From NCBI GenBank assembly GCA_038209745.1, contig JBBQXJ010000062.1, forward strand, positions 1 to 28,975: a stretch of 28,975 nucleotides of DNA. The letters are read 5' to 3'. Below the pieces are notes generated by a model. It did not search any database, was not told the origin of the DNA, and saw only the letters and a list, made by a program, of their open reading frames with translations. Made by a program: the position numbers and the translations under genes. The stretch comes from Verrucomicrobiota bacterium (GTDB lineage Bacteria > Verrucomicrobiota > Verrucomicrobiia > Limisphaerales > CANJSG01). This document shows, piece after piece, positions 1 through 28,975 of the stretch; position 1 is the stretch's first letter, and every line of letters starts with the position of its first letter.

Positions 1-5
1 AAGGG

Positions 6-2066
6 TTGCTCCGACTGCGAGGCTCGGAGCTGGAGCCCGAGGCTGGCATGGACTCCCAGGTCAATCGTCTGGCCCGAGCGGGAGGAATCGTCTGGGCGAT
101 GACCGCCAAGGGACTGTATCGCCTCAAGGCTGGCGGCTGGATGCAGGTTTCCCCCGAGCCGGTGGGAGATCTCTGCGAATTTCGGGGCGATATTCTTGCG
201 GCGGTGGGAAGCCGGCTTTTCCGTCTGAACGGCGACAGGCTGGAGCCGCTTTCGACCAACGCGGCACCTTTTTCCATTGGCCGGTTGGTTCCCCACAACG
301 ACACGCTTTTTGTCCATGGTACCGGTCGCTTGACCCTGTTCTCTCGCGGCGTTTTCAGCGGCGTCGACCAGTATGGCTTTCCCGTCGACCAAGCTTGGGA
401 CTGGGGTTCGCTGCCCTCGCCCAATTCCCGCGACGCGGTCAGCTTGGGTGCCTCGCTCTTCGTCGCCACGGACCGGGGGTTGGGCGTTCTGCGGGGGATG
501 TCGATGGGGTCGTTGCGGGGTGAGCAGGGGTTGCCTTTCGAGGACACCGCCTGTCTCGCGGCCGGCTTCACCAATGATCTGTGGATCGGCACCTCTCGCG
601 GCGCGATCCGTCGCGTGGACGGCAAGTTCCACTACTTTGCCGGTCAACGCTGGCTGCCCGATGATCGGGTGAACGCCATCGCCGTCGCTGACGACACGGT
701 CTACGTCGCCACGGACCGCGGCCTCGGCATCATCCGGTACGAGCCCTACACGCTGGCGAAGAAGGCGGTCTATTACGAAAAGCATCTGGAGGAGTGGGGA
801 CAGAAGCGGCTCGGATTCACCCACAAGCTCGAATGGGACGCGGCGTTGAAGGAATACGTCCGTGAAGTCAGCGACAACGACGGCGGCTATTCCGGGAACT
901 ACCTCGCCGCAGAATGCTACCGTTACGCCGTGACCAAGGATCCGGCTGCGCGACACGAGGCTACGGACACGTTCCACGCGCTTCGTTCGCTCGAAACCAT
1001 GACCGGCATTCCGGGTTTCCCAGCGCGTTCGGTATGGGCCAAGGGCGAACGCGGGCACCAGGCGGGACATGGTTCGGGTGGCTATGCCGCCGAGTGGCAC
1101 GATACCGCCGACGGCAAGTTCGAGTGGAAGGGCGACACGTCGAGCGATGAATTGTGCTCCCACTTCTACTCCGTCGCCTTGTTTCTCGAACTGGTGGCGC
1201 AAGGAGACGAGATCAAGCTGGCCAAGGAGCATCTCGCCCGTATCGCCACGCACTTGATCGACCACAAATGGCAACTCGTGGACGTCGACGGCAAAGCCAC
1301 GCGCTGGGGGCGCTGGGATCCGGACTATTTCCTGTCCGACGAAGGCAAATACGATCGCGGCCTGCAAGCGGTCGAGATCCTGTCGTTCATCAAGACCGCC
1401 GAGGTGCTGACCGGTGATCCCAAGTTCGCCGCCGCCTATCAGGAACTCGTCGCGATGGGCTACCCAGCCTACACGCTGCGGGCGCGGAACACGTTTCCGC
1501 CGGACAGCGTCCTGCACTTCCTCGACGAGCTCTCCTTTTGGTGCGACTGGAATTTGCTCCGCTACGAGCAGGATTCCGAACTGTGCGCGCTCTACCGGCG
1601 CGGTTACGAACGCGGCTACGAAGTGGTCCGCGTGGAGCAGAATCCGTGGTTCAACTTTCTCTATGGCGCGCTCACCGGGAACGACTGCGAACCGGACAAG
1701 GCGATCGAACAGCTCCGTGGCTGGCCCTTGGATCTTCGAGCTTGGTCCTATCAGAACTCCCAACGCGCCGACCTGCGCACGCCCCCGGGCTACGTCGCGC
1801 TCAAGGGCGGCACGAAGACTTTTCCGCCGCGCGAGACCGAGCCGCTGCGCTGGGACCATTGGTTGATGCAGGCCGATGGTGGCGCCGGGGGCAACGACGT
1901 GGTCGAACCCGGAGCCTGGCTGCTCGCCTATTGGATGGGCCGCTACCACGGCTTCATCGCCGCCCCGACGGTCACCGATCCACAACTGCTCACCGTCGAG
2001 CACACCTACGATCGGGAGCTGGGAGCCAAGCCCTACAATGGCCCTCCGCGACCGCTGGGATGGTAA
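6..2066 (+). CDS. Uncharacterised protein: N-terminal two-component-regulator-type beta-propeller repeats plus C-terminal helical (alpha/alpha-barrel-like, possibly glycoside hydrolase) domain; 5' end probably outside window
   Basis: 686-aa ORF open from the window edge. Propeller blades LFVATDRGLGVL, LWIGTSRGAIR, VYVATDRGLGII; C-terminal conserved-looking motifs SDNDGGYSGNYLAA and WKGDTSSDE. Ends TAA 2064-2066. Confidence 0.7.
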   Translation: MLRLRGSELEPEAGMDSQVNRLARAGGIVWAMTAKGLYRLKAGGWMQVSPEPVGDLCEFRGDILAAVGSRLFRLNGDRLEPLSTNAAPFSIGRLVPHNDTLFVHGTGRLTLFSRGVFSGVDQYGFPVDQAWDWGSLPSPNSRDAVSLGASLFVATDRGLGVLRGMSMGSLRGEQGLPFEDTACLAAGFTNDLWIGTSRGAIRRVDGKFHYFAGQRWLPDDRVNAIAVADDTVYVATDRGLGIIRYEPYTLAKKAVYYEKHLEEWGQKRLGFTHKLEWDAALKEYVREVSDNDGGYSGNYLAAECYRYAVTKDPAARHEATDTFHALRSLETMTGIPGFPARSVWAKGERGHQAGHGSGGYAAEWHDTADGKFEWKGDTSSDELCSHFYSVALFLELVAQGDEIKLAKEHLARIATHLIDHKWQLVDVDGKATRWGRWDPDYFLSDEGKYDRGLQAVEILSFIKTAEVLTGDPKFAAAYQELVAMGYPAYTLRARNTFPPDSVLHFLDELSFWCDWNLLRYEQDSELCALYRRGYERGYEVVRVEQNPWFNFLYGALTGNDCEPDKAIEQLRGWPLDLRAWSYQNSQRADLRTPPGYVALKGGTKTFPPRETEPLRWDHWLMQADGGAGGNDVVEPGAWLLAYWMGRYHGFIAAPTVTDPQLLTVEHTYDRELGAKPYNGPPRPLGW

Positions 2067-2222
2067 TCGACCTTCCGATCGAGACGACGCGCCTTTTCCC
2101 GTCCCGCGAAGCCAAACCCGATTGTCGGGCGCCGTTCTGGTATCGTCCGTGGGTTTCCAGTGGCCGAGCGGGGCCGGACTGGTCAACGCGGATTTCAAGG
2201 CGCCTTCGGAGCGGGATCAGGG

Positions 2223-3032
2223 CTACCCGACCACGGCTCCAATCAGGCCGAACAGGACCAGGGCGACGACGAGGCCGATCAGAACCCAGACGACGATGGA
2301 GGTCTTTTGTCTGACGTGCGGGGTCTCGGCGATGATGCGCTTGTAGTCGTCGGAGAAGACCGTCGCGCCCTTCTTGGAGAAGAGCAGCCAGAGGATGTAG
2401 GCGTTGATCAGAGTGCCGATGGGAATCGCGAGGAGACCTAGGCCCGCGAGGATCCCGGAGGCGATGCGGGCCCAGGGCTTCAGCTTCCGAATCCCGATTC
2501 CGGTGACGAAGAAGAACGCGGCCAATCCGAGCATCAGAATCATCGGTGCGGCGGGCAACCCAACCGACGCTCCGCCGGACGGTTGACGGAGCATCATGAC
2601 AGGAACGACGAGTCCCATGATTGCGACGAGGCCCATGGACGTGGCTCCGATCAAATAGAGGAGGCCCAGGGATTTGATGGAGGCTTCGTGCTTGAGGTGC
2701 TGCTGACGGACGTGTTCGGAGCTGCCGTCTCCGAGGACACCTTCCTGGAGCTTTTGGAGAGCGATGGGTTTGCAGGCGGCGCAGACGTAGCCGCTGCCGA
2801 GCTTCACCACTTCGTCGGTCGGAAACGCACGGTGGCACTCGGAACAGAGATTGCCGCCGGAGGCCGGCGCGTTCGGGGGCCGCAGAGCGACGGCGAGCGG
2901 TTGCCAGTCGCGGAGGCCGCTGTGCCAAACAAGCGTCTGTGGTGTGATGGTTCCTTCCTGTGCCAGCTGGTCGAGGGTGGCCTGGTCCACGGGACCGAGT
3001 TGTTCGTCGTTCAGCGCGTAATACCAGTTCAT
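2223..3032 (-). CDS. GYF_2 (DUF4339) domain membrane protein with zinc ribbon
   Basis: N-terminal WYYALNDEQLGPVD...ITPQTLVWHSGLRDWQPL matches the GYF_2 pattern; CSEC...CAAC Zn ribbon; several C-terminal hydrophobic helices. Confidence 0.8.
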   Translation of the reverse strand: MNWYYALNDEQLGPVDQATLDQLAQEGTITPQTLVWHSGLRDWQPLAVALRPPNAPASGGNLCSECHRAFPTDEVVKLGSGYVCAACKPIALQKLQEGVLGDGSSEHVRQQHLKHEASIKSLGLLYLIGATSMGLVAIMGLVVPVMMLRQPSGGASVGLPAAPMILMLGLAAFFFVTGIGIRKLKPWARIASGILAGLGLLAIPIGTLINAYILWLLFSKKGATVFSDDYKRIIAETPHVRQKTSIVVWVLIGLVVALVLFGLIGAVVG

Positions 3033-3627
3033 GGCCTCTTGGGTGGCTTGGTGCCGACAGTTCTGTCGGTGAAACCGGATCGCTGATCAACTGGTTTCTT
3101 CCGCTCGGAGGAGTCCTTCGGACGGTTGGAGAGCCTGCAACGTCGCGTTCTTTCTGAAGCGGGTGAAGGGGCTCTCTGCGCGCTCGGGGTGGCGGGCTCG
3201 GCACGTGGGTGGAACGAACGAGCACTGGCCGCAAGTCGTGGGTCTTTATCGGAAGGAGCCGGCGGAAGTTCAAACCACCATGGCCGTTTGGCCGCCGGTA
3301 AATTTTTTTCATGTCTGGGCCCGAACGCCCAGACCTACGAATCTCGATGTGGCCTCCCACGCGGATGAGCGCGGCGGGGATCGATGAGATCTGGGAGGTG
3401 GAGATCCATGCGTTGCGCTTCGACACGGGGCGACACCGGCCGGAACTGATCGGTAAAGGAAGCTTCGGCGTTCTCGGCGTCGTGCCGGCTTCGGTGGAGC
3501 TGAAGAAGCGGTAGATCATGAAACGCATAATCCACCGGACACGCGGAAAGATCCCGGGCGCTCCGCGCGTTCTGTGATTGGCCAGAAAGCGCGGGGGGAA
3601 CCGCCCCGGGGTTCGGAGGGACTGGAC

Positions 3628-4950
3628 CTACTTTTCCAGGAACCGCACGACGGCCTCGGTGCGGGTGCGGACGTGGAGCCGCTCGAAGATGTTCTTGATG
3701 TGGCCGTGGACGGTCCACGCGCTGATGCCGAGGGCTTGGGCGATTTCCTTGTCCACACAGCCTTTGCTCAAAAGAGTGAGAACCTCGAGTTCGCGTCGGG
3801 TCAGGCGGGCGAGGCCGGGATCTTCCTGGCCGGCTTTGGGACGGAGGAGTTTCTGGAAGAACGATTTCACCCGCGCCAGGGCATCCTCCGGAGTGGTCTC
3901 GATTTGGCCCGCCAGGTTCAGCATGGGGTTCAGAAGGTTCGACGGATCGACGCGGCGCAGGAGGTAGCCGACGGCGCCTCCCGGGGTCGAGACGAACATC
4001 TGGTCGCCGTCGGGCGCGGCTGAAAAGGTGAGAGCCGGCACGCCTGGGCGGACCTGGGCAAACTCGCCGGGCGACGGATAACCGACGCGTTCGGACAGGC
4101 TGCGGTTGAGGAGGACCAGGTGCGGTTGGTGACGCTCCATGGCGATGTCGAACGACGCCACGGAATCACAGCACACGGCCACGCAGTCCTTCTGCTGGTT
4201 GATGCACCAGGCGAGGGCGCGGCGGATGCCGTCGTCGGTTTCGAGGATCAAGATGCGCTTGGACGCCGAGGCGGCCTCCGGCTTGGTCGGCTCCGGGGGA
4301 TCCACCAGCGTGTGGACCGTGGTGTAGGTCCAGAGAATCGGATTGGCGCACCATTCGAATCCGACGATCAGTTCGCGGGAGAAGGTGCGGTTGGTCTTCT
4401 CCCAGCCGTGACGGAGGACGGAGCGGTAGATCTCGTGGGCCTTGGTCGCGGCCAGTTCCGAATCCTTGTTGCCGAGCGGGAAGTAGTAGCCGACGCCGCC
4501 ATGGTCGATTCTGACGGCCAGATCAGATTCGCCTTCGCCGGACCCGGGGAATCGGTAGCGGCGCCGGAGGAGCCGCTGCAGCCAATAGGCGACTTCCGCC
4601 TTGGAGTGGCGGTTTTCGGAGGAGTTTCTGGGCGGGAAGCTGCGGAGGGCCGCCTCCCAGCCTTCCGCCAGGATGGTCTCGTGGATGGCGCGGGCTTCGA
4701 TCGCGGATTCTTCCTTGGTGTCACCACAGAGAGAGAACGTGCGGCGGCGGCCCTGGTGCTGGATCTTGATGGCCCAACCCTCGACCTCGAACCGCTGACC
4801 GGTGCGGGTGTAGCTGTTGCGGAAGAGGCGCGGCATCCATTCGGCCGTGGAGGCGTCGGGCGGTTCCGGCGCGATCTTTGGTTTGCGGGTGGTCTTGGAT
4901 TTGACCGGGCCGGCCTTCTTTGGCTTGGCACTTGGACGGTGCTTGGACAC
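3628..4950 (-). CDS. LuxR/NarL-family regulator with duplicated N-terminal domain and degenerate receiver domain
   Basis: C-terminal LuxR HTH LTRRELEVLTLLSKGCVDKEIAQALGISAWTVHGHIKNIFERLHVRTRTEAV; receiver-like RILILETDDGIRRAL...PHLVLLNRSL. Start uncertain (GTG 4950 chosen; frame is open to TTG 5043). Confidence 0.85.
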   Translation of the reverse strand: MSKHRPSAKPKKAGPVKSKTTRKPKIAPEPPDASTAEWMPRLFRNSYTRTGQRFEVEGWAIKIQHQGRRRTFSLCGDTKEESAIEARAIHETILAEGWEAALRSFPPRNSSENRHSKAEVAYWLQRLLRRRYRFPGSGEGESDLAVRIDHGGVGYYFPLGNKDSELAATKAHEIYRSVLRHGWEKTNRTFSRELIVGFEWCANPILWTYTTVHTLVDPPEPTKPEAASASKRILILETDDGIRRALAWCINQQKDCVAVCCDSVASFDIAMERHQPHLVLLNRSLSERVGYPSPGEFAQVRPGVPALTFSAAPDGDQMFVSTPGGAVGYLLRRVDPSNLLNPMLNLAGQIETTPEDALARVKSFFQKLLRPKAGQEDPGLARLTRRELEVLTLLSKGCVDKEIAQALGISAWTVHGHIKNIFERLHVRTRTEAVVRFLEK

Positions 4951-5070
4951 GCCTGAAAATCTCGCGAACCAAGGACGTTCGTCAATGGCGGATCCGATAC
5001 TTTTGTGGTCGGCGGAATCCTTCCACGTGGAAGAAGCCTGCAAAAAACGACCCGCTCGGGGGGAGGAGGA

Positions 5071-5946
5071 TCAGTGCGGGACCGAGGAAGAGGAAGGGAG
5101 ACGGGCTCGGAAATCTGAAAGTTCCGGGACGATTGCCAGCGCGTGCCCGTTGACGGCCGGTTCCCTGAGATCGGCCCACTCGGGTTCGTGGTCGAACACC
5201 CAGCGGTAGTAGTCGGCTTCCTTGAGATCCTTGGCCGCGGGTTCATCCAGCACCACGGTGCAGCGGGGATGGAGCTGCAGGGCGGTCGCGGAGATCATGC
5301 TGGAGAGCGGGCCCTCCAAGGCCTTGGCCACGATGGCGGCCTTGTCCTCGCCGGAGGCGAGCATGACGCAGCGCCGGGTTTCAAGGATCGTGCCGACCCC
5401 CATGGTGGCCGCGCGGAGGGGCATGTCTTCCGGTTTCAGGAAGAGGGGGCTGTTCTGGGCGCGGGTCACCGGCGAGAGCACCTTGACCCGGGTGCGTGAA
5501 CTGAGGCTGGAAAGAGGTTCGTTGAATCCCAGATGGCCGACCTTTCCGATGCCGACGAGCTGGAGATCGATGCCGCCGCACTCGCGGATTTTGTCTTCGT
5601 ACCGGGTGCATTCCTTCTCGAGATCTTCCGCCATGCCGTCGGGGAGGAAGGTGTTCTTCAGCTCGATGTTCACCTGAAGGAACAGGTGATGGTTCATGTA
5701 ATGCCGGTAGGAGTGGCGGTCTGAACCGGGCAGGCCGACGTATTCGTCGAGGTTGAAACTGCGGCAACCGGAGAAGTCGAGACCGTCCTCGCGATGCATC
5801 TTGCGGAGCCGGGCGTAAACCGCCTCCATCGTGCGTCCGGTGGCCAGCCCCAGGACCAGCTGAGGATTGGCCCTCAATTCCCGCGCGATGAGGCGAGCGA
5901 CGAGGTCGGCGGCGCAGTCGGCATTGGGTCTGATGATAACTTCCAC
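5071..5946 (-). CDS. nagB: Glucosamine-6-phosphate deaminase
   Basis: Motifs VLGLATGRTM, FNLDEYVGL, GIDLQLVGIGKVGHLGFNEP, SATALQLHP. Start placed at GTG 5946 (VEVIIRP); the track's extension to 6489 overlaps the divergent gene. Confidence 0.93.
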   Translation of the reverse strand: MEVIIRPNADCAADLVARLIARELRANPQLVLGLATGRTMEAVYARLRKMHREDGLDFSGCRSFNLDEYVGLPGSDRHSYRHYMNHHLFLQVNIELKNTFLPDGMAEDLEKECTRYEDKIRECGGIDLQLVGIGKVGHLGFNEPLSSLSSRTRVKVLSPVTRAQNSPLFLKPEDMPLRAATMGVGTILETRRCVMLASGEDKAAIVAKALEGPLSSMISATALQLHPRCTVVLDEPAAKDLKEADYYRWVFDHEPEWADLREPAVNGHALAIVPELSDFRARLPSSSSVPH

Positions 5947-5990
5947 GGTTCGAGAAATGTGTTTTGGACCTTCGTCAGGTGTTGGTTTTG

Positions 5991-6019
5991 CAACAATCCC
6001 CTCGAATTGGGGGTTGTTG
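5991..6019. promoter_or_regulatory. 11-bp imperfect inverted repeat in the nagB/PIG-L divergent intergenic region (candidate operator or hairpin)
   Basis: CAACAATCCCC-tcgaatt-GGGGGTTGTTG, 10/11 complementary arms. Confidence 0.45.
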
Positions 6020-6126
6020 GGGCAGGAGGACGATCCCGACTTTAAACACCGTACACAGCGGCCGGTTTCAGCTCGAATCGTCGGAAGATTCCATGCTGTT
6101 GTTGGCCCAATCGCTTTGCTTCTGAA

Positions 6127-6990
6127 ATGACCAATCCATACGCCGAATTCGCCGCATCTTTTGCCCGCTTGACCCGCTCTGGGCGTCACTTGCCTCTTGG
6201 AAGCATTGAACGCCCTGAACGGGTGGCGCCGGCTCCCGACGCGCCGGTGGCCTTGATTTTTGCACCGCATCCGGATGACGAGTGCATCATCGGTGGCCTG
6301 CCGCTCAGGCTCCGGCAAGAGGCGGCGTTTCGCGTGGTCGACGTGGCGGTGACCCAGGGCAGCAACCGCGAGCGACAGGCCGCCCGGTTGGAGGAGCTGG
6401 AGTCCGCGTGCGCCTGGATCGGCTTCGATCTCGAACAGACTGCGCCGAATGGTCTGGAACGCATCCAGCCAAGGACCCGCGAGACGCACGCTGCGGAATG
6501 GTCAAGCTCTGTCGAGGTCATCGTCGAGTCGCTGCGGCGGCATCGGCCCAAGGTCGTGTTCTTCCCGCATGCGCTGGACTGGAACGGAACGCACGTCGGC
6601 ACCCATCTGTTGGTGATGGATGCACTCGCCGCCCTGCCCGCCGACTTCACCTGCTTCGTGGTGGAGACCGAGTATTGGGGGCAGAACCCGTCGCCCAATC
6701 TGATGGTGGAATCATCGGAGGCGGACTTGGCGCAACTCCTGGCGGCGCTGTCGTTCCACGCCGGAGAAGTGCTGCGGAATCCCTTCCATCTTCGCATGCC
6801 GGCCTGGATGCAGGACAACGTCCGCCGGGGCGCGGAGCTGGTGGGCGGGCAGGGCGGTCCGGCCCCGGACTTTGATTTTGCCACGCTCTATCGGCTGAGA
6901 CGTTGGAAAGACGGAGGGCTGCGGGAGGTTCTCCGGGCCGGCCGCGTTCTGGGTGCGGGAGAGAATCCATCCGGGTTGTTCCAGAGCTGA
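6127..6990 (+). CDS. PIG-L/LmbE family deacetylase
   Basis: LIFAPHPDDECIIGG metal-binding motif, AVTQGS, R..ELESAC..IGF; divergent from nagB. Confidence 0.88.
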   Translation: MTNPYAEFAASFARLTRSGRHLPLGSIERPERVAPAPDAPVALIFAPHPDDECIIGGLPLRLRQEAAFRVVDVAVTQGSNRERQAARLEELESACAWIGFDLEQTAPNGLERIQPRTRETHAAEWSSSVEVIVESLRRHRPKVVFFPHALDWNGTHVGTHLLVMDALAALPADFTCFVVETEYWGQNPSPNLMVESSEADLAQLLAALSFHAGEVLRNPFHLRMPAWMQDNVRRGAELVGGQGGPAPDFDFATLYRLRRWKDGGLREVLRAGRVLGAGENPSGLFQS

Positions 6991-7022
6991 CCGACCGGCC
7001 GATGGGCCAAGGGCTCTGGATA

Positions 7023-7065
7023 GGGCAGGGTGCCCGAGTTTTTCCTGGGTCGCCACCCTTCGCCC
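7023..7065. terminator. Imperfect GC-rich hairpin between convergent genes (possible terminator)
   Basis: gggc-agggtg-cccgag-ttttt-cctggg-tcgc-caccct-tc-gccc; no clear U tract. Confidence 0.3.
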
Positions 7066-7153
7066 CATGCTCCGCTTCGGTCCGATGACGTGGACGAGAA
7101 CAGGAGGCTGAGCTGTCGCGTCCCAGGGCGAAGGCGGTCCGGTCGTTGCCGGA

Positions 7154-7915
7154 TCAGGGGGCGACGGGTCCGGCCGGGAGTCTGCGGAAACGGAGGTTCC
7201 GATAGGCTGCGGTGGTCTGGTATGTGCAGAGGCCGAGTGGCTTCGACATTTCTATTTCGCCTGAGCGCACGGTGATCTTCTTGCCTGCGGTTTCCAGGTC
7301 CACGACCGGTTTGCCGTCGACCCACACCATGACCTTTTCCGGGGTGACGCGGAGGCGAATCGGAAACCAACGATTGCGCTGCAAGTAGAGGCTGGTGGTC
7401 GTCTCGTTCCCGGAGGCGTCCTGCCCGTCGATGCTGGAAATGCCCACGACGGCCCCGCCCCACCCCCCGACGATGAAGGAGCAATACGCGTCGCCGACGG
7501 GGAAAGTGAGGCCGCAGAAGAAGTCCGACCCGTCGATCTTCATCGCTTCGAACTCGAGCTCGTATTGGGTGGTCGGGAAGCCGGCGGTGTTGGTCCAGTT
7601 CAAACCGCCGAGCGTTGCGCTCATTGGAACCAGGATCCGACCCTCGCTGGCTTCCGGGACGCTGCCGCCGCCGAAGTCCGTCCGTTTCCAACCGGTTAGA
7701 TCGCGCCCGTTGAACATCGAAGTCCAATTGGTGGAGCCAAGCGGAGTTGCCGCGATCGGCGCGGTCGGTGGAGCCTGCTTGGCCGACACGGCTCTCTCCT
7801 CAGGAGCTTCCGCCGGGCGGGGCGGAGTGAACGCTGGAGCAAGGTCGCGCTCCCGGCACCCGACGCCGAGCAGCACGAAGAGGATCGCCAGGGCTGGGAT
7901 GAATCGGCGGATCAT
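7154..7915 (-). CDS. DUF1080 (3-keto-disaccharide hydrolase-like) domain lipoprotein
   Basis: Lipobox-like signal LLGVGC; WTSMFNGRDLTGWK, YELEFEAMKIDGSDFFCGLTFPV, VGGWGGAVVGISSIDG. Confidence 0.85.
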   Translation of the reverse strand: MIRRFIPALAILFVLLGVGCRERDLAPAFTPPRPAEAPEERAVSAKQAPPTAPIAATPLGSTNWTSMFNGRDLTGWKRTDFGGGSVPEASEGRILVPMSATLGGLNWTNTAGFPTTQYELEFEAMKIDGSDFFCGLTFPVGDAYCSFIVGGWGGAVVGISSIDGQDASGNETTTSLYLQRNRWFPIRLRVTPEKVMVWVDGKPVVDLETAGKKITVRSGEIEMSKPLGLCTYQTTAAYRNLRFRRLPAGPVAP

Positions 7916-7946
7916 GGGTTCTGGACGGGATGGGAGCCGCGCGCCT

Positions 7947-8474
7947 TCAGGGAAGTCCGCTCTCGATCAACTTTTGGAACTCGGCCTCGTTCGCCGTGCC
8001 CAGATCCTTGGGAGCGGTGAACCGCACGAAGACGCTCCCTCCGGCGCTTTCGAGGATCGCGCCGAGCAGCATATGGTCCGGCATGGGCGACTTCGGACCA
8101 CCGGGCATGCCGCTCTGGTAGGTCCCGACGGCGCGGACGAAGGTGACCTTGCGGCCGCGGACGGTCTTCTCTTCCACCTTGGAGTCCAGCTTGTCTCCCT
8201 GCTCCGTGAACTGGCCGAGCCAGCGGCGGACGTTCGCCTGCGCGTCGCCGCCCTCGCCGGCTCCGAAGTGGAAGAACACCGTCTCTCCGGTCGCCTTGCC
8301 GTCGGTGGACTCGACCTTGAGCTGCGCCTTGCGCATGGAGGAGGTTGTCTCGACCCAGGTCCATTTCTCGGGTCGTTGGAAAGTGAACTCGCCGACCTTG
8401 AACGTGCCGGGAGCTTCGGCGGCGATCAGGTGGATCGCGAGGCACGCGACGACTGCTATCCAATAGGGTTTCAT
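7947..8474 (-). CDS. Secreted hypothetical protein (possible PsbP/Mog1-like fold)
   Basis: Signal peptide; SSMRKAQ, GGDAQANVRRWLGQF, VFVRFTAP; strong GC3 codon bias. Confidence 0.7.
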   Translation of the reverse strand: MKPYWIAVVACLAIHLIAAEAPGTFKVGEFTFQRPEKWTWVETTSSMRKAQLKVESTDGKATGETVFFHFGAGEGGDAQANVRRWLGQFTEQGDKLDSKVEEKTVRGRKVTFVRAVGTYQSGMPGGPKSPMPDHMLLGAILESAGGSVFVRFTAPKDLGTANEAEFQKLIESGLP

Positions 8475-8482
8475 GGCCGGTT

Positions 8483-9088
8483 TCAGTGGAGGATAAGTTG
8501 TTGTTCGGTCGAGAAACTGGACACGACATCCTGTTCGTCAAACTCGGTTTCGAGAAAAAGGATCACGGCGGTCACGGAGATGTTGTCCTGTTTGATTTCA
8601 ACCCACCTTCGCAACAGGGTCCCGGCAAAACCAAGGAGTTCCTCGGAAGGGGCTCCGAACATCTCCGACATTTGGACCGCCGTTGTTTTCCCGGTGTGGA
8701 TGCGTTTGAGCGACTCTTCCGACAGGTCCGGACCGGTGATGCGTTGGCTGCCGTGGCGCGCCTGGAGATGGGCGGTGCTTTCGTAGCGGTGGATTTTTTG
8801 GATGATGCCGTTTGTGTCGGAAAGAAGGTCGAGGCTCGAAGCGGTAGAGACACTCTGCCGCCCGATTCGATCTCTGCCCGTTTCCTGCGCACTGAAATAG
8901 CGGACAAGAATGTACCCCTGTGATCCCAACTGGGAGTCGGGCTTTCCAAGGATGCGTCTCGCTTCGGCCAACGTCGTGCGGCCCGGAAGGATTCTGGAGA
9001 CCTTCGCCGGATCGATTGGTCCGGAACACCCGAGCAGCAAAGCAATCGCCGCGACGACGGTGACGGTCAGAAGGTCGTGGCGGATCAT
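8483..9088 (-). CDS. Lipoprotein with two SmpA/OmlA (BamE)-like repeats, paralog A
   Basis: Lipobox LLLGC; repeats ILPGRTTLAEARRILGKP and IHTGKTTAVQMSEMFGAP. Confidence 0.7.
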   Translation of the reverse strand: MIRHDLLTVTVVAAIALLLGCSGPIDPAKVSRILPGRTTLAEARRILGKPDSQLGSQGYILVRYFSAQETGRDRIGRQSVSTASSLDLLSDTNGIIQKIHRYESTAHLQARHGSQRITGPDLSEESLKRIHTGKTTAVQMSEMFGAPSEELLGFAGTLLRRWVEIKQDNISVTAVILFLETEFDEQDVVSSFSTEQQLILH

Positions 9089-9096
9089 GGGCGCTT

Positions 9097-9125
9097 CTTC
9101 TGGCGACCTGAACCGGGCGTGTCAA
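9097..9125 (-). promoter_or_regulatory. Promoter-like element TTGACA-N17-CAGAAG, 8 nt before the ATG of paralog A
   Basis: -35 consensus at 9120-9125; same layout repeated at 9913-9941. Confidence 0.5.
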
Positions 9126-9290
9126 TGCGCTGCTGGGGCGACTGCCGGGACCGTCTTCCTTGTCGCCGCACGAACCTTGCCGTTGACGGCGGCGGCGTGT
9201 GCTTCAGCGGCGAGAACGGCGGAGATTGGGGCGAACGGAAACCGGCGGCGAAGCAATGGGGAAACGATCTCAAAAGAAGCAGGTCGTGGA

Positions 9291-9905
9291 TCATTTCCAC
9301 GGTTTGAAGCTGCCTTCGGAAACGTGGAAATCGACCACTCGATCACTGTCGTTGGCCTCCACGACCAACGTCTTGGTCGTGCCTGTGATCTGTCCTTTGG
9401 GGACCCGCGCGTAGAACCAACGATAGACGACGGTTCCCTTGATGGTCAGCTGTTCGTCCGTCGGCTGACCCAGCATTTTTTCGACTTCCTGGATCGTGGT
9501 GGAGCCCTTGCGAATCGACTGGAGTTGAGCCTCGTTGAAGTCGGTTCCGCCCACGACCCCGAGGATGCCTGAGTTGTGCAGGGCGACGCGGGGCGAGTGG
9601 GCATGGGTCTTCTCCACCACTCCGTTGCGGTCGAAAAGAACGTAGAACTCGTTTTGGGTGGACAGCGCCCCTGCCGGGGTCTGGCTCACGTAGGCGGAAT
9701 CCTTGTCCACGTAGTAGTGGAGGGTGTGATTGGTGTCGGCCACGGTCAGCTTGGGAGGGCCGAGCAGCTGACGCGTTTGCTCAAGGGTCGTGGTTCCGGG
9801 TTGGATCAGCGCCAGTCGCGCCGGAGCCAGGTTCGAGACGTTGGAACAGCCGCACACCGAGGCAACGAATAAAGCACAGGAAAGGATCAAGCCGTGTCGG
9901 ATCAT
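9291..9905 (-). CDS. Lipoprotein with two SmpA/OmlA (BamE)-like repeats, paralog B
   Basis: Real ATG at 9905 (MIRHGLILSC...VCGCSN), hidden at the end of track ORF 9291..11144; repeats IQPGTTTLEQTRQLLGPP and IRKGSTTIQEVEKMLGQP. Confidence 0.75.
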   Translation of the reverse strand: MIRHGLILSCALFVASVCGCSNVSNLAPARLALIQPGTTTLEQTRQLLGPPKLTVADTNHTLHYYVDKDSAYVSQTPAGALSTQNEFYVLFDRNGVVEKTHAHSPRVALHNSGILGVVGGTDFNEAQLQSIRKGSTTIQEVEKMLGQPTDEQLTIKGTVVYRWFYARVPKGQITGTTKTLVVEANDSDRVVDFHVSEGSFKPWK

Positions 9906-9912
9906 CCGGGTT

Positions 9913-9941
9913 CTTCTGGGGGCCTGGGGAGAGAGTGTCAA
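9913..9941 (-). promoter_or_regulatory. Promoter-like element TTGACA-N17-CAGAAG, 7 nt before the ATG of paralog B
   Basis: -35 consensus at 9936-9941 overlaps the TGA stop of the upstream PQQ-like gene. Confidence 0.5.
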
Positions 9942-11467
9942 TTCGGCTTTGAGCCCACCGCATATAGCGTCTTCATCGTGGCGACGTAGAGCGCGCCGTT
10001 CGCGGCGGTGGCGGTGGCGTTGATGGCGCTGTCGAGCTTCACGCTGGAGAGCAGCTTCTTCTCCCGGCCTTGGGCGAAGGTGAGAAAATCTCCGCGCCGT
10101 GTGCCGAGGAAAAGCTTCCCATCCGCCGCCAGCACGGAGGCCCAGACATCGCTTCCCACGTCGTGGTCCCAGACCAATGCGCCGGTCTTCGCGTCCACGC
10201 AGTGCAGCATGTGCTGGGAATCCGCCGCGTAGACCAGGCCGCCGATCACCGTGGGGGTGGACATGGTGTGGCGCCCGAGCGGATGGCTCCAGACCAGGTT
10301 CTTCGCGGTGATGTCGCCGGTGCCGTGGGGATCGACGCGCTTGAGCCAGGCTTCGTTCTTGCCCCACCACCAGTCGCCGCCGCCGGCCACGAAGATCGCG
10401 CCGTCGGCGAAGACCGGCATGCCGAAGATGTTGCTGGGACCGACGCGGCGGTTGCCGAGGTAGGGATGGATGTCGCCTTTCGGGGCTTCGGGATCGCAGT
10501 CGAACTGCCAGACCTTGTGCAGCGTGGCGACCTCGCCATCGGCCGGAGTGCCGACCAGCGGATCGAACGCGTAGAGGACGCCGTTTCCGCCCGCGAAGAT
10601 GACCAGTTCCTTCCCGTTCACCGTCGCCAGGGCGGGTGAGGACCAGGTGCAGTGGAAGATGTTGGTGGCGATGTTTTCGCGGTCGCGGGCCAGCATGCGA
10701 CCGGTCTTCTTGTCGAGCACGACGAGGCTCGGGGCGTCGGGCGTGCGGATGACCTTGTGGGTGTTGTCCACGCCGGTGCCGGTGTTGAGATAGAGGTGGT
10801 CGCCGCGAATCAGGATCGAGCTGTGGGCGCCGTCGTGCGACCAGATGCCCGCTTTTGTGGTGAGGTTGAACGCCCAGAGAATGTCGGCGTCGATCGGAGC
10901 GAGCTTGCGCGGGGTGATTTCGGCGTTGGGCGCGTTGGTGTCGATCGGGACCATCCGTCGGCCTTCGTCGACGAAGGGGCCTTGGTTGCCATTGGTGAGG
11001 CCGTCGATGTCCATGCAGACGACGATGCCGCGGTTGTCCACGAGGTAGACGCGGTCGCCTTCGACTGTGGCGGGCGAGGACATGCCGGTCTTCGGCCAGT
11101 CGTGGTAGATGTCCTCCTCGCGCTTGGGGACGACCAGCTGCCATTTGAGTTCTCCGGTCTTTTCGTCGAGGCAGAGGTAAACCCCGCGGTCGCCGGTGTT
11201 TTCCGGATCACGTGGGTGTTCGTTGTTCGTGCCGATGAAAACGCGGCCGTGCGCGACCACCGGTGACGCGTAGGTCTCGCTCCCGAGCGGCGCTGTCCAG
11301 CGGATGTTCTTCCCGGTCTCAGGATCGAATGAATCAGGCAGGCCCGTTTCGGCCGAGACATGGTTGCGGTCCCAGGCCTGGCCCCATTGCGGCCGATCCT
11401 CGGCATGAACCGCCAAGCTGGCCAGGACGACTGCGGCGGCAACGGAGGCATGGAAAATGGGTCGCAT
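9938..11467 (-). CDS. PQQ-binding-like beta-propeller repeat protein (BamB-like fold), secreted
   Basis: Signal peptide from ATG 11467 (MRPIFHASVAAAVVLASLAVHA-EDRPQWG); blades NIRWTAPLGSETYASPVV, CLDEKTGELKWQ, CVDAKTGALVWDHD. Confidence 0.85.
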   Translation of the reverse strand: MRPIFHASVAAAVVLASLAVHAEDRPQWGQAWDRNHVSAETGLPDSFDPETGKNIRWTAPLGSETYASPVVAHGRVFIGTNNEHPRDPENTGDRGVYLCLDEKTGELKWQLVVPKREEDIYHDWPKTGMSSPATVEGDRVYLVDNRGIVVCMDIDGLTNGNQGPFVDEGRRMVPIDTNAPNAEITPRKLAPIDADILWAFNLTTKAGIWSHDGAHSSILIRGDHLYLNTGTGVDNTHKVIRTPDAPSLVVLDKKTGRMLARDRENIATNIFHCTWSSPALATVNGKELVIFAGGNGVLYAFDPLVGTPADGEVATLHKVWQFDCDPEAPKGDIHPYLGNRRVGPSNIFGMPVFADGAIFVAGGGDWWWGKNEAWLKRVDPHGTGDITAKNLVWSHPLGRHTMSTPTVIGGLVYAADSQHMLHCVDAKTGALVWDHDVGSDVWASVLAADGKLFLGTRRGDFLTFAQGREKKLLSSVKLDSAINATATAANGALYVATMKTLYAVGSKPN

Positions 11468-11740
11468 CGGCGGAATGTAGTGAACCAATCGGGCCGGGTA
11501 AATCCCCGGTATCGGCATCAGATGGGCGAGGCGCGCGGTGTGCACGATGCAATGACCGCCAACGAGGCTCATGCAAAGTCGCGGGTCGTTGGGAATTGGT
11601 TTGCGGGTTTTGGGTCAAACAAGGGTTGTTTTCCGGTTTAGCCGGGGTTTCCGGGTGGGCATCCATCCTGCGGTGGAAGTCGGGCTGAAGGTCGCGACTT
11701 CGATCCGGCCCGCCAAAACCAACCAGAAGAAACCCATTTT

Positions 11741-11938
11741 ATGAACAAGACCCCTGGAATCGTCCTGCTCGGCGTCGGAGTCGCGCTCATCGTGTTTGGA
11801 GTCAGCGCCTCGGATTCGATCGGATCCTCTGTCTCCCGTGCCTTCACCGGCACCCCAACCGACAAGTCCCTGTGGCTGCTGATCGGCGGTATCGGCGCCA
11901 CCATCGCCGGCGCGTTTGTTTCGTTCCGTCGCACATAG
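11741..11938 (+). CDS. DUF3185-like small membrane protein
   Basis: 65 aa, two TM helices, motif SDSIGSSVSRAFTGTPTDKSLWLLIGG. Confidence 0.8.
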   Translation: MNKTPGIVLLGVGVALIVFGVSASDSIGSSVSRAFTGTPTDKSLWLLIGGIGATIAGAFVSFRRT

Positions 11939-11966
11939 GTTCGCCGGGGATGGATGGATCCTTGCC

Positions 11967-11992
11967 GGGATGCAGATTTCCTGCGTCCTTTT
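11967..11992 (+). terminator. Hairpin plus short U tract after DUF3185 (or operator palindrome upstream of arsM)
   Basis: GGGATGCAG-atttc-CTGCGTCCT-TTT; stem includes G-U pairs. Confidence 0.45.
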
Positions 11993-12022
11993 GGGAACCG
12001 GACCGTCCATTCCGGTGTAACT

Positions 12023-12862
12023 ATGAGCACCATCAGCTTTCGACCCGCCAAACCCGATGCGGATCAAGTCCGTGAAGAAGTCCGCCGTCATTACGCCGCC
12101 GCCGTCGAAGGCTCCGGCTGTTGCGATACCGGCGGCTGCGGTGACGGCTCCTGCACCACGGAAGCGTCGGAACTCGGCTACACCGCCGAGGATATCGCGA
12201 ACCTTCCCGACGGAGCCGATCTTGGACTGGGTTGCGGCAATCCCCAAGCCATCGCCGCGTTGAAGCTGGGCGAAGTCGCCTTGGACCTCGGCAGCGGCGC
12301 TGGCTTCGACTGCTTCCTCGCGGCCAAAGCGGTGGGTCCGACTGGCCGCTCCATCGGAGTGGACATGACCCCGCAGATGTTGGCGAAGGCCCGGGAGAAC
12401 GCCCGCAAGGCCGGCTTCACGAACGTCGATTTTCGCCTCGGCGAGATCGAACATCTCCCGGTGGCCGACGCGACGGTCGACGTCATCCTGTCGAATTGTG
12501 TCATCAACCTGTCTCCGACCCAGCAGCAGGTTTTCCACGAGTCTTTCCGCGTGTTGAAACCCGGGGGACGACTGGCCGTCGCCGACATGGTGCGCACCGC
12601 CGAGCTGCCGCCTGAAGTCGCCCAGAGCTTGGCCGCGCTCTGCGGCTGCGTCTCCGGCGCGTCGTCGATCGAGGAACTGGAAGCGATGCTGACGAAGGCC
12701 GGCTTCGTGGACATCCGCATCCGGCCCAAGAACGAGAGCCGGTCGTTCGTCCGCCGCTGGGTGCCGGGCCGCGACGCCAGCGAGTTCGTGGTGTCCGCCA
12801 CGATCGAGGCGACCAAGCCGGGCGGCTGCGGGTGTGGACCGGAGGGCTGCGGGGCGGAATGA
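12023..12862 (+). CDS. arsM: Arsenite S-adenosylmethionine methyltransferase
   Basis: LGLGCGNP, LDLGSGAGFD, IGVDMTPQML, ILSNCVINLSP, LCGCVSGA, Cys-rich N- and C-termini; ATG 12023. Confidence 0.93.
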   Translation: MSTISFRPAKPDADQVREEVRRHYAAAVEGSGCCDTGGCGDGSCTTEASELGYTAEDIANLPDGADLGLGCGNPQAIAALKLGEVALDLGSGAGFDCFLAAKAVGPTGRSIGVDMTPQMLAKARENARKAGFTNVDFRLGEIEHLPVADATVDVILSNCVINLSPTQQQVFHESFRVLKPGGRLAVADMVRTAELPPEVAQSLAALCGCVSGASSIEELEAMLTKAGFVDIRIRPKNESRSFVRRWVPGRDASEFVVSATIEATKPGGCGCGPEGCGAE

Positions 12863-13428
12863 ACCCGACCGTCGAACAGCTCTGGCTCACCTTCGCCGGC
12901 GAACTGCTCGGGTTCATCCGTTCGCGGGTGAAGGACCCCGCGGTGGCCGACGATATTCTCCAGGACGTCTTCCTGAAGATCCACCAGCGGCTGTCCTCGC
13001 TGCGCAGCGCGGAAAAGGCGCAATCGTGGGTCTACCAGATCGCGCGCAATGCGATCGTCGACCACGTTCGCAGCCAGACGAAGGACGCGTCGGTGGAGCA
13101 TTCGGCCCAGATCGAGTTTCGGGCGCCGATCTCGGTGGCTCCTGCGACTCCCGATTTGTCCCCCATCATCCGCCAGTTCGTGGACCAGCTTCCGAAGGGC
13201 TTCCGCGACGCGTTGATCGCGACGGAATGGGAAGGTCTTACCCAGGCCGAATACGCGGCGAAGTCCGGTCTGTCGCTCAGCGGCGCCAAGTCCCGGGTGC
13301 AGCGAGCCAGGGCGGAGCTGCGGCGTCTACTCGACGACTGCTGCCGCTTCGAACTCGACCGCCGTGGCAAGGTGCTGGAAGCGGTGCCGCGTCGCGCCAA
13401 CAGCCCCTGCGACGGCGTCTGCTGCTGA
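12859..13428 (+). CDS. sigZ: ECF RNA polymerase sigma factor, SigZ-like, with Cys-rich C-terminus
   Basis: Region 2 ADDILQDVFLKIH...SWVYQIARNAIVDH; region 4 EGLTQAEYAAKSGLSLSGAKSRVQRAR; tail DDCCRFELDRRG...PCDGVCC; ATGA overlap with arsM. Confidence 0.88.
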   Translation: MNPTVEQLWLTFAGELLGFIRSRVKDPAVADDILQDVFLKIHQRLSSLRSAEKAQSWVYQIARNAIVDHVRSQTKDASVEHSAQIEFRAPISVAPATPDLSPIIRQFVDQLPKGFRDALIATEWEGLTQAEYAAKSGLSLSGAKSRVQRARAELRRLLDDCCRFELDRRGKVLEAVPRRANSPCDGVCC

Positions 13429-13430
13429 TC

Positions 13431-14099
13431 ATGCAACGCCACCGACTCTTCGGCGAATTCTTCGGAACGTTCGCCCTGATCTTTGCCGGCACCGGTGCGG
13501 TGGTGGTGAACCAGACGCAGAACGGCGTGATCGGCCATGCCGGCGTGGCGTTGGTCTGGGGGTTGGTCGTGCTGGCGATGATCTACGCCTTTGGTGACGT
13601 TTCAGGGGCGCACTTCAATCCGGCGGTGACCCTGGGCTTTTGTGCTGCCGGCCGTTTCACCCTGCGCGAGGCCGTTCCGTATATCGCGGTCCAATGCGTG
13701 GCGGCGACGGCGGCCAGCGGGCTTTTGCATGTGCTGTTCCCGACGAATGAACTCCTGGGCTCGACCCGACCAGCCGGACCGGCGTGGCAATCGTGGGTGC
13801 TGGAACTGGTGCTTACTTGGATCCTTATGCTGGTGGTGTTGAACGTCTCCACCGGCCCGAAGGAGAAGGGAGTTACCGCCGGCATCGCCGTGGGCGCGGT
13901 CATCGGTATGGAAGCGATGTTCGCCGGGCCCGTTTCCGGCGCCTCGATGAATCCCGCCCGCTCCTTCGGGCCCGCCCTCGTTTCCGGCCACCTCGACGTG
14001 CTCTGGATCTACCTTTCCGCCCCGGTCCTCGGCGCCCTGCTCGCGGTGCCGTCGCGGTGGCTGCTCGAAGCCCCCAAGAATCCGATCGATCTCCCATGA
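13431..14099 (+). CDS. MIP family channel (NIP-like aquaglyceroporin; probable arsenite channel)
   Basis: [16 protein letters not shown] and [13 protein letters not shown]; starts 2 nt after the sigZ stop. Confidence 0.92.
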
Positions 14100-14542
14100 C
14101 CCACGCCGCCAAACCCACCGTCCTCATCCTCTGCACCGGCAATTCGTGCCGCAGCCATCTCGCCGAAGGTCTGCTGCGCGCGGCGGCTGGAGACCTGCTC
14201 GACGTTCAGAGCGCCGGCTCGAAACCCGCCGGCTACGTCCATCCGATGGCCATCGAAGCCATGCGCGAAGTCGGGATCGACCTCGCGGGTCACCATTCGA
14301 AGCACATGGACGAATTCCTCCAGCGACCGGTGGAAACGGTCATCACCGTTTGCGGCAACGCGGACCAGGCCTGCCCGACCTTTCCCGGACAGGTGAACCG
14401 CCACCATTGGGGCTTCGACGATCCGGCCCACGCCACCGGGACCGATGCCGAGAAGATGGCCGTGTTCCGCCGGGTGCGCGACGAGATCAAACGCGTCTTC
14501 GAAGCCTATGCGGGGGGTCGACGGGATGCGCAGAAGGCGTAG
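14096..14542 (+). CDS. arsC: Arsenate reductase, LMW-PTP (thioredoxin-type) family
   Basis: [16 protein letters not shown]-loop, [36 protein letters not shown] overlap with the aquaporin gene. Confidence 0.93.
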
Positions 14543-14577
14543 GGCGCATCGTGGACGTCGCACTGAATGACGACCCC

Positions 14578-15183
14578 ATGAACGCCACCGAACGATTGAC
14601 CCGCCAGATCGGCTTTGTCCTCGAAGCCGAGAAGCTGAAGGCCGTCCTGCGACGGACCTCGCCAGTGGGCGCGGAACGCCGCGAAAACTCGGCCGAGCAT
14701 AGTTGGACATTGGCGCTCATGGCCGTGTTGCTGGCGGAGCATTCGAACCGGCCCGTCGATCTCGACCGCGTGCTGCAGATGATCCTCGTCCATGACCTCG
14801 TGGAGATCGACGCGGGCGACACCTTCCACTACGACGCCGCAGCCGTGGCGACGAAGGCGGAGCGCGAGACCCGGGCGGCGGAGCGGATCTTCGGGCTGCT
14901 GCCCGACGAGCAGGGGTTGGAGCTGCGGAGACTCTGGAACGAGTTCGAGGCCGGCCGGACCGCCGAGGCCCGCTTCGCCGGCGCGTTGGATCGCTTGGCC
15001 CCGATGCTCCAGAACTTCCACAACGCCGGTGGCAGCTGGCTCCGGCACGGCGTCACCAGCCAGCAGGTGACGGAGCGCAACGGGAACATCGTCCTTGGTT
15101 CCGAGCGGCTCTGGGAGTTCGCCGTCGAGCTGATCCGGGAGGCGGAGGCGAAGGGATTCTTCGCCGGTGACGACGCTGGATGA
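14578..15183 (+). CDS. HD-domain hydrolase (HD_3/YfbR-like)
   Basis: KLKAVLRRT, RENSAEHSW, ILVHDLVEIDAGD, LWNEFE, ALDRLAP. Alternative start GTG 14551. Confidence 0.88.
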   Translation: MNATERLTRQIGFVLEAEKLKAVLRRTSPVGAERRENSAEHSWTLALMAVLLAEHSNRPVDLDRVLQMILVHDLVEIDAGDTFHYDAAAVATKAERETRAAERIFGLLPDEQGLELRRLWNEFEAGRTAEARFAGALDRLAPMLQNFHNAGGSWLRHGVTSQQVTERNGNIVLGSERLWEFAVELIREAEAKGFFAGDDAG

Positions 15184-15254
15184 CCCCACGTTCGGGTGGG
15201 TTCCTCCAAAAGTCTTGGTCCCGTTCCGTGGCCCGGGCATAAACCTCCCCGACC

Positions 15255-16538
<1,284 letters not shown>

Positions 16539-16572
16539 GCTCGGGCCCATCGGCTGTGCGGACGGAATCGCG

Positions 16573-18287
16573 GTGACAACCGGACCGGCTCCGTCCAACG
16601 CTCGCGGCGTGATCCCTTTGCTTTGGAGATGCGTGCTGTTCCTGCTGCTGCCTTGGGCGGCGTTGGCGGACGGCAAGGTCTTTCCCCGGGGCGAATTCGA
16701 TCCAAGCCAAGTGCCCATCCCCGATCAACGGGCGATGATCCACTGGGCCGGCGGGGTGGAACGCCTGGTCATCGAGACCTCCTTTGCCGGCCCGGGACGA
16801 ACTTCGCGTGGGTGGTGCCGCTGCCGGCGGTGCCGGAGATCGAGCAGGCGACACCGGGGCTGTTTCCCACCTTGAACCGGATCTTCCTGCCGGCGGTGGA
16901 CCTTTCCGGCGACCGTTGGTTTGTTGGGTTCGGCTGGTTCGTGTTGGGCTCTTGGGCGATGCTCCGGCGGGATCGATTGGCCTCGACGCATCAGATTTGG
17001 CTGGCCTTGGTCGCCTTCGTTTGGGGAATGGTGTGGGCGAACCATGTGATGGATTTCGTAATGGCCTTGCTGGGGACGCTCGTGCTTCTAGTCGTCAGCG
17101 CGGATCTGCGGCGACGGCGGGATCCCGCCGCCAAGAGCGATCTGATGGCGCTGATCCTCCTGTTGATGTCGCTTTTGGTCCTGGCCGGGATGCTTCTTCC
17201 CGCGCTGGGCCCCGCAAGCACCCGGGGAATCAGCACGGGCGGCACGGAGGGGAATGGGGTCGAAGTTTTGGCCCGAACGAAAACCGAGCGCTTCGATGTG
17301 ACCGTGGTGACGGGCACCAATGCGGCGGTGTTGACCGACTGGCTGCGGGACAGGGGATATGCGGCCTCGCCGGAAGTCGCCCCCGTGATCTCCAACTACG
17401 TTCGACAAGGCTGGGTCTTTGCCGCTGCCCGGTTGATCGGCGCCGAAGCTGGAGCCACCAATGCCACGCCGCCGCTATCGTTCCGCTTCGCCTCGGCTGA
17501 GCCGGTCTATCCCATGGCGCTCACGGGGGTCGGCAGTCATGGACTGAAAGTGGAGCTGTTTGTCTTCGGGCCGGAACAGGCGTCGGCGTCGGGCTGGAAA
17601 GCGGTCCGCAGCCAGCCTTTGGGCCTGGTCGAGACCACCGTCGGGACTCTTCGTCTTCGGCCGATTTCCTGGCTGACGACGGGGCACCCGCTTTTGAGGA
17701 AGTGGATCGGTCCCAAAACCCAAGGAACGCTGCTCCGGGCGTCATTGGCTCCTTCCGAGATGCAGCGGGACGTCCGGCTCGAATGGGCGGGAACGAACTC
17801 CTTTGGTGGTTTGAGGCCGAGCTCCCGCACCGTTGGGGTCCGGGCGTTCAACTATGGGGCTTGGATCGCCGCGATGTTTGCCGGGGCGTCGTTGGCCTTG
17901 AAGCGATCCACCGGCTCGGGGTCGGCGACGCGCTGTTGGCATCTGGGCTGGATCGCGGGTGGAATCGTGGCGGTGCTACTCTGGAGCTCAACGCCGGCGG
18001 TCACGATCAGGCGCGGCTCCGATCCGAAAAGGGGATTTACGACAATCCAGGATCTTCAGAGAGATGCCGTGAAGGTGAGCCGACAGCTCTATGGAAAGCG
18101 GTTCGCCGGCCCGGAGCATTCCGAGGCGCTCCGTCGGTATTTCACGACGTCGGCCACCAACGTCTTCACGGGCCGGTTGATGCGGGAAGGAGACGCTCCG
18201 GGTGACTTTGCCATGCACGAAGACGAGAGCGGCGACTGGAACGTCTTCTGGATCGACGCCAGTGGTTCGGAGGTTCCGGTCATTTAG
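16573..18287 (+). pseudogene. DUF2330-like membrane protein split by a single 1-nt deletion (pseudogene or sequencing error)
   Basis: Signal peptide + ADGKVFP...DQRAMIHWAGGVERLVIETSFAG in one frame continues as PGTNFAWVVPLPAVPEI in another; switch in the CCCGGG run at 16791-16796. Later LTDWLRDRGY, YVRQGWVFAA, PLSFRF...PVYPMALT. Confidence 0.7.
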
Positions 18288-18451
18288 GAACGGGTCGGGC
18301 GGGAAGCGCAGCGGGTCAACCCCTCTCATCAACCGGCAGCCGCTTCCATCGGGTTTGTCCCGGTGCTTGGTTGCGTTGGTTGTGTCCCGGGTTAAACCCG
18401 TTCGACTTTCCGCTTTGCTCCGGGCGTCTCGTCGGCACTCTTTCCGCACCA

Positions 18452-19840
18452 ATGTTTCGCGAGATCAAATCGGTTCACTTTGTCGGCATCGGCGGCACGG
18501 CCATGGCGGCGGCGGCGGCGGCCATGCAGGAACGCGGGTTCACCGTGTCGGGCTCGGATCAGAACGTGTATCCGCCGATGTCCACCTTCCTCGCCGAGCG
18601 CAAGATCGAGGTGATGAGCGGCTATACGGACGGCAATCTCGGCCACGGCCCGGATCTGGTCGTCATCGGCAACGCCATCTCCCGGGGCAATCCGGAGGCG
18701 GAAGCGGTGCTGGAGCGAAAGCTGCGCTACTGTTCGCTGCCCGAGCTGTTGAAGGAGTATTTCATCCGGGGCAAACGCTCGCTGGTCGTGGCCGGCACCC
18801 ACGGCAAGACGACGACGACCTCGCTCCTGGCCTGGGTCTTCGAGCACGCCGGATTGAACCCCAGCTATTTGATCGGCGGCATCCCGAACAACTTCGGCCA
18901 GGGCGCGCGGTTCACCGACAGCCCGTGGTTCATCATCGAGGGCGACGAATACGACACGGCGTTCTTCGACAAGCGGAGCAAGTTCGTCCACTACCTGCCC
19001 GAGGTGGCCGTCATCAACAATCTGGAGATGGACCACGCGGACATCTTCGACGATCTCGCGGCGATCCAGCTCAGCTTCCGCCGCTTCATCAATCTGATCC
19101 CGCGCAACGGCCTGCTGCTGGCCAATGGCGACGACGCGAATCTTACGCCGCTGCTCCAGGCACCGCATTTTCCGACGAAGCGTTTCGGCCTCGGGGCGGC
19201 CTGCGAGTTCCGCGCGGAATCGATCGAGCTGCTGACGGACTCGTCGCGGTTCAAGCTGGGTTCGATGGAGTTCGAGGTGCCGCTGACCGGCGAACTGAAC
19301 GTGCGCAACGCGTTGGCGGTGGCGGCCTGCGCGCGGCACTGCGGATTGAGCGACGCACAGATCCAGGCGGGTTTCGCGACGTTCCGCAGCGTGCGGCGAC
19401 GGATGGAGGTGCGCGGCGAGGCCGGCGGCGTGACGGTGGTGGACGACTTCGGCCATCACCCGACGGCGATCCGGGAGACGCTGCGCGGACTGCGGGTGAA
19501 GTTCCCGGGGCGGAAGCTCTGGGCGCTTTTCGAGCCACGCTCCAACACGACGCGGCGGAACATTTTCCAAAACGAACTGGTGGACGCGCTGGAGCGGGCG
19601 GACGCGGTGGTGGTGTCCGAGGTGGCGCGGTTGGAGCAGTTGCCGGTGGACCAGCGGCTGAACCCGCAGAAGCTGATGGACGAGCTGCGACTGCGCGGCA
19701 AACCGTCGGAGTATCTCTCCACGGTGGACGCCATCGTGGAGCACGTGGTCGCGGGCGCGAAACCGGGCGACGTGGTGGTGGTCTTCAGCAACGGCGGTTT
19801 CGGCGGGATCCATGAGAAGCTTCTGAGGCGGCTGGGGTGA
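18452..19840 (+). CDS. mpl: UDP-N-acetylmuramate:L-alanyl-gamma-D-glutamyl-meso-diaminopimelate ligase
   Basis: HFVGIGGTAM, GSDQNVYPPMST, GNAISRGNPE, AGTHGKTTTTS, EGDEYDTAFFDKRSKF, DDFGHHPTAI, FEPRSNT, SNGGFGGIH. Confidence 0.95.
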   Translation: MFREIKSVHFVGIGGTAMAAAAAAMQERGFTVSGSDQNVYPPMSTFLAERKIEVMSGYTDGNLGHGPDLVVIGNAISRGNPEAEAVLERKLRYCSLPELLKEYFIRGKRSLVVAGTHGKTTTTSLLAWVFEHAGLNPSYLIGGIPNNFGQGARFTDSPWFIIEGDEYDTAFFDKRSKFVHYLPEVAVINNLEMDHADIFDDLAAIQLSFRRFINLIPRNGLLLANGDDANLTPLLQAPHFPTKRFGLGAACEFRAESIELLTDSSRFKLGSMEFEVPLTGELNVRNALAVAACARHCGLSDAQIQAGFATFRSVRRRMEVRGEAGGVTVVDDFGHHPTAIRETLRGLRVKFPGRKLWALFEPRSNTTRRNIFQNELVDALERADAVVVSEVARLEQLPVDQRLNPQKLMDELRLRGKPSEYLSTVDAIVEHVVAGAKPGDVVVVFSNGGFGGIHEKLLRRLG

Positions 19841-19856
19841 GAGAGGCGAACGCGCG

Positions 19857-20618
19857 ATGAACCGGCCGATTGGATCTAGGCGGTGGCCGTTTTGGAAACG
19901 CCTTCTGGTCTACGTCGGGATGTTGGCCGGCGTTCTTGGTTTGATGTTCGGGGCTATGCTGGTGGCCTGGGCGATTCCTCTCGGAGACTTCGCCCCGGTG
20001 TTGCCGGTCCCGAGATATGCCGCCGTCCGGTTTCCGATCGAGCCGGAGCGCCAAGTGGAGAAGCACACCTGCGGATTCCACGCGGTTTCGTCGATCTACC
20101 AAAGCTACGGTCTGGATCCGGTCGAACGTAGGCTGCGCGCGCGATTGGGCGTCGATACCCGTTCCATCATCTACGATTCGTCGACGACCGGCAGCCTGCA
20201 TCCGGACATGTATCGTGTCCTGGAGCAAGATGGCTTCACGCTCAAAACTCTGGATCTAAAGGCGGAGGGTGTTCTCGCTGAACTGACGAATCATCTCGCG
20301 GGAGGCCGTTACGCTTTGGCGCTGATCCAACGGCGAAAAACTGGGAACATGCACTGGGTGGTATTCTGCGGATTCAAAGAGGGTTCGCTGGCGGTGTGCG
20401 ATTCACTGAGCCCAGAGATCTATTCCGAAGAGATTGACGACTACTGGCGGCGGTGCGTGCTGAGCGTGACTCTTCTCACGCCGGATCGCGGGAGATCCCA
20501 GCCGTCGGTTTGGAAGGCTCACGCGGCGGGAATCAAGGACATGTATGCCGCGTTCGACCGGCAGCGTCCGGCGAGTGTGGTGACCAATGCGGCTTCCGCA
20601 GTTCCGGCGAGTCGCTGA
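19857..20618 (+). CDS. Membrane-anchored papain-like (C39-like) peptidase domain protein
   Basis: N-terminal TM; Q-VEKHT-CG, MHWVVFCG and VCDS give a Cys-His-Asp arrangement like C39. Confidence 0.6.
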   Translation: MNRPIGSRRWPFWKRLLVYVGMLAGVLGLMFGAMLVAWAIPLGDFAPVLPVPRYAAVRFPIEPERQVEKHTCGFHAVSSIYQSYGLDPVERRLRARLGVDTRSIIYDSSTTGSLHPDMYRVLEQDGFTLKTLDLKAEGVLAELTNHLAGGRYALALIQRRKTGNMHWVVFCGFKEGSLAVCDSLSPEIYSEEIDDYWRRCVLSVTLLTPDRGRSQPSVWKAHAAGIKDMYAAFDRQRPASVVTNAASAVPASR

Positions 20619-20659
20619 CGAGATTCCCTTCCAGTGCTGGCGGCGAATCCCGTTCGCCG

Positions 20660-21655
20660 CTACGGGGAGGCGGGGCCGCGCGGGATCGGGTGGCGGAGGA
20701 TCTTCAGGGGATCGTTGCCGGTGAGGTCGAGCTCCAAGGCGAGATAGCCGCCGTCTTTCAGCAGTTCGATGCCGGCCAGCGAAGGACACAGAATGGGCCG
20801 GAGGGCCTTCCAGGATTTGGCGCGGTTCAAGGCGCGGGTGATGCGATGGACCGTGTGGCCGAGCATCTTTATCGGAGGAATGCCGGCGAGGATCTGGCTG
20901 TTCCAAAAGACGAAGGGCGAATGGACGTGCCCGAGGATCGTGTGCTCGATGCGATCGAGCCAGGGACCGATGACGGTGGGTTCGGCGAGGAAGGGAAGCG
21001 CGGTGGGATCGTGGCAGAAGAGGAGCACGCGTTGGCCGGGCTTGAGCCGGCCGAAGCTCTCGCGGAGCTGTTCAATGAGTTCCGCGCGGACCTGCCACCA
21101 CGCGGCGCGTTCGTCGGGCAGGGTTTCTCCTTCGAGGACGGGAAGCGCGATGGGGGAAGAGGCGATCCCGATGAGTTTGTAGGCGCCGAGGTCGCGCTCC
21201 CAGAAGCCGGGTATTCCCAGCGGACCGGTGGCTTGGCGCCAGCTTTCCAGGCGCAGTCCGCCGGCGTTGCCGGTCATGCTGATCTTGCCCAGTTCGTGGT
21301 CGCCCATGTTCGCTTGGAAACGGTCGCCGAACCGGGTGCGAAGTTTGCCGAGGCATTCGCCGACGCTTTGGTGGGCGGCGGCGTCGGCCACGCCGATGAA
21401 GGCGGTGTCGGTGGTGTAGTCGCCCCCGGCCACGACGAGATCGGGTTCACCGGAACGGGTGGCGAGATCGAGGAAACGGTCGAGGAGATGGTTCTGGAAC
21501 TGGGGATCCCGCAGCCAGATGTAGTGCCGGTAGAGCCGGAGGGCGGTCCGGCGAAGGGGACTTTTGACCGAGCGTGATTCGTAGTCCTTGCGAGCCTGTT
21601 CCGGGATGGAGGCGAAGTGGGGATCGGAGAGAACGGTGAGTTGGAAGAGGGACAA
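20660..21655 (-). CDS. Calcineurin-like metallophosphoesterase
   Basis: LSDPH, VAGGDY, MGDHE, FCHDP, LGHVH; start placed at TTG 21655. Confidence 0.85.
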   Translation of the reverse strand: MSLFQLTVLSDPHFASIPEQARKDYESRSVKSPLRRTALRLYRHYIWLRDPQFQNHLLDRFLDLATRSGEPDLVVAGGDYTTDTAFIGVADAAAHQSVGECLGKLRTRFGDRFQANMGDHELGKISMTGNAGGLRLESWRQATGPLGIPGFWERDLGAYKLIGIASSPIALPVLEGETLPDERAAWWQVRAELIEQLRESFGRLKPGQRVLLFCHDPTALPFLAEPTVIGPWLDRIEHTILGHVHSPFVFWNSQILAGIPPIKMLGHTVHRITRALNRAKSWKALRPILCPSLAGIELLKDGGYLALELDLTGNDPLKILRHPIPRGPASP

Positions 21656-21663
21656 GGGAGGGG

Positions 21664-22557
21664 TCAGAGGGGTTGACTGGAGACGGAGACCTTGAGGAGG
21701 GATGACTTGCCGGGGGCGAGAAGGATCTTGTCGTCGGCGACGTTCCCGGACTCGACGCAGAGCATGGTGAGATGCTCGTCGTTGCCGAAGTCGGGCATCT
21801 GCTGGCTCTTGGTGGTCCAAGGGTTCCAGACGACGGTGGACGCGGAGCCTTCCTTCTCGACGAGGATGCGGCGGCGGAGATCGGGGTCGAGGATCTGGAC
21901 GGGGGCGGTGGTGCCGAGGTAGGCGCGGTCGGTCTCGCGGGTGATGCGGAGCTCGTCTTCGGTCTCGGTCTTGCGGGAGTAGCTGTCGGCCTTGTCGAGG
22001 AAGTGGGCGCCCTTGAGGCCGGCGACGGACACGTGGTCGATGTGTCCGACGTGGAAGTAGGTGTGGAGACAGTTCTCGAACTCGAAGACGTGGTCGGGGG
22101 AGAGGTTTTTGACCAGAAGTTCGAGAGTGAGAGTCTTGCCGAAGGTCACGAGGTAGTCGGCCTTGAAAGGAGGGTAGAGGGAGGCGTCGGGGATTTCCGG
22201 GAGAGAGAGGTGGAGGCTCAGGCTGCCGTCGGGCTGGGGAGTAATCTCCTTGAGCTCCCACGGGGTGTTGCGGGCGAAGCCGTGTTGCGGGGAGCCTTCG
22301 CGGGGGCCGAACCAGGGGAAGATCACGGGAATGCCGCCGCGGATGGCCTGGCCGTTGGCCCATCGGCTGAACTGGCTGAGGAAGAGGAGCGGGGGCTGGT
22401 CCTTGAGCTGGAAGTGGGTGACGGTCGCGCCGTTGAGGTAGAGCTCACCGGAGGAGAACGGGGTGGTGATCTCCAGCCGGGGGAGGTTGCCGTTGCCCTC
22501 GGAGAAGGTGACTCGGCCGGGGATGTCGGAGCGTTTTTGCCAGAACTGGGTGGACAT
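21664..22557 (-). CDS. yeaD: D-hexose-6-phosphate mutarotase (aldose 1-epimerase family)
   Basis: AIRGGIPVIFPWFG, QHGFAR, CLHTYF, TVVWNPW, MLCVESGN. Confidence 0.9.
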   Translation of the reverse strand: MSTQFWQKRSDIPGRVTFSEGNGNLPRLEITTPFSSGELYLNGATVTHFQLKDQPPLLFLSQFSRWANGQAIRGGIPVIFPWFGPREGSPQHGFARNTPWELKEITPQPDGSLSLHLSLPEIPDASLYPPFKADYLVTFGKTLTLELLVKNLSPDHVFEFENCLHTYFHVGHIDHVSVAGLKGAHFLDKADSYSRKTETEDELRITRETDRAYLGTTAPVQILDPDLRRRILVEKEGSASTVVWNPWTTKSQQMPDFGNDEHLTMLCVESGNVADDKILLAPGKSSLLKVSVSSQPL

Positions 22558-22942
22558 GGTGCCTCTTAGGGAATTGGGATTTTGCTGTCGTCAAGTTAAC
22601 GCTCTCCCGGACCCAGCCCAAGCCGTTTCTGGGGATTCGATCCTCCTATGTTGAACAAATGGAGGTGGGGAACGTCGACCGTGGACGGCCGGCTTCATTC
22701 CACAGGTTAAAGGCGCGGGTCTGGTTTCGGTCCGTGGTGCCGCCAGTTTGGGCTGACAGATGGAAACCTTGCGGCACAGAGATGCCCGATGGGCCGCTCG
22801 TTTGCCGGTGTGACGGTGGATCCGTTCCAGCGGCGGACGAGCTTGTGACGTGAGCTCGTCAGACTGGGTAGGAGGAGATGAGAGCTTGGATCGAAGACAC
22901 GACCAGACGATGAGAGGCATAAGACATACGACGGCTGATCGA

Positions 22943-23570
22943 TGCGCCGACCTCATGGACGCGATGGATCGAGCGGTGGCATTCGGGAATGGGAGCGATG
23001 TTCCAGCGCCAGATTTAATCGGGTGAACGCAGATCGAGGTGTTCGAGGGTATTCTCCTGCTTGGTCTCGGTTCCTTCTGCGGAAACTTCCAAACGATCGA
23101 CGTCGGCCAGCAGAATTTCGACGGCGTTGGATCCGAGGAACAAACGAAAATAGGCAATCGCCGCAACAGAGGCGCAGCGAGCGGCCAGCGTTTCGTCTTG
23201 GTCGGACAGCCGGAGGCTGGCTGCGGGCACCGGCCTAAATTGGGAAAGACAATTGGCAGAGACAATGAAGTCAGGCTCGTCTCCAAGTGGGAAAAGGGGG
23301 TTGATCGGGAGAAATGCTCCACCAACAGGTCCGGCCCGGTCGGTCAGTCGCTTCTGACGATGGCGCGCAAGCGCACCGGTCGTGTCCCGAGGAGCGCAGA
23401 CCACGCTTTCGTTGAACTTGCGAGCGATGTGCCTAGCCACAGGCGATACCACCACATCGGTCAGAACAACCTGCTCGAACAGGCTCGCCAGTGGGTCCAC
23501 CATTCCGGGTCAGGCCCAATGTAGCCCGGCGATGGTGGCCTGCTTGTGAACCAATCCAAGCCCGCGAGAG
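22943..23570 (-). pseudogene. Eroded remnant of a conserved hypothetical (Rossmann/methyltransferase-like) gene
   Basis: LFEQVVLTDVV...RDTTG...PDFIVSANCLSQF reads through TAA 23015-23017 into IWRWNIAPIPECHRSIHRVHEVGA; N-terminal fragment (LAGLDWFTSRPP..GY) lies in another frame. Confidence 0.55.
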
Positions 23571-23624
23571 GCCGGGAATGCGTCGACCCGGAGAGTGCGG
23601 AGGATTTCGTGGAACACTCCGGAG

Positions 23625-23831
23625 CTACTTCGGTGGGTTGACCGTGGTGGCGGTCGGAGTCTCGCCGGAAGTTTCGGGTAGGGAGGCTTTGCCGCCGAGA
23701 ATCTTGAACATGACTGTTCCGCAGGTCGGACAGCGTCCCTTGATCGCCTGTCGACAGTTCTTCATCGTCTCCTCCACGGCATCGACGATCTCTCTCCGGG
23801 CCTTGCACTTGACGCAGTAACCTTCTGGCAT
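23625..23831 (-). CDS. DUF5679-like small zinc-ribbon protein
   Basis: YCVKCKARREI...MKNCRQAIKGRCPTCGTVMFKI; GGGGAG RBS upstream. Confidence 0.85.
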   Translation of the reverse strand: MPEGYCVKCKARREIVDAVEETMKNCRQAIKGRCPTCGTVMFKILGGKASLPETSGETPTATTVNPPK

Positions 23832-23878
23832 AGCGCTCCCCCCGTTGGCCGGACTTCATGCCCGGTTGGGACAAGGGG

Positions 23879-23908
23879 AGACTACGAGCCGCCGCAAAAG
23901 TGCGTCAA
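23879..23908 (-). promoter_or_regulatory. Sigma70-like promoter for the DUF5679 gene
   Basis: TTGACG-N18-TAGTCT on the minus strand. Confidence 0.45.
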
Positions 23909-24119
23909 TCTGGAAGGGGATTCCGTGGGGACTCTTAAATTCCAATATTTTGGTAATAAGTAGGTTGCAAGCTATTGGGCTGTTGATTTGGGTGAAAGGG
24001 ATCGAGAAAAAGATCGTGGGGAAATGGTTTCCAAGGGCAATAACCTGTTGCAATCCCATGTTTGCGTGCTAAAACCCGCGTCCGTTTAACTTTGGGCGGT
24101 CAACTTTTTTAAGCAGATT

Positions 24120-24275
24120 ATGTCTCAGCATAGTAGCCTTCGGGCGGCCAGCGGCAGCGGCAAAAAACGTAACGTGCTCAAGCGATTCGAGCGCGTGGAA
24201 CTCTTGGGCAAGCGCGGTCTCTGGAAGGCCGGCGCTCGGGTGACCGGTCTCCCGAAGACCAAGCCCGAGGAATAG
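24120..24275 (+). CDS. PVC-superphylum small basic protein
   Basis: Manual translation MSQHSSLRAASGSGKKRNVLKRFERVELLGKRGLWKAGARVTGLPKTKPEE*; KRNVLKRFER...GLPK signature; followed by a terminator. Confidence 0.92.
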   Translation: MSQHSSLRAASGSGKKRNVLKRFERVELLGKRGLWKAGARVTGLPKTKPEE

Positions 24276-24300
24276 TCCGGGGCTTCGACCTGCTTTCGAC

Positions 24301-24337
24301 GGCGCGGAACGGAAGCTCGTTCCGCGCCTTTCTTTTT
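24301..24337 (+). terminator. Rho-independent terminator
   Basis: Perfect 11-bp stem GGCGCGGAACG/CGTTCCGCGCC, 6-nt loop, then TTTCTTTTT. Confidence 0.9.
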
Positions 24338-24374
24338 CCGCAATGACCGGGCACAATTTAATCGGTGAGTCGTA

Positions 24375-24794
24375 TTGTTCGACCACCTCCACCCTGTTTT
24401 GAGCGCATCGACCGATATTTTGGAGCTGCCCGGTCTACGGGTGACGGTGGACCGGTTGGTCTATCGACCGAACGACGAACAGTCCCCGGATCGCCCCCAC
24501 TGCTTCATCTATTTCATCACGATCCACAACGATTCGCCGGTGGCTGTGACGATCAAGGGGCGCAAATGGGTCGTGACGAACGCCGAGGGCGAGGTGACCG
24601 CTGTCGAAGGCGATGGCGTGGTGGGGCAGAATCCCAACATCCCTCCCGGCGAAAGATTCACCTACAACTCGTTCCATCTGCTCGACTCCCTGTTTGCCGT
24701 GGCCCGCGGCAGCTACCTCGGGATCGACTCGGGCGGGAGGAAGGTGCTGGTGCGTATCCCCGCCTTTGAAATGCGGGTGCCCGAGCGGAAGTGA
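24375..24794 (+). CDS. apaG: ApaG domain protein
   Basis: FIYFITIHN, RKWVVTN, VEGDGVVGQNPNIPPGERFTYNS, ARGSY, IPAF. Exact start uncertain. Confidence 0.88.
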   Translation: MFDHLHPVLSASTDILELPGLRVTVDRLVYRPNDEQSPDRPHCFIYFITIHNDSPVAVTIKGRKWVVTNAEGEVTAVEGDGVVGQNPNIPPGERFTYNSFHLLDSLFAVARGSYLGIDSGGRKVLVRIPAFEMRVPERK

Positions 24795-25708
24795 AACCGC
24801 GGCATCTCTTCAATCTGCTTTTCCTCAACGTCTGCTGGTCGGCCACGCCTTCGATCTACAAACGGCTGGAGGACAAGCTCGACGCGGGCGGCGTGGCGAC
24901 TCTCCGGTTCGGATTGGCGGCGATCATTCTCTGCGTGCTCTGGCCTCTCTTTCCCGGACGCGCGCCGCGCGGTTGGGATCTGGTGAAGACGGTCTTGCTG
25001 GGACTGACCGTGTTCTGCCTGGGGCATCGCCTTCAGGTCTATGGAGTGCAAACGGGATCGGCTTCGAATTCAGCCATCTTGATGGCGATCGAGCCGCTGA
25101 TCACCGCCATCGCCGCAGCGGTCTTCCTGCGGGAACATATACGGGGACGGAGCTGGGTGGGCTTCGCTCTGGGAGTTTTCGGGGTGATGTTGTTGAGCCG
25201 GGTCTTTAGTTCCGGATTCAAGATGGTCGGCCTCGCTCCGAGCCTCTTCTTCCTGAGTTCGTTCCTTTGTGAAACCGCCTATTCCGTGTTCGGCAAAGCG
25301 ATCATCCTGCGGAGCCACTACTTGAAGACATGCGCTCTCGGGCTGCTGGCGGGCACCGTCGGAAACCTCCTGATCGACGGGGGCACGACGTGGCGAGCGG
25401 CCGCGCGGCTCGACGGGGCGGAATGGGCGATGGTGGTCTTCATGGCCACGATCTGCACCGCGATCGGATACACCTACTGGTTTCGCGTGATCCAAGAGAC
25501 TGACGTGAATTTGGTGGGATTGACGATCTATGCGCAGCCGGTATCGGGATTTTTGTTGGCGTGGTGGTGGCTGGGAGAGGAACCCCATTTCGGACAATTC
25601 TGGGGCGGAGTGGCGATCATCGCGGGGCTGGTGGTCGGGTTTTGGAAATCGTCCAATTCACCTCCGGTCAGGAAGTCTCCGGTGCCTGTGGATCAATTTC
25701 CGCAATAA
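24791..25708 (+). CDS. EamA/DMT family transporter
   Basis: About 10 TM helices in two repeats; LRFGLA, EPLITAIAAAVFLRE, QPVSG..LAWWWLGE; GTGA overlap with apaG. Confidence 0.9.
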   Translation: MKPRHLFNLLFLNVCWSATPSIYKRLEDKLDAGGVATLRFGLAAIILCVLWPLFPGRAPRGWDLVKTVLLGLTVFCLGHRLQVYGVQTGSASNSAILMAIEPLITAIAAAVFLREHIRGRSWVGFALGVFGVMLLSRVFSSGFKMVGLAPSLFFLSSFLCETAYSVFGKAIILRSHYLKTCALGLLAGTVGNLLIDGGTTWRAAARLDGAEWAMVVFMATICTAIGYTYWFRVIQETDVNLVGLTIYAQPVSGFLLAWWWLGEEPHFGQFWGGVAIIAGLVVGFWKSSNSPPVRKSPVPVDQFPQ

Positions 25709-25773
25709 AACGAAGGATCTCCGGTCAGGAGGGATCAAAGCCCTTCCGGGCCGTGTTTCGCCTTCCGGCAAGA

Positions 25774-26330
25774 ATGGTCGTGCGGATCGCGTTGTGGCTG
25801 GGCCTTGCCGCTCAACCCACCTTTGCCCGTGATCCGCATGAATTGACCGGCACGATACGCGTCTCCTCGCACCGGTTGGGGCTCCTCGTGGCCATGCCGC
25901 CAAGAACCGCAATGCGGCTGGCAGAGCCGCACGGAAAATAGGCCCTCGGTATCGCGAGGCCGGGAGAATTCGCGGAGAAGCTGCCGCGCTTGATTGCCCG
26001 AGCGGGCGGCTTTTGGCGAATTGCCGCGCCCGGGGAAGATCGGCCTGGAGGCGGACGGTTTAAGGAGGCCGCCGGCCGAGGGCTAGGATGGACTTTCTTT
26101 GCTGGCTCTCGACCGCGTCCATTCTGGGGTCCTGACTGAAGCGGTCCTTTCGGAGAGTTCCCCCTCGGTCGAGGCTGATTGGGCGGGGCTCTCCAAGAAG
26201 TGGATCGGCGCGGCGGGCACTTGGAAGCGGGTCGCGGGTCTCGTGCTTCTGTTGGCAGTCGGAAGATTGGCGATTCGGGGCAACTCGTGCGGGAACGGTG
26301 GGGTCGACGGGCAGAGTTTCTCGAACAAGG
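25774..26330 (+). pseudogene. Possible eroded gene for a secreted/membrane-anchored protein
   Basis: Signal-like MVVRIALWLGLAAQPTFA-RDPHE; protein-like text continues past TAG 25939-25941 (GEFAEKLPRLIARAGGFWRI), then in another frame past a second TAG (LLALDRVHSGVLTEAVLSESSP...VAGLVLLLAVG). Confidence 0.35.
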
Positions 26331-26351
26331 ATCAGAGGGTCGGCTGGGAAG

Positions 26352-26428
26352 TGGTGCACCCGTCAGGAGTCGAACCTGAAACCTTCTGATTCGTAGTCAG
26401 ATGCTCTATCCAATTGAGCTACGGGTGC
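26352..26428 (-). tRNA. tRNA-Arg (anticodon ACG)
   Basis: GCACCCGTAGCTCAATTGGATAGAGCATCTGACT-ACG-AATCAGAAGGTTTCAGGTTCGACTCCTGACGGGTGCACCA; full cloverleaf, encoded CCA, 77 nt. Confidence 0.98.
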
Positions 26429-26442
26429 AACCCAGGCGAGGG

Positions 26443-26472
26443 AAATTAGCGGTTGGGATACGCGCGGCGCAA
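26443..26472 (-). promoter_or_regulatory. Sigma70-like promoter for tRNA-Arg
   Basis: TTGCGC-N18-TAATTT ending 14 nt before the mature tRNA 5' end. Confidence 0.5.
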
Positions 26473-26592
26473 GCATGTTCTGGAGGGAGATCCGACCTCT
26501 CGGTCCACGTCAACCGATCGGCTTCGATCGGTATCGTCGAAGATCAAGAGGGGTATTGAAAATTAACACGCACACGTATAATTCTCCCGCAC

Positions 26593-28107
26593 ATGAACTC
26601 TTCCCCAGCCGGTGGCGGATTGACCCGGACCCAGTGGCTGATCTGCATCATCGCGTCGATCGGGTTTGCCTTCGACATCTACGAGCTGCTGATGCTGCCG
26701 CTGGTGATCAAGCCGGCGATGGCGGCGTTGAGCTCGCCACTCGTCGAGGAACTTGTCAGAGGCGGGATGGCGCGACCGGAGGCGTTGGCCAGCTTCGCCC
26801 CGGGTGGCGCGAACTACGTTGAATGGGCCCGCACGCTGTTCTTCGTGCCGGCCATGGTGGGCGGAGTATTCGGTCTGCTCGGGGGATATCTGACCGATCG
26901 GTTGGGGCGGCGACGGGTCCTTACCTTCAGCATCCTGCTCTACGCGTTTTCCGCGATGGGAGCCGGCTTGGCGACCTCGTTGCAGCAGTTGCTGTTTTTC
27001 CGTTGTCTCGTGTTCATCGGAGTGTGCGTGGAATTCGTCGCGGCCGTGGCGTGGCTGGCGGAACTGTTTACGGATGCGAAGCGGCGCGAAAGGGTTCTGG
27101 GCTACACCCAGGCGTTTTCCTCCATCGGCGGTCTGCTTGTGGGTGTGGCAAACGTTTCCATCGCGGCCTTGGCGTTGAAGCTTCCGGCGATCTACGGAGG
27201 CCACGAAGCGTGGCGCTACACGCTCATTTCCGGGGTGATTCCCGCGATTCCTTTGATCCTGATCCGACCGTTTCTGCCCGAGTCGCCCATCTGGGCGCAG
27301 AAGAAGGCGGCGGGCAAGCTTCGCCGGCCAAGCATCGCTGAGCTGTTCAGTCCACAGCTTCGCCGGGCCACGTTGACGACTACGCTGATTTTCGCGGCGA
27401 GCTACGGCCTCGCTTTCGGAGCCATCCAGCAGTTACCCCAGATCCTGGGCGCCCAGGCCGTTGGCACGCCCGCTGAACGGGGGCACCCCCAGATGATCGC
27501 CGCCGCCAAGGCCGCCGTGGGCGCCGCCGTGGCCGAGGCGAAAGCGGCCGGCAAGCCGGACCTCACGCCGGTGCAGAAAAAGCAGATCGGAGCCAACGCC
27601 AACGACCAAGCGGTCGCACACGTCACCATCTGGCAGGAGATGGGCGGATTGGTCGGCCGTTTCGCGCTGGCGATCCTGGCCGTGCGCGTGTTGAGCCGGA
27701 GGACGCTGCTGCGGATTTTCCAGATTCCGGCGATGATCATCGTGCCGCTTCTCTTCTGGTGGATTTCGACCTCGTTGAACCAACCCGATTCGCTTCCGCT
27801 GATCCGCATCGGAATCTTCATCGCCGGGTTCTTCGTGGTCGCGCAATTCAGCTTCTGGGGGAACTACATCCCGTTGGTCTTTCCGGTCCATTTGCGCGGC
27901 ACGGGCGAGAGCTTCGCCGCGAACATCGGTGGCCGCATCATCGGCACGGCGGCGGCCTGGTTCACCATCACCCTCTCGCAGAGCACGCCGCCCAGCCAGG
28001 CGAAGATGGCGCTCATGGCGGCGGTCGTGGCCGGCACCTACGCGATCATCGGCGTGCTGCTGACGAAGTGGCTGCCCGAGCCGAAGGCGGACGCGAACGA
28101 GGACTGA
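26593..28107 (+). CDS. Major facilitator superfamily transporter
   Basis: GFAFDIYE, motif A GYLTDRLGRRRVL, VAWLAELF, LPESPIW, FPVHLRGTG. Confidence 0.93.
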   Translation: MNSSPAGGGLTRTQWLICIIASIGFAFDIYELLMLPLVIKPAMAALSSPLVEELVRGGMARPEALASFAPGGANYVEWARTLFFVPAMVGGVFGLLGGYLTDRLGRRRVLTFSILLYAFSAMGAGLATSLQQLLFFRCLVFIGVCVEFVAAVAWLAELFTDAKRRERVLGYTQAFSSIGGLLVGVANVSIAALALKLPAIYGGHEAWRYTLISGVIPAIPLILIRPFLPESPIWAQKKAAGKLRRPSIAELFSPQLRRATLTTTLIFAASYGLAFGAIQQLPQILGAQAVGTPAERGHPQMIAAAKAAVGAAVAEAKAAGKPDLTPVQKKQIGANANDQAVAHVTIWQEMGGLVGRFALAILAVRVLSRRTLLRIFQIPAMIIVPLLFWWISTSLNQPDSLPLIRIGIFIAGFFVVAQFSFWGNYIPLVFPVHLRGTGESFAANIGGRIIGTAAAWFTITLSQSTPPSQAKMALMAAVVAGTYAIIGVLLTKWLPEPKADANED

Positions 28108-28185
28108 GCGGACAGAATACTCCGCCGTTGTTTCATCGGGACACCGTCTTTCACTCGACGCGTTGTCCATCTGGTCCGGGTCTTT

Positions 28186-28890
28186 TTGCCGTGGGCGCCG
28201 GTGGCCGGATGGGAGGACGGTTTTTCGCTGCTGATCGACAACACCCACGGCAACGACGTCTCCGATGGGAGCGCGAACTCGGAGCAGGTTCGGGCCATCG
28301 GCCGGCAGATGCAGGGTTTGCGACCGCACGCCATCACCTTCTATGAGGTCCCGTATCCGTTGTCGTGGGAGATGCCGAACTTCGTGGCCCCGTTCCTGCC
28401 CGGCGATCACCTGGCGGGCAACCCGGGAACGGACGGCTTGATCCGGAGCGTGATTTTCAGCCGGTTTCCCATTTCGCGGTCCACGAAATGGTTGGACAGG
28501 CGTCAGTCTCGCGGACTTCGGCAACGCAGCGGCTGCACTCGTGACCTGTTCGATGCCGAGAGCGAAGTCCCCATTCTCTGCCAGCCGTTGCAGGCCTTTA
28601 CCACGCACTTGAAGTCCGGGCAGGATGCCGCTTCATCGGCACGACGGGCTGGAGAAGCGTAGGCCATTTCGAACTTCTTCGTCACGGTGTTTTTGCCCGC
28701 GAATCCGAATCGTCCCTCCGTGCTGACGCACGACATGAAAGAGGACGTGGCGTCTCCGCCTTCGGGCACGGGCCATCCGTTTTCCAGCATGGTTTCAGGG
28801 CCGACGGATCTGCGGACGACCACGCCCGTGAATCCGCAGACGGGCAGCGCGCGGACCTTCTCGATCCAAGCGACCGGGTCAGTTCCCTCG
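28186..28890 (+). pseudogene. Eroded endonuclease/exonuclease/phosphatase (EEP) family gene
   Basis: EEP-like motifs with decayed catalytic residues (LLIDN for TYN, AITFYEV for DIITFQEI, HDMKED for GDxN), SRFPI, FTTHLKSG; in-frame TAG 28660-28662; no C-terminal DY/SDH motifs found. Confidence 0.7.
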
Positions 28891-28975
28891 TCCACGTTTG
28901 ACGGGGCGTGTTCGCGAACAAGAGTTTTAGGTTCCTCGCTGTTTTCAGTGGGTAGAGGGTAGGAGATGGGTCAGC

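Follow-up and report, generated by a model that had tools for sequence, protein, structure and literature searches.

A SigZ-type sigma factor with a cysteine-rich tail as a candidate activator of its own arsenic operon in Verrucomicrobiota

How is an arsenic operon controlled if it encodes a sigma factor and no ArsR? To our knowledge, the control of bacterial ars genes has been described almost wholly in terms of ArsR-type repressors. The locus considered here lies in a 28,975-nucleotide stretch of DNA from a Verrucomicrobiota bacterium (contig JBBQXJ010000062.1, C62 below), which we call the window. An earlier note, made from the sequence alone, had suggested that an ECF sigma factor stands where ArsR would be expected, that it may bind As(III) or MAs(III) through its C-terminal cysteines, and that it may activate its own operon.

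The operon and its gene products

The operon consists of four genes on the forward strand: arsM (12023-12862), sigZ (12859-13428), a MIP channel gene (13431-14099) and arsC (14096-14542). The close packing described in the earlier note is found as claimed, i.e. ATGA overlaps are read at 12859-12862 and 14096-14099, and sigZ and the channel gene are separated by 2 nt (13429-13430). Since the genes overlap or stand 2 nt apart, there is no room for a further gene within the operon. The identities of the genes and their coupling are established by sequence comparison.

The first gene (12023..12862, forward strand; NF008823, Methyltransf_31) encodes an As(III) S-adenosylmethionine methyltransferase of 279 aa, which scores 339.9 bits against the NF008823 cut-off of 263. 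Cysteines occur in the motifs GCCDTGGC, GLGCGNP, SNCVINL and ALCGCVSG, which may correspond to the catalytic cysteines of studied ArsM enzymes, and the C-terminal tail of the protein is also Cys-rich. The fourth gene (14096..14542, forward strand) encodes a probable arsenate reductase of the low-molecular-weight-phosphatase/thioredoxin type (148 aa; PF01451, LMWPc, 71.8 bits). Its best NCBIfam model is that of the thioredoxin-type ArsC, TIGR02691, with 138 bits, under the cut-off of 174; its identity to the homologues in related ars clusters is 70-86%.

The third gene (13431..14099, forward strand) encodes a MIP-family channel of 222 aa with two NPA motifs (PF00230, 170 bits), whose relatives in the same place at the loci L049, L074, L106 and L109 are 63-66% identical to it. 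As(III) or methylated arsenicals are likely to leave the cell through this channel, because neither Acr3 nor ArsB was found in the 92%-complete assembly: profile searches with the respective models (TIGR00832 and PF02040) gave no match anywhere in it, and the reported lack of these pumps in the window thus holds for the assembly as a whole. An apparent "Acr3" tblastn match in the window (14350-15111, E 9e-09) was rejected as an alternative-frame artefact because the Acr3 model matched nothing in the genome; in the query ORF behind it, the first approximately 127 residues precede the SBF domain and overlap the neighbouring arsC in another frame. Canonical ars operons have ArsR in the operon and an ArsB or Acr3 pump, and the window operon contains neither. 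It resembles the aquaglyceroporin-type ars operons, in which a MIP channel beside arsC likewise replaces ArsB or Acr3. The AqpS-type operons of this kind (Sinorhizobium meliloti) are controlled by ArsR and are not known to include arsM or a sigma factor.

Directly 5' of the operon and outside its promoter there is a gene for a small DUF3185 membrane protein (11741..11938, forward strand; PF11381). The closest relative, L045, has this gene at the corresponding place (279-470, 82% identity), and read-through from it could supply basal amounts of the sigma factor. Among the 24 sequencing runs listed, 20 contain at least half of the sampled words of the stretch; it is present in DNA runs labelled as sediment and soil metagenomes, and no RNA run among the 24 contains the locus.

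A SigZ-type sigma factor with a Cys-rich tail

The second gene (12859..13428, forward strand), whose ATG overlaps the stop codon of arsM (ATGA), encodes a SigZ-type (ECF238/ECF24-like) ECF sigma factor of 189 aa. It is an ECF (group 4) protein with a Sigma70_r2 domain (PF04542) at residues 13-74 and a r4_2 domain (PF08281) at residues 104-154. It scores 176 bits with the SigZ model TIGR02959, above the cut-off of 168.65, and is the only protein of the genome to do so; with NF007215 it scores 186 bits, below the cut-off of 212. The AlphaFold2 (AF2) model has a pLDDT of 89.4, and its fold matches the structures of ECF sigma factors. In a quick tree the protein falls within a mostly verrucomicrobial clade of 29 rows (SH-aLRT 98), 23 of which are arsM-linked, the remaining 6 being arsC/MIP-linked.

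As far as the group descriptions of the 2021 classification go, ECF238 was formed by merging ECF24 and ECF44, and its members lack an anti-sigma factor and end in a Cys-rich extension about 20 aa long (PMC7826278). The window protein has 29 residues with 5 cysteines after sigma-4, and its assignment to ECF238 rests on SigZ being listed there as ECF238s9. It shares the short Cys-bearing tail and the lack of an anti-sigma factor with B. subtilis SigZ, TIGR02959 and the part of ECF238 that is mostly former ECF24, as described there. The entries in the supplement of the same work give no known regulon or phenotype for B. subtilis SigZ; they describe the predicted promoters of ECF238 as a whole as not conserved and the group as not autoregulated (Casas-Pastor et al. 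2021, PMC7826278 supplement), and report a conserved genomic context for subgroup s2 only, namely a permease and a thioredoxin. The earlier note had found no anti-sigma gene in the window; our scan of 28 window ORFs against Pfam agrees, in that no anti-sigma family was detected, several of the ORFs being without any Pfam match.

The tail is a C-terminal extension that follows the last sigma-4 helix (residues 161-189; 13339..13425, forward strand; sequence and AF2) and has the pattern CC-x21-C-x3-CC. All five cysteines of the protein are here (Cys161, 162, 184, 188 and 189 of 189), as the earlier note had pointed out, and none occurs elsewhere. In the AF2 model, which as a whole is confident, the tail is predicted as a beta-hairpin (162-166 and 172-177) appended to sigma-4 and followed by coil. 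In 83 aligned sequences neither C161 nor C162 varies, and C184 is conserved to at least 90%. The distal cysteines differ in number and spacing among the relatives, with 3 to 8 cysteines per tail. In 90 of 91 relatives further cysteines follow on the C-terminal side of the CC pair, giving at least three from the pair onward; the Cys-count pattern missed L033, whose printed tail consists of the CC pair and one more cysteine. Cysteines outside the tail are absent in 57 of the 91. Fold and sequence searches of the PDB returned generic ECF sigma factors only, the profile matches stopping at position 158 and leaving the tail uncovered. The Cys tail is found throughout the SigZ/ECF238 family, including members without nearby arsenic genes; it is no arsenic-specific adaptation.

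The closest characterised parallels are CorE and CorE2 of Myxococcus xanthus (former ECF44; CorE2 is placed in ECF238). Like the window protein, they have no anti-sigma factor, and the published accounts describe them as ECF sigma factors whose C-terminal domain is Cys-rich. In these accounts their activity is switched by a thiophilic metal at the Cys-rich domain, Cd and Zn being the activators of CorE2 (PMC7826278, PMC8999054), whereas the ligand of the window sigma factor is putative. As presented in PMC8999054, the CorE-like signature is a CxC in the linker between sigma2 and sigma4, confined to former ECF44 members; the window protein has no linker CxC, its first cysteine being residue 161. 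The genes served also differ, since the window sigma factor lies in an arsenic methylation and reduction operon and not with Cu, Cd or Zn export genes. OrbS of Burkholderia cenocepacia is also described as an ECF sigma factor with an on-board sensor, but according to that description it belongs to a different ECF group and its signal is iron.

Linkage to arsM and a family promoter motif

The sample of the phylum comprised 401 genomes with 15 SigZ genes, including that of the window; genes at the related phylum loci were called by scanning candidate ORFs against Pfam. In 13 of the 15 loci (12 of 14 if the window is left out) arsM adjoins the SigZ gene on the same strand with 0-1 gene in between. 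Relatives from outside the sample were collected with a search seeded with a 6-sequence alignment, and the best 80 of 436 were examined. Of these 80 loci, 63 have arsM on the strand of sigZ and no more than 3 kb from it, and the linked relatives belong to Verrucomicrobiota, Chloroflexota, Ignavibacteria, Bacteroidota, Desulfobacterota, Planctomycetota and Methylomirabilota. The relatives collected include cultivated bacteria, namely Ktedonosporobacter rubrisoli, Dictyobacter species and Tengunoibacter tsumagoiensis. Of the remaining 17, 12 have arsC, MIP, arsP, acr3 or arsR genes, and at least one ars gene is present in 75 of the best 80. The linkage to ars genes is thus conserved at the level of the neighbourhood survey that the earlier note had proposed.

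The order of the two genes is not constant: arsM precedes sigZ in 25 loci and sigZ precedes arsM in 51. The order varies from lineage to lineage, and the pairing has outlived rearrangement. The linkage does not extend to the whole SigZ family, a broader view that we rejected because among the 30 top loci of Bacteroidota only 4 have a linked arsM. Recognised ars genes occur in 7 of these 30 loci, the strict form of the promoter motif described below is present in 22, and the neighbours other than ars genes include DinB, DUF2807, glyoxalase and GNAT genes.

A motif of the form TGCGTCCTTTT-N11-CCGTC is found 5' of arsM or sigZ in most of the SigZ loci examined. In the window it occupies positions 11982..12008 on the forward strand (dyads, PWM), with a -35-like element TGCGTCCTTTT at 11982-11992 and a -10-like element CCGTCC at 12003-12008. 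In the dyad enumeration the top dyad, GCGTC-N16-CGTC, was present 5' of sigZ in 43 of 68 regions. A related one, GCGTC-N17-GTCT, was found in 38 of 51 sigZ-arsM spacers, and TGCGT-N17-CGTC in 21 of 24 regions that precede a first-placed arsM; the best dyad of the shuffled-sequence control reached 3-4 sequences. A position weight matrix (PWM) gave the window site 24.0 bits, and on neither strand of the 4.58-Mb assembly did any other site exceed 14 bits (in the window, 1 match versus 0.01 expected). This matrix was trained on the related loci themselves; the evidence free of this bias is that of the dyad count and the control set. The motif lies within 300 nt upstream of arsM in 11 of the 13 phylum loci with a linked SigZ and in 48 of 62 SigZ-linked loci from other phyla. 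Among the 33 arsM loci that have no strong SigZ beside them it is present in 1, L163, where a weak SigZ-like gene is adjacent. In other words, the motif co-varies with the sigma factor. The conserved sigZ-arsM linkage, the family promoter motif and their co-variation are new here. Literature searches returned no report of a link between SigZ and arsenic, and the conserved promoter and the arsM partner stand in contrast to the ECF238 description outlined above.

The -10-like element of the window ends 15 nt before the ATG of arsM, so the leader would be very short; the mRNA would be almost leaderless, unless the start codon of arsM is mis-set. The -10 element is flanked by the arms of an inverted repeat, ACCGGA-N8-TCCGGT, read from the sequence at 11997..12016 on the forward strand, which may serve as an operator or as a 5' hairpin. 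L045 has a CCGG...CCGG arrangement that resembles this repeat in part. Within 11400-15400 a scan for sigma-70-type promoters found none, and terminator-like matches were not in excess (5, versus a shuffle mean of 3.0). A regular-expression match to the promoter at C72:19447 has another spacing and lies within a long minus-strand ORF, and was treated as due to chance.

Regulation of the operon

The sigma factor most likely transcribes its own operon, because of the linkage to arsM, the promoter motif and the low count of 1 in 33 in the control set. The activation of the operon by its own sigma factor, as proposed in the earlier note, is well supported in comparative terms, i.e. the motif travels with the sigma family. 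The part of that proposal which puts the sigma factor in the place of ArsR fared less well. There is indeed no HTH_5/ArsR match on contig C62, as had been noted for the window, but seven HTH_5 matches are found on other contigs of the genome, and ArsR-family genes are in the same cluster at 25 of 93 SigZ loci, ArsR being absent from the available flank in the other 68. Nor is a depletion of arsR, which the note had proposed to look for, clear from the numbers: of the 13 SigZ-linked phylum loci, 4 have ArsR at about 3 kb or less from arsM, versus 14 of 33 loci without SigZ. A simple replacement is therefore rejected; the sigma factor is a partner of arsM, not simply a substitute for ArsR.

We consider it somewhat probable, on the whole, that the locus is a self-contained, positively autoregulated arsenic-detoxification operon in which the Cys tail of SigZ is the sensor. 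The ECF-type promoter (TGCGTCCTTTT-N11-CCGTCC, 11982-12008) would be read by the SigZ-type product of the second gene and would drive arsM, sigZ, the MIP gene and arsC as one translationally coupled transcript, the predicted SigZ regulon of the genome being this same operon. Arsenate would be reduced by ArsC and As(III) methylated by ArsM, and As(III) or the methylated products would leave via the MIP channel. Without an anti-sigma partner, the activity of the sigma factor would most likely be set by its Cys-rich tail, as in CorE/CorE2. We infer that a thiol-seeking ligand, As(III) or methylarsenite, may bind the tail cysteines directly and render the sigma factor active, whereupon positive feedback would amplify expression. 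Such a protein would do the same job as the ArsR/SmtB repressors, i.e. make ars genes answer to arsenic, with comparable clusters of cysteine thiolates, but it has a different fold and would work by activation with positive feedback, not by de-repression. Vicinal cysteines at the C-terminus are also used by some ArsRs, and one ArsR, with two cysteines, responds selectively to MAs(III). The ligand need not be arsenic, because the tail and the motif are also present in Bacteroidota SigZ relatives without ars neighbours, and four or five tail cysteines might just as well be the ligands of a Zn site, structural or redox-active.

This last possibility is part of a different account, which we regard as unlikely, namely that the sigma factor reads the promoter as a relay or amplifier without sensing arsenic, while an ArsR in trans or read-through from upstream gates the initial transcripts, which the sigma factor then amplifies. 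The presence of ArsR in 25 of the 93 clusters suits it, for example in L044 (arsR-arsC-acr3-arsM-sigZ) and L106/L109 (arsM-sigZ-arsR-...-MIP-arsC), as does the inverted repeat around the -10 element, and the combination of CC with CxxC or CxC is often used to bind Zn. One of the seven HTH_5 matches of the genome, on contig C66, is a metalloregulator of the ArsR/SmtB type, 109 aa long (NF033788, 76.5 bits), with a cysteine near the N-terminus and a C-terminal CC pair, and a trans-acting ArsR of this kind could supply the arsenic response. However, its gene adjoins pstS-pstC, which suggests a local target of its own, and ArsR is missing from the available flank at 68 of the 93 loci. The variable spacing and number (3 to 8) of the tail cysteines would be unusual for a fixed structural site, and CorE and CorE2, the characterised members of ECF238 in the accounts cited, sense via the Cys-rich domain.

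It is rather improbable, in our view, that the tail is a general sensor of thiol stress or soft metals which answers to Cd, Sb, Hg, Cu, electrophiles or disulfide stress, the arsenic genes being one output among others. The varied putative targets in Bacteroidota (ArsI/CadI with Acr3, thioredoxin with ArsP, DinB, glyoxalase, GNAT and rhodanese) and the signals described for CorE (Cu) and CorE2 (Cd and Zn) would fit such a role; yet the only strong promoter site of the genome lies before arsenic genes, arsM or arsC/MIP is found at every locus of the 29-member clade of the window protein, and 75 of the 80 closest relatives have at least one ars gene. That the sigma factor is a mere passenger of the ars operon, with its targets among unrelated genes in other places, is very improbable and already disfavoured. 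The lack of a known regulon or phenotype in the B. subtilis SigZ entry (PMC7826278) would be in keeping with it, but the family motif lies directly 5' of arsM, no second strong site exists in the genome (the weaker C72 match differs in spacing and is inside a long ORF), and motif and sigma factor co-vary (1 of 33 without the sigma factor, 11 of 13 and 48 of 62 with it). Of the interpretation in the earlier note, the activation of the own operon is thus supported, as is the linkage that it proposed to survey; plain replacement of ArsR is not, and a depletion of arsR is not clear.

A more specific version of arsenic sensing is tentative and rather doubtful: SigZ-type sigma factors may be widespread one-component activators dedicated to organoarsenical metabolism, in which the invariant vicinal Cys pair and one or more distal Cys bind methylarsenite or As(III) directly, whereupon a promoter specific to the family is switched on. 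The products of arsM, arsP, arsI/CadI and arsN2 make, export, cleave or modify organoarsenicals, and if this view were true, it would explain why these genes are the partners of sigZ, and the SigZ family, long unexplained, would have a function.

If a sigma factor activates arsM and whole ars operons, this would be a second regulatory logic, with positive feedback. The SigZ/ECF24 part of ECF238, for which the 2021 group descriptions give neither a known function nor a conserved promoter (PMC7826278), would thereby gain both. The unit is small, one promoter and one protein of 189 aa, and could serve as a part of an arsenic biosensor. The pairing of the sigma factor with arsM spans Verrucomicrobiota, Chloroflexota, Ignavibacteria, Bacteroidota, Desulfobacterota and Planctomycetota, and the proposed regulation, if true, would bear on when environmental bacteria methylate arsenic, which is relevant to soils and sediments.

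Operon layout and linkage of arsM to sigZ

The four genes lie on the + strand with the packing that the earlier note had proposed, i.e. arsM (12023-12862), sigZ, an ECF sigma of the SigZ family (12859-13428), a MIP channel gene (13431-14099) and an LMW-phosphatase-type arsC (14096-14542), with start/stop overlaps (ATGA) at 12859-12862 and 14096-14099 and a 2-nt gap at 13429-13430. Pfam and NCBIfam agree with the families named there (arsM, sigZ, aquaporin and arsC). ArsM scored 339.9 bits with NF008823 (cut-off 263); the sigma matched Sigma70_r2 and r4_2 and scored 176 bits with TIGR02959 (cut-off 168.65) and 186 bits, under the cut-off of 212, with NF007215. The channel matched PF00230 (170 bits) and ArsC matched PF01451, its best NCBIfam model being TIGR02691 at 138 bits, under the cut-off of 174. 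The G+C content of the operon is 0.65-0.67 vs 0.61-0.66 for the nearest flanking kilobases, and the surrounding genes are housekeeping in appearance. We note that the C terminus of ArsM is Cys-rich (GGCGCGPEGCG, 12800-12859), a second thiol cluster immediately 5' of the sigma gene.

A sample of 401 genomes of the phylum contained 15 SigZ-type genes (E <= 1e-30), carried by 14 genomes. The loci, taken with ~10 kb of flank per side, or as entire contigs where these were shorter, were searched by tblastn with the window proteins and by Pfam on candidate ORFs. At 12 of the 14 loci outside the window's own genome, arsM is on the same strand and either adjoins sigZ or is separated from it by one GNAT gene; the loci lacking this pairing are L037 and L039, the latter a second copy within one genome. 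The layouts include acr3 followed by divergent arsM-sigZ, arsM-GNAT-sigZ-arsC-acr3, arsM-sigZ-arsR-arsC-acr3, sigZ-arsM-arsR-arsP and arsR-arsC-acr3-arsM-sigZ. ArsM was above its cut-off in 46 of the 401 genomes and SigZ-linked in 13 of these; by a manual tally of the kinship column, 12 of the 13 are among the 16 ArsM genomes of the window's class/order, and one is among the 30 elsewhere in the phylum.

A wider survey of one genome per species gave 436 relatives, and the context was read for the best 80; in 63 of these a same-strand arsM is no more than 3 kb away. The order arsM-sigZ is found in Verrucomicrobiota and a few others; sigZ-arsM is found in Chloroflexota, Ignavibacteria, Bacteroidota, Desulfobacterota and Planctomycetota. 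Twelve of the 17 loci without arsM hold arsC, MIP, arsP, acr3 or arsR, and four of the 17 are on contigs that end near or soon after sigZ. The exact order of the window, arsM-sigZ-MIP-arsC, recurs in locus L074, and the closest relative, L045 (73% identity), has DUF3185-arsM-sigZ-acr3-arsC; loci L106 and L109 have arsR inserted 3' of sigZ, before MIP-arsC. In a quick tree the window sigma falls in a 29-row, mostly verrucomicrobial clade (SH-aLRT 98), where 23 rows are arsM-linked and the remaining six are next to arsC/MIP. The neighbourhood survey that the earlier note had suggested thus reveals a conserved linkage of SigZ homologs to ars genes, both in the phylum and among the best relatives.

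Several Verrucomicrobiota have a GNAT gene separating arsM from sigZ (L036 at 9180-9731, L034, L040, L041, L042 and L115); that of L036 is, by score, the arsenic-resistance acetyltransferase ArsN2 (143.5 bits, cut-off 125), and those of L041 and L042 are not. The arsM-less SigZ paralogue of L039 (genome G321, 10310-11998) is divergent to an MFS transporter and a flavin monooxygenase with weak ArsO similarity (52 bits, far under the cut-off of 425). In the Chloroflexota loci L066, L067, L095, L108, L110 and L123 (~5300-7500), ArsR-profile matches lie in frames of ~270-310 codons that span the arsC match; these may be ArsR-ArsC fusions or neighbouring genes in one frame.

The promoter motif

All dyads of a 5-mer, a gap and a 4-mer were counted in the upstream regions. 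The top dyads were GCGTC-N16-CGTC upstream of sigZ (43/68 sequences), GCGTC-N17-GTCT in the sigZ-arsM spacers (38/51) and TGCGT-N17-CGTC upstream of arsM where arsM is first (21/24); the best dyad of the shuffled controls was in only 3-4 sequences. The consensus over 87 instances is TGCGTCCTTTT-N11-(C)CGTCT. The window has one match (0.01 expected), TGCGTCCTTTTGGGAACCGGACCGTC at 11982-12007 on the + strand, ending 15 nt ahead of the arsM ATG; when the full assembly was scanned on both strands with the PWM, this site (24.0 bits) alone exceeded 14 bits. A second site, returned by a looser regular expression on contig C72 of the same assembly, was rejected: its spacing differs and it is inside a long ORF.

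As judged by sequence comparison, the motif goes along with the sigma and not with arsM. It was present within 300 nt upstream of arsM in only one of 33 control arsM loci without a strong SigZ from the same phylum sample, whereas it was found in 11 of 13 SigZ-linked arsM loci of the phylum and in 48 of 62 from other phyla. The sole control match, locus L163, has a weak SigZ-like gene immediately adjacent, a divergent family member missed at E <= 1e-30. In L163 (G252:C13, 2399-3774) this gene (67 bits, tblastn) is directly upstream of arsM, and the motif variant is TGCGTCTTTTTT...CCCGTC.

The simplest reading of this co-variation is that SigZ reads the motif, and since sigZ is within the operon behind the motif, the system would be positively autoregulated; the self-activation of the operon suggested in the earlier note is backed in this respect. 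The predicted SigZ regulon in the window's genome is the operon itself, and the assembly has one SigZ-type sigma above the cut-off among 28 ECF-like matches. The supplement of PMC7826278 describes ECF238 (see below) as a whole as lacking a conserved promoter and autoregulation; the loci studied here differ in having a conserved promoter and a predicted autoregulation.

The -10 element ahead of arsM is enclosed by an inverted repeat, ACCGGA-N8-TCCGGT (11997-12016), a possible operator or 5' hairpin; CCGG...CCGG is similarly arranged in L045. The -10-like CGTC is just 15 nt from the arsM ATG (12008-12023), and this distance is 11-14 nt in L033, L034, L036, L040 and L045. With such short spacing, the arsM mRNAs of several Verrucomicrobiota may be almost leaderless.

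The Cys tail and the targets of the family

The sigma has five Cys in all (residues 161, 162, 184, 188 and 189 of 189), as expected from the claim that they are confined to its last ~30 residues. In an alignment of 83 relatives, C161 and C162 never vary and conservation of C184 is 90% or higher. At least three Cys occur from the CC pair onward in 90 of 91 relatives, L033 being outside the pattern of this count with a tail of CC plus one Cys, and in 57 of 91 the Cys are confined to the tail. A confident AF2 model built on the alignment (pLDDT 89.4) shows the tail as a beta-hairpin (162-166, 172-177) that extends the final helix of sigma-4, and then as a coil with Cys, modelled less confidently; no solved structure covering the tail was found.

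According to PMC7826278 and PMC8999054, B. subtilis SigZ belongs to ECF238, which merges ECF24 and ECF44 and has as its hallmark a Cys-rich C-terminal extension of ~20 aa without an anti-sigma factor; CorE2 of Myxococcus xanthus is activated by Cd and Zn via its Cys-rich domain, and a linker CxC motif is restricted to former ECF44 members. Unlike the CorE-like proteins, the window sigma has no linker Cys, so that it resembles ECF24/SigZ and is not a CorE-like factor sensu stricto. The CC-plus-distal-Cys tail is also found in SigZ relatives without arsenic neighbours, which makes it a trait of the family, probably a sensor module. That the tail may sense arsenic here is suggested by the target genes, not by the tail itself.

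Among 401 Bacteroidota genomes, 106 had a match at E <= 1e-25 and 12 were above the cut-off. The best 30 loci (~1.5 kb per side where the contig allowed) include four with arsM, two with acr3 and an enzyme of the ArsI/CadI family (147.6 bits, cut-off 116), and one with thioredoxin and ArsP; the remainder have DinB, DUF2807, glyoxalase, GNAT or other neighbours. The strict motif is present in 22 of the 30, and with such varied neighbours this points to a family-wide promoter specificity and clade-dependent targets. In L133 (2038-3504) and L136 (4-1399) the SigZ relative is followed by the ArsI/CadI-family enzyme and acr3, without arsM, and these genes are behind the same motif. A Bacteroidota clade (L138, L140, L141, L143, L146, L150, L151 and L154) has tails with 7-8 Cys in all and is flanked by DinB-family, DUF2807 and DUF1801 genes, targets without a known arsenic role; several of its loci have the motif both upstream and downstream of sigZ.

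ArsR, rival explanations and a proposed mechanism

The window, contig C62 of its assembly (4.58 Mb, 140 contigs, 92% complete), has no ArsR-type HTH, and neither Acr3 nor ArsB had a model match across the assembly; the absence of all three from the window, as claimed before, is confirmed. The genome search for arsR had a mixed outcome, i.e. none on C62 but seven ArsR-type HTH on other contigs. Among the ArsR-type proteins of the genome are an ArsR-methyltransferase fusion and a small ArsR. On contig C66 (9900-10300; locus L001, 1432-1761), pstS- and pstC-like genes are immediately preceded by the gene of an ArsR/SmtB metalloregulator of 109 aa that has a Cys close to its N terminus and a CC pair at its C terminus; this protein may regulate phosphate/arsenate uptake in response to arsenic.

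The view that the sigma takes the place of ArsR fits the window and L074, which lack arsR and have the four genes together behind the SigZ promoter, but a profile built from five ArsRs of the SigZ loci found ArsR-family genes in 25 of 93 such loci. ArsR is within ~3 kb of arsM in 4 of 13 SigZ-linked phylum loci vs 14 of 33 without SigZ, so the anticipated depletion is not clear. Relatives such as L106 and L109 have MIP-arsC behind arsR and arsM-sigZ behind the SigZ promoter; by gene order, control of the entire operon appears to have passed to the sigma in the window's lineage.

Direct sensing by the sigma has three rivals. The sigma could be part of an ArsR-gated relay; several ArsR-type proteins in the genome favour this, and an ArsR input in trans is thus possible. 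It could be a general thiol or soft-metal sensor, a reading favoured by the tail shared across the family and opposed by the ars genes beside sigZ in most of the closest relatives. Finally, the sigma gene could simply be hitch-hiking, which is made unlikely by the co-variation of the motif with the sigma.

In the proposed mechanism, one promoter would drive one coupled four-gene transcript with the sigma encoded inside, a layout that the comparative evidence supports. Basal sigma could arise by read-through, perhaps from the upstream DUF3185 gene, and binding of As(III) or methylarsenite to the Cys tail would activate it, by analogy with CorE2. Judging from the layout, positive feedback would raise ArsC, ArsM and the MIP channel. 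From the family functions, ArsC would reduce arsenate, ArsM would methylate As(III), and trivalent or methylated species would exit via the channel, considered as the route because no pump was found in the assembly.

The full-text literature searched showed no link of SigZ/ECF238 sigmas to arsM or ars operons, and the string 'arsen' is absent from the main text and the searched part of the supplement of PMC7826278 and from the main text of PMC8999054. We class the system as an arsenic methylation and detoxification operon coupled to a one-component sigma of the ECF238 type.
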